Shown here: in pieces, positions 1-64,000 of the stretch
Layout of the letters: each line of letters opens with the position of its first letter
How positions within the stretch are numbered: position 1 is the first letter of the stretch
NCBI GenBank assembly: GCA_951406725.2
Contig: OX597828.1
Span: 29,760,001 to 29,824,000 of the forward strand
Reading direction: 5' to 3'
DNA length: 64,000 bases
From: Octopus vulgaris
Taxonomy: Eukaryota
The notes under the pieces: generated by a model
Database searches by the model: none
The model's input: only the letters and a program-made list of their open reading frames with translations
What the model was told of the DNA's origin: nothing
Made by a program: the position numbers and the translations under genes

Positions 1-325
1 AGGACGGTCTTAACGAAGTTCATTTGCACGCGGTGCACATTTACAAACGACGTTCAATGAAGTGCTATCTTGAAACACACTTTAACACACTGCATATATA
101 TATTTATACATTGAGATATTAGCTTAAAAACATTCAACATTCACTTATAAGGAAGTGATGCAATGTTGAGCAACGTTCAAAAGATAATACAAAATATAAC
201 CTGGCTAATCTCTCTCTGAAACGATTGTCTCACAACTGTAATCTTGGCCATAGAAAGACAGATAAAGTATCCTACACTTCATCGAAAAGTTCACAACTGT
301 TATGGTTTATCCTCATTTGAATATG

Positions 326-395
<70 letters not shown>

Positions 396-412
396 TGTAT
401 GTATAGGTATAT

Positions 413-498
413 ATATGAAATACAGTGTACATTTAAACACATTAAGAGGTTTCCATCATAGGAGGTTAATGTGTTTAAATGTACACTGTATTTTATAT
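413..498. repeat. Inverted repeat (33-bp stem, 20-nt loop) next to a (TA)n tract
   Basis: 413-445 atatgaaatacagtgtacatttaaacacattaa is the reverse complement of 466-498, with one mismatch (a G-U pair in RNA). Confidence 0.85.
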
Positions 499-593
499 GA
501 ATAATATATAGTCTATTGACTAATTTTTCTCTACGTTAGGTCACTGGTATTACCCTGATATTATTAATTCTCTCTCTATATATATTCTATAAT

Positions 594-672
<79 letters not shown>

Positions 673-700
673 GTGTGTATGTGTGTATATATATATATAT

Positions 701-741
<41 letters not shown>

Positions 742-861
742 AAAAGCAATTAAGATTCAAGTCAATTCCAATGAATTTACTTGAATGTGGTACTTAACTT
801 AGATGCACCAGAAAACTATATGGTGTTAACCATACAGTAATGTGGGGTGATTTATATTCTC

Positions 862-903
<42 letters not shown>

Positions 904-907
<4 letters not shown>

Positions 908-1445
908 CAAAAGGGACATTAGCCATTTGAATGTGGCTAGGGACAGGGCAGGGCGGTGGGGGTGTTACTGATGCATTTAACCCCAGGCGATCATCAACGT
1001 CACCAGATAGGCTTGACACCATCACGGTGTCCTCTATCCTGCAAAGGGAGATCATTCCCCGAAGAAGCGGATGCCACATACGGACCCAGGTTTCAAGGTG
1101 TTTGCCTCTCGTCAACGTATTGTAGGCACCGCCCCTCGACGAACGACTCTCTGTGCAGGATATTTATATATAAATTTTCACGTAAATACATTTACTGATT
1201 TCGAAAATCTGTTCAACAGCAATAATAATTCTCTAAACGAGATATAGACAGTAACTGCTCCATAACAAAAGGGACATTAGCCATTTGAATGTGGCTAGGG
1301 ACAGGGCAGGGCGGTGGGGGTGTTACTGATGCATTTAACCCCAGGTGATCATCAACGTCACCAGATAGGAATGATCTCCCTTTGCAGGATAGAGGACACC
1401 GTGATGGTGTCAAGCCTATCTGGTGACGTTGATGATCGCCTGGGG
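904..1445 (-). mobile_element. Non-autonomous Penelope-like / retrozyme-like element, 358-bp unit with hammerhead, partial tandem plus inverted segment
   Basis: 108-bp direct repeat 904-1011 / 1262-1369 (1 mismatch, offset 358). 1368-1445 is the reverse complement of 981-1058. Hammerhead at 1071-1129. The 3' end abuts (TA)n at 863-905. Homologous along its whole length to 51297-51674. Confidence 0.75.
1071..1129 (-). ncRNA. Type I hammerhead ribozyme (U3 core variant)
   Basis: Minus strand reads AUACG-UUGACGA-GAGG-caaaca-CCUU-GAAAC-cugg-GUC-CGUAU. Stem I is AUACG/CGUAU and extends with bulges to GUGCC/GGCAU, stem II has 4 bp, stem III is short, and the GUC cleavage triplet is at 1085-1083. 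Confidence 0.75.
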
Positions 1446-1499
1446 CTTTCGTTGCTAATCTTCTACTGTGAGATCTAGATGTCATTTATAAAAGGGCGG

Positions 1500-2200
1500 A
1501 TAAAAAACAATATAAAATTAATGAAAGGAAATGCGAAGCCCTCTATTCTGAAACAGCTTGCGCTAACATGATGATACAAAAATACTTTGGGCCAAAAAGA
1601 GCGGCATATCAATGCGTGAACTGGGGATATATATGAACAACAAAGCCTCATTTCATGTGCATATCACTAAGTTGGTGATGTCCAGCCGAATGGCACGATG
1701 GATTCTGAGAACTTACATAATATGCCACTAGGAAACTATAATGGTTCTACGGAGAACAATTACTCTGACAGTCCGGAATGCTTCTCTGAACTCCAGGCAC
1801 TCCACAGTGTCAACTGAATAGCAGAACAAGAGGCAGTACAGGGTTGCTACACCAAGAAGATTGCTACACCAAGAAGACGGGAGAGATAGGGAGTAATATA
1901 TGTATGGAAGATCCTGGAAGGGTTGGCACCAATCTTTGGCATCAAACCCTCGAACTGAACGTCAGTATACTGTTTCAAATGTCCCAGCTATTTCGTCTAG
2001 AGTGAGGACGATATAATGCAACAGGTTGTGAATCATGGTGTCACGGCTTTCTAATATATTGCCAAATCTGAGAAATCTACATCGAATAGGATTAGATGTT
2101 TTCAAGAAACAACTTGGCCTTCTGCTGTCCAAGGTCTCGGCAAGAACTACAAAAGAATAGCTATTGAAAAGGTGATAACTGATGGTGCACACACTCAGGC
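1500..2200 (+). mobile_element. Degenerate CR1-group LINE, C-terminal part of ORF2
   Basis: Broken frames give WILRT, EAVQGCYTKKIA and RRRER*GVIYVWKILEGLAPIFGI, resembling the post-RT region of CR1/L2-group LINEs. There is a 17-bp tandem duplication ttgctacaccaagaaga at about 1844-1877. Confidence 0.55.
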
Positions 2201-3194
2201 ATTGGTTCAAGGCTCCGTTTTTGTAGGCTAGTTGTATTAGTGATTACCTGCTACTAATTTCCTTACTATTCGGAGAACTCAAAAGCAATGTGAACACAAG
2301 TGAAACGGAGTATAGACATACACAGACGGAATTATAAGATCTATGCCTGTTAGTCCGAAGCAATACTACTTCTGCGAAACTTAGACGCACAACACAACGA
2401 ATATAAGGAATACGTACGTAATATGATTTAGGCTAGAAATTTTTAGATAATTTTTTAACCAGAGTCACTACCTCATGTGCACAATTTTGCTTTATTTATG
2501 TTGCAAATGCATTAGAAAATTCACAATTTTACTGTAAACTTAGATACACCATACAAGATCTTGTGTAGAGGATGTAAACAGAACAAGTGTAGGCTTATAT
2601 TTTATGTGCATAACTAATATCCTAGAGAAACATATGAATGTCACAAATCCCCATCCTTAGCCTCAATAACAAAGGCACCTTTAACACTAGTTAACAGAAA
2701 GCTGTATCATTTTAAGAATTATTTAATAAATAATGCTCTTTCCATGAATATGAATACGAAAATGGTGAGTAGATAGGAAAAGCGGATAATCGGATATTCA
2801 TAATCAGACACTGATATAGCTTATATGTATGTGTGTGTGAGGGAGTGTCAGTGTGTGTATATGTGTGTGTGTGTGTGTGGGTGTGTGCATGTGTGTGCGT
2901 GTGTGTCTATTGGAGTTATTGTATCAGCGTTTAATATCATACGATAAATGTTCCTGACCCATGGAGGAGACGTAAGCTCCTTATGACCTGATGTCGATTT
3001 TCAATTATAGCCTTTTGATTGCGCACTAAGTTGGTAATGCACTTTTGAGAGACTTAAAGGGTCATACAATCATGTTTCTCATTTCCCTACAAACGTGAAG
3101 TTTTGGATATGAGCAGAAAAATCAATATGATATAACAACAAGAGAACAGTGAAGTTGTTGAGGAAATACAGTGCTGAATTACCTTAATTACACA

Positions 3195-3395
3195 AAGAAA
3201 GTGTCCCTGTGCGGTCGGTCGACCTTCCTAAACTATTAGACTGATTCATTCAAAATGCACCCTACCACTTTGCAGAAGAGATGATATATAATCTAGTAAA
3301 ATCCTAAATATACAAAAAAGTGTGGGTAATTAGGGAAACGAACGTCCATTATCATAAGTGCGATCAGCGGTAGATGACCTGTGCCTAAATAATAT
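3195..3395 (+). mobile_element. Old dispersed short repeat (family E)
   Basis: Degenerate similarity to 60385-60590 (+) and to minus-strand copies at about 16180-16380, 17020-17300, 17480-17700 and 61670-61740. Confidence 0.4.
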
Positions 3396-4452
3396 CAGTA
3401 ATAGTCAATACTCCAATTGCTACTTTCAGCTATTTCGAAATGCTACCGTAGACGAATTTGTTATTTAGGAAATCTTAGTAGTCGCTAACTTTAGTGCTAT
3501 ATCAGGCCTTTTTAAGTCGTGGAGGATGTACATTTTCCATTTTTTTATGACCCCCCACCCCAACAAAAAAAAAAAACCCCGAAAATTTTCAAGCGTTTTT
3601 ATCGATGCTAATTGAGAAGATGTTGCTGTTATTTTCTTTAAAATAACTGAAATCTTCCCTTTAGAAAAAATTCTTTTCTCATTATTTAGCAATTGCAAAT
3701 ATTTTTCTATACCCTAAAACCATTCGGTTTAAATGATACTGTTGATATAAATACAATTACAATATTCAATAAATAAAAGATAGTTTCATAATAAGTACAG
3801 ACGCTGACATACACTCGTTTACCTTCCACTAATGGAAAATATCATTCATCATTGTCGTAAAGATAAGATCATAAAATAGAATGTAAACACTATCGCTTAT
3901 TAGAGACGAAGAAAAGGAGTGTTCTATTATAGATTTCCATTTGTTTTCACAGATTCTTCATTAAAAATTGATGGTATAATCACCTACAAACAATTGATGT
4001 TGGTTATGGTTTGTTCATATAATCGCGTAGTGCCCGGTGACGTGTTTCTGTATACACAAACTGGTTTGTGGTGACCGTAGACAAGCACCGGTAGCTGTAA
4101 TTAGTTAACAGTGGCCTCTGCGGTAAGATCAGCAGGGTACATTGCACGAATAATTGCAAGACAGTTAAAGCGCAAGGCAACAAACCTGCAGAGAGTTCGA
4201 TACGAGTTTGGGATTTCACTCAACAACGAGCATAAGGGACGTTTTCAACTCGCAATTTTAGAATAAATCTCTATAAAGAAAGGACGAGGAAATCATTGAA
4301 CTTAAATCTACCAACTCAATAATGAAGAGGAGAAGAAGGAGGAAGATGATGATGATGAATATGACGACGAGGTGATGGTGATGGTGATGATGACGATAAT
4401 GATGGCGACGATGATGATGATAACAAATAGAAGAACAACTACAAAATAAGAC

Positions 4453-4584
4453 TAAGACTACCATGTAGCGTAAATATGATGCTTGTACCTGGTGTACTCT
4501 CATCAAACGGGTAGTTATGATGGCTATATTGCGCTTCGTATATTTGTACTCCACCGTTACTTTGATGGCATGCGCTGCTTTCTC
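4453..4584 (+). mobile_element. 3' end of (AAT)n-associated non-coding element D
   Basis: Matches the reverse complement of about 41957-42100 (cctggtgtac..catca.a.gggtagt.atgatg...gatggcatgc...ctc) and is followed directly by (AAT)n. Confidence 0.7.
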
Positions 4585-4625
<41 letters not shown>

Positions 4626-4679
4626 CAACAACAACAACAAAGTACAGACAACAATAACTATAGTAATTGGCACACTTAG

Positions 4680-4930
4680 AGAGTGTAGACGTGATACCAA
4701 TAGTAATTGGTACACTTTGAAGTATCAACTCCCAACTACCGACATGGCTGAAAAAGATTGGTGCAAGTGTGAAGGTACAACACTTATAAAAATCAGCATT
4801 GCTTGGATCTGCAAGAATTCTTCGCGGGGTTCTTGAAGCATGACTAGTAAACAAGTATCTCGTAAGTCTGCTGGCTTTGGACAGCTGACACTTTCCTTCA
4901 TACCCAGCCCCAAAAAAGCTGTGATATTTC

Positions 4931-4932
<2 letters not shown>
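4680..4932 (+). mobile_element. R4/Dong-like RLE retrotransposon, 5'-truncated 3' end
   Basis: Translates to VIPIVIGTL...KIGASVKVQHL*KSALLGSARILRGVLEA*, followed by a 3' UTR and (AAT)n. A shorter copy of the same 3' end lies at 5274-5380. Confidence 0.7.
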
Positions 4933-5011
<79 letters not shown>

Positions 5012-5212
5012 GCTGTGGAAACAAGATCCATTCATGAATTCATTTATTTATTAAATTTTTTAAATACATATTTTACTTGTCAATTTGCGTGTGTAATCTG
5101 GGAATGCATGCAATGAGCTTCTCTGCCGTAGGTGTACGGAAAACACACGGCGAGAAATGGAAGAAAATTTGAAGAAAGAAGGAAAATAATAATAATAATA
5201 ATAATAATAATG

Positions 5213-5255
<43 letters not shown>

Positions 5256-5273
5256 TAATAATAATAATAATAA

Positions 5274-5380
5274 TGGTTTCTTGAAGCATGACCAGTAAAC
5301 AAGTGTCACCTAAGTCTGCTGGCTGTGGACAGCTGACACTTTCAATCATACCCAGAAAAATAGGAAGTGAGTTTTAATAC
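5274..5380 (+). mobile_element. Short 3' fragment of the same R4/Dong-like element
   Basis: tcttgaagcatgaccagtaaacaagtgtcacctaagtctgctggctgtggacagctgacactttc matches 4831-4905 and is flanked by (AAT)n/(AAC)n. Confidence 0.7.
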
Positions 5381-5415
5381 AATAACAACAACAACAATAA
5401 TTATTATTATTGTTA

Positions 5416-5630
5416 TCCTTTGTACTATAGGCACAAAGCTTGAAATTTGGGGGGATGGGACTAGTTGGTTACATCGACCCCCAGTGACCGGCTGGTACTT
5501 AATTTATTGACCCTGAACGATAACAAGTAAAGTCGACCCCGGCAGAATTTGAACTCAGAACATAAAGACGGACAAAATGCTGTTATGCATTTTGTCAAGC
5601 GTGCTAACGATTCTGCCAGCTCGTCGCCTT
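5416..5630 (-). mobile_element. tRNA-derived SINE family B
   Basis: Reverse complement has the ggcgacgagctggcagaatcgttagcac head, a gagttcaaattc B-box and the gtcgacttt...aagtacca central domain shared with more than 20 copies in the window. Confidence 0.85.
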
Positions 5631-5951
5631 AGTCATGATAACAATAATAATAATAATAATAATGAGATTTTAATTTACAGGCTGACGATGAGATTCAAGT
5701 GAGACCACCTGGTATTATCAACCAGGATAAGCCATCAAAAGAGTGCATTTTCATAATATGGCTATGTGTGCTGATATGAATGTAGCGGTGAACGAACAGA
5801 GGTAAAGATACCAAGATATAGGAGGGTAAATGTGAAGTCGAAAGTTTATCAATAATTAAGGAAACTACTTTTGACCCAGTATCAAGGACACTGACACCAA
5901 ACGCAAAACATTTTTGCTTACCATTGAATACTACTACTACTACTACTATTT

Positions 5952-6026
<75 letters not shown>

Positions 6027-6049
6027 ATAATAATAATAATAATAATAAT

Positions 6050-6300
6050 GCAACTGTCCCCCTGGTAGTTGTAGGGGCGCTGGGAACACTAAGAACCATA
6101 TTTGAGAAATTTGTTGGAGAAATTGGAAAATACTCAGAAAACTGATTTATTGAGGACGGCAAGGAATTATAGATTGGTACTTGGGTGTTAAGTATCGTGG
6201 AAATAGAACCTATGAGACCCTCAACAGCAGAATGTTGTCTGCTGTTATAGAATTAGTTGGAGGAAGTGAAATCATGTGCTTTCAGAAGTGAAATGGAAAT
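6050..6300 (+). mobile_element. Diverged R4/Dong-like 3' fragment
   Basis: Translates to VPLVVVGALGTLRTIFEKFVGEIG...LLRTAR. Preceded by (ACT)n(AAT)n and followed by aataattat. Confidence 0.55.
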
Positions 6301-6917
6301 AATAATTATAAAAATATAATCTGTGTTCAGTGCCGCTTGTCTAAGCATCAAAATGAATTATCACACTTGATGTAACGTTTAAAGACGATCCCATGAATGC
6401 TCAGTGTTATGGACATAACATGACGTTACATCCATAGCATGAATTGCCATTACGTTGACATTTTGTATAGTAACCCTTATCGATCGATACAGATCTTCAA
6501 GAATACCAGGATCCTAATAAAATTGACATTATTACAATATAATCAATATTACATGATATGGTGGGGTGTAAAACAAAACTAATTATGAATTTTTATTACT
6601 TTTAGAGAAAAGGATCAAGATATTTGAAGTGGATTTTTTATGGCATAATCAGAGTAAGAGGAAGATTCTGTTCCACAGAGCCTGCAAACCCGATGATAGA
6701 AAGAGACGAAGATTCTCATATACTTTTATCTGAGATTTAACACGAATGCTTGCAATGCAACAGATTGAGTTCTGCCAAAAATATTTGAGGTGCATTTGTT
6801 GGTGATAGTGTGACACATCAAGTCTTGCTGAAGGTTATGTCTTAGAACCAAAAGGGTGGATGCTCAAGGGATAAATATAGAAATGGCATTGGTAAAATTG
6901 AATCTATTGCAAGGAGT

Positions 6918-7327
6918 GGCGCAGGAGTGGCTGTGTGGTAAGTAGCTTGTTTACCAACCACATGGTTCCGGGTTCAGTCCCACTACGTGGAATCTTGGGC
7001 AAGTGGCTTCTACTATAGCTTCGGGCCGACCAAGCCTTGTGAGTGGATTTGGTAGACGGAAACTGAAAGAAGCCCGTCGTATATATGTATATATATGCGT
7101 GTGTGTGTTTGTGTGTCTGTGTTTGTCCCCCCAACATCGCTTGACAACCGATGCTGGTGTGTTTATGTCCCCGTTACTTAGCGGTTCGGCAAAAGAGACC
7201 GATAGACTAAGTACTGGGCTTACAAAAGAATAAGTCCCGGGGTCGATTTGCTCGATTAAAGGCGGTGCTCCAGCATGGCCGCAGTCAAATGACCGAAACA
7301 AATAAAAGAATAAAAGAGTAAAGAGTA
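6918..7327 (+). mobile_element. tRNA-derived CORE-like SINE family A, full length
   Basis: Head ggcgcaggagtggctgtgtggtaag, B-box gggttcagtccc, CORE-like cttgggcaagt, internal (TA)/(TG) microsatellite and (aaagagt)n tail. Confidence 0.9.
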
Positions 7328-7604
7328 ATCAAATTACGAGGAAAAGAAGAATTCAGTTACTAGAGTTACTAGACATGACTGTGCGACTAAGAAGCTCTCT
7401 TTTTATAGTTCCAGATCGACCAATTCTTGTGAGTAAATTTTGAAGATGGAAACCGTGTGAAAGCTCATCGCATATCTGTGTGTGTGTGTATGTTTGTGTG
7501 TGTGCATGAGTGTGTGTCCGTGCGTATGAGTGTGTGTATGTGTGTGAGTATGTGTGCGTGTCTTAGTGTTGTAGATGTTCGTCAGAAGAGACTAATTAGT
7601 ACCA

Positions 7605-8025
7605 GGCAGCGAGCTGGCAGAAACGATAGCACGCCGGGCGAAATGCTTAGTGGTATTTCGTCTGCCGTTACGTTCTAAGTTCAAATTCCGCCGAGGTCGA
7701 CTTTGCCTTTTATCCTTTGGAGGTCGATTAAATAAGTACCAGTTACGTACTGGGGTCGATATAATCGACTTAATCCGTTTGTCTCTCATTGATTGTCCTC
7801 TTTGTGTGTAGCCCGTTGTGAGTAGTAAAGAAATAAAAAAAAACGTTAGCACTCAAGGTGAAATGCTTAGCGGCATTTCGTCTGTCTTTATGTTCTGAGT
7901 TCAAATTCATTTGCCTTTCATCCTTTCGGGGATGATAAATTAAGTACCAGTTGCATACTGGGGCTGATCTAATCGACTGTCCCTCTCCCTCAATTTTCGG
8001 GTCTTGTGCCTAGAGTAGAACAGAA
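7605..8025 (+). mobile_element. Two adjacent SINE family B copies
   Basis: Full copy at 7605-7840 followed by a head-truncated copy at 7842-8025. Confidence 0.85.
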
Positions 8026-8196
8026 TTAAGAATAAACACTGGAGACGCACTGTCCGACAAAAAATCCAGAAGGATGTGCCCAAGCATGGCTGCAGTATAA
8101 TAACTGAAACATATGAAGATAAAAGAGATTCAAATGGTTAAGGAATCTTCACTCAATATCATTTTATTGCCACTCCGGATCCTCTTCATCTCATTT

Positions 8197-8197
<1 letters not shown>

Positions 8198-8253
<56 letters not shown>

Positions 8254-8281
8254 CACTACCACTACCACCACCACCACTACC

Positions 8282-8343
<62 letters not shown>

Positions 8344-8453
8344 CACTACTACTACTACTACCAGCACAACCACCACCCCTGCTGCTGCTACTACTACTAC
8401 TACTACTACTGCTGCTGCTGCTACTACTACTACTACTACTACTGCTGCTGCTG

Positions 8454-8539
<86 letters not shown>

Positions 8540-8567
8540 GCTGCTACTACTACTGCTACTGCTGCTG

Positions 8568-8631
<64 letters not shown>

Positions 8632-8655
8632 AGTTGCTGCTGCTGCTGCTGCTCG
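8198..8655. repeat. Compound trinucleotide microsatellite (CTA/CCA/CTG)n
   Basis: About 460 bp of in-phase tac/cac/tgc triplets. It is the source of the spurious poly-Y/H/C and poly-V ORFs. Confidence 0.95.
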
Positions 8656-9046
8656 TAGCAGCAGTACAAAGCAGCAGCGGTCAATGGCTCCTCTGAAGTA
8701 GCATGCTGTGATTCACATCAACTCACGGCCACTCCTTTTGAAATAGCGCTAAATATTACTTTCTGTTTTCTATTCGCTACATTCGTCTGTCTATTCAAAT
8801 ATTTTCAAATAGGAAACAACCTGCGTGTAACCAAAGTGGATATATATCCATCACATAAATCTTACCATTCCGAAGAACACGAAAGCATTTGTACACTTCG
8901 GTGTTTAATAAATAAATATGGGAATAACGCATTTAGCCAATTTGACCCTCGCGCTGCTTTGGTGGTAGTGAAACACCTCTTCAACGTATATATTTCGTGC
9001 AATCTATATTCCGTTAACCATTCCCTTTGTAACATAGAAAATTATA

Positions 9047-9280
9047 TATTTCTTTACTACCCACAAGGGGCTAAACACAGAGGAGACAAACAAGGACAGA
9101 CAAACGGATTAAGTCGATTACATCAACCCCAGTGTGTAACTGGTACTTAATTTATCGACCTCAGAAGGATGAAAGGCAAAGTTGACCTCGGCGGAATTTG
9201 AACTCGGAACGTAACGGCAGACGAAATACGGCAACGCATTTCGCCCGGCGTGCTAACGTTTCTGCCAGCTCACCGCCTTC
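9047..9280 (-). mobile_element. SINE family B with 12-bp TSD
   Basis: TSD tagaaaattata at 9035-9046 and 9281-9292. Confidence 0.9.
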
Positions 9281-9329
9281 TAGAAAATTATAGCGTAGCA
9301 TACACTTCGTGATAAACCTCGAAGACTAA

Positions 9330-9600
9330 TCTTTTCTTTTATTCTTTTATTTGTTTCAATCATTTCACTGCGGTCATGTTTGGGCAACGTCTTTAGTCGA
9401 AGAAATCAACCCAAGAACTTATTCTATCGGACTCTTTTGCCGAGCCGCTAAACTACGGGGACGTAAACGCACCAGCATCGAAAGGACGAAAGGCAAAGTC
9501 GACCTGAGTAGAATTTGAACTCAGGACGTATAGGATGACTAAATGCTGCTAAGGATTTTGTCCGGCGAGCTAACGATTCTGTCAGATCACTGCTTTTAGT
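9330..9600 (-). mobile_element. SINE A tail fragment fused to a SINE B head fragment
   Basis: 9330-9480 matches the family A tail and 9481-9600 matches the family B head, both on the minus strand. Confidence 0.7.
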
Positions 9601-9861
9601 ATTTTTAATAATGAGATATGATGTCATTGTATTATCCTCGTGTGTCTTGTAGAAATAAAAATCTTAAAGAATAAATTAATGTAGAGGTGAAATATAAAAG
9701 AAGTCGATGAAAAAATAAATAAATACATATGTGTACGTGCGTATACATATGTGTGTGTGTATATATATATATACATACATGAATACATGAATATGTATAT
9801 CTACTCAAGATTGTTTGTATGCGTGTATGTATGTAGGTATGTATCTATGTAGGGAGTATTC

Positions 9862-10199
<338 letters not shown>

Positions 10200-11030
10200 A
10201 ATATCTGTATTGTGAGATTTGCTGCATCGTAGACTCTGAAATTACAAGCAATAATTACTAAATCTATCAATTTACAAGATTTCGTAACGTATAACCATCA
10301 TTGAAATTTATGTTTTCTCTGATAGCACCAAGAACCGTCCCCCCCCATACACACACAAATGGAAGAAAGGATGTAAGAATACTGGGATGTTTATACTTTT
10401 GCTATGAGTGAAATAAATTACCTTTAACTGAGAATTGGAATGTTACGCAGTAAGAAGTATCGGATCCGTGGCAACCCAATAACTATTGCAACGACATACT
10501 TGAACGCAGGGAAGAAACGCTTTTCATATGCGCAGAAGCTTACGCATGAGTACATAATCCGGAATAAATAAGGTCGTAACCTTTTCATAAATTTGTTATA
10601 CATGAATAAATATTTTAGCTATGAGGCGCATGCATAGTGATAGGAACAAAATTGATGCTGCGATGTGATGTAACATATCTGTAGCATCAAACACATTGGA
10701 AGATATTACATCATCAAGATCCATCCAAACACAAATGTCAGTGAAATATTCGGATTCAATGAAATATGATGCAACCGAAAAGCTATATATTACACCACAA
10801 AAGCAATACAGTCGTAATCGAAGGCTGATTTGTACAAGTGCCGGCTATAAAGACCGCAAAGTAAGATAATCTAATCTAATATCTCAAGAAACCGGGTCCT
10901 AGCAAAAGCTCTAAATCTTGACGATCATTGGTTTCAGGCACAAGTAATTAGGTAGGTTTTATAAAATTGTTAATAACTTGTGTGGGAATTTGGCATGAGG
11001 GAAATTCTGTTGAAGAGCATCGCGTATACT

Positions 11031-11248
11031 CTTACTCTCTTTTACTCTTTTACTTATTTCCGTCATTTGACTGCGGCCATGCTGGAGCACCGACTTTAGT
11101 CGAGTAAATCGACCCCAGGACTTATTATTCGTAAGCCTAGTACTTATTCTATCGGTCTCTTTTGCCGAACCGCTAAGTTACGGGGACGTAAACACACCAC
11201 CATCGGTTGTCAAGCGATGTTGGGGGGACAAACACACGCAAACACACA

Positions 11249-11315
<67 letters not shown>

Positions 11316-11478
11316 GACGGGCTTCTTTCAGTTTCCGTCTACCAAATCCACTCAAAAGGCTTCGGTTGGCCCGAGGCTATAGTAGAAGATACTTGCCGAA
11401 GGTGCCACGCAGTGGGACTGAACCCAGAACCATGTGGTTGGTAAGCAAGCTACTTAGCACACAGCCACTCCTGCGCCT
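11031..11478 (-). mobile_element. SINE family A, full length
   Basis: Reverse complement of 6918-7327 with an expanded internal (TA)n/(CATA)n tract. Confidence 0.9.
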
Positions 11479-13496
11479 ATATAGTTGTGCATATGTATAC
11501 ACACACAACTACACATACACACATGCAGACATACACAAATACACAGACAGTTGCACACACACACACATACACATACATGTGAGTCTAAGTGTTTGTGATT
11601 GTCTCCACATCGTTTGACAACCGGTGCTTGTTTCATTATATCCTCATATCGCAATGAATCGTCAACAGAAGTGATTGAATAAGTGCCACATATAAAAAGG
11701 AAATATTAGGGTTGATTTATTTGACTCAGCTCTTCAAGGAGGTGTCCTACCATGGTCGTCGTCGAATGAGCGAATCATATAAAAAGTAATAGGAAGATCA
11801 AACATTCTGCAGAATCTATGACACAAAAAGCTCTGTGTTGCGTGAAATTTTCACTGCTTATGAAACGATTCGTCAAATATTTACTACGTATTATATGAAA
11901 CGCATGAATTGAGATATATGAACAGCAATCAGGTAAGAAAATGAAACAACATTCTTACACTGAATACCTTCTTAAAACAAAAGCTTGGGCAGAAATACAT
12001 CAGAGGAAATTACAGTCGTGTGACAAATTACAAATCAGAGTCGATAGATCATCGGTCGAAGTGTCTTCTAACATGTTTAGATCATACTTTATGTTGTGAA
12101 TTCAATCTTCTCTCAGCTCCATGTACTTTTTGTATTTCTAAAGTCCATCAAATGAATACCTGTTACATACTGGAGTGGAAATTATTGACTACACGCTTGA
12201 AAACTCTGTCTTCGCATGACCAGAGTCAAATAACGAAACTAAAAGAAGAATATAATAGGAATATTATTAATTCTAATTTAAGAGATCTGAAAAAAAGATT
12301 CATTTTCAAAGGAAAAGAGATAATATTAGCTATTCTAATACTCACCAGGAATCTTTCTGTAACAAAATTGCATAATTATACTTTGAAATCTATATATCTT
12401 AATTACTTTTTCTTTCTAGAGAATACAAGTTAATCAGTTTCTTATTCTTTACGACTGAAACATACGAAGGTATATAATTCTATTAGACAGAATAATAGTT
12501 TGGAAATCAATGTGTTCAAGTATGAAATGTATCAATGAAGAACTTAATATGTCGATAATACTTAAATCAATTGTTACGGTCACAGTAGTAAAATTGCAAA
12601 TGCTTCTTGTCTCATGATCGATACTCTAATCAATAAATATTGCTGACAGGTTATTTTAACAATAACAATTGAAATATTTGATGTATATTTGAAATTCTTT
12701 GTCTGATGTCATACATATTTGATATCGTAACCATCAAGCACAAATTGGCTATCGAATGCAAAACCAATTTTCTGTCATTTCTAACTCCTACTAAAGTTCA
12801 GGTGTTTCTAGAAGCTTTTCCAAAATCCCATCCCGAAGAGAGGCCGTAAGGAAATTGGCACATTGTACACAACATCGCAGAAAAATATTCTTAAACCCTC
12901 CATTTATTGAAAGTAATCCCCGGCAATCAATTTATAATCGATGACAGCTAAGGTCGTCCTGATTAAACGGTGTGCCTCTATAGAAATAACATCAAAGTTA
13001 AACTTCAGACACAAGCAGAGCTTGTAATAACTGAAACACTAATAAAATTTTATATCTTCCGGTAAGTATTTCCTTGAAGTTAGGTTTTGATGTACACACT
13101 CACCACATACACACACACCCACACATAGACACATACATACATACATACAAACATACATACATACATAAATGCATGCATACACACAAAAACACGCATACAC
13201 ATATACATAGGCATCACGCATGCACACAAATGGACACGTATACAAGGACATACATACACGCGACGCACTAGAGAAGACACAGAACACACAATTCGATTAT
13301 ACAACCTTCACCTCAAGTAAGATCGAAAAGTATCTTTCACAATACAATATCTTCAAATATTTAAACACTATTTCATTGAATATCTCTCCCCTCTTTCTTT
13401 CCTATCTTTCTTACAGTTCCCATCTCTCTCTTTTGACTTCTTTATACAAGTGTCATATCTTTTTTTTCATCGAATTCTTTAGCAAATCATTACTCC

Positions 13497-14110
<614 letters not shown>

Positions 14111-14549
14111 TTATCTTTCATTTCTACCGCCGGCTTTAATATGATTCTCGCTTCCTTTGCCGTTATGTAGCTATTATTTTCTACTTTCACTTTCTCTTTT
14201 TCATCATGCCTCTCATCTTTATTATTTGATCTTATAGTGTCACACAAACCCTTGTTTCATCAATCGTCAACGTTGACATCATCAGTGTTATAGTCCTCCT
14301 TCTCCTCATCATCATCGACATCAGCATCAGCATAACCTCTCTCCCCGTTCCTCCTTCTCCCCCTCTTCCTCCTCATCATAATCATTATGATCACCACCAT
14401 CATTAACTGCATCGTCAACATCATCATGATCACCACTACTACCTCCATTATCATCATCATTTTCGTTGTCGTTATAGTCGTCGATGGCGTTTCTCGAATT
14501 TAAGTCTCAATGTTATTAAGTACACGTGATGACGGTTTCAGTAATGATC

Positions 14550-14552
<3 letters not shown>

Positions 14553-14606
<54 letters not shown>

Positions 14607-14617
14607 TATTATTATTG

Positions 14618-14683
<66 letters not shown>
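14553..14683. repeat. (ATT)n microsatellite
   Basis: Near-perfect att repeats. Confidence 0.95.
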
Positions 14684-14686
<3 letters not shown>

Positions 14687-15224
14687 AATAAGAAACTCAT
14701 TATTTAAACAGATGAGGTTAAGAGATAACGCCTTTCAAAAAAAGGTATTTTTTCTAAAAAAGGAAACAAAATTGTATGAAGTCGTTTTAATTAGGATTCG
14801 AAAATGTCTAGTGGAATCGATGAATCAAATGGTAGACACTTTACACACACACACACTTATATATATATATATATATAGTTAGTTAAATAGATAGACAGAT
14901 AGATAGAAGCAGTATTGAAAAATTGTGAAATTTGTAACTTTCTCGAACGTTATATGTAAAGGAAATACATGTACAAAGAGCAGAGACATGTCTGGAGGAG
15001 TTTTTACAGTTAAAGTCCATAAAACATGCCTCTTTAAAAATGTTGATGACAGAGATAATTTTTGCAACTCTTCTCTTCCTGCTTCTCATCTTTCTCCTCC
15101 TCATTGTCCTCATCTTCTTCCCTCTCTTCCTTCTCCTCTTACTTATCGCACAGCTACTACTAATTTGGAACCGACTCTGGTACATGAAGAAAAATTAAAT
15201 CTATCCTCCGAAAATGCGTGTGAG

Positions 15225-15700
15225 AGTGCGTGGCATAGCGCTTATGGTATTGGACTTGCCATCGCCATTTCATGATTTCGATTACCGGACCATACCGGAC
15301 CGGGCGGTGCATTGTGAGTAAAACGGTTCATTCCACGTTGCTTCAGCCCACTCAGTTTTTTAAAAAAAATGTGCAATGCAACGCTATCGGTTACGACGAC
15401 CAGCGTTCCAGTTGATCCGATCAACGGAGCTGCCATCTCGTGAAATTGATGTACAAGTGGCGGGGCACTCCACACAAACACACGTATCCTTTATGTAGTT
15501 CTCAAGGAGATGCAGCATGAGGCAGGATGGGACAAGGCTGGCCGTTTGAATTACAGGTAGAACCCTTTCTTGCCAGCTGAGTAAACTCAAGGAACGTGAA
15601 ATAAAGTGTCTTGCTCAAGGACACAAATCACCACTATTAATCAAACGCATGAGCTTATGATAGCAACCCCAAATAACCTAACTACTAAACCACATGTATA
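15225..15700. mobile_element. Inverted pair of SINE family C copies
   Basis: Plus-strand head at 15225-15356 and minus-strand copy at about 15380-15700 (aaagtgtcttgctcaaggacac). Homologous to 26385-26720 and 53620-53925. Confidence 0.7.
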
Positions 15701-18700
15701 GTAAGCCTGCAAATAAACGCCATCCCTTCCAGGGGGAGTGTGTTCTAATTTCGGTTGCATATACTCCGTGGACACCGAGCAACTAGCCATGCGTGTCCTA
15801 GGACTCGAAGCAGAGATGTAAATACTCAGGGGGTCTAATTTGAATTGTTTGAAAATCAGTGTCGACTTCGTCACGGAAATCTGAAATCTGAAAGGGAACG
15901 ACTGGGGAGAGACCAAAATACGACTGTAAAACGTTTAGTGCTGTGTTTAATGTTTCTGTTCGTTTTGTGCGCCTTGTAGAACTTTAAGTAATTATGCCTT
16001 TGTGTTGATGGTGTCTTTGTTAAATGAAATAGTAAAATAGTCGATTCCGATCGATTTAATTACCCTCTTGCCATTTAGCTGTTACACTTTTACGTTGACT
16101 ACTTCTGCAAAATTTTTGCGTAGTATTATCAGAGAGGAAAAAATATAAAAAAAAACAAAACCAAAAAAAAAAAAAACGCTGCTGTTGTCGAGTTCCAGGG
16201 CAGACCTGTTGTTAGTTCTAACTCAAATTACTCTTTTCCAGTCATTCTAATTAAACAATATATTTCTATGACAACAGTTTCCTAAGTCTCATTCTTCTTT
16301 ATCTTTAATAAGGTGGTAGGGAGTGATTTCAAAGCAGTCAATTATCAGGAATGTTAGAATCCCTCTAAGGTCAAACTTTCTATTCATCGGTCAGGAGTTG
16401 ATAAAATAAAATACCAATGTTAGTACTTCATTTCTTTTTCTATTTATTTCTCTCTCCCCACTCTCCCTCTCTTGCTCTCTCTCTTTCTCGAAGAAATCGG
16501 CTAATGTAAACAGGAGACAGATGGACTCACCTAAATCTAAAAGTAACCAAGTCACATCATATAACTTTGACTTCATCAAGGGATCGATTTTCGACATAAG
16601 GCAAAGCAGGCAACACTCTGGTTTGAAGATTTGAAGGTTTGACTGCTATTTCTTGCAGATGGAGCAATCACATACTGGTTCCCTACTTGATACAATCTAA
16701 TTGAATATTTCTTTGTTGGTTCACTGTTTGAACGTACTAGTATGATGTTTAGTAGTTTCATTCTGTCCAACAAATATTTGGAACACTGCCATCTTAATTC
16801 CCAGTATGACATAAATTGTCTAATATAATCAGTCTAATGTAATAATAGTCTAATATAAATTGTCGAATATAATTTGTGGAAAGTAAAGTCTACTGCAAGG
16901 TTTTTTTTTTCAAACACACATGAAGCATAGAATAGATGAAACAGACGAGTGAACGACTAATTGCCGTGTAGTATTTACTTTTGACCTTCTTTGTTTTGGT
17001 TATTTTTTTGTTATTGTTATTTTTTTTAGCTATATATCTGCCCTGATCAAAGAATGTTATGCCCAGTGATGTATTTTTTTTTCACACATAGTTGGCTTTA
17101 AAACTATATAATCGAATGCGTCATTCGATTATTCATAAAAAACACCCAAACAAAAAAAGTGTGACTTGAGAAATATCTGGCTGCTATTTCTGGTAGATAG
17201 AGTGACTACATATATGCTCTTTCACTGCAACAATTTTTGTGGCTTAGCCCGGCCATTATTGATCAAGGTATCCTATAATCGAAGGTGTTCTCCAGCCCAA
17301 CCCCTCTGTCATTTCCCTTCATTCATAAATTTTATATATAACTATATTATCGAAAGTATCATTATTTATTTATTTATTTATAAGCAAATCAGTGTTTGGT
17401 CTAAGTTAGATCAAGCTGCCATTTCTAACTGGTCGAGTGATCACATACACACTTCTATTTTTTTTTTGCTTTATTTTAATTGTTGTTGTTGCTTGTTTCC
17501 AGAGCAACCACTCCTGTTCTAGGGAATATGATGAAAGGCATTCAAACTATAAGTGTTACAATTTCCTTTGATACATTGTGTACCTAGGACTACATTATCC
17601 AATGTGTCCCTCATCACATCGGTTTATAATGTCTAGCCATGACAAGCTTCCGTCATTTTACTAGTCATAATGTATTACGATACCATCAGCACTTCGTGCT
17701 TATGCATAATCGCCATCCATGCGAAGTTATGAATTTCGTTTCTCTTATATCGATATCATAACCACGATAGTTATTACGCAGGCAGAGCAATGGCATAAGC
17801 CAGTTTTCCTCTACTAGTAACTTGTCTCCTTCTAAACGTTGGTCACTAATGAATCATAAAAGAGAGGTAGGCGAGCAGGATTGGTAGAACAAAATACCTC
17901 ACAAGATTTACTTACTTTTCATAATCTAAATTCCGATGGAATCGTATTTACCATTTTATGTTTTGTGTATAAAATTATACGTTGATCAGTTCAGTGTGGT
18001 AGATGTTATTGCAGTTATCTACCTCGCATGATACTCTACAAATTTAAACAGTTGTCCAGGTAGAATTTGTTTACTAATTGAATGAGTAAAACACATCTGA
18101 TCGAAATTTTCGAACTTATTAAACTACAAATATAACTCTCCCTTTAATCTAGACTATTATAGTTCTTCTTTACTATTCGATCAAGGCAAATTTTCCTTGA
18201 GGATGGATATAGTCAATATAATTAATTATTGGATTTAGCTGATTTTAATCAATTTCGTCGAGTAATTTCGACCCCAAAAGTCATATTGTACCATAAAAAT
18301 AGAAGAAAATATTTGATGTATCAGACGTGTCTTAATAGGCATTAGTCCTCATTTTGTAATTATGTGAGGGAAAAAAATGAATGAAATATTGATATCAATT
18401 GTCTTTCAAAAAGGGAGATCGATGAGAACTACATAGAGTAAACCGTTTAGTTCGCGCACAAACTATTCTGACATTAGGTATTTGTCCATATGATAAAAAA
18501 AAATGTACTTCATAGTCATGTGACTCAGGGTTCGATCCGATGTGCAAATCATTGAAGAGATATCTTCGGTTTGACCAATGACATGCAAGCGAAATTTAGG
18601 AAACGGAAAAATCAGTTGTGTATACAAATATACGAATTCGTATATATAAATACGTATATATATAAATACGCACATAGAAACGGGCATATATATACATAAG

Positions 18701-18719
18701 GAGAGAAAAAAAAAAATAT

Positions 18720-18889
18720 ATATATTTCTCTCCTTGTTTCTCTCCTTGTTTTTTTCTGTGTATCTTTCTGTCGAAGAGCGTAGGCTCGAAACGTAAAATA
18801 CTTGTCCTATTCCTGAGCGCTATACTAATATATTTGTTTGGTTGTATTCTACCTGCCTTCCTCTTTTGTTTATTTTCGTAAACTTTCCC

Positions 18890-18892
<3 letters not shown>
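18720..18892 (+). mobile_element. Penelope-like pLTR remnant with minimal hammerhead-like motif (18763-18800)
   Basis: ucuuu-CUGUCGA-A-GAGC-guag-GCUC-GAAAC-GUA-aaaua. The 3' end abuts (TA)n. Homologous to 9862-10070. Confidence 0.65.
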
Positions 18893-18919
<27 letters not shown>

Positions 18920-18924
<5 letters not shown>

Positions 18925-19120
18925 TATAAACAGCAGATTGCAGTGTTTCACCAAGAAGAAAAATTACAAATGTCACTAAATGTGACTAGGGTTTCGGAAA
19001 CACCTACACTGCTAGAAATAAGAACAAAACACCTCTAGTTCTGTAGTTAACGCACATGAATGAAAACCTATACACTAACAGGGACCATAATCGTCTTAAA
19101 TCGCTAATTTTTATTACTGA
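18920..19120 (-). mobile_element. Probable PLE pLTR fragment between (TA)n tracts
   Basis: The minus strand carries a hammerhead 3' half, GAAAC-ccua-GUC (18994-19005). No 5' core is recognisable. Confidence 0.3.
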
Positions 19121-19121
19121 C

Positions 19122-19179
<58 letters not shown>

Positions 19180-21275
19180 TTATGTCCAATAGGACTGGAG
19201 ACGAGAAATCGTAAAAATTTAAAAACAGAACGAAAGGTGTGAAAAATGAACAGTGAAAAAAAACAAAACAGTAGACCATGTTGAAAGTATATAAGTAAGC
19301 GAGAGAAACGTGACAGAACTAGACAGCGGTCAGGCGAGAAAGGAAATAGAAGAGAGATACGGGAATAGTCACAGGTCACGTGGTAGGAGAGAAAGATTGG
19401 TTGAGGGCAGAGAGACAGAAAAATACTGAGGGGTAAGTTGGTGAGATAGGCAAGAGGAGCAAAAGAGAGAAAAAGCGACAGAAAAATATAAGCCACACAA
19501 TTTTTTTTTCAACCCAAGATGAGCGGTTTGGAGCGTTGTTGGTGTCAGCCCCCCACTCCAACTGCGTCACAACCGGTGTTGGTTTGTTTACATCCCTGTA
19601 ACAATAGCGGTTCGGCAAGAGAAGCCGATGGAAAAAAAAGTACCAGACTTAAAAGTATATAAGTGATGTGGTCAATTTGTTCGATTAACTGTCTTCAATG
19701 TGGTGCCACGTGAGGAGCGCAGTTCAATTACCGAATCAGGTAAAAGATAAATAAAACGAATCTATGCTTAGGTTCATGCAGGATATTTGTCCAGTAAGAG
19801 GAAATCGTTGTTGCCAAAGAGATGAATAAGCGAACGATATCATATCTCCGGTGACGCAATTCCGTTTCCACTTCTATATGATGTTACTGTTTGACAGGAA
19901 GCAATGAGCACAACAACTATTCATAATCACAAGCTTTATACAAGCCACGAGTAATCGATATTGTAAAACAGAAACTCACACACACACACACACACATACA
20001 CACGCACACACACACACACACACACACAACATTTATATGCCCAACCCACATTCCCTTATATGTGTGCGCATATGTGTGAGTACGTGTGCGTGTGAATGTC
20101 ATACAGGCGTAGCTAGGAGTAAATTTCTTGTCATATTTAGTCTGCAAGTAACCATCTAACGAGCTGTAACTCAATAGGCGATCTAAGTCATTCAATAAAT
20201 AGAAATCAATAAAATGATTACCATAGGAAGAACTGGAAAAGAATACATACACACACCGACACACACACTCTCATACACATATATGCAGACATACATACGT
20301 TCAAATATATATATATATAAAATACACGTAGATATACATAAGTGTATTATTTATATAGTATATAATTTTGTGTGTTCTCATTTGCATAAAATTCACACAC
20401 ACGCAAAAAAAATACATAAGTCTCAATGTGTTTGAGCTTGACTATCTGTGTGTGTGTGTGTCTTATTTGTTATTGTGCTGCTTTTTTTTTTAACGGACAA
20501 ACATTTAAGTAATTCGTGAATGAATTCCAAGTGATACGTGATTTCATAAAAGAAATCTTCTTGTAAACAAGTTTTTTCCATGAGTTATAAAATGATATTT
20601 ATGGTAGGCCCAACACGAAATCAGTTAACATAACTTAATGGCATCCGTTTAAATAGACACGCATAAACGGAGGCAGAATTTACAATTAAGTTTTAATTAT
20701 ATATTTGTAAATAGAAGCAACAGAATTGATGTTTAATGGTTAGTTTCTAAGTGCAAAACCAAAATAAAGAAGGAAATAAAATTTCTACATTGGAATATTA
20801 AATTTGGTTTGTTTTCTAATTCTATGAATTGGTAATGATATGAAAAATAATCACATATATTTGAAAAATCTAATCAATATGTTTTTGTTTCTAAATTGAA
20901 TTTCCACTGCTACACAGCAATACGCTGCTCTGTCTTTACTTTTCATCCTTCTGACTTCTGCGTTCAAATCCTTTTGGTGACTTCATTCGTTTCTTCAGTG
21001 CCTGTATCAATTCAATCTGCTACATGTACAGCTTCACCTCAAATGTCTAGTCATATTTAGCCTGCAAGTAACCATCTAACGAGCTCCTCAAAAGTCATAT
21101 CTGAAACGGACTGTGTTTATGGTTTTTCTTGCAGAAAGGCTTTAACACGAGGCTTGTAGGAATTGCAGATATTTTCCCCGCCATGGACTTCACACAGACG
21201 TCGATTCATCATGTTTTAAACTTTCACACATACATACACAAAAGCTGTCATCCATTTACATCGTAACTCACATCC

Positions 21276-21509
21276 CATTTCTTTATTACCCACAAGGGGC
21301 TAAACATAGAGGGGGCAAACAAGGACAGACATGGGTATTAAGTCGATTACATCGACCCCAGTGCGTAACTGGTACTTAATTTATCGACCCCGAAAGGATG
21401 AAAGGCAAAGTCGACCTCGGCGGAATTTGAATTCACAACGTAACGGCAGACGAATACTGCTAAGCATTTCGCCCAGCGTGCTAACGTTTCTGCCAGCTCG
21501 CCGCCGTCG
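21276..21509 (-). mobile_element. SINE family B with 15-bp TSD
   Basis: TSD tcgtaactcacatcc at 21261-21275 and 21510-21524. Confidence 0.92.
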
Positions 21510-22197
21510 TCGTAACTCACATCCGCTGTCACACAAATGCAAAGAAAAGTGCGCAAAGACTCATACACACATACTCACACACATAGATACATACACACGC
21601 ACAAACGCAAGCACACATAAACACATACATACACTAACACGCACACGCATATATACTGAATCTTCAGATTCTAATATTAAAGCAGTATATTTTAGCTTGA
21701 AAATAAATTTGAAATTTTAAGTAAGTTTTAAACCAACATTTAAAATAATTTCTAAAATTAATATTTAAATTTAAAATGAAAAATTAGCAATTAAAATGAA
21801 ATTAAAAAAAACATGTTTTATGGTTAGATTATGGGAGTTGAGTAGGTTTTAATGTAAAAAATTACACATTGTGCAGAAGAATTTCACGTTTTACGGCGCT
21901 TCATCTGGTCGCCTGATTCTACTTCAAACTGTAATAACACTGGCGTGGGTTGAACAACCACTTGTCTCTGTGTTCTCTCTGTTTGCCTTCACGACAACGA
22001 TCTGCAGCGTATCTTTAATCTATCTGTTCACCGATGCCAAGTCATACGTTTATGTTTGTATGAAACAAATAATCTTAAGTATTTATTTGGCTATTTAAGG
22101 TTTTTATGACGCTATTTAAAGATAGAATTTTGGCAGCGACACGAGTCATTTTTAATCAAATGTTATTAGATATAAATGTTTCTGTGTGTATGTGTAT

Positions 22198-22393
22198 ACC
22201 AGAGTAAGCACATAAAATGCGAATCAAGGTCGAAAAATTAGTACTCGAATACCAGAGTTAGAGTAATATACTTTATTAAAAATCAGCAAACATATCACAA
22301 AAACTGTTACTCAGAGTTTCGCGTTTCCCCGATGATCGGGAACGTGAAACATTGAATAAAATATTTGTAATAATTTTGCTGTTTTTTAATAAA

Positions 22394-22400
<7 letters not shown>
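22198..22400. mobile_element. Fold-back PLE pLTR remnant with hammerhead-like motifs
   Basis: Arms at about 22268-22330 and 22338-22400 are imperfect inverted copies. Plus strand has CCGAUGA-ucgggaacgu-GAAAC at 22329-22350 and minus strand has GAAAC-ucuga-GUA. Flanked by (TG)/(TA) tracts. Confidence 0.6.
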
Positions 22401-22440
<40 letters not shown>

Positions 22441-22444
22441 CACA

Positions 22445-22830
22445 TCTTTTATTTTTTACTTGTTTCAGTTATAGGGCTGCGGCCATGCTTGGGCATTAGC
22501 TTTAAGGCTTTGGTTGAATCAACCAATCTTAGTACTCATTCGTAAGTTTGATACTTATTCTATCAGTCACTTTTAGCGAACGTTCAAATTACGGGGATGG
22601 AAACAACGCAACATCGGTTGTCAAGTGGTGGTGAGTGATTCACACGCGCGCATACACACACACACACACACACACACACCTTTCGACTACGAAATTCACT
22701 CACAAGGCATTGGTCGACCCGGGGGTCATAGTAGAAGATACTTGTCAATGGTTCTACGTTGTGGTACTGAACCCGAAACCACGTTGTTGCAAAGCGAGTT
22801 CCTTAACCAGAAGGCATTATATATGTAAAT
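22445..22830 (-). mobile_element. SINE family A (older copy)
   Basis: Degenerate reverse complement of the family A tail, internal (CA)n and head. Confidence 0.8.
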
Positions 22831-23013
22831 TCCGTCGCAGACAGACGCCAAATTTACCTATTTCTTCGTGGATTGAAAATAAACAAAGTATAAAGAGTAA
22901 ACGCGAAACAGCCTTGACATTCGTATTTAATTAGTGTCTTGTCACAGGTGATTACCTCAGCCACGTCGTTTGCCCATTCCCAAAGAAAGAATTAACTAAT
23001 CCGTATATATATA

Positions 23014-23164
23014 GACGCAGGCGTAACTGTGTGGTGAGAAGCTTGCTTCCCAATCACATGGTTCCGAGTTCAGTTCCGCTGTGTGGCACCTTGGGCAAGT
23101 ATCTTTTGCTATAGCCTAGAGCCGACCAAAGCCTTATGAGACGGAAACTGAAAGAAGCCCGTCG

Positions 23165-23227
<63 letters not shown>

Positions 23228-23421
23228 GTTCCTGTGCCTATATTTGTCCCCCACCATCGCTTGGCAACCGATGTTGGTGTGCATATGTCCCTGTAACTTA
23301 CCGGTTCGGTAAAAGAGACCGATAGAATAAGCCCTGTGGTCGACTTTTTCGACTAAAAGCGGTGCTCCAGCATGGCAGTAGTCAAATGATTGAAAGGAGT
23401 AAATGAAAAGACTAAAAGAAT
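23014..23421 (+). mobile_element. SINE family A
   Basis: Head gacgcaggcgtaactgtgtgg, accttgggcaagt, internal (TA)n and tail. Confidence 0.88.
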
Positions 23422-23510
23422 ACGTATCAAATCCTGTTGTTTTCTGGAGCCAACTAGATTTCAATTGATTACTGATGTGTGGTAATTTGGGCAAGTGGTT
23501 TCTACTGTAG

Positions 23511-23731
23511 GCGAGCTGGCAGAAACGTTAGCACGCCGGGCGAAATGCTTAGCGGTATTTCGTCTGCGTTACGTTGTGAGTTCAAATTCCGCCGAGGTCG
23601 ACTTTGCCTTTCATCCTTTCGGGGTCGATAAATACCAGTTACGCACTGAGGTCGATGTAATCGACTTAATACCTATGTCTGTCCTTGTTTGTCCCCTCTG
23701 TGTTTAGCCCCTTGTGGGTAATAAAGAAATA
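23511..23731 (+). mobile_element. SINE family B nested in an old SINE A, with 14-16-bp TSD
   Basis: TSD ggtttctactgtag(gc) at 23497-23512 and 23732-23747. The host SINE A spans about 23470-24050. Confidence 0.9.
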
Positions 23732-24049
23732 GGTTTCTACTGTAGGCTTGGCCCCGACAAATGACTTGTGAATGAATTCAGTAAACGAAGATTTAGGGGA
23801 AGCCCGTCTTGTAAATATGCGTGTGTTTGTGTGTCTATGTACGTTTGGACTCGTTTTTGTTGTCTCCCGACTGCTTAACAACCGGTAATGGCTTGATTTA
23901 TATCCCTGTAATATTGCGGTTCGGCACAAGTCATCTATAGAGTTTAAAAAAAAGAAAGAAAGAAAGAAGACAAGGGCCGGGGTCAAATTTTTCATCTAAA
24001 CTTTTTAGGGCGATGCCTGACAATAGGTGCAGTCCAGTGAATTAAGTGG

Positions 24050-24050
<1 letters not shown>

Positions 24051-24102
<52 letters not shown>

Positions 24103-24103
24103 G

Positions 24104-24169
<66 letters not shown>
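24051..24169. repeat. (CTAT)n microsatellite
   Basis: Direct reading of the sequence. Confidence 0.95.
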
Positions 24170-26384
24170 AGTTTATTACACGCACACAGATACACGCAGA
24201 CACACTCAGACACATACACACACTCTCTCTCTCTCACTCACACACACACACACTGACGTACACACACAAGATGTGTCCGCAGCTTTGAACAAAATTGTTA
24301 TTTGTATTAACTGTAATTTCAATTAAACATCAAACGAATTTTATGTATCGTAGGTTAAAACGTGATAAAAATCAACAAAACAATTATTTCACACGGCTAC
24401 CCATAGCAGTATAACTGACGCCTTATATATGATATGAAATTGTATCTGTTTATGTATCTATTTAAATATTGTTTCAGCCATTCATTAGTAAAATAGGTTG
24501 TCAGAGTAGATGCTAGATTGTTCATTGTTGCGTTGTTTCCTGTTGAAAATTCAACGATGTCATAGGACTTAGAACGCAACGCCATCTTTATTTATTAATG
24601 GAAGTTAAATAAATATTAAAATATTTACAGACTTAAAAAACGAATTCGGTCATACATTTGCATATTACATATAATATATTTTATTTTTGTCGAGTCTCTC
24701 ACATGTTACTCTGAGATTTCTACTCAGGGTTTCCGCCTGAAGATCCTAAGTCCTCAAAACTCAGATTAGCAAGACAAGACTGATTCGATTCCAACTGAAT
24801 ATATTATTAATCATTACCCCTAAAATTTCTTTTCTTTTTTCCAACAATTAACACTAAGCGTGTACATATGTGTGCGTGTGAGTGCGTGTGCTTATGAGGG
24901 TGACTGTGTATGTGTGTGTGTGCGTCGGTGTTCCGCCAAACCTGACCTTGCTTTCTTGGTTCGACTACCATCCGTGTAAAATTTCTTATATTCCTTCCCA
25001 TGACCTTCATCTCTTATGTCCCTGCTGTAAGGTTTCACTTCCATACACGCCAGCTTAATTTACTTGGTCCTTAGTCGAAAGACACTTGTTGTTAATGTCC
25101 TGTTGTTTGTATTTGTAATTGCATACTATTTCTCCATTGTTTTCGTATAAATTCGCTTGCTTTCTTCCAAGGAGTCAAGTGCTCTTAGCTTAGATTTTCT
25201 TGGGGCCGGCCAGATTGGAGTAGACTCGAGTTAAAACCAGCCGAAACTGCAACGACGATCTGGAACTCGACTGAAGATAGAACGTTCCAAATGACCAGTC
25301 TTTATTTTTTTCTGTGCTTTTTTGTATAGTCTAACAGTCCTGATGTTTTGTTGTCGACTGTTGCGTTCTTCTTCCATTTTTTGTTTTGTTTCGATTTATA
25401 TATATATACATACACACATTCACACACACACACACACACATACACATACTCACACACATATAAATATATATATCAACGGATGGATAATGTGTCAGTCCAC
25501 TTCAGGTTAGAGGCTAGGTAGAGGAGAATCAGATAGTAAAGCATCTCGTCCCTACAATTAAAATAGAGTTGCTTTCTTTTATCTTTTATTTCTATTCAGT
25601 AAGTGATTTATGAGCTAAGTAAAAACGTAAAGGTCATCCATTTATTTATATATTTATTTAACAGCCCCCTTTAAGCCGTAAAAGAGAGACAGTAAGTGCA
25701 AGATGCGTTGATAGACTATCAAATTAGTGTAGCCGTCATATAAATAATTAGAGAGGTAAAGAAGTATACAATGAAAAAGTATATGAAAGTAAATGGATAA
25801 TAATAAAAAAGGATACCCTACTACATCCTCTTAACACTTTCATTGCTATAAAACTTCGTTACCCCACTGCTCACGCCTGACATCGGGGTATTTTCTCCTA
25901 CAATTTTACCAACCTAACAAATTCCTTCTATGACCAGCAATGGTCATAGGATCATGAAGTGGCACAAGCTGTTGGCTTTTGAATGTTTTTAAATGTTATG
26001 ATTCATGTATCCACCTGATGAAAACAGCTTTTTCTCATGATCTAAAGTCTCCATTAATAAATTTAAAAGTCGCTCGAAACAATAGTAGTGAACTGACACG
26101 TTATCCATCGTTCGTTGTTTATTCATTTGTTATTCGCCTCCCTCGAAACCTGCTCCTTGCGTAGATCCGAAGTACGTATATTATGGACCGTACATTTATT
26201 ACAATGTGCGTTTTCTAATTACCCTCTGGGCTATTAATAAACTCAATCGGGTTCAGTCGTATACATAATCTGAATATCTTTCTATCTGTACTTCGGTACC
26301 CTCGCATGCATTCCTCTATTTTCATTGTGTACATATTTCATTTTTTTACTCGACTCAGTGCCTATTTCACTCGAATCCTGATCT

Positions 26385-26720
26385 ATCATAGGATCGCGGT
26401 TTCGATTCCCAGACCGGGCGTTACGAGTGTTTATTAAACGAAAACACCTAAAGGTCCACGTGGATCCGGCAGGGTGCGGTGGCGAACACTGCTGTATTCT
26501 TCCACCGCAACTTTCTCTCACTCATTCTTCCTGTTTCTGTTGTACCTGTATTTCAAAGGGCCAGCCTAGTCACACACTGTTTCACGCTGAATCTCGTTAA
26601 GCGTACGCGTCTCTGTGGTTCTGTGGTGTGCTTAGCCACTTGCACGTTAATTTCACATGTAGGCTGTTCCGTTGATAGGATCAACTGGAACCCCCACCGT
26701 CTTAACCGACGGAGTGTCAC
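26385..26720 (+). mobile_element. SINE family C
   Basis: B-box-like ggtttcgattccc and tail ctgttccgttgataggatcaactggaac shared with 53620-53925 and 15380-15700. Confidence 0.75.
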
Positions 26721-26750
26721 GATATATATATATATGTATATATATCCTCA

Positions 26751-27540
26751 CAGGGTGTTCTGTCTAAAGTTGATAGTTTGTGTGTAAAAGGAAAAGAAAC
26801 AGAACATCACTTTCCAAAATAAATTATGATTGTGGCAGCGAGATAACAGCTTACTCAAGGTATCTGCCATCAGTTCCCACAACGCCTGTAAGATGTCTCC
26901 GGAATTGGCGAGCGTCGCTCACTATGTCCCTGAAAATTTTTTCAAGGACCTCCCTAGCTCTTGGACACCAGCTTGTCCCTGGTGTTGCACATAGAACAGT
27001 TGGTGTCTTTCTCAACCACTTCCCACATGTAGTAATCCATCGGATTACAATCGGGGAAATTACGAGGCCAGAAGTTGAGGTTGGTCAAACTGAAAAAATT
27101 TTCCGACAACCACTTCTGCCTCTTTCCAGATTTATGGCAAGGAACCGAATCCTGCTATCATTCATATGGCCTCCAAGCAGTAACCATCTCCAGATACCCT
27201 CACGTGATCGTCTGAACTCAGCTTAAGGCCCTGTTCAAAGATTCGGGGTGGCATGATGCAATCAGAATAACTGCTAAGTTCTGTCCTGCTCACCATGGCC
27301 TCGTAGTCGCCGTCGTTAATATCATGTCTTACAGTCTTTACAGTTGGCATTTTGAGACCTGGTACGAATCATCACGTGACAGGTAACTCTCTTCAAATAT
27401 TCGGATGGCATCCAATCCTTCATGTCAGCCAACATTTATCGCTTCTACAACTTTAAACATTTATGATCACTAGCGACGCTGACTGTTCACCAAGGCTTCA
27501 AAATGTTCTATAAAAAAGAAGACACATAAAAAAATCATTA
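26751..27540 (-). mobile_element. Degenerate Tc1/mariner transposon, DD37D (maT) type
   Basis: Minus-strand translation QDSVPCHKSGKRQKWLSENFFSLTNLNFWPRNFPDCNPMDYYMWEVVEK has 37 residues between the second and third catalytic Asp. A TIR-like cagggtg lies at about 26751. The frame has stops and deletions. Confidence 0.8.
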
Positions 27541-27732
27541 AATTTAGGTAGTACACAATGCATCTATAATATAATATGATATAATATAATATAATATAAT
27601 ATAATATAATATAATATAATATAATATAAATATATTTGTAAATAGTAAGGGATTACTGCAAACGTTTAGCGGTTTGCTCTCATTGGGTATTGAAAATAGG
27701 TTATTGTTGATATATGTGCGCGTGAGTGTGTG

Positions 27733-27874
27733 TTTGAAAGAATGAGTAGAGATGGCTCTTTTTGCGGGAATACTTTTTAATTTAATCTTTATAATAGCGT
27801 TTAAACAGTACTATTAAGATTAAAATATAAATTATCTCCTCAAAAAAAAAGCCATCTCTACTCATTTTTTCAAA
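27733..27874. repeat. Imperfect inverted repeat between microsatellites
   Basis: tttgaaagaatgagtagagatggct... (27733-27789) pairs with ...agccatctctactcattttttcaaa (27816-27874). Confidence 0.75.
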
Positions 27875-28089
27875 TATTTATAATACTATACCAAGAACTT
27901 TCTCTTTGTCATCCTACTATATATATATATATATGTGTGTGTGTGTATTTGTGTGTTTGTGTGTGTGTGTGTGTGTTTGTTTTTGTGTGTGGATCAAACA
28001 CTTATGATTCAAACTTCATGGTGCTCTGATTTTCCATTTTGTCGCTAGTCGTCGGCCTTTAGGAGTTTCAATGAGAGTTAGCTGGAAGA

Positions 28090-28763
28090 GAGCCAATGTT
28101 TATAACACCATCCGATAGCATTGCTAGGCACTATACGGGCGTGACAGCCAATGACTTCAAGGGAAGATACTCTCAACACTTGCATTCATTTAGAACTAGA
28201 AACAGACAGAACTCCACTTACCTGTCACGCTCTCTCTGGAGACTTCGTGTCCTCCGAGATGAAACACCCAGCATCAAGTGGGCTATTGTTGAGAGGGCGC
28301 CACCATATTCACCCGGCGCCCCTAATTTCCAGGTCAGCCTCCGTGAAAAACTGCATATCATCTACCAACCCACAGTATCCATCAACAAGAGATACGAGGT
28401 ATCGTATTGCTCTCACCAGAGGTACACGCTTCTGGTAAACTTCAAGCCATTGGATTCCGACAATATGTGGGCATATTCATGTACACATATACTTATATAC
28501 TCCCCCATCTACCATCCTTTTCTATTTTCATCGCAACTACGCGAACGATTTCCTGTCTATCACGCGGTCAATTTCCTGTTCACCATGCGGTATTTTCTAA
28601 GTAATTGTTGTCGCTGATATACCAGCCTCAAACTGCAACATAACGTGACCTTCCTGGATCAATCACAGGCTTACGTCCAGTTATAAACACAGACTCCTGA
28701 TCGCCGGAGACTAGTCATGCGCTTGACACTCAAAGTATCAAGGAGTTTGAATTAAACGATGTG
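28090..28763 (+). mobile_element. Penelope-like element 3' end: GIY-YIG endonuclease remnant plus pLTR with decayed hammerhead
   Basis: ORF 28096-28617 (YTGVTANDFKGRYSQHLHSF...STYLSRSLW...IKWAIVERAPPY...SLREKLHII...INKRYEV.YCSH) resembles the PLE GIY-YIG C-terminus. A degenerate hammerhead lies at 28691-28748 and the element ends in (TA)-rich sequence. Confidence 0.75.
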
Positions 28764-28992
28764 ATATATACATATAACTCCCAATATATGTGTTGAGTGC
28801 CTTCCTTCCGTTTGTCCACTCATTTGTGTGTATATATATATTTATGTATATATATATATGTAAATATATATATATGCATACATCTATACACACAGAGAGA
28901 CATATATGCACAAATACACGCGCGCGCCCACACACACATATAGGCGCATATATATATGTCTGTCTGTCTGTATATATGTATGTATGTATGTA

Positions 28993-29076
<84 letters not shown>

Positions 29077-29612
29077 TGTAAAAGGTTGAATGTAGATTCG
29101 TCCATTTTGTTTGGAGGTTCCCAAAAGAGATTTCTAATGTTGATTCTTTACAGGCGTAAATTTGCGAAGATATGGAAGTAATAATTGTATATAATTATGG
29201 AAAGAAGCCCCATAAAACTCATCAATTTGTTTTAACTAGTTGTTAAAATCTATAAGAAGTTTAATTTTTACAGGCGATCATTTCGTACAGAGATATAAAG
29301 ATAATTATGCAAATTCATGATTGAATTAAATTAATTTAATAAAATTAATTAGATATGTCAATGTACTCTTCAGTGCAGGAAGTATAAACAAAAATACAAT
29401 GAATTTGAGAAGGAAAATAGTAGAAAATTTTAATCTTGGAGATTCATATTTTTATCCATAAGACAAGATGTAAGTCTTGTTGGATATTTAACCATAACTC
29501 AGAGTTATGTCAAAGTCAGGTAGAAATTGTTTCGCCTTGAGCGGTGGTGGGAATATACATTAAAACAGAAAATTAGGCGCAGGCGTGGCTGTGTGGTAAG
29601 AGGCTTGCTTCC

Positions 29613-31945
29613 GCGCAAGCGCTGCGCAGTGTTTTTCTTTTCACAGCTAGGTGTCACGACGCTGTACACCAACGTCGTGAAATATTGAACAAGTGAAGCA
29701 CAACTACAAGGTAAGACATTTGTATTATGAGTATTCAGTGGGGGTTTGTTGCCCGTGTTTATTTATTTTGTCGAACAAGAAATTTCCACTGAGTTCCGGG
29801 CATTTGTCTGCCTGTAGTTGAGCTTAGAGTCTCACTTAGCGGTGAGAAGTGTGTTTTGGGGGTGCATCTGTCGTCCAATAATTGCGAACATTGTGCTTAT
29901 TTTCTACCCATTTTTGGTGAAATTGTGTGACTGTTTTGTACCCTGGATTACCAAGTGGATTAACGAGTTGGCCAGGAGTACCAGGACAGCCAGAAGAACA
30001 GTTTGCTGTGTTTTTGAAGTTTTTCTGTCTTCTTCCTTCCTTCCTTCATTTGGACTTCTGTTTTTCTTTGAACCTTTCCCCCCAAAAAACATGGCAAAAA
30101 TGATGAACAATATTGCGTTGGAGTGGGAGATTTTTCCCACCCAAACAGGGGATGAAAGACTTTGATGAGAGGACGATGGTGTTGAGGACTTACTCAAAGT
30201 CGCTCGACACCAGCGCCCTCTTTAAAAATATACGAATTGAAAAAGAGTTGGCAGAGTATCTATCATCTATAAAATTTATTTCCAGGGGTTCAAGTATGCA
30301 ACGGTGTGGTTGCTATTTGACACCCCTGAAGAGGCTAGCAAATTTGCGAGCCAGCCCTTTGGGAGCAAAGAGATTTTGTTTCTTCCCACGTATTGTGGGA
30401 AGAAGTTGACAAGACCTTGGTTCTGCGGGTTACCCCCTGGGATAGAACCCGAGTGGGTAGAAGACACTATCCGCCGGAGTCTAGGTGGCAGCGGATCCAA
30501 GCTTCTTAATGTAAAAATGTTGCCGGCGGTTGATCGGGTTGGGTCAAAAGCTGTTTTTCATACTGAGGGACGCCTCCCCAAGTGCCACCTGAGCCTGGAA
30601 CCAGGCCACATTGAAAAGAACTGTTCCCAGGACCAGAGCTGTGACCTGGAAGAGTTGGTTGAGGAAGAGCTTCCCCTCCTCCTCCGGAGGGTGAGAAGGT
30701 GATGGTCGAGGATGTGGAGGCCTCCTCGACGAAAAAGGGGCGAAAGAAGAAGAAGGTAGGTGGCAATGGTTGCCCACCGAGGGATCCTAAGGCTGCGGAA
30801 GGGAAGGAAAATCTTCCGAACAGAACGGAAGACCTCCACCCCTCCCGTGGCAAAAGAAAAAAGAGAAGAAAAACGGGGCATTGCCGGCGGTTAATAAGGC
30901 ACTGCCGGCATGTCTCGAAACTCTGTAGGTTGTACTTGTGCCACCGACGGAAGAAACTGTGGCCCTTTACTAAGTGATAGACGAGGAATTCGTAATCCCA
31001 TTTGGAGGTGCTAGTGGACACGCCACATGATCTATGGTGTGGAAGAAGAGCTACGGCGTATGCGGATGACATCTCCATCATCGTGGCAGATGAGGGCCAG
31101 CTTCTAGTGGTGGAAAAGGCCATTAAAAGTTACAAGGCGGTGGCAGAAGCAAAGGTTAACAAGGACAAGTTGATCGGTTTGAAACTCGACACATGGAGGG
31201 GCAATCCGATGGCTTCCAATCACGTCGTGGGGCGTTGGATGGCAGGTCCTGTTAAGCTGCTTGGAGTTTTGATTGGTCCAGACTTCCAGATAGAGAAAAA
31301 TTGGAGTAAGGTGGCTAGCAAGGTAACTGCTCTTACCCAGACCTGGTCTGGGCGGGTGTTATCCTTGCTAGGGAGGGTGGAGGTGTGCAGATGTTTATAG
31401 CATCAGTAATCACCTACCGTATGACCGTGGTGCCTTGCCCTGATTTATGACTGAACAAGTTGGAGAGAATCCTTTTCCGCTTTTTGTAGAAGGGAGGAAA
31501 TCCACTTGTGAAGCGCTCTACCTGCTGCCAGAAAACGCTGAAGGGTGGGTTAGGGATGCCTTGGCTGAAGATGCGAAAATTGGCGTTTAGGTTGAGGCAA
31601 CTCTGAATTTACCTGGATGGAGAGCAGGTGTGGTCACACGCACGTCCGGTTCTATCTTCCGCAGTTAACGTCTTTAACGGACATGGGTACATGGTTCAAG
31701 CAGAGACCTAGAATAGGGAAGTGGCAATTGGAGTGCCGTCAGGCACTTCAGCCACTCTCTCGGGCGGGCAGTGCCAGCAGCAGGAGTTCAACCGAGGATT
31801 TGTATAGCGGATTAGTAGAGACCATGTCCGAAGACACCTTGGGGGAGACCCTGGGCTACGATGAAAATCATTTCATCAACCCGTTCAGGAGAACGTTCGG
31901 GCCGGGCTATCTGGATAATTACCAGAAATCCCTGGCTTGGTTAGG
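29613..31945 (+). mobile_element. Tx1/L1-like LINE, internally deleted: 5' UTR, ORF1 remnant, RT remnant
   Basis: ORF1 from 30091 has a degenerate zinc knuckle, CHLSLEPGHIEKNC. ORF 31002-31400 has YADDISII...AKVNKDK...VKLLGV...LSLLGR and downstream GGLGMP. The APE domain and RT N-terminus are missing. Frameshifts and stops are present. Confidence 0.85.
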
Positions 31946-32159
<214 letters not shown>

Positions 32160-33106
32160 CGTATACATGATTATCACTGTGGGCGTGTTTGCGCGCGCGC
32201 GTTTTCTACTGTCGCGAATAGAAAATAAAAGCTATCAACATAAACTTACCGTTATATACATCATTTACAAAATTTGATTTTCGTCATTAAAATAACAAAA
32301 CAAAATCGTGTTATAGAAATTGGAAAGAAATATCGATAATGGCATTCATGTCGTTGTTAAATGAAAAGCAATGCTATTTTGCTATAGAATTTTGAATGAT
32401 ATTCGCCCAATTTAAACATAAAAGATGTTGAATATAATCTGCGTACTTTTACGATTTACTCTTCGTATATTATTTAAGACATATTTTTGTACTAATTACT
32501 CTTGGGATACCATCAGATGAAAAGCTTTCCTCGCTGAACGTTCATTCGAATTAAATTAAAAAAATGAGTTTTATTATAAAGAAGGAGATATTATTTTAAA
32601 ATACTAATGTGTGAAATAAAAAGGTTCGTTAAAGTGAGACGGAATAAAATGTACTCGGTGACTCTTTTCCGTAGACTTGATGAGTCGGCATAATCAAAAT
32701 CGTGTCTCTGGTTTGCCTGGCGTTTATCTTTTACAATTGGTTTTGCCTGTGAGGAAATATGCGCATGCGTGACTTGTGACGTTAAGATATTCGCATTGCT
32801 ACCAATTAGATTCGGGTTCAGTCCCTCTGCACGGCGCCTTGAGGGTATTGTCTTCTACTATAGACCAAGGCCAGCCAATAGAGCGTGAGTGAATTTGGTA
32901 GGCGGTACTCTGTCGAAGCTCATGTATGTGTGTGTATGTATATATGTAGGTGTATGCGTGACGATGTGTTTGTATTTGTCTTCAGCACTTAAAAACCGGT
33001 GTCGGTTTGTTTACATCTCCGTAAGTCAATTTGCCCACTTAAAACATTTAAGCCGGTACCACATCATGTAAAATTATAATATCTATCTATCTGAACACAC
33101 AAAACA

Positions 33107-33195
<89 letters not shown>

Positions 33196-33986
33196 TTTTA
33201 TAAGTTTCAGCCGAAAGGGTGTAGCTATACTTGGGCACTGCCAATAGACCGGCGGAGCAACACGACTCCGTTCTCATTCATCAGTGATAGATCCTCCCAT
33301 TATTTCACCATTTTTGTGGCTTATCAACATCGTGTACTTGGATCATACCTGATTATATATGTGTGTGTGTGTGTGTTTATGTGTGTGTGTGTATGTATGT
33401 GTGTTTGCGCGCGTATAATGTAAATGTGTGCACGTATGTGTGTGTTCTTCTTTTCTATGATACTAAGTTGTTCATAAAAATTCAACTACTCAGAACAATT
33501 GTTTTGATTATGAACCTTATCCAACTTTAATGTGATTGTTTGGGGTTCTTCCCGCTCAACTCTGGCTCACTCGATCAATTCTACGATCAACTATTTATCT
33601 CACGTGCTCCGTCCCTTTCACTGAGCGAATGATGTTCTTTGAATAAGATTTTTTCTGCTAATTCTCATAGAATGTGTTACCGCGTAAAAGTTCGTTGATG
33701 GATTTCCCTGCTTAATTCTCACAAAAATGCGTTATAAGTGTTCCCGATTGGTTCGTACTGGCCAACAGTGAAACACTTAAATTTCCAATATTTCATGTGG
33801 ACTGAAATAGTGCAACAGAACTTTTGAATCTCTTGAGCATGTATGAGAGCTGTGGCTGAAAATTTCTATGTGAACCAGTTTTTGATTGGTCACTGATTGA
33901 AGGAGTGTTGTTTATTGAAAGTATTTGAATAACGAAGATACTTAACGCTGAATTTGTCTCTCTCTTTTTGTTCTCTTATTTGACAG

Positions 33987-34012
33987 AAAAATTTGATATC
34001 GTACGACACCAG
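33987..34012 (+). other. Candidate 26-nt spliced microexon of an unidentified host transcript
   Basis: Branch-like cttaac/ctgaat at about 33941-33953, a pyrimidine tract ending in tgacAG (33985-86), and a CAG|GTGAGT donor at 34013, all in non-repeat sequence. Confidence 0.35.
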
Positions 34013-34095
34013 GTGAGTCAGCTTTAAAATCATCAAAGCAAATGTTTATACACATAAAAAATACTCTTTTTTATATGAAGTATTGCTAAAATATT

Positions 34096-34307
34096 CTTTT
34101 CTACTCTAGGCACAAGGGCCGAAATTTGTAGGAGGCGGATTGTCGATTACATCGTTCTCAGTGCATAACTGGTACTTAATGTTTCGACCCCAAAGGATAA
34201 AAGGCAAAGTCGACCTCGGTGGAATTTGAACTCAGAACGTAAAGACGAACGAAATACGGGTAAGCATTTCGCCTGGCGTGCTATCGCTTTTGCCAGCTCG
34301 CCGCCTT
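34096..34307 (-). mobile_element. SINE family B with imperfect 17-bp TSD
   Basis: agtattgctaaaatatt at 34079-34095 and agtatcgctgaaatatt at 34308-34324. Confidence 0.85.
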
Positions 34308-34796
34308 AGTATCGCTGAAATATTACTCCTTCGATGACGGTAGCAATGAAACAATTTAGGCCACGTCTGAATGCTGTAGAAAACTGCTAAGTGTTAGGAA
34401 GAATAATATTTATTTAATGATGAATCGCTCAACATATATGTTACAGGGAAAACCCAATAAACGATAGAAACCTTTAGAACCTTTGACGTCAGCGTTCATC
34501 AATACAAGACCATAGATCAGGGCCGAAAGGGGATTAAATTACTGCATGACAGGAAAGGGTTGGCGTGGTAATTCTACAAACTCTCACTCCGGTCATTCAT
34601 ATAAATAAGCCAACAAATTATACTACACATAAACAAGCCTATAAAATAGCTTATTTTATACCTGTATCGATACGCATAATGTGTGCGTGTGTGTATATGT
34701 GTGTGAGTAAATATATATATACAGCGTGCGGTGAATAAACTGTCGTCTAAATTACGCAAAAATGAAAATAACACTGACCGTCTTATTTATTTACAT

Positions 34797-34865
<69 letters not shown>

Positions 34866-35544
34866 ACGTATAAATGTATGTGTTGCATGTTTTTTCACTG
34901 GTGCGTGTGTGTCTGTATACAGAAGCATAAATCGATAATGCATCTGTATATATGTAAAAGTTTATATTTACATATTTGTTAGAAAGATACATATAGAGAG
35001 ATGAATTATAGAGTTTTTATCACAGGCAGAAAATATCTTTATAGGTTTAGTGACATTTTCAAGAATTTTATAAAAACAAAATGTTATTAAGATGTCATAT
35101 TTCATACTATCTACCCTTTTAATGTTGACTTTATGCAACGATATAGAAGAAGGAATCTGTAATAAATTGTTCTTACAAGGTCAAATGAAACCAAATGCTT
35201 TTCTTTTAAAAGTTGCTCGCATCCATCACCAATTCTTATCTCATGCAGTAGATCAGTAAAATTGAAGATTTGATATGGATACAGCGTAGAGATATATGTA
35301 AGTATTTGTATGGGGGAAAAAAAACGAAAAGAGAAAACTAAACAAGAAAACATATAAACAAACGTATAACAACATTTTTAAAATCTACGAGATTTTAATC
35401 ATAGCTAGTCGACTGGCATGTCGTTATCGATAAGTTACAAGACTCTTTGCCGAATGTAAGTGAAAATTTGAAGAACAACTCATAAAAAAGATTAATGCGT
35501 GTGTCTATGTATGTGTACACAATATACATATATCTATATCAATA

Positions 35545-35583
<39 letters not shown>

Positions 35584-35746
35584 CTATATCTGTATATCTA
35601 TATATATATATCCACATACATGCATTAATGCAAGTATATATTGAGAGAGAAGCTGTTAATAAGAAATATAAACAGGAAAATACACTCATGTAGAACTCTC
35701 CTATTTTGCTCATACCCGTATCTGCTTAATATACATCGTAGCATAG

Positions 35747-35874
<128 letters not shown>

Positions 35875-35887
35875 ATATAAACATCTG

Positions 35888-35945
<58 letters not shown>

Positions 35946-36108
35946 CATCTGCATACATACATATATATACATATATATAGTTATAAGAATTGTATCTTAT
36001 ATAGATAGCATATATATATATATATATATATATACATAATTCGCGCGTACACCCCCCCCACACACACACATATGTGCGCCTGTGTATGTATATCTATCTA
36101 TCTATTTA

Positions 36109-36143
<35 letters not shown>

Positions 36144-36984
36144 AGAGAGAGAGAGAGAAAGACAAAGCGAGAAAGAAAGAAGGAAAGAAAGAGGAAAGAG
36201 AGAAGGGGAAGACAGTGAGTAGTGAGGATAAGAGAGAAGATATTTCTTCGTGGAAGATATTTCTCAAGATTTGATCTTTAAAATGATACGTACTGTCGAA
36301 ATATGAAATATTTCATAGTACTTAGTTTGAACACAACGCATAACATTTCCTTATTTTTTCTTTCTGTCTTTACGTATACATCACGAGATTAGCATTCAGC
36401 TATCAAGTTTTAGAATCAGTGCCGTCAACAGCGCTTACTAATTCAAAGAACCTGTATTGGCTGAAAACAGATGTTTTTGACATCACGAACTACAGATCTT
36501 AATCCCTTAAGCATTCTACCAATCCAAATCATATCTATGCTTCAGAATAAGAAATAATCCGCACCGCATTAACACACACGCACACTTGTCTTATAGTAGT
36601 TAAAGAATTATGTTTCGCAAGATATTAATAACTATTCGTTTCAAAGTAAATGTCCAGAATATATTTCCTTATGTAAAAACATCTTCATGTATTCGAAAGA
36701 AAATATGATTTCCATATTTATGAATAAATTTGTTTTAAATATAGTCGATAATGTATTGATACAGTCTGATAAGAACAGGATTAATTTAGTTAATTAAGTC
36801 AAGATTTTCGAAACAAGAAGCACCGCTGATGCTTGAATTTATTTCAAACTGCTTATAACGTATAGCATTATTGATTTCTTATTTGGCGCAATGTTGTCAA
36901 TATCTCGGTAAAGGGTAGAGTCGCTTGAAACAGAGCCAGTATATTACTGATAATAAGAAACATGTCTAGACCAGCCGTCTTATA

Positions 36985-37620
36985 ATCCTTTCTGCTATAG
37001 GCACAAGGCATGGAATTCTGGTGAAGAGGAGAGTTGGGGAAGCAGTCGATTACATTGACTCCGGTTCTGAAATGGTATTTATTTTTTCGACTCCGAACAG
37101 ACGAAAGGCAGAGTAGATCTAGTCGGAATTTGAACGCAGAACGTGTGAGCCGAAAGAAATGCCGTTAAGTATCTTCTCGGCAGCTCTGGTGATTCTGCCT
37201 TGTCCAGCCGTCTATTATTGGTTCGAGATTTTGGCACAAGGCAAAGAGTTTAGGGAGTTTGTCGATTACATCAACTCCAGTACACGACAGGTACTCATTT
37301 TATCGACCCCGAAAGGATGAAAGGCAAAGTCAATCTCGGCGGAATTCGAACTTAAAACGTAAAAACAGATGAAATCAGTTGAACAGTTTTGTTAGCGCTG
37401 TAACGATTCAGCCAGTTCACCACCTTCCAGTCGTCTAATACTACAGGTCCATTTAATGCGGCGAGATGACAAAATTGTTAATGACTAGAGCATTTTGTCC
37501 TTTATATTTTGATTTCAAATGCTGCCAAGGCCGACATTGCCTTTCATGATTTCGGGGTCGATGTAATTGACTTACTACCTCCCACGAAATTGCTGGCCTT
37601 GTGCCAAGATCTGAAACCAT
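36985..37620. mobile_element. Cluster of three SINE B copies (-, -, +)
   Basis: Copies at about 36987-37200, 37220-37426 and 37455-37620. Confidence 0.8.
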
Positions 37621-38309
37621 TACTAATTGTACATTAATACAGGACGTATTTCAACAATATTGAGTTGAACAAGATAAAACTGTCAAAGACAAAAAAAAAT
37701 AATAAAAGAATCAGAGACAAAAGAATTTCGAAGACAAAAAAGAAAAGAAAAGACAAAATGAAACCCAGAGAAAAATCAAACATTTCCAGTGAGAGGATTT
37801 TGAGGTCTTTAACTCGACAGTTTTTGATAATGAAGTGATTTGAACCCGTGAATCTGTGAACCATTATTATTCATTCCATGGGATATATATATATATATAT
37901 AAGATAAATTCTAGAGCAAGTGGAAGATGTGTAATAGTTTGAAGAGAAAAACCAGTTATATTACTCATAACTATTTCGTACGAAAAGAAATCATAAAGGT
38001 CAAGCATGGAGGTCAAGCATCTATACCTCCACACACACACCTACATCCACAAACATGTGCCCACGCAAAAAGATACGAACATGCTGAACATCCTCAAATA
38101 TAAAAAATATGGTTGTGGTTTGCTAACTATTGCGAAGAAAACTGCATGTATATGCCCAAAATGCGTTAATCCTGTCTCTGCCTTCCATACTTCCGGGTTT
38201 GATAGACAAAAAAAAATTAATATGCTGTCATCGATCTAATTCAGTATAATGGTTACTAAAACTTAATTGTTTTTCTCCTATATATCATAAACATTATGTG
38301 AGTGGGGGG

Positions 38310-39770
38310 AATTATTAGAGTAGGGAGTGTGCAGTAACTTTAAGTAATTGTTTCGTCTTATTTCGTGGTGAGTTCAAATCACAGCGACGTTAAGTTTACC
38401 TTCCACCATTTTGCGTCCGATAAAATAAAGTAACATACAACCACTAGGGTTGACAAATAGTTGACTAAGCTTCTCCTTCCAGAATTCAGGCCATGCACCT
38501 GTGTTAGAAACTGTTATTATAAAATTCGATGAGTTGTTAGAATATGGGGCGAAATAATTTTTAGTTATTTCTTTGAGTTTTTAAAAATTCAAATGCTATC
38601 TAAGCCGACTTTGCTCTTCATCCACTCTGGGTAGATAAAATAAGTACCAGTTGCGCACTGGGGTCGATGAAGTCAACTTCCTTCTCCTCTCAAAATTACT
38701 GCTATTGTGCCAAAGTAAGAAAGAATTATTATTATTAAAGTAGTCACTGATAGTGAGCTGCCAGAATCGCTAGAACGCTGGACAAAGCAGAACTTTGTGT
38801 GTCTTTATGCTCCGAGTTCAAAATTCCGTGGAGGTAAATTTTGCCTTTCATTATGTCGTGAGCGATAAAATAAGTGCCAGTTGAACATTGAGATCGATCT
38901 AATCGACTGGTCTCCGTCCTGAAATTCCAGGCATTGTGCCAACAGGAGAAATAAACAAGTATCAAGGCGGTTAGCTGTCAAAGTCATTAGCACTTCGGAC
39001 GAAATTATTTCAGACATTAACTCAAGATCATTACATTCAGAGTTCAAATACTGCTCATCCTTTCGGAGTCGATTGAATCAAGAACCAGTCAAGTATTGTT
39101 CGATGTAATCAATTGTTCTCCTCCACTGAAAATTGCTAGCCTTGTATCAAAACAGGAAAGAATAATCATTATTTATAACGTTTCAAAGTGTGGCAATCTG
39201 GCAGAATGGTTAGCACGATGGACGAAATTCTTGGCGGCATTTCGCCCATCGCTACGTTCTGAGTTCAAATTCTACCGAGGTTGACTTTGCCTTTCATCCT
39301 TTCGGGGTCGATAAATTAAGTACCAGAAGAACACTGGGGTCGCTGTAATCAACTAGTGCCCTCACCCACAAAAACCCAGGCCATGTGACTTTAGAAGAAA
39401 GGATCATTTGTAAAGTTTCAAATTGTGGTAATCTGGCAGAATGGTTAACACGCCAAAGAAAATCCGTAGCGGTAATTCTTCCGGTTTTACGTACTGAATA
39501 TAAATGCCTGCGTGGTCGAATTTGCCTTTCACTCTTACGGGGCTTGTAAAATAAAACGAAAGCATTTGAGGACTGAGGCCGAATGTAATAGACCTACCTA
39601 CCCACCCCAATTCTGTCCTTGTGTCAGTTCTAGAAAAAGATCATTTTAAAAGCTGCCAGGACCGTTCGCACACCTGATAACAATCGTTAGTTGCCATTCC
39701 TTACAGCTCTTGAGGTTCTGAGTGCAAAGTCTGCCGAGGTCGACTTCGCCTTTTCTCTTTCCGAGGTCGA
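38310..39770 (+). mobile_element. Head-to-tail run of about 7 diverged SINE B copies
   Basis: Recurring gagttcaaat...tttgcctttcat...aagtaccag...ggccttgtg at roughly 210-230-bp spacing. Confidence 0.8.
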
Positions 39771-39889
39771 TACAACGACAATCATTTCTGCTAATTTTTT
39801 TTCTTATGTTGAAAGATAGTTTGGTAATTTTATATATTTGCTCCGCATAATATTTCACAAATTCCAATGCTCTTAATACAACATTGATA

Positions 39890-40710
39890 AAAATAGTATC
39901 TCTGATGCATATTCTTTTTCTAAGACTGTATATTTTGAATACTTTTCACTTTTTTAAGATGCAATTCTCCCTGAAGAACACAATATAACGATTTTAAGCT
40001 TAATTCCTTCTTTGATGTTTCAGTACACATCTTGACTTAGGCAGTAATATCTGTCTGCATGCACAGCTATTTAGCACAGCATCGTTATGCAGCAGTTTTA
40101 AGTTTTAGTTCATACCAATTTTGGATTGCTTCCATTTGATAATACCTGATTTGATTTATGAATCAAAATACTTTGTTTCTTTGTATAATCTCGTTATCTA
40201 TGCTATCTAACGAGGGGAGAACATCCACCGAGCAAGTACTCTAAAGTTCTTTTAAATATCACGTATATACAATTCATTTTCCCTTATCTCACTTCATAAA
40301 TATGTTCTCGTATGTCGTTTGAAAAGGTATAGCTCTTGTGTTGCAGCAATTATTCCTTCAGCTTAATACTAAGTTGAGGCTAGTTAGCTACTCGTCAGTA
40401 GTATATATCCATTTGTAAGTGCTTTACATATAAAGGTTTGTTCTTCCATTCAAACTTTAGTGTTTCTGCTGTTGTAGAACTCGTTTTTATTCTTCCTACA
40501 ATTTTTATTGCTATGTTTCTGTTTGAGATATCTGATTGTTCTACTTTTAAGTTCCTCAATTCTTACCAAAATCTTTATAGAAGAAATTGATTCGTGTTCT
40601 TTTGAAGTTCATGTACAATCTTGAAGAGATCTATTGAAATTTTCTGTGTTGTTAGGTAAAACAAATTTTTCTTTTTTCTACTCTCTACTCCGAAAGCATG
40701 CAGAATACAC
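39890..40710 (-). mobile_element. Highly degenerate R4/Dong-like ORF fragment
   Basis: Broken minus-strand frames give WKNKPLY, EGIIAATQE, TLEYLLGGCSPL and EKYSKYTVLEKE. Adjacent to (AAT)n at 40718-40803. Confidence 0.5.
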
Positions 40711-40716
40711 CAATTA

Positions 40717-40805
<89 letters not shown>

Positions 40806-40859
40806 TGATGATGATGTAGTGATGATGATGATGATAATGTTGTTGTTATTGTTGTTATT

Positions 40860-41170
40860 TTTCTATAGTTTTGGTTTTATTGCGTGTTCTCGTTACACAA
40901 CCAAGTGCAGCACTGTGTGTCATGGGTATGTGCATTGTTTTATTTCGGTTTTGTGCTTGCTTTCATACGGAAACTATTATGAGTGATGTGTGTGCAGCGG
41001 CTGGTTGTGAAGTTTTCTGTGTGTTGTGCATGTTGTCTAAGTCGAGGAGTTTGGTCATGTATTTATCATTCAATGCACCTGTTACTGTAGGAATTGTTTG
41101 GTTTCGACTGCAACATTCTTCATACTGTTTTCAAGAGTTTCTACTCGAGCTTTCACTGCCACGATACCAA
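40860..41170 (-). mobile_element. Diverged R4/Dong-like 3' fragment
   Basis: ttcaatgcacctgttactgtaggaattgtttgg aligns with cataatgcacctactatgataggaattgtttc of the younger copies (TIP..GAL motif), and the 3' UTR is similar. Confidence 0.6.
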
Positions 41171-41239
41171 CCTCAGTGTTTCTATGGATTGTGTGAAACA
41201 ATGAGATTTTGGGGCTGTATCTTTGGGTTTATATCATTT

Positions 41240-41457
41240 GTCTTTTTTATTTTACTTGTTTCAGTCACTGCACTGCGGCCATTCTGGGGCAGTACCTGCA
41301 GCAAGTTAGTAAAAGTAATTTGACCTAAGTGCTTATGTATTTTGTTTTTAAGCTTGGTACCAAGTCTATCGTAGACTATAGCAATGCTGCTAAACAAACC
41401 AATACCGGTCAACAGAGAAGGCAGGGTGGCAAAGACAGCCACGCACAAATACATACG

Positions 41458-41530
<73 letters not shown>

Positions 41531-41730
41531 ATGTGTGTGTGTGTGTATGTGTGTGTGTGCGCGCGTGCATGTTTATAACAGATTTCGTTAGTTTCGAATT
41601 ACCAAATTTACTCAAAAGGCATTGGTAAATGGTTGGTCCAAGGCTATACTAAAAGTGCCGCGTTGTATGGCTGAACCCGAAAACACTTGAATTCAAAGTG
41701 ACCCTGTTAATTACACAGTCGTATCCGCTT
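41240..41730 (-). mobile_element. SINE family A (older copy)
   Basis: Tail ttttacttgtttcagtc...ctgcggccat, internal (TA)n(TG)n and a degenerate head. Confidence 0.75.
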
Positions 41731-41869
41731 CTTTTATGGACAGAAAATGTTTTGCTTAAAACACCTAAGTTTCCATCTAACTACTTCCTAGCTTGCCGTT
41801 GCCTGACGTTGGTGATCCGGAGAAAACCAATGTTTTCAATGTGATCTGGCACTACTACTACTACTACTG

Positions 41870-41929
<60 letters not shown>

Positions 41930-41956
41930 ATAATAATAATAATAATAATAATACCA

Positions 41957-42518
41957 TTGAGTGAGAGAGAAGTGCATGCCATCGAAATGACACTGGGGTA
42001 AAATATACGGAGCCCAGTATACTCATCATGACTACCCATCTGATAAGGGTACACCAGGCACATGCATCTCAGATATATATACGCGAGATGTTGATCTCAT
42101 ATCAAGATAAACAGCGCATGACCTTGCAGGTGGAGCCCAGTTAGAATTTTCTTCTGGTCGTGTAGCCCATTCCGCTCAAAAGGTCACTGATTAAGGATTG
42201 TTTAAGGATGTTGAACGAACCACTCATGTTTCCAAAAGTGAATTATTCAAACCACAAAGAATCCCTCTCGACACATGGCTATGATGCTCCCCCACTACTT
42301 CTGCTGGCGGTCAGAGATGCACATATCGTCAGCCACTAAGGGACATGCTCAACTGGTTAAGGTTAAACAACTGACAAGCAAATCTGTGGTACTGAGCAGA
42401 ATATTTGCAGTAGCCCATGTTTTATACCAAGACAAAGCAATGTACATGATAACACTTTCAATCAGTTAAGATGAGAAGACATGAGAGCCACTGCCTGGTA
42501 CTCCATCAGGGCATTTGC

Positions 42519-42519
<1 letters not shown>
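41957..42519 (-). mobile_element. ~560-bp non-coding element D flanked by AAT-type microsatellites
   Basis: No meaningful ORF and no tRNA head. The 3' end matches 4453-4584, and both ends abut (AAT)/(ATT) repeats. Confidence 0.65.
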
Positions 42520-42615
<96 letters not shown>

Positions 42616-42630
42616 ATTATTATTATTATT

Positions 42631-42985
42631 CAGTAGTTTTTTTTTTATAGCGTGCTTTCACTTCACTACCGAGCGCAGCTCTGTGTGCCTTGGGTATGTG
42701 CTGTGATTTGTTGTGATGCTCTGATGGTTATTGTATGGAAAGTGTTCTGCGTAGGATGTGTGCAGTGCCTAGTAGTGCAATTTTCTGTATGTTATATGTG
42801 TTTGTATGTCCTGGTGTTTTTGTTATGTATTTGTCTGAATATTTTTTTATCATGCCTAATGCACCTACTATGATAGGAATTGTTTCTGTTTTCAGGTTCC
42901 ACATTCTAGTTACCTCTATTTCCAGGTCTTTGTATTTTGAGAGTTTCTCCATTTCTTTTAGAGACACGTTGTCATCTGCCGGTAT
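42631..42985 (-). mobile_element. Young 5'-truncated R4/Dong-like RLE retrotransposon
   Basis: Translates to IPADDNVSLKEMEKLSKYKDLEIEVTRMWNLKTETIPIIVGALG...LLGTAHILRRTLSIQ*, followed by a 3' UTR and (AAT)n on the minus strand. Near-identical to 43292-43645. Confidence 0.88.
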
Positions 42986-43089
42986 GTTGATCTCATATCA
43001 AGATATTGATCTCATATCAAGATAAACAGCGCATGACCTTGCGGGTGGAGCAATAAATAATAATAATAATAATAATTATTATTATTATA

Positions 43090-43143
<54 letters not shown>

Positions 43144-43155
43144 ATAATAATATTA

Positions 43156-43192
<37 letters not shown>

Positions 43193-43201
43193 CATTTATT
43201 A

Positions 43202-43287
<86 letters not shown>

Positions 43288-43291
43288 CATT

Positions 43292-43916
43292 CAGTAGTTT
43301 TATTTTTATAGCGTGCTTTCTCTTCACTACCGAGCGCAGCTCTGTGTGCCTTAGGTATGTGCTGTGGTTTGTTGTGATGCTCTGATGGTTATTGTATGGA
43401 AAATGTTCTGCGTAGGATGTGTGCAGTGCCTAGTAGTCCAATTTTCTGTATGTTATATGTGTTTGTAAGTCCTGGTGTTTTTGTTATGTATTTGTCTGAA
43501 TATTTTTTTATCAGGCATAATGCACCTACTATGATAGGAATTGTTTCTGTTTTCAGATTCCACATTCTGGTTACCTCTATTTCCAGGTCTTTGTATTTTG
43601 AGAGTTTCTCCATTTCTTTTAGAGACACGTTGTCATCAGCCGGTATTGATACATCAATTAGAAAGCATTTTTTTTCTTCATGATCTCTGACAACTATATC
43701 TGGTCTGTTGGCCTTAATTTCTCTATCTGTGTGTATCGGCATATCCCAGAGTATGGTTGCTTTCTCGTTTTCTGTGACCTTTTCTGGTGTGTGCCTATAC
43801 CATCTTTTTTTCTGTTGTTATTCCATAATGTTGGCATAGCTTCCAATGTATGTAGGTTCCAACTCTGTCATGTCTGTGAATATATTCCTTCTTAGCCAGG
43901 ACTGGGCAGCTAGAGA
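43292..43916 (-). mobile_element. Young 5'-truncated R4/Dong-like RLE retrotransposon with open restriction-like endonuclease frame
   Basis: Open frame SCPVLAKKEYIHRHDRVG...ILWDMPIHTDREIKANRPDIV...LIDVSIP...KLSKYKDL contains the RHD, PD..D and K..KY motifs of the RLE domain. Both flanks are (ATT)n. Confidence 0.9.
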
Positions 43917-43923
43917 TAATATG

Positions 43924-43991
<68 letters not shown>

Positions 43992-44032
43992 CATCATTAT
44001 TATTATTATCATCATCATCATCATCATCATCA

Positions 44033-44078
<46 letters not shown>

Positions 44079-44110
44079 CATCATTATTATTATTATCATC
44101 ATCATCATCA

Positions 44111-44174
<64 letters not shown>

Positions 44175-44178
44175 CATT

Positions 44179-44223
<45 letters not shown>

Positions 44224-44247
44224 GGTATCATTATTATTATTATTATT
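43917..44247. repeat. (ATT/ATC/GTT/GGT)n compound microsatellite
   Basis: Direct reading of the sequence. Similar tracts at 42520-42630 and 43053-43291. Confidence 0.95.
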
Positions 44248-44792
44248 GCTAGTACCTATCAGCTCGGTAGATGTTTTATTAATTAACTCAGAAGGATGAA
44301 AAGCAAAGTCGACTCTAAATATAACCTGACGTTTCTTTTGATGCTTATAATGAAGGATTGCACTAAATTCACTTCAGCAACGGCTTATTTCATCAACCTT
44401 AAAGGGACCAAAATGAAAGTAAGTCTTTGTGGAAATTCATGTCAGTACATTTAAGGAAATCTGTATAAGTGAACTGAATACTCGAAAACAGTTATCATGG
44501 CGGACATTCTAATATCGTTGCTATTCCAATATCGTCTCCTATACCAATAGGATTATGATAACAAGTTTTCATTTTGCGCTACTACTGTATTAAGCAGTAA
44601 TTATTAGCTGGCATACATATTATTTACGAGATAAACATTGCATAAACACTTAGTATTACATTCAAAATATGAGGAAGCTATCTGGAAGTCACATTGTTAT
44701 GATTACTATTGCTGTTTATTTTTTTACGATAATCTGATCGAATCTATCTTCATGTGACTCTCCAATATTATATTTGGATATATTACTTCAAA

Positions 44793-44833
<41 letters not shown>

Positions 44834-45048
44834 TGTATATGTATGTGTATATTTTGATGTGTCTATATTTTTAATATATATATGAATGTGTGTGCGTGCA
44901 CGAGTGTGTGCATGTGTGTATATATGTATGTATGTATATATATATATATATATACATATATCAACCCAAATATATCTAGCTATATGCATATATACCTCAA
45001 TGTATATAATGTAAATCCATCCATCCGTCTACCCACACATGCACACGC

Positions 45049-45099
<51 letters not shown>

Positions 45100-46299
45100 T
45101 ATGTATATATATCAAGAGAAAAGCACACAAGTATAATCATAGTTCGTATAAATAATGTATTCATGAAGTATGATGCCGATAATTCTAGGAAACTGTAGCC
45201 TAAATTTAGATTGCATGAAACCTACTTTATCTTCCAGTTAAATTCTCTATCAGATGAGCGCGACCAAAATACAAATCTATACAATTAGTGGATCTTGTAT
45301 TTTTCTAGTTTTATCGAAACGTAATCTACTTTACCATATTGCTTGCCTTTATGAATGCAAATTATATGAAAGTGCATAGAAAACTCAAACAGCAATATTG
45401 TTGTAAACAATTATAAAAATCCTTGCAATGCAGTGACATATGGCTAAATATTATTCGTATCCAATAGAAAATTAGGCTTTAATTGTGCCTCGAAGAATGA
45501 CTGCCATTAAGAATGATTTTGTACAGTTGTGAAATAATTTGTATGCATTAATAACATTATGTGTTCATTCATTGCAACAGTGTATATAAATGTAGATTTT
45601 TATTTTTCCAGAACAGATAAAATCTGTCCCGAGATCATTAACTGAATCTACGTTATGAACAGAGTAAGACTGAAACTTAAAGAATCTAATGTACTATAAA
45701 TATGCATCACTTTAAACCTCATCGTACGATCTGGATGTTTCTGGTTGGGATTTGGAAATCATTACATACTAAATATCGTGCAGGTAATTCACGACACGAA
45801 AGACACGAACATTACTTTACGGGAAAATTCGGCAGTTACCATCGGTTGTGACATAAAACAAATAAATCAGAGGTTTCTATTTCCAATTTACGTTGACTTT
45901 AAGTTTGAGGAACTAGCAGAATCATTAGAAAAATGACGAAAACGTCGTCAATGTTTGTTCCGACATTTTACGTTCTGGTTTCAACTCCTACTGTGATTAA
46001 CTTTACCTTTTATCCCTTCAGGATTCATAAAGTCACCCTATAGAGTTGGCCATAATCAGCAAATGCCAAACTTTGAGATAATACCTTGTCGAAGTTTTTG
46101 CTCTGCATCTAGCAGATTTGCTGGACTGAAGTTGATGAATTCATACTGTTGTTCGGGCGCTTTCTCAGCAGCACCACCATATTGCATGTCTGGGAATTCT
46201 CTCTTTTTGCTGTCCGGTGTAGTAGACATCTGCCCAGAAACAAGGAACAAACTCGATATATAATGGTTAATCTCCCAGGGTAGATTGTCCAACGCAGCG

Positions 46300-48500
46300 A
46301 TTTCAACCTCGTGCCGCCAGTCATAGCTGTCCGTATTTCATCAGCTGCCGCCAGCTCTTCGCAAAATACTAGTCTGCAGCGCCCCGCCACTTTCACTCTC
46401 TCAAGACACAGAACTTAATGAAACAACATGGACACTTCGTCCCTCGTATCGGGTCCGCTCAGTGATACAGAGATATCAAAGTTGTCAAAAATGGTTGCCA
46501 TAGCACGTGTGACAGAAATTCTCGCCTCCCTCTCACACCCATAGCATGTGACCTAATGACATTAATCAAACATGCCCGTATCCAGAGTAATCGCCGACTA
46601 CGTGAATTTAGGCAACGCACTCCTAAAGCTCCTTAAAGTTGGTCGAAAAGAATGCAAGAAGGAAAAAGTGTGTTTTGCCTTAATAATTTTTGCTGTAGGC
46701 AGTAGGGTGTATCAAAACTCTTTCTCTGTATGGGATTGTTAAGGAAAACACTGACGTAGCATGCGCGAGCAGTTAACATTGGTGTTCACGCTGTCGCATG
46801 GGAAACTCTCCTGCATTTCCCTATAGCTATCTTATGGTAGCATTACCAACTTATGGGGATTTAGCTATTTCATGGCCCTATTATTAAAAGCAAACCACTT
46901 GTCTGTCTGTCTATCCTCTTTTTGCTATGCAGGAGAGCAATTCCATCTTTTATCCTCTTACAAGCCCTAAGGTGGATGTAGGAGCACTGTGTTGTTATTG
47001 TGGATGAAGTTTTGTATTTAGTCGGTGTTTGTGTTTGTCCTGATGTTGGGTTTGTGTTTGTCTGCTGAATTTTCTCTTGTTGATGTTTCCGTTGTGTATC
47101 TTCTCTTTCTTAATGATGCTGTACTTGGAGGTTTAGTATTGTATAGGATCAGATGGTGGAAATTTTCAGATGTTTTGGCTTGTCTTGTACCGCTTTCCTC
47201 TCACACGATGTAGAGCCCCATGACTACTGCTCGAATGGGCAACGACATGCTTTCTTGTGTGTGTATATATCCATCTGAAAGGAGGCAATGCAAGTGGAAA
47301 CTAGAGGAGCATAATTAATAACCACATACAAAATCAAATATATATATATATTCTTCTACATTTATAAAACTGATATAAAAATTCCAAATATATAAATATA
47401 TAAATTCCAAAACATCAATTTTCTTCATGTCGGAAGGGTAGGAATAAAATTAGGTGAGAGTGTCTTGACTAGGAATATATTCTGGTAGCGATTAGTTAGT
47501 TTGAGTCACTTCAGTTGCTATTACTGATAATCTTTTTGACATTTTCTGCTATGCTGGTAAGTGTTGTTGTTTCTGCTTTTGTTATGCTGGTCTAACCATT
47601 CTGTTCTTTTTTTCCCCGCTGTTACTATTGTAACTGCTTCTGCTGTTACACACTGCTATTGTTGATGTTGTTTGTTGCGGCCATTGAGACGGTAGCAGAA
47701 GAGCCTTCCAATCCTCTTTCCTGTTTTGGGTGTGAGGAAACGTAGATCTGAGATGGTCAAGTGTTCCGTCGGCATCATATCTTCGTCCTCGACTCTCTAC
47801 AACTGTTCTAATACCTGTCTCATTCGGCAGGTATAGGAGAACTGGGATTGTTTCCAGATGCCCAGGATCTTCATGGTGAAGAACATCCATTGTATTTACA
47901 AACAAGTTACCCTGCCTCGTTCTTTTCATATCTATTAGAGTTTCACTCTCCCGCGCAGCACTACGCATGCCAGTTTCCACCGGAAATTTATACCTCGTGA
48001 GAATACCAATATTGTTACCATTACTGCTTTTTTGAGGAGTGACCGGAATCCTTGCTCCGGTGTGTGTATTCTGAATACTGCAGCTCGAGGGCCTCGGTGT
48101 TAAATGGCACTTCGGATCTGCCGAAGTACCTCTTCCTAGGTATATGTTTCAATGTCATGCTATATATAGTGAAAAGTCTAAACACGCAGGTTCGTGACCG
48201 CTACGATGACGAATTTTTTAACTCACATATCGACATAGGACTATCTTGTAATTTCATCTAAAGTTTCAGGAGTGACACAAGCCCTGCACCACTTTTCCTA
48301 AATCGATCGCCGTCTTCTAGTTACGTCCAGTTATCCTCGGGGAAAACGATTATATAGCTCCTGTGCGGAGACTATTCCAGGGAAATATTCCTTACTATTG
48401 ACGTTGTGGGTGGTGTTATTTCCTTGTCTTCTGCAGGTGGTAATACGTACATTGTTATCTTTATTTCTATATTTCTTGTTGCTGTTGCTCCTGCCCTACT
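46300..48500 (-). mobile_element. Probable old Tx1/L1-like LINE remnant (ORF1 and start of APE)
   Basis: Minus frames near 46620-46400 give VRCLNSRS...RACLINVIRSH and EARISV...IFDNFDI...VSMLFH, resembling an APE N-terminus. ORF 47582-47980 is ORF1-like. Heavily decayed. Confidence 0.35.
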
Positions 48501-48869
48501 ATTGCTGTCGCTGCTTCTGCTTCCGTTGTCGCTAATGTTGTTGACTTTGCTATCATTGCTTCCGATTTCCCTGATGTTGTTTTTCTGAATTTTGTTGTTG
48601 CTGTTCTTCTCGTTGTTGCATTCTAACGCGACTGTCGCTTACCGTCAGAACATTGGTGCAATATTGTGAAATTTGAGCTTGTAAAGGGAGAAAACACTTC
48701 CACATTTCCCATGAGCAAAACACCGCCATTGTTCTCATTGCTGATACTGTAGTTGCCGCTTCTCTGAGTACTATTTTTGTTGTTATTGCTACAGCTACTG
48801 TGCTTTGCAGCTGTAGCAGCAATGCACTTATTTGAACTTTCGATGACGAAGATGATGATGATAATGATC

Positions 48870-49262
48870 TGATTTATGCAAAAGATTAAAAAGAAAATGA
48901 GGACAAAAAGCACTCGTTTTTTCACAATGAAAAATCGTTTCCTAGTAGCCGGAATTTCGCGACAAAATGTATGTATATCAAATACAACAGCCCGCAGTGC
49001 ATGCCGCTGGGCATTAAAAGCCAATTGCACAAACCTAGAGGGGCTCTGGGGCCCCTTGAATCGATACAATATTCACTCTTTTTGCCATAGCAACCACGTC
49101 TTTATAGCCTGCACATTTTAACCATCGCAGGTCTCATCCTCACCACGCATTTAGTATCCCTGCCAATTTTCAACTCGATCCTAGCCACGGTTTGGCCGCC
49201 ATTAACCGTCAAAGCAAAGTGTGCATACAATTTTCGTCCAAGGACTGTTTTATAGATATAGA
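48870..49262 (-). mobile_element. Helitron-like element, 5' portion
   Basis: The minus strand starts A|TCTATATCTATAAAA at 49262, followed by aaaccgtggctaggatcgagttgaaaattggca, typical of non-autonomous Helitron 5' regions. No clean hairpin-CTAG|T end was found. Confidence 0.5.
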
Positions 49263-49327
49263 TAATAATAATAATAATGATAATAATAATCATAATAATA
49301 ATAATAATAATAATGATAATAATAATG

Positions 49328-49403
<76 letters not shown>

Positions 49404-49430
49404 TAATAATAATAATGATAATAATAATAA

Positions 49431-49645
49431 TCTTTTCTACTAAATGCACAAGTCCTGAAATTTTGAGTGGGGAGACAAGTAGAGTATATAGACCGCAGTA
49501 CTTCATTGGTACTTAATTTTTCGAGCCCGAAAGGATAAAAGGCTAAGTCGACCTCAGCGAAATTTCTACTTAGAACGTGAAGACGGACCATATGTCTATA
49601 AGAATTTTTCCCGGCGTGTTAACGACTCTGCAGGCACGCCGCCTT
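49431..49645 (-). mobile_element. SINE family B
   Basis: ggtacttaattttt.gagcccgaaaggataaaaggctaagtcgacctc...cgccgcc. Confidence 0.8.
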
Positions 49646-50022
49646 AATAATGATAACAATAACGTTAATGTACAAGAGAAGTGTGTATTTCACAGATTTA
49701 AGCTCTAATTTACATAGGGCTGTAAAGAATATTTATAAGATATCGCTTATATCGTAACTAAAATTAGCAATCCGAAAATGCTTCTTATCATGAATGAAGC
49801 TACTTATCACATCAATAAAGATACAGATTCTTATCAGAGTCGATTTCGAAACAAACAAATTATTATATTGTAAATACGTTGCCAAATCACTGATCAGTTA
49901 CAGTACTTTTGGTTTCAGCCTTAATGAAACAATTGTTTTGCAGAGCTTGAATAACGAGAGAAATCATTAATCAAATTGATGTCTAAAATCTGATACCACT
50001 TTGTTCTTCATCCAGAATACAC

Positions 50023-50092
<70 letters not shown>

Positions 50093-50142
50093 TACATACA
50101 TATACATATATATATGTATGTATATATTTGCATATATATATG

Positions 50143-50192
<50 letters not shown>

Positions 50193-50596
50193 CATACACA
50201 CACACACACATATATATATGTATATACATACATACGCATATATACATACATTCTATAATAGCACAAAATTATTCCAGTCTCATATTTCAGTATTAGTGTT
50301 ATGTTTAATTTCCAAAAACAAAATTCGTTGGTAAATCCTTGTTTACTTCCTCGTGCAAGCAGACGAAGGTGTAGAGGAAAGGAAAGGGGAATTCAACAAC
50401 TGGGATCCGAAAGACAATACACTCACTAAAGATGCGCAAATCACGCGTATAACGTACTGCACAAACCCTATATACACTAGTCATAGAATTGAAGAATACT
50501 TCATGAAAATCTCCTACACAAGAACGCAGTGTTTCACATATAACCACTAAAAACAATATATATATACATACATACATTTATATATTATATCATATG

Positions 50597-50640
<44 letters not shown>

Positions 50641-50649
<9 letters not shown>

Positions 50650-51116
50650 AGAAAATGGAGGAATAGATTCCTTTCAATCATCAACTTACAGATAATACCA
50701 ATTCATATAATTTATTAACTAATTAAATAGGAACATCCAAATCCAACAGAATAAAACAATATACGTCAATAAGTAAGATATACCATAAAAATAATAAACA
50801 TAAAATGGATCTTACAGCTGTTTCAGCCTATAGATAAAGGTATCTCATTGTGCCTATATAAGTCAGATATATTGAGGTAATATGCAGTTAATATAGGCAC
50901 AATGAGATACCTTTATCTACAGGCTGAAACAGCTGTAAGATCCATTTTATATGTATTATTTTTATGGTATTATCTTACTTATTGATGCATATTGTTTTAT
51001 TCTGTTTTATTCTGTTGGATTTGGATGTTCCTATTTAATTAGTTCATTAATTATATGAATTGGTATTATCTGTAAGTTGATGATTGAAAGGAATCTATTC
51101 CTCCAATTTCTTATTT

Positions 51117-51120
<4 letters not shown>
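50641..51120. mobile_element. ~220-bp fold-back (inverted pLTR-like) element inside (TA)n
   Basis: Arms 50641-50859 and 50891-51120 are near-identical reverse complements with a 31-nt spacer. Each arm carries GAAAC-agcu-GUA (50926-50937 on plus). (TA)n lies on both sides. Confidence 0.85.
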
Positions 51121-51157
<37 letters not shown>

Positions 51158-51208
51158 GTATGATATAATATATACATGTATGTATGTATATATATATTGT
51201 TACTGTTA

Positions 51209-51671
51209 GTGTTACTGTAGCTTTTTAGCCCCAGGAGATCATCGTCTCCAGCTGCCTTTAGACACACTTTATGTGCCCTTGAAGTATTTGCAAAGGGATG
51301 GCTTTTATACTTTACATTGTCAAGCGGTTACTGTTTACATCTCGCTCTGAGATTTAAGAATGCTTACAGTCAGTTTTTCGAAATCAGTGGCAGACGTCAC
51401 TAGAAAAAACTCTTATATATTTGCAAAGCAGGCCTTGTCTTTCATTGTGACCTGGTGGTTACCGCCCGTTGATAAGAGACAATAATCTCGAAACTGGTCC
51501 GTGCGTATCACTCAGGCTTACGAGGAAGGGATGGCCTCCCTTTGCAAATACTTCAAGGGCACAGAAAGTGTGTCTAAAGCCAGCTGGAGACGATGATCTT
51601 CTGGGGCTAAAAAGCTACAGTAACACCCCCACTTTGTGGTTAGCCATATTGAGATGGCTTTTATACTTTAC

Positions 51672-51674
<3 letters not shown>
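51209..51674 (+). mobile_element. Non-autonomous Penelope-like / retrozyme-like element, 356-bp unit with hammerhead, partial tandem plus inverted segment
   Basis: Inverted arms 51209-51298 / 51537-51626. 22-bp direct repeat 51297-51318 / 51653-51674 (offset 356). Hammerhead at 51463-51505 and (TA)n on both sides. Homologous to 904-1445. Confidence 0.75.
51463..51505 (+). ncRNA. Type I hammerhead ribozyme (U3-A8 core variant)
   Basis: CGCCCG-UUGAUAA-GAGA-caauaa-UCUC-GAAAC-ug-GUC-CGUGCG. Stem I pairs at 5 of 6 positions, stem II has 4 bp, stem III is minimal, and the GUC triplet is at 51497-51499. Confidence 0.7.
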
Positions 51675-51743
<69 letters not shown>

Positions 51744-52523
51744 TACATGCTGCTATTCAGTTAGTAAGGAACTCTGCATCCTTTAGGATGTAAATGAATA
51801 TTTGTCAATTTTGCCTTGATGGGATTCTTCCCTTTTAAATTCGTAATGCAACTTTAATTGTAAAATATGAATGAAGGTCGGAAATTGAAACGTGCGTAGG
51901 CAACATGAAATTGACTATTAGATAAATAAATTGATTTCTTCTGTGTTCGCACTATTCAATTATCTTATCTTATATATAAACTTCAAAATCACTAGAATTA
52001 AATGTTTCTCATCTATATTAAACGGTAATATAGAAAAATGGGATACTTTATACGACCAATCTAGTGCAGAGATTTCAATAAAAGATGAAATTTATAAACG
52101 TGATGAATTTAATCGTTTCACCAGACTCACAAATAGGATATTTTTCGTCAATTGAAAATACATATACAACAAAGTGACATTTCAGTGCATTATTTTACAG
52201 AAGACCAGACAAAACTAATTAGAAAAAAATGCTACTTGGAAACAATTTTCTATATAGAAATTTACACAAAAAATGAATTGTGCAAACTTTATATTGTTAG
52301 AAAAATCTTAATGAAAAATCATTGTATATACACCTTCTGGACACGTGAATTATTAATGTAACCAATAGATATTTGTTTTCAGTTGTGATAGCAATTTCAT
52401 CAATTGCAAAGTTTTTTGCATGACCTCTTGTTGCCGACTTAAAACGCTATAATAATCAGCCGATGTCATTTCATTCGGAACCGGATTTTGATGTTTCGAT
52501 ACATAAATTGAATAAGTAAGGTT

Positions 52524-52559
<36 letters not shown>

Positions 52560-52560
52560 G

Positions 52561-52627
<67 letters not shown>

Positions 52628-52674
52628 GTACATATATATATGTGTGTGTGAGTGTGTGTATGTGTGTGTGTGTA

Positions 52675-52723
<49 letters not shown>

Positions 52724-52954
52724 GCGTATGTCTGTGCATATATATGTATATTTGTGCCCGACCACTCACACCCAAATACAAACACACGAACACAACTCTA
52801 GCAATTTTTTTCTTCAATACCTTTTCAAAAAGGCGTAGACGGCTTTTACGGAGTTATGATACGAATATAATAATCTGGCCTCCAAAATATAACTATTATA
52901 ATGTTGAGTTCGCTAATACTAGAGAAATCGTAAATCTTAATATTATTTCTTTAG

Positions 52955-53615
52955 CACTGGCACGGAAGTGCCATCCAACGGGCCTCTCAGAGGTGCATGC
53001 AGAGCGATGAAACCGTTCTGCACCCCCATGTCCAGTGCCCGAGTATTGCTGACCTGTGGGTTTATGTCGAACACCTGCGGTCACGTGTAGGAGGGATTTG
53101 GTTATCAGCTGAATCCATAGTGAGGATTGCCCCGCTGCCCTCCTTTGGCCAGAAGAGGCAGGCAATTTTTATTTCTCTAGAGGCTGTAGCGAATGAAGTA
53201 GCATGGTGGACTCGTTTGAAAAGGCTAAAGTCCGACACTTTCCTCTTTGGCCAAGCTCTCATCAACTTCTTCAAGTTTCACTTGCAGAGGAAAGTGAGGG
53301 TGGATAGGGAAGTGTTGCCTTCTTGCAAGTTTGTGGAACGGCGGGTGAATGTTGGAAGAATGGTCAGTGTAAAACGACCAATTCTGAGCATACATCTGTA
53401 AAAAAAGAAATTAAAGGAGAAGGGCTCTTTCCCCAGATGATGAAGCATCCGTAGCTTTTGTGGGGTTTTTCCAGGAGGATCTTAAAGCGCATCCCCTTAT
53501 TGGGAGTTTGATATTGTTTAATTTTCCATTGGTTTTTAAAACGTTTACTCGATTCGAAAGCCCAATGTGTGTCTTGTGTTGTCGTTTATGTTTGTGTCAT
53601 GTAATTTTATGTATC
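52955..53615 (+). mobile_element. Tx1/L1-like LINE 3' end (ORF2 C-terminal zinc-knuckle region plus 3' UTR)
   Basis: Translates to HGSAIQRASQRCMQSDETVLHPHVQCPSIADLW...AWWTR...FFKFHLQRKVRVDREVL. Confidence 0.8.
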
Positions 53616-53619
53616 TGTG

Positions 53620-53925
53620 TGAGAGCGCGTGGATTAGTGGTTGGGGCATTCGATTCGGGGTCGTAAGGTCGTGTGTTCAATTCCCGGCGACGCGTGTGTC
53701 CTTGAGCAAGACACTTTATTTTACGTTACGTCGGTCCACTTAGCTGGCAAACATGAGTAGTAGCTTTATTTCAAACGGCCAGCCTTGCCACAATCTGTAT
53801 CACGTTGAATCTCACTGAGACTTCGTTAAGGGTACACGTGTCTGTGGAGTGCTCAACCACTTGCTCAGCCACTTGAACGTTAACGACCAAGCTGTTCCAT
53901 TGATCGTATCAGCTGGTACCCTCGA
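53620..53925 (+). mobile_element. SINE family C
   Basis: tRNA-like head (gtggattagtgg, gttcaattccc), CORE-like gtgtccttgagcaagacactt and the shared family C tail. Confidence 0.85.
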
Positions 53926-54418
53926 GTGTTCCTAGATATATCTGTACGTTAGCCCTTGTGACCAGTAACATTATGGATTATGTCTTTAGCACTACATGCG
54001 ATGCATTTCCAATATTTGAATCTCTTACTTGCTATTGGACTGTTCATTACCATCTTATTTTCACGGGTTTTGTGCCTAACGATACGCTAGATTCATTTTA
54101 GAAAACGGTTTTAGGCATTAAGTAAATGAATTATCGTCAATGATATTTTCTAATGAAATAGAATTATATTAATCTTGTCTTTTGATCTAAAGTTCTTGAA
54201 TTATATATATGTAAGTTATAAATTATACTAATAACATTGTGTGCCTATGAGCAACAGAATATTTTAGACATCGGACAGATAAACACATTGGAAAAAAAAT
54301 TGTCTTGAAACAAATATAACCTTTAGGTGAAAGTCAGTGATATTCTCTTAAAACGAGTATGATTTCATAAGAAACAGAGCTGCACTATGGAGAGCTATAT
54401 TCCAAGACGGAAATTCAA

Positions 54419-54661
54419 CACACACAGACACACACACATATATATATGTACGCACACACACACACACATATATATATGTACGCATACACACACACATACA
54501 TGTACGTACACACATACACACACAAACATATATATGTACGTACACACATACACACATATATATGTAAGCACACTCACACACACACATATATATGTACGTA
54601 CACACACACACACATATATATATGTACGCACACATACACACATGTATGTACGCACACACAG

Positions 54662-54703
<42 letters not shown>

Positions 54704-54766
54704 TATTTGTAAATGTATGCATATATATATATATATATATGTAAGTATATATACATATATACATAC

Positions 54767-54828
<62 letters not shown>

Positions 54829-54840
54829 TTATGTATGTAT
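54419..54840. repeat. Higher-order (CA)n(TA)n-tgtacg minisatellite
   Basis: A unit of about 22-30 bp (acacacacatatatatgtacg) repeated several times, then (TA)n. Confidence 0.85.
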
Positions 54841-55038
54841 TCCTGTCTCTTTGATTTATTCCACACTAGTATCCAGGAATGAGGATTCATTTGCCTTCAG
54901 CAGAGAGACTCAGTCGGTGGGGAGGCAATAACATCGTCTATCCATGATGTTAAAGAGTTTTGTGTGTGTGTTTACATGCGTTTTTGAGTGTAAGTATTTA
55001 TCTGTGCAGCATACATGCGATACACACACACACATATA

Positions 55039-55093
<55 letters not shown>

Positions 55094-56185
55094 GCGAATA
55101 TCTACATGCATACGTATAAATATGTATGTATATATATTAGATAAGCATATTTCTATGACAGTAAAAAGAGACACATTTTGATATGCATATATTCACGTAT
55201 TTATTAATATGTTTACGTTTTTCAAAGAAAACAAACTGCTTGTAAATAAACAAGGAATATAAACTCCATTACGTAAATAACCTCAGGAGGGAAACGTACA
55301 AAATGGAATCAACAACAATAATTATCTCAGCCTCGCTAATGTATATTTCCTGTTAAACGAGATGCTATGTATTCCATTTCTAAAACGTTTACATATTGCT
55401 GTTCATTTAACCCTATCATTGAATATCAAATTGTAAGAGAGATCATATTGAAACAACAACGCTGCAAATTTGCGGAGTCTTTAGAGCACCCACTTGCATA
55501 CTTTACCTTGCTGGTTTCGCCTCTCTGAGTTCAAATCCAATTGAGAAGCTAACTGGAACCTTTAGTTTATTGGTGTTATTAAATTACTCAACCGGCAAGC
55601 TGACAGATTCTGTAACACGTCGGACAAAATACTTCGGAGTATTTCTTTACGTTCTGAGTTCAAGTTCATCCGAGGCCGGTTTTGCTTTTCCTTCTTTAAG
55701 AGTCAATGACTTGAGTACCGAAAATTCCTGACTTTGTACTAATTTTTTGTTTTTTGACATGACGTGGCCAACAGAACTCAGATAACATAGTCTCCTTTTA
55801 CCAATATTTTTGTCATCACCCAGTAAACATTCAGAAAGAACGATGCATGGATGAAGGCCATGAAAGATCAAATGCTATGGAACACTGGACAGAAATTTGT
55901 TTTCATATTTAGTCTGGATAGTTTACATTCTGAATGAAACCTTATATCGAATTTATCTTTCTATTTCATCCCCTTCTGCCTGATACGAATCAGTTACACC
56001 CGAGAGGCGACTAAATGGGTTTTCAAGTAAAACAAAGCCGTTCCCATGACATTTCCACCGCTGCTACAATCGATTTCAATTTTCAGCCTTTCTCTTCGGC
56101 ATTTCTCTGAGTATTCCATTATCTTCATCCCAGTGCGCACGTCTCAATATCGTTGACGGGAGATTCCATCTACCTCATCACTAGT

Positions 56186-56255
<70 letters not shown>

Positions 56256-56290
56256 GTATATATATGTGTATATATATATATGTGTATATA

Positions 56291-56365
<75 letters not shown>

Positions 56366-56649
56366 AGCGAGAGATAGAAATAGATACATAGATATACATA
56401 TAGATAGATATACGTATAGATATATGTATACTTACACACACGTACACACACATACACACAAACACACACACACATTAATTCGAAGGATGTACAAAGTATA
56501 TACGATCTATCCTCAAGTAATTAAAAAATTTCTTTACAAAACGATATTAATATTGACCTCTTGACGGGTAATTTCAATGATGTCACTACTAATTAGTTTA
56601 TTTTTCTCTTGACAAAAGCTGTGCTTTCTTTGTTATATTCATCTCCCCA

Positions 56650-57030
56650 ATCCTGGAGATCATCAGCTGCAGTGTGTACTCATTGAACTTTTACAGAAGC
56701 CCAGCTGCTCTCTATTTCATCAATATTGAAGGATGTTCGTTTTTGTCTTTTCTAAAAGACACTTTTGAAATAATGATGACTTGAGATTCTCCACCCTCAA
56801 CAAACATGATGGTGGCTCTCTTGAGGACGTCTTCTGTTTCTGAGTTTATACATTACTAACAGTGAACTTATGATCAATGCTGCATTCAGCGACATTCATG
56901 GGTCTTGTTGTCTCTATAATTCTGCCTTCTTACAATTGTCTGCTCCAGACGATGTCCAGCCTAATATGAAACAATAGATTCTACTTACTCAAAGATCCTC
57001 TTTATTCCCAGTACAGACTTCCGTCTTTCA
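56650..57030 (-). mobile_element. Degenerate RTE-like LINE fragment (end of APE)
   Basis: Minus frames give TRPMNVAECSIDHK and KLRNRRRPQ. gatgaaatagagagcagctgggc recurs on the plus strand at about 57749-57785. Confidence 0.4.
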
Positions 57031-57201
57031 GTAAGATGCAAGATGTATTCGATTTCTCCACACACCAAACGCTTTCATACACTGTAATACAAGGATGTGA
57101 GGATGCGGGATCACAAGGATTCGTAGATAACAAGATCTATGTGTTTAAATGGATGCGGCATTGACCAATCTTTACTCTTAGTAAAATAAAATTTAGATAT
57201 A

Positions 57202-57369
57202 GCAGGAGTGGCTGTGTGGTAAGTAGCTTGCTAACCAGCCACATGGTTGCGGGTTCAGTCCCACTGCGTGGCATCTTGGGCAAGTGTCTTCTGCTATAGC
57301 CCCGGGCCGACCAATGCCTTGTGAGTGGATTTGGTAGACGGAAACTGAAAGAAGCCTGTCGTATATATG

Positions 57370-57410
<41 letters not shown>

Positions 57411-57632
57411 TTGTGTGTCTGTGTTTGTGTGTCCCCCTAGCATTGCTTGACAACCAATGCTGGTGTGTTTACGTCCCCGTCACTTAGCGGTTCGGCAAAA
57501 GATGCCGATAGAATAAGTACTGGGCTTACAAAGAATAAGTCTCGGGGTCGATTTGATCGACTAAAGGCGGTGCTCCAGCATGGCCGCAGTCAAATGACTG
57601 AAACAAGTAAAAGAGTAAAAGAGTAAAGAGAG
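57202..57632 (+). mobile_element. SINE family A, near full length
   Basis: Close match to 6918-7327, with an (aaagagt)n tail. Confidence 0.92.
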
Positions 57633-57903
57633 TATAGGAGACATCGCCTAGTTAAGCCACCGCCAAAATAGCTGAGAGGGGATAATCAGCACTACAAAGT
57701 GTGTTATATCATGTCTTATGAAAACTAAACCAAACGTTTATTAATCCCGATGAAATAGAGAGCAGGTGGGCATCTCTAAAAGCTGGAGATATGCAATTCT
57801 TGAATAAAGATACGAGACAAACGAAAGGTTTTACTTGAAAATGCGGAGTGTGCGCTCATCTAAATACAATTAGAAGCTTAGGCTTATAAGCTTTCATCGT
57901 ATA

Positions 57904-58216
57904 TCTTTATATATAAAAGTGAAGTTGTGTGTCTGTCTCCTACGATTTAGATTCCTAACTACTCCCACATTTTGCAGTGCAGTGTAACCAAAAGCGGGTA
58001 AAAAAAATTACCATCATTTTCCCTCATTTTTAATGCATTTTTTTTGCTATTATATAAGGGAAGTAACTCTCTAAAAATGTATTATTAAATCTCAGAACGT
58101 AAAACGCTACGGTAACACCCCCCCTTTGTGGTTAGCCATATAGAGATGGCTATTATAAAAATGCTTATATAGTTATTTCCCTTACAAACCCGAGCAACGC
58201 CGAGCGATACTGCTAG
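57904..58216 (+). mobile_element. Non-autonomous Helitron (313 bp)
   Basis: Starts A|TCTTTATATATAAAAG, has a subterminal imperfect hairpin cccgagcaacgccgag, ends CTAG|T, and has no TSD. Confidence 0.8.
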
Positions 58217-58524
58217 TTGACTATATAAATAGTTTAACATTGGTGCATATAAACCCCCTAAAGAAAAGATGGGTATTAGTATGCGTGGGTATCTTATCTA
58301 CACCTAATTTCGAGTTAATTCTGCTGACAGATTATATCAACTTATCCCTAATATTAGACTATTTTCCTTAGCTGCATCATGCTCAATATATTTGTATAAA
58401 ATATTAGATTGTGCTTTGTTCCTACAATGTTAAAGTGCCATGAAATGCTGTTCTTTTATAAATATTTTACGAGTGAAAATGATGTATGTATGTGTATGAG
58501 GATGGGTACTATACATACACACAT

Positions 58525-58606
<82 letters not shown>

Positions 58607-61238
58607 ACATACACTCTGAGACACACTAGGTACATTTAGCCGCGTGTTTGTGTGTGCTTGGTGTGTGTGTAAGGAGAGAGAGGGAGGGAGGCAGGAGAAA
58701 GGGAGACATGAATAGAACAGCTTGCTAGATAAATGGAAAGGAAAAGAGGTAGAGAGCTTTGGAATTGCATACAAATACATTTCTATGTATAGGTGCATGC
58801 ATGCATGTGTAACGATTATGTGTGTGAATATATATGTATATATGTGTATATATAAATATATAATATATATATGTGTGTATATGTATATATACTATATATA
58901 TATATATATATATGAAAGTATGTATTAATATATTTTGTTATTATATGATCGAACACCACGCATCCACTTCCAAGTAAGTTTTATCTTAATAATTATGATC
59001 CGTACTCTTAACTTTGCTTTTGCCCTTCTGTCTGTCTCTCTCCCTCTCTTGTTCTTCATCCTTTCTGGTTTTTGCTCCCACCCTTCCCTATTCTTCTCCT
59101 CTCCCTTTCACCGTTCCCTCTCTCTTACATGGCCTCCTCCCTCTCGTCACTGACACGTGACCAAAGGGAAGCTTTCTTTCTGACTTCTACCGTCAACACG
59201 GCTTATCCTGTCCTTCTCGTAAGCCGCCTTCTCAATGCGTTCAAAATAATTTTTCTATCGTCTCGGCTTAACAACCCTCATCATTTGTTTTTATAGTGAT
59301 ATTCTCCTTGTCCTGTCTTTTACTGCTTTTATTTGTATTGGTTTTACTGTCTTGTTTTGTTTTTACTGTCCTGTTCTTGTTACCAGTTTTACCCCTCCGC
59401 AAAAAATCCCAAATTTTATTTAATTTGCAATGTGGGAAGGACTGTTTCAACAACGTCGCGTCTTGTCCTTACCTTCGGAACGCGGAGAAGCCGAAACAGG
59501 GGCAACTGAAGAAGGAGAATATTCCTTGTGCTTTATGTTGGAGATAACATCAGAGTTATCTTCATCTTGTTTTTAGTGCCTCTGGATATGTTTTATGCGT
59601 ATTTGCTTTGAGTTTTTAAACAACCTCAGCAAGATGCTGGTTGGAATTTGCATTGCTATGTTCCGTACCCGTATGAATTCTTAACCAGGCAAATTCTGGG
59701 GGATTTCCAAGTAGAACACTCTCTATACCATCACACAAAATATTTTATTGTAAGCAATTTTATGATTGTAAACAGAATGTGATATTAAATAACAATAAAA
59801 GTGGTGAACAGAAAGTTTCCCAACATATAGCCATCGGTATGTCAATAGAGTAAGGCTATAAAAGTTAGTAAGTATTTCAATAAAACTTAAGTTTATTGTT
59901 AATGAAACGTTTGATCATATTTTCTAGATTTTTGTATAATAAAGTAAAGTAGGTTTCTTCGTTAGTTGCTTGATAAATTTCACAAGTCCACATACGTGTT
60001 CGGTTATAATTCTTTGTGTATCAATGATTGTGTGTACGGATGTATGTTTGTATATGTGATTTATGATTGACAGTCACCTTCACTGCAAAGAGAATATGAC
60101 GTTGGTTAGACATAGTGGTATAGTTTAAGTGGGCGGCACAGGGGCAGCTCTTGGGTTTGTCTCAGCCGTTCCCTCCCCGTATATAGGCTGAACCACAATG
60201 GGCCTCCTCTATAAAAGCGCTACCTCTAGGTTGACCATCCCCATCACCCTCGCTACCCACGCTGCTCACTGTTGGATTTCAGTAGAGATTATATTAGTAT
60301 AAAAACAAGATAAAATGGCAAATAGGTAAATTGGACGAATAACCCGTCCTGTCATTTTCATCTTCTATGAAACAAATTATTGAACGAGCCGGTTCATGAT
60401 CTCATGTTGTACTAAAAATAGTAGCAAAATTTTCCTCGAATCAAAGAGTACCGCTTCAAATTTTTTTTAAAACGGAATGTATGTTAAACAATGTATTTCG
60501 AAGTATACAAAGAAATAAAGATGGCACAGTTTCAGATTAAGTATTTTTGATTTTATGTCTCCTTAATCTCTAGAATGATCTAGGGCAAAACAGCGCCACT
60601 CTCGCCACATTACTGCCACCACTACCCATACTCTTGACTACAAGATCAAAGCTTCAGCACTACCATCCCACTAACACTACCATCACCTCCATCACTACAT
60701 ACCTCCCCGCCGCCTATTCATCACCAGCAACAAGAAATGTTAGACTCAATAACCTGACGGATGGGTCGAAATGATGGTACCTAATCAATTATATATGTCC
60801 TTTTAAACAACACATACTTCTGTTTAATCGAAAGGAAATCAATATGCAATCTATATTCTTTGAAATATAATTTCTTCATTTATTATGAATAGCTGAAAAT
60901 AAATTTAGATCTATATTTTTAAAAATGAAGTACTATGAAGGCACGTCTCTCTACTTCTCTATTTCAAGTGACACTTGGTCAAATTTATGTTCTATTCCAC
61001 CATACATAGTAATATATATGAACCGAGAATCTACTTAAAACATTTAATCAATTTCGCTTTTTTTCCCCCTTTTCCCAGCAAATTTGTCCTCATAACTGTT
61101 GAAGAGAAATCGATGTGTGCATACGTGCGTCATTATATATGTATATAAGTATGTATGTATTTATGTATGTATGTATATATGTATATATATATATGCACAC
61201 ATATATGTATATATATTTATATATATATATACACATAT

Positions 61239-61277
<39 letters not shown>

Positions 61278-61308
61278 AATATATACATATATGTATATCA
61301 GTGTGTGT

Positions 61309-61356
<48 letters not shown>

Positions 61357-61365
61357 TCACACACT

Positions 61366-61414
<49 letters not shown>

Positions 61415-61921
61415 CCTTTCTCTTATTCTTTTATTCTTTAACTCGTTTCAGCCATGCGGCTGCGGTCATGCTAGTGCACTACCGTGAAAATAATTGCACG
61501 CCCGCATACATATGCGCGTCTGTTTCTCTGTACACTCACGCGCGCGCATGTGTGTGTGTGTGTGTGTGTTTGGCTTCAATAAGGAAGATATCAGAATGAA
61601 TATAATCTTGAAATAAGCGCAAAAACATCTTCAACTTAAATCAGCTGCAGGTATTTCGTTGCCGTCGTTGTTGTTACTTTTTATTCCTAGGTAAACGCTG
61701 GTATATCCATTGGAAGTATTCCAGCCACGCCCATCCCGATTCAGTAGCAATTACTGAGATTTTCCTTCGTGAAACCTGCTGCTTGGTCCACGAATATATT
61801 TCGTGGAAAGTACAAAACGTCTGTAACTATCTGTTAAATGGCTGTATTGGATAAAAGCTAAATATATTCCTGTTGCCAAAACACATTTAACACTTCAGTA
61901 ATTCTTTCTTTCAATAATACT

Positions 61922-62153
61922 TATTTCTTTATTACCCACAAAAGAGCTAAACACAGAGGGGACAAACAAGGACAGATACAGGTATTAAGTCGATTACATC
62001 GGCCCCAGTTTGTAACTGGTACTTAATTTATCGACACCGAAAGGATGAAAGGCAAAGTCGACCTCGGCGGAATTTGAACTCACAACGTCTACGCAGACGA
62101 AATACCGCTAAGCATTTAACCCGGGGTGCTAACGTTTCTGCCAGCTCGCCGCC
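61922..62153 (-). mobile_element. SINE family B with 12-bp TSD
   Basis: TSD ttcaataatact at 61910-61921 and 62154-62165. Confidence 0.92.
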
Positions 62154-62522
62154 TTCAATAATACTGGCAGCAGTAACCAGAGCAGCTGCGCTGATAAGAT
62201 TGATCTATAATAATGTTAATAATTGTTATCATGTTAATAATTCTGAAGTAAATGATAAAGATTTCAAGTTTTAATTATGATAATGATGAAGAAGGGAGAA
62301 TGACAATGGAAATTATGATGGTGATGATATTTAAATAGTTGTTATCCCATCCAGGGCAGCAAGGGAGGGAGTTTGCTTCATCCATTTAATATCATACTAT
62401 CGTATTTATGCAGATCATCCGTGTACACTTGCATACAAACAAACATAAATGCACGCCCTTGCGCGCATATACACGCATCGCCTGTTTACAACATATACGC
62501 TAGATAAAAACGCCATACATGC

Positions 62523-62586
<64 letters not shown>

Positions 62587-64000
62587 ATGTGTGTGTCTCA
62601 GTACCTGGAAGTATTGAACCCGAGACTCCCTTCATGGTGCAGTTTAAAGTCATACCCAAGTCATACACACCACGACATTACATACATACATACATGCATA
62701 CATACATACATAGACTGAGTGAGTGCGTGCATATGAACATATATAAATGAAAGAGTGCATATTTCTGCCTTTATGTGCAAAAACTTATTAAACTGATCGA
62801 CTCTCGTTTGCAAATATGTGTGAAAACCTTATTACATTTGTAATTAGTTGCAAATCACACAAACACCCATTGAACTCGTAGCAAAAATAAAAAGATCCTT
62901 GCTCGGATGTATGTGGCATACTTTTGCACCGATTATAATGGTTTAGTTAAATTTACTTACGCCCATAAACACATACACACTGACGGTTATTTGCACACTC
63001 ACAGCCATAGAATCACCCATGAAATACATACGGGAATACGAAAATACATACATTAACACTCTTACACAGATTTTAGCTTAAATTTATGATTGTGAAATTT
63101 GTTAATGGGGATCAATGATAAAGGTGAAAAAAACCATTTTCTTCCAAACCAAATCAGTTTTAAAATAAGTGTCTATTTTGAGAAAAGAAGGGCGAAACCA
63201 AAATACATTATAGATGATAACATTTCTAAACCTCATATCTTGTGGCCAATGGTATATAGGAAAAAATATATAGCTTCCGGCAAACTGAGATATCAACGTT
63301 CTTTAATGAACAGTAGAGACTTTTTCAGTTCACGTATGCCTTTAATACTGTTTGGAAAATACTGAATGAACAGCGCGACATAACATTACCCGTCTTTCAA
63401 AATACCGGTTAATAGTGCATAATTGAATGAAACCATTATTTTATGGAAACAGTCTGTAGAGTTATGGAAATGTTTCAACACTAATATACGGTAGTTTTGT
63501 CTAGTATTGATCCGATACATCAACTCCTACATACCTTGTATTTTTCTGTTGAGGAAAAAATATATATTCTGTCTGTAACCCATTCGCTTCTATCTAAAGT
63601 ACAATTTATTTCAAGTAGTCTGCAGCTAGGTAAAAATCTCCTTTGTCAATTACTTCCACGGAATATTTTCGCTTAAACTTAGTTATTCTTGCCCAGATCT
63701 CACTTCTCCAAACTTTACATCCAATATTTGTAGCTTTCTGAAGTTTTTTCAGCTACCAGCAACTTAATTATATCGTTTTCAGTATTGAAAACATTTATTT
63801 TAAATCCTCGTTATCTGTCCCCATCTTTCTGTAACCATTAGCTTTCGCATTTCTTCGGGACTGACAATGATTTTCTGAAGTAGTTGGCATCCTGGACTAT
63901 CTGTAACAGCTTCCTTACATATTTATATGATTGACCCTCATACGGATGTTAAAAACATACTCGAGAAAGACCAATGATCATTTCTAATTCTAATATTTAA

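Follow-up and report, generated by a model that had tools for sequence, protein, structure and literature searches.

The closest described systems fall among retrozymes and Penelope-like elements, which we call PLEs. Metazoan non-LTR retrozymes (PMC7229834, Cervera and de la Pena 2020; bioRxiv 10.64898/2026.07.22.740005, Li, Clavereau, Pollet) have, like the element reported here, a non-coding 150-450-bp unit with one type I hammerhead and a GC content below 50%, occur in tandems, give a highly self-paired RNA, show larger target-site duplications (TSDs) and coexist with PLEs; in mussel the unit measures 350-390 bp. The same papers already propose mobilisation by PLEs, hitherto from co-occurrence and from homology to PLE pseudo-LTRs (pLTRs), and the 35 species of the bioRxiv study include no mollusc by its main text. 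EN+ PLEs of the Neptune/Nematis type (PMC8557442, Craig et al. 2021; PMC3846280, Arkhipova et al. 2013; PMC11167929, Frangieh et al. 2024) share with our element partial tandems, an inverted 5'-truncated copy, an optional tail at one end, TSDs of 8-13 bp, a (TA)n bias and a minimal dimer-type hammerhead; PMC4209133 describes such minimal hammerheads, some with a U3-A8 core, as well as pairs on opposite strands separated by 100-700 bp. Non-autonomous PLEs (MRC1 and other Chlamys derivatives, PMC8557442; short Heliconius Penelope elements, PMC6685494) are likewise short, ORF-less and moved in trans, with pLTRs and head-to-tail insertions; the 3' end of the Chlamys derivatives generally resembles that of the autonomous partner, which is a general tendency and not a strict criterion, and most Chlamys elements lack hammerheads.

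Here we describe a protein-free retroelement of ~357 bp, with a structured RNA and thousands of dispersed copies, that was probably copied and inserted in trans by the RT-endonuclease of an autonomous PLE, likely of Neptune type. It is a non-autonomous PLE or non-LTR retrozyme, a kind already described; it works like a PLE-mobilised retrozyme and has the structural features of a non-autonomous EN+ PLE, and its place among the non-LTR retrozymes is assigned from sequence and structure, with cleavage and a circular RNA as predictions. Its value lies less in its category than in clean footprint statistics and a ready test system: an ORF-less hammerhead unit bears the insertion signature of PLEs in full, and its copies record with unusual clarity how a PLE enzyme likely inserts DNA.

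The element also departs from each of its relatives. Unlike metazoan retrozymes as the accessible text describes them, it occurs mostly as dispersed insertions of one to two units with inverted arms and tails (the word 'inverted' occurs 0 times in PMC7229834), its hammerhead is minimal, as in PLEs, with a U3-A8 or U3.G8 core, and we find no matching pLTR. Unlike the EN+ PLEs cited above, it has no RT/endonuclease ORF, its tail is 47-59 nt long as against 30-40 nt, and the whole element is the size of a pLTR; and unlike the Chlamys derivatives, it has a conserved hammerhead and no detectable similarity to a partner. We found no published description of this family, which could stand under another label in Dfam, Repbase or octopus repeat libraries; two octopus repeat papers (PMC13282606, PMC8967140) do not use the word 'ribozyme' in their main text.

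The window, by which we mean the whole 64-kb stretch analysed, holds copy A (904-1445, minus), copy B (51209-51674, plus) and a short stub (Table 1). An earlier note on this DNA had described A and B as homologous yet diverged, both ending in (TA)n and neither encoding a protein, with unit lengths of 358 bp (A) and 356 bp (B) and a single type I hammerhead per copy, and all of this holds. Their local alignment scores 79 against 18.3±2.3 (maximum 27) in 500 dinucleotide shuffles, and an end-to-end alignment of the units has 332 aligned columns, 246 of them identical, and 50 gap columns, for an identity of 74% over aligned and ~64% over all columns (a four-way MAFFT alignment gives 62.5%). The unit lengths are the periods of direct redundancy, the longest ATG ORFs in the tandemised units span 74-75 codons in A and 41 in B, and PLE proteins used as queries match nothing within the window. 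The 5' inverted arms (78 bp in A, 90 bp in B), which are irregular in both copies, the U3 cores and the stub were absent from that note. The stub is flanked by an 8-bp TSD (58072-58079 and 58156-58163), and the first 47 positions of the A unit pair with positions ~295-301 in a covarying helix. A long inverted repeat around a short spacer, seen in the sequence only, lies at 50740-51130, just upstream of B and between two (TA)n tracts.

Table 1 Features of the three copies in the window
Feature	Position	Strand
Target microsatellite, (TA)n, adjoining copy A at its 3' end	863-906	
Full 358-bp lineage A unit, terminating at the upstream tail-less 3' end (unit position 358)	907-1264	-
Predicted long rod extending hammerhead stem I of A (unit ~102-232)	1033-1163	-
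Minimal type I hammerhead of A with UUGACGA core (U3.G8 wobble), 4-bp stem II, GAAA, self-complementary helix III strand, GUC	1078-1120	-
A unit positions 1-47, the optional 3' tail of other copies, internal in A	1218-1264	-
5'-truncated upstream unit of A (positions 254-358), partial tandem (pLTR), 1 mismatch in 105 vs full unit	1265-1369	-
Inverted arm of A (unit 207-284), identical to main arm, ending before the regular 3' end	1368-1445	+
Degenerate (TA)n tract on the left of copy B	51119-51197	
Inverted arm of B (unit 219-308), 3 mismatches in 90 vs main arm	51209-51298	-
22-bp upstream partial unit of B (terminal redundancy)	51297-51318	+
Full 356-bp lineage B unit, tail-less 3' end	51319-51674	+
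Type I hammerhead of B with UUGAUAA core (U3-A8), predicted to be cleaved after 51499	51451-51521	+
(TA)n tract adjoining copy B at its 3' end	51674-51745	
Third copy, B-like 76-bp stub: 20-bp inverted tail piece and 56 bp of 3' region	58080-58155	

A search of the 2.8-Gb animal assembly with one query per unit, with 40 candidates scored for each, returns 1,977 first-look candidates for A and 3,186 for B. A 26-nt degenerate tail motif has 2,806 exact genome matches as against none for its reversed control, where matches are not loci, as one locus may carry several. The copies lie on most chromosomes and belong to at least four lineages, A, B and two encountered in addition, C (~358 bp) and E (362 bp); unit length stays within 356-362 bp, and pairwise identity, taken from single representatives, is 43-69%. 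The A unit is also present in public runs under four organism labels, one source of which may be the assembly's own sample, and in all four of the runs examined it is covered in each of 30 bins, with the joint of position 358 to position 1 present in contigs. Read depth in the DNA runs is up to ~50-fold higher over the 3' region and tail than in mid-unit, an excess explained by truncation and diverged lineages that leaves room for an unsampled coding relative. The second unit of one B tandem (L218, 1567-1925) switches midway to a diverged lineage that lacks a hammerhead core, a chimera of two lineages that possibly reflects a template switch. Two tail-motif patterns stand apart: seven matches at 119-bp spacing (G000:C1:11168336-11169075), apparently a shorter tandem derivative of the unit, and one inverted plus six direct matches spaced 353-359 bp (G000:C1:20002423-20004756), which by this pattern form an array of ~six units, longer than every locus read.

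The insertion footprints derive from 120 A/B locus records that reduce to 95 distinct loci (60 records were picked with a query that included the tail); these are top-scoring matches, and thus biased to long, young copies. Sixty-two of the loci are head-to-head inversions and 33 single arms, and 14 of 29 lineage E loci are inverted. The A/B copies combine a partial tandem and variable 5' truncation with fixed 3' ends, which lie either at the unit end (358) or 47 nt into the next unit; the optional tail is 47 nt long in A, B and C and 59 nt in E. A tail-less arm is joined to a tailed one in 49 of the A/B inversions, one is tail-less twice, none is tailed twice, and in 12, among them both window copies, an end is irregular; the E inversions divide into 10 with one tailed arm, none tailed twice and four with an irregular end. 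Exactly one arm therefore carries the tail in 59 of the 60 inversions with two scorable ends (A/B and E), and an autonomous PLE family described below follows the same rule in 5 of 5, which sharpens the published 'often only at one end' to a testable model of two-strand priming. The 5' ends of the arms are scattered, fall within 15 nt of each other in just 14 of 62 A/B inversions, and abut or overlap in 49, which argues for two separately truncated cDNAs and not for one inverted strand.

The earlier note had further proposed a mini-PLE or retrozyme family mobilised in trans from a tandem or circular RNA, and the footprints of the genome-wide copies support mobilisation in trans by PLE machinery; it had also proposed targeting to (TA)n, which is strict in some lineages alone. 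At least 10 nt of (TA)n lie beside regular 3' ends in 66/71 cases in A and 31/38 in E; targeting is weak in B (27/71), which inserts into AT-rich DNA with TSDs. At the non-(TA)n loci, TSD-like strings of 8-13 nt, with boundaries uncertain by a few bases, are shared between the flanks in 17 of 30 cases as compared to 29 of 870 mismatched flank pairs. Full dimers, for which that note had suggested a search, do occur, with 63 of 157 arms longer than one unit, four reaching two units and the longest spanning 3.5, and with two or more consecutive hammerheads in the tandems L009, L010, L013, L019, L021, L028 and L054, as compared to one in each window copy.

Segments within one A insertion differ by 1.2-1.4% vs 3.5% between loci, and diagnostic sites disagree within an insertion at 12/921 (A) and 25/299 (B) as against 40.5% and 38.3% between loci, so that both arms come from the same template or master copy. 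Variants in multi-unit arms are mostly private to a unit; a few are common to two units of one array or match other sub-lineages, and arrays are thus not purely copies of one monomer.

A motif scan of both strands of the window places the two hammerheads at 1115 (minus) and 51469 (plus), together with one further weak and unrelated candidate at 33327, and cleavage in A is predicted between 1083 and 1082. At the gathering score Rfam matches neither window unit; B aligns over the full Hammerhead_HH9 model (E 2.6e-6, 32.2 bits, under the gathering score of 52), and A gives no hammerhead match even at E 5. Both cores begin with the non-canonical U3, not C3. Among the copies, in counts that are anchored on motifs and hence conditional on the patterns used, the 3-8 pair is U.G in 64/68 and U-A in 4/68 of A, U-A in 37/38 of B and 35/35 of E, and C-G in 18/18 of C, with U3-A8 in 15 of 50 genome-wide matches of one A sub-lineage; the cleavage triplet is GUC in 154 of 159 motifs, and the helix III strand, whose sequence and length differ by lineage, is self-complementary in 145. 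Because C3-G8, U3-A8 and U3.G8 pairs occur in different lineages, natural variation makes it possible to ask whether PLE hammerheads need to cut at all. In monomer folds helix III is absent; it appears as an 8-bp intermolecular helix when two A hammerheads are co-folded; the window B copy has a weaker helix III variant and co-folds otherwise. These models predict a hammerhead of the dimer type.

Folding of the units against shuffles gives z-scores of -3.4 and -3.3, and of -3.8 to -4.4 when they are folded as circles in the sense orientation, with weaker antisense values except in C. Between lineages, one compensatory change is seen in the helix that brackets the upstream 3' end and one in the hairpin that precedes it, counts that are inflated by the relatedness of the sequences; across the whole unit, both sides have changed in 20 of 53 predicted pairs. 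A conserved TTTTCGA(A/T)ATCAGT and a TATA-like stretch at unit positions ~55-105 (1160-1210 minus; 51373-51423 plus), ~50 nt upstream of the hammerhead, are a possible internal promoter, judged by motif.

We propose that a partial-tandem copy would be transcribed into an RNA longer than one unit, and that the hammerhead would cut as a dimer, within tandem transcripts only. A PLE protein, probably dimeric, would bind the conserved multi-hairpin at the unit junction and cut both strands of a (TA)n or AT-rich target ~10-12 bp apart; two cDNAs would then be primed on the same template, at unit position 358 and 47 nt downstream (59 nt in E), and the head-to-head joining of these 5'-truncated cDNAs would produce an inversion in which one end, and only one, bears the tail. 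The footprints fit a PLE protein acting by target-primed reverse transcription: for an anole PLE, both strands are cleaved and extended, two internal start sites bound the tail and a dimer is predicted (PMC11167929). Each target strand would have its own start site on a single template, as the one-tail rule and the alleles common to both arms suggest. The cleavage site is not supported as a preferred 5' end, as 5' ends fall within 2 nt of it in 3/74 arms of A (p 0.085) and 0/83 of B, and a cut linear monomer is therefore not the usual template. We give the uncleaved tandem RNA about an even chance of being the template and the religated monomer circle slightly less than that; both fit the footprints, and the within-array variants favour neither. 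Maintenance of a dimer-type hammerhead argues that cleavage matters at some step, and the U3.G8 core of the youngest lineage, which we take to lower hammerhead activity, suggests that cleavage need not be efficient; we found no published paper on the effect of this core.

A classical circular RNA retrozyme cycle is a variant of the same proposal, with trans-mobilisation common to both, in which dimeric hammerhead cleavage and circularisation by a host ligase make the circle the obligatory template and rolling-circle reverse transcription regenerates the tandems. We regard it as possible, if somewhat doubtful. It is consistent with a unit length and hammerhead kept under covariation in an ORF-less element, with the longest arms and their mostly private variants, with the ~six-unit array, and with the absence of a 5'-end pile-up at the cleavage site, which a seamless circle predicts; 350-390-nt circles are abundant in mussel (PMC7229834). 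However, the youngest lineage has spread with the U3.G8 core, the autonomous 775-aa PLE makes 4.27-kb tandems without a convincing hammerhead, arms rarely reach two units, hammerhead mutants have no effect on anole PLE insertion in vitro (PMC11167929), and only one of nine dimers from Xenopus cleaved (bioRxiv 2026.07.22.740005). A bolder reading, which we think unlikely, would make the family an old independent radiation of viroid-sized (356-362 nt) circular hammerhead RNAs that have lost their sequence kinship to living PLEs and hijack Neptune proteins via RNA structure alone; the insertions would then prove that a PLE dimer in vivo assigns one target strand to each start site on a single template.

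Mobilisation in trans by a PLE, which we favour, calls for a partner, and at least two young PLE families of this genome, each with two ORFs, have intact RT-GIY-YIG frames, of 775 and 781 aa. Both proteins have a CX4CX2C linker; PMC8557442 assigns a CX2-5CxxC linker to Neptune and Nematis and the (TA)n bias to Neptune. The named relatives of the genome's PLE protein are from bivalve molluscs. The 775-aa family, very young and of Neptune type (L165-L172 and L105-L134 of G000, e.g., C1:27841626-27850767), has a 454-aa ORF1 overlapping the RT-EN frame, a 4.27-kb unit, a three-unit tandem and many near-identical intact copies (99.7-100% identical). It has a 46-nt tail: its copies stop at either of two sites separated by 46 nt, followed by (TA)n, and in all five inversions that have both ends in view one arm stops at the first site and the other at the second. 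We find no convincing hammerhead in its unit. The 781-aa family (L091-L101; 479-aa ORF1, 781-aa RT-EN) has a shorter tail of ~35-38 nt; its minimal hammerhead has a U3-A8 core and shares its helix III palindrome with lineage E. In its long 3' region TGACGTC and ATTGG motifs recur and a TATA-like box precedes the hammerhead, features that we would guess to act as a promoter. A 357-nt template and near-identical intact candidate enzymes in one genome make a compact in vitro system. Neither blastn nor nhmmer detects DNA similarity between the unit and the two active PLE families or six other PLE loci, and the partner is thus identified by matching footprints only. A decayed endonuclease-like frame in the window (28075-28617, plus), noted by eye and without Pfam support, belongs to an old family with 150 matches listed; we rejected it as a partner, as the 149 other matches listed are at most 74% identical and mostly contain stops.

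It is improbable, in our estimate, that the unit is instead the pLTR, or the 5'-truncated 3' end, of an unsampled autonomous PLE family, with the short copies as dead by-products. The greater depth of the 3' region and tail, the bias of the sample to top-scoring loci and the retrozyme-pLTR homology reported in Xenopus (bioRxiv 2026.07.22.740005) would all fit such an origin. We compared two RT-EN and two ORF1 proteins by tblastn with 90, 60 and 32 locus records, which overlap and of which the 60 were picked by the 3' end alone, and find PLE protein matches in L135, L160, L190 and L241 only. These are neighbouring PLEs except in L160, where a C copy directly follows a mid-RT fragment, a point in favour of a pLTR origin; an endonuclease end running into the unit is found in none of these records, and the first observation that, by the earlier note, would refute its reading, namely that the unit is always the pLTR of a longer PLE, is not borne out in the loci sampled. 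The one apparent link, L102, also considered as an autonomous parent, is a separate lineage C insertion that lies ~600 bp beyond the (TA)n at which the PLE ends. Every tandem, like the contigs of all four runs, passes from position 358 directly into position 1, and the four lineages, with sub-lineages of their own, point to repeated copying of the short unit itself. A lineage E copy beside a PLE (L079), considered as that PLE's end, proved to be a further tandem mini element of 362 bp, lying on the opposite strand.

A satellite, or an element that moves as DNA (like a MITE or Helitron, or amplified locally by unequal crossover), spreading without reverse transcription, would share the inverted ends and TSDs, and unequal crossover has been proposed for retrozyme arrays (bioRxiv 2026.07.22.740005), but this is highly improbable, being already largely refuted by the 3'-anchored, 5'-variable architecture, with unequal inverted arms rebuilt at each locus and one-sided tails, and opposed by dispersal over most chromosomes and by strand-specific RNA structure and hammerhead covariation. 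Two insertions lie within PLE ends: a B copy with a 12-bp duplication sits inside the AT-rich 3' end of a PLE resembling the 775-aa family (L038/L221), and an A-like copy lies within the (TA)n tract at an end of the 775-aa family (L121).

Follow-up and report, generated by a model that had tools for sequence, protein, structure and literature searches.

A multi-copy, retrozyme-like repeat with a U3·G8 wobble in its predicted hammerhead core

Introduction

Two questions meet at the locus described here: how much natural drift the pair between positions 3 and 8 of the hammerhead core allows, and whether ribozyme cutting is necessary for Penelope-type elements. The window, by which we mean the whole 64-kb stretch of DNA that was analysed, is AT-rich, animal-type DNA rich in microsatellites, and we presume that it resembles a cephalopod genome. 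A preliminary description had proposed two hammerhead cores that read UUGACGA and UUGAUAA instead of CUGANGA, and both were borne out, at 1115-1109 on the minus strand (site 1) and at 51469-51475 on the plus strand (site 2). It had further taken the differences between the two sites as compensatory and as a mark of selection for catalysis, and had argued from a short stem III that cleavage takes place in a dimer. Neither the U3-A8 core nor the argument for a dimer is new, both having appeared in passages of PMC3088659 and PMC4209133. Here and below, papers are cited for such passages.

Results

The two hammerheads are:
1070..1130, minus strand: type I hammerhead fold, site 1, predicted from sequence and fold
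51454..51512, plus strand: type I hammerhead fold, site 2, predicted from sequence and fold, with partial Rfam support

The site 1 core begins with U3 at 1115 and continues through U4, G5 and A6 to C7 (1111), G8 (1110) and A9 (1109). Its 3-8 pair, normally fixed as C-G, is a U3·G8 wobble. Stem II pairs GAGG with CCUU (1108-1105 with 1098-1095) and has the loop CAAACA; GAAA lies at 1094-1091 and C17 at 1083. Proximal stem I (1121-1116/1082-1077) pairs AUACG with CGUAU, and past an internal loop, CUAC/UG, there is a distal stem I helix of 5 bp (1130-1126/1074-1070). Stem III is the palindrome ACCUGGGU (1091-1084), and the predicted cut, after GUC, falls between 1083 and 1082. At site 2, U3 (51469) pairs with A8 (51474), leaving neither site with the canonical C3-G8 pair. 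Stem II of site 2 is GAGA/UCUC with loop 2 CAAUAA, C17 is at 51499, stem III is ACUGGU, and the cut is predicted between 51499 and 51500; stem I, CGCCCG/CGUGCG, is followed by the internal loop UUAC/UA and then by a 5-bp distal helix. The pairing of stem II claimed earlier is present at both sites. The claim that stem I keeps its pairing was right for AUACG/CGUAU, but stem I of site 2 contains a C×U mismatch (51466/51502) and the sixth proximal pair of site 1 is an A×G mismatch (1121/1077). The distal helix beyond the YUAC/UR loop had been overlooked in both copies.

Several tests bear on whether these are hammerheads. The three-helix junction (N3 UGA N7 N8 A9, GAAA, U16.1-H17) is present, with 94% of cells paired compared with 21-51% in slid controls. 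A strict descriptor (3-8 pair, stem I of at least 5, stem II of at least 4, short stem III) matched site 1 and gave no match in any of 30 dinucleotide shuffles of the window. A loose descriptor picked out 3 distinct cores in the window itself and a mean of 0.5 matches per shuffle; the C×U mismatch in stem I kept it from finding site 2. Site 2 matched the Rfam model Hammerhead_HH9 at 32.2 bits (E 2.6e-6, under the gathering score of 52); site 1 had no hammerhead match in Rfam up to E 10. Judged from sequence and predicted fold, both motifs are real hammerhead folds, of full type I with an extended stem I. Both also carry the letters of a tertiary-contact motif, a CAAnnA loop 2 together with the YUAC/UR stem I internal loop, and because a distal stem I helix lies beyond that loop, both would class as canonical, tertiary-contact hammerheads and not as the minimal Penelope type. 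Stem III is in each case a self-complementary palindrome of the dimer type, with predicted self-duplexes of -9.8 and -3.2 kcal/mol and no predicted monomer hairpin.

A third hammerhead-like motif is found at 33275-33344 on the minus strand, with the core UUGAUAA (U3-A8), loop 2 CAAAAA and a GUAC internal loop. Its stems I and III are irregular, and it belongs to an insert of about 150 nt between (TA)n runs. It scored 14.2 bits (E 0.54) with Rfam HH9 and 15.7 bits (E 0.035) with our own model, and may be a degenerate member of a different Penelope or retrozyme family. Matches of the whole window to Rfam miRNA models (150 of the 248 matches listed) were rejected as (TA)n low-complexity noise.

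Sites 1 and 2 belong to two copies of one repeat, for which the following features were mapped:
905..1262, minus strand: monomer, site 1 copy, 358 nt, without a conserved ORF; hammerhead at the tip of a long predicted rod
1263..1369, minus strand: partial head-to-tail repeat, site 1; the monomer's 3' 107 nt, upstream of the monomer, 99% identical
1368..1445, plus strand: inverted truncated piece, site 1, 78 nt, 100% complementary to 981-1058
863..906, no strand: likely target of the site 1 insertion, a (TA)n run at its 3' end
51319..51675, plus strand: monomer, site 2 copy, 357 nt, 64% identical to site 1, followed by (TA)n
51297..51318, plus strand: partial head-to-tail repeat, site 2, 22 nt, identical to 51653-51674
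51209..51298, minus strand: inverted truncated piece, site 2, 90 nt, 97% complementary to 51537-51626
58100..58157, plus strand: fragment from the 3' terminus of the site 2 subfamily, 58 nt at 91% identity, without a hammerhead

The window thus holds two full copies and one fragment. The two monomers are homologous across their whole length (229 of 359 aligned positions identical), with a repeat period of 358 nt at site 1 and 356 nt at site 2. The inverted piece of site 2 stops at an AC-rich motif about 49 nt before the monomer's 3' end. Six-frame translation revealed no reading frame common to both monomers, no ORF (RT plus GIY-YIG) was found in or adjoining either insertion, and no autonomous Penelope-like partner was found in the window. 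With lengths of 358 and 357 nt and a single type I hammerhead each, both copies are non-coding units that fall within the roughly 150-450 nt of non-LTR retrozymes. Each site shows a partial tandem, an inverted 5'-truncated copy and a microsatellite target. Craig et al., in the passages cited, give partial tandems, an inverted 5'-truncated copy, a one-sided tail and (TA)n targets as Penelope-like signatures. Because the partial tandem, inverted 5' piece and (TA)n target make up this signature, the element, a non-coding repeat of about 357 nt, is likely to be a non-LTR retrozyme copied by the enzymes of a Penelope-like element.

The site 1 insertion comprises 465 nt from a unit of 358 nt and runs unbroken through the cut site; its template would therefore have been circular or an uncut multimer. 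Contigs of all four public sequencing runs that were compared with the element also contain the end-to-start joint (1262→905), three of the four joints having only 24 letters on the short side. These runs yielded 888, 685, 275 and 60 contigs matching the element, which are contig counts and not copy numbers. No full tandem with two hammerheads was seen in the window or in the contigs of the four runs. The palindrome and the lack of a monomer hairpin agree with the dimer cleavage proposed earlier, but each insertion in the window carries a single hammerhead, and a transcript of either one therefore has no second hammerhead of its own to pair with. The inverted pieces start just downstream of the predicted cut, by 24 nt at site 1 and about 38 nt at site 2. 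These starts and the AC-rich end at site 2 recall the two internal RT start sites and the tail of anole Penelope, as far as the published passages describe them.

Other retroelement-like sequences are scattered through the window. At 28075-28617 on the plus strand, a stop-free frame resembles the GIY-YIG endonuclease end of a Penelope-type protein (Atlas score 0.95); it had no relevant Pfam match and no longer homologue. The fragment suggests that endonuclease-bearing Penelope elements exist in the genome. Retroelement fragments occur in 30241-31400 on the plus strand, with a weak RVT_1 match at 30996-31397 (E 0.011). The ORF at 43389-43817 on the minus strand is presumably the C-terminal restriction-like endonuclease of a non-LTR element, and had no family match. 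A SINE-like repeat with a common translated stretch runs through the stop-free frames at 6951-7328, 11192-11617 and 23054-23527.

The state of the core in the family was read from public sequencing data. Twenty listed runs under four organism labels contain part of the stretch, and contigs of 4 of the 24 listed runs (X1, X3, X7 and X9) were compared with 905-1262 at 80% likeness and with a 2% reporting floor. X1, which was read to about 80%, may be the source of the window; variants are given as found among the rows listed. G8 accounted for 55-99.7% of summed depth at 1110 and was the majority letter in all four runs, shares that are valid for the site-1-like subfamily only, since the 80% cut-off leaves out site-2-like copies. 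The A8 share was 0.3% in X1, 45% in X3, 32% in X7 and 10% in X9. In terms of summed contig depth, which is not copy number, G8 reached about 9,940, 14,135, 2,160 and 590 in the same order. The window copy has private changes at 1121, 980 and 1215, and its own letter at 1121 had a summed depth of about 135 in X1 and 0 in X3, X7 and X9; in those three runs a C at 1121 restores the stem I pair. G8 is far deeper than the private letter at 1121, and U3·G8 must therefore be carried by many other copies. These other copies fall under three organism labels, and U3·G8 is a multi-copy state of the subfamily, not decay of the window's copy. Nor is the family consensus canonical C3-G8 with random decay, the pattern that the preliminary description had set against its own reading: among the listed variants, no row at 1115 carries a C3 allele in any of the four runs.

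The neighbouring letters indicate how the variants are distributed. U7 reaches 30-44% of depth in each of the four runs; X1 shows this share with hardly any A8, so both C7 and U7 are found alongside G8. C7-G8 is a CpG. Random CpG decay could in principle have produced A8, but no variants are listed for the CpGs at 1081 and 1116, and A8 therefore looks like a letter of subfamily level. Since site 2 and the third motif (33344-33275) both read UUGAUAA, a change from A8 to G8 is suggested, through the series UUGAUAA → UUGAUGA → UUGACGA, by parsimony on unphased variants and with no tree. A variant at 1087 (31-48% of depth) makes the stem III palindrome perfect, turning two G·U pairs of the predicted dimer helix into Watson-Crick pairs and its calculated energy from -9.8 to -11.4 kcal/mol. 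A further variant, at window position 1108, produces a U10.1·U11.1 mismatch and reaches 20-51% of depth in all four runs, shares similar to those of U7. It is a second core-adjacent relaxation in the same subfamily as U3·G8; U10.1·U11.1 is described as a tolerated mismatch of natural hammerheads in PMC3088659.

Variation within the hammerhead was then compared between core and stems. Contig variants occupy 11 of the 61 positions in 1070-1130. One of 12 core positions is variable (position 8) compared with 10 of 49 other positions, which is not significant (p=0.44), and the identity of sites 1 and 2 at 11 of 12 core positions is not significant either (p=0.06). Position 8 takes only letters able to pair with U3 (G and A). 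Six of the eight variable paired positions keep or restore the pair and two break it, one of these being U10.1·U11.1. Between the two copies, 4 of 18 pairs are changed on both sides, and 41 of 500 shuffles reach the observed covariation; covariation statistics from two sequences are uninformative. Selection for catalysis, which the preliminary description had read from covariation, is not established by these numbers, and the supposed compensatory change at 3-8 is one-sided, G8 versus A8 opposite a fixed U3. For both monomers the predicted fold (z -3.0 and -2.7) is a long rod with the hammerhead at its tip and with matching hairpins after the rod. Folding the two jointly gave -69.2 kcal/mol, compared with -31.2±5.3 (lowest -49.0) for 100 column shuffles; the 15 both-side changes of this joint fold lie within the control range (mean 8.1, maximum 18). 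The pattern of variation fits selection on the hammerhead, without proving it.

Discussion

The repeat can be placed among known systems. Metazoan non-LTR retrozymes, among them mussel units of 350-390 bp and axolotl Rtz331/353, were described by Cervera & de la Peña 2020 (PMC7229834) and Li et al. 2026 (bioRxiv 10.64898/2026.07.22.740005), the latter proposing a Penelope origin. The element resembles these in its non-coding unit of 150-450 nt, its type I hammerhead with loop 1-loop 2 contacts (here predicted from the letters), its weak palindromic helix III, its highly paired monomer and its head-to-tail junction. The U·U at the base of helix II of axolotl HHR_Amex2 (PMC7229834) is also found here, as a variant. 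Unlike metazoan retrozymes as those passages describe them, the core here has U3 (U3-A8 or U3·G8), and the window copies, which are known from DNA alone, are solo monomers with a partial tandem and inverted pieces.

Penelope-like minimal hammerheads, for which Cervera & de la Peña 2014 (PMC4209133) gave a dimer model based on a palindromic helix III, share with the repeat this helix, the U3-A8 core and the insertion anatomy. The short helix I without a defined loop 1, the long helix II and the extra base of that class were not found here: helix I has 6 bp plus a distal helix, helix II has 4 bp with a CAAnnA loop, A9 is followed by no extra base, and no ORF is attached. Rfam Hammerhead_HH9 (RF02275, clan CL00010) is close to site 2, which aligns over all 77 model positions and has the UUAC internal loop and a CAA-rich loop 2; HH9 differs in having C3-G8 and a longer helix III, and did not detect site 1.

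Variant cores of both kinds have precedents. Natural U3-A8 covariation and U10.1·U11.1 were reported by Perreault et al. 2011 (PMC3088659), and the U3-A8 core has about 1,300 matches in Schistosoma mansoni (PMC4209133). U3·G8 appears in one supplement row of PMC4209133, for the minimal hammerhead Saccoglossus kowalevskii(1), UUGAAGA. A saltern variant, U2a G2b U3 U4 G5 A6 C7 G8 A9 (PMC7151607), agrees with site 1 in all seven core letters; unlike site 1, it has a 2-nt insertion and is described from halophile viruses as rare, not as an amplified genomic repeat. The patterns of the present family had no matches in metagenome, viral and prokaryote genome collections. Our literature search found no paper on mollusc or cephalopod retrozymes with variant cores, none on an amplified U3·G8 hammerhead family and none on the element of sites 1 and 2 itself. 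This is weak evidence of novelty, since the search did not extend to Przybilski & Hammann 2007 or to Lünse et al. 2017, either of which may bear on the activity of U3·G8 and on its precedents. Dimer cleavage of Penelope-like minimal hammerheads was reportedly treated by Lünse et al. 2017. What is already known, then, is U3-A8, the palindromic dimer helix and the retrozyme anatomy; what is unusual is a multi-copy G8/A8 polymorphism opposite a fixed U3.

On balance we lean towards a wobble-core ribozyme that may be slow and dimer-assisted but functional, in a retrozyme mobilised by Penelope. Its cycle can be sketched by analogy with retrozymes and Penelope elements in the literature. Transcription would proceed from master copies in tandem, two hammerheads would pair through the ACCU(G/A)GGU palindrome to form helix III, and the CAAnnA loop 2 would dock on the stem I internal loop. 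Cutting after GUC would free monomers able to circularise. A Penelope RT/GIY-YIG protein would nick (TA)n DNA, and reverse transcription of a circle or uncut multimer for more than one round would give the partial tandem and the inverted 5' piece. U3·G8 probably goes back to the U3-A8 core of the family, in which A8 became G, and may be tolerated through tertiary contacts and a dimer helix that offset the wobble; among hammerheads with tertiary contacts, tolerance of core changes differs (PMC3884650).

The subfamily could also have been amplified with a near-dead U3·G8 hammerhead, the Penelope RT using uncut multimeric RNA, and the fold persisting by U3-A8 ancestry or as a rod that serves as a protein-binding platform. 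We regard this as a possible, if rather doubtful, account. In a pairwise mutational scan, single mutants of the core were low in activity and only a C/G swap rescued the 3-8 pair, other mutants there being weak (PMC9901934). Ribozyme-dead anole Penelope mutants still inserted in vitro, and the anole ribozyme required protein to cut (PMC11167929); eight of nine Xenopus retrozyme dimers tested showed no cleavage (bioRxiv 2026.07.22.740005); and Naiad Penelope elements, which target (TA)n, spread without hammerheads (Craig et al.). Both insertions span the cut site intact, and in some copies the variant core is joined by a nearby U10.1·U11.1. A hammerhead that no longer matters is, however, less easily reconciled with 11 other core positions that are identical between copies 64% identical overall and have no listed variants in four runs, with a position 8 restricted to letters that pair with U3, or with the retained stem III palindrome and loop contacts, none of them individually significant.

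The remaining accounts dispense with either the retrozyme or the wobble. If the copies were no more than pseudo-LTR ends left by autonomous Penelope-like elements that had lost their 5' part, there would be no independent retrozyme. The insertion anatomy is of the Penelope type (Craig et al.), Penelope hammerheads sit in pseudo-LTRs (PMC4209133) and retrozymes derive from pseudo-LTRs (bioRxiv 2026.07.22.740005), but the monomer's own 3' end is found upstream of each monomer (period 358/356), the joint recurs in all four runs, the copies share no conserved reading frame, and the hammerhead has canonical loop contacts, as in retrozymes, and not the minimal form; we consider this improbable. Less probable still is an origin of U3·G8 in this one copy alone, from C3-G8 or U3-A8, whether by decay or by an error of assembly. 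The private changes of the window copy would fit such an origin, which is largely refuted by the lack of a listed C3, by the G8 majority in four runs, three of them without the private 1121 letter, and by the neighbouring CpGs at 1081 and 1116, which have no listed variants.

The wobble-core retrozyme favoured above would matter for both opening questions. In this family, matched G8 and A8 alleles occur naturally in a single sequence background, and both are highly represented. Should G8 cut, it would form a natural class of wobble-core ribozymes overlooked by the usual descriptors, as Rfam missed site 1; should it not, the family would give genomic evidence that retrozymes can spread without cleavage. 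We advance only tentatively the fuller claim that a retrozyme lineage, found under at least three organism labels, was amplified with a functional U3·G8 wobble in its active site. If true, this lineage would be an intermediate between C3-G8 and U3-A8 of a kind that in vitro work suggests is crippled, captured as the stepwise series UUGAUAA, UUGAUGA and UUGACGA. Standard CUGANGA and UUGANAA descriptors would miss such families, and the wobble itself would work as a switch tuned to slow cutting, so that enough RNA stays uncut or circular to serve the Penelope reverse transcriptase.
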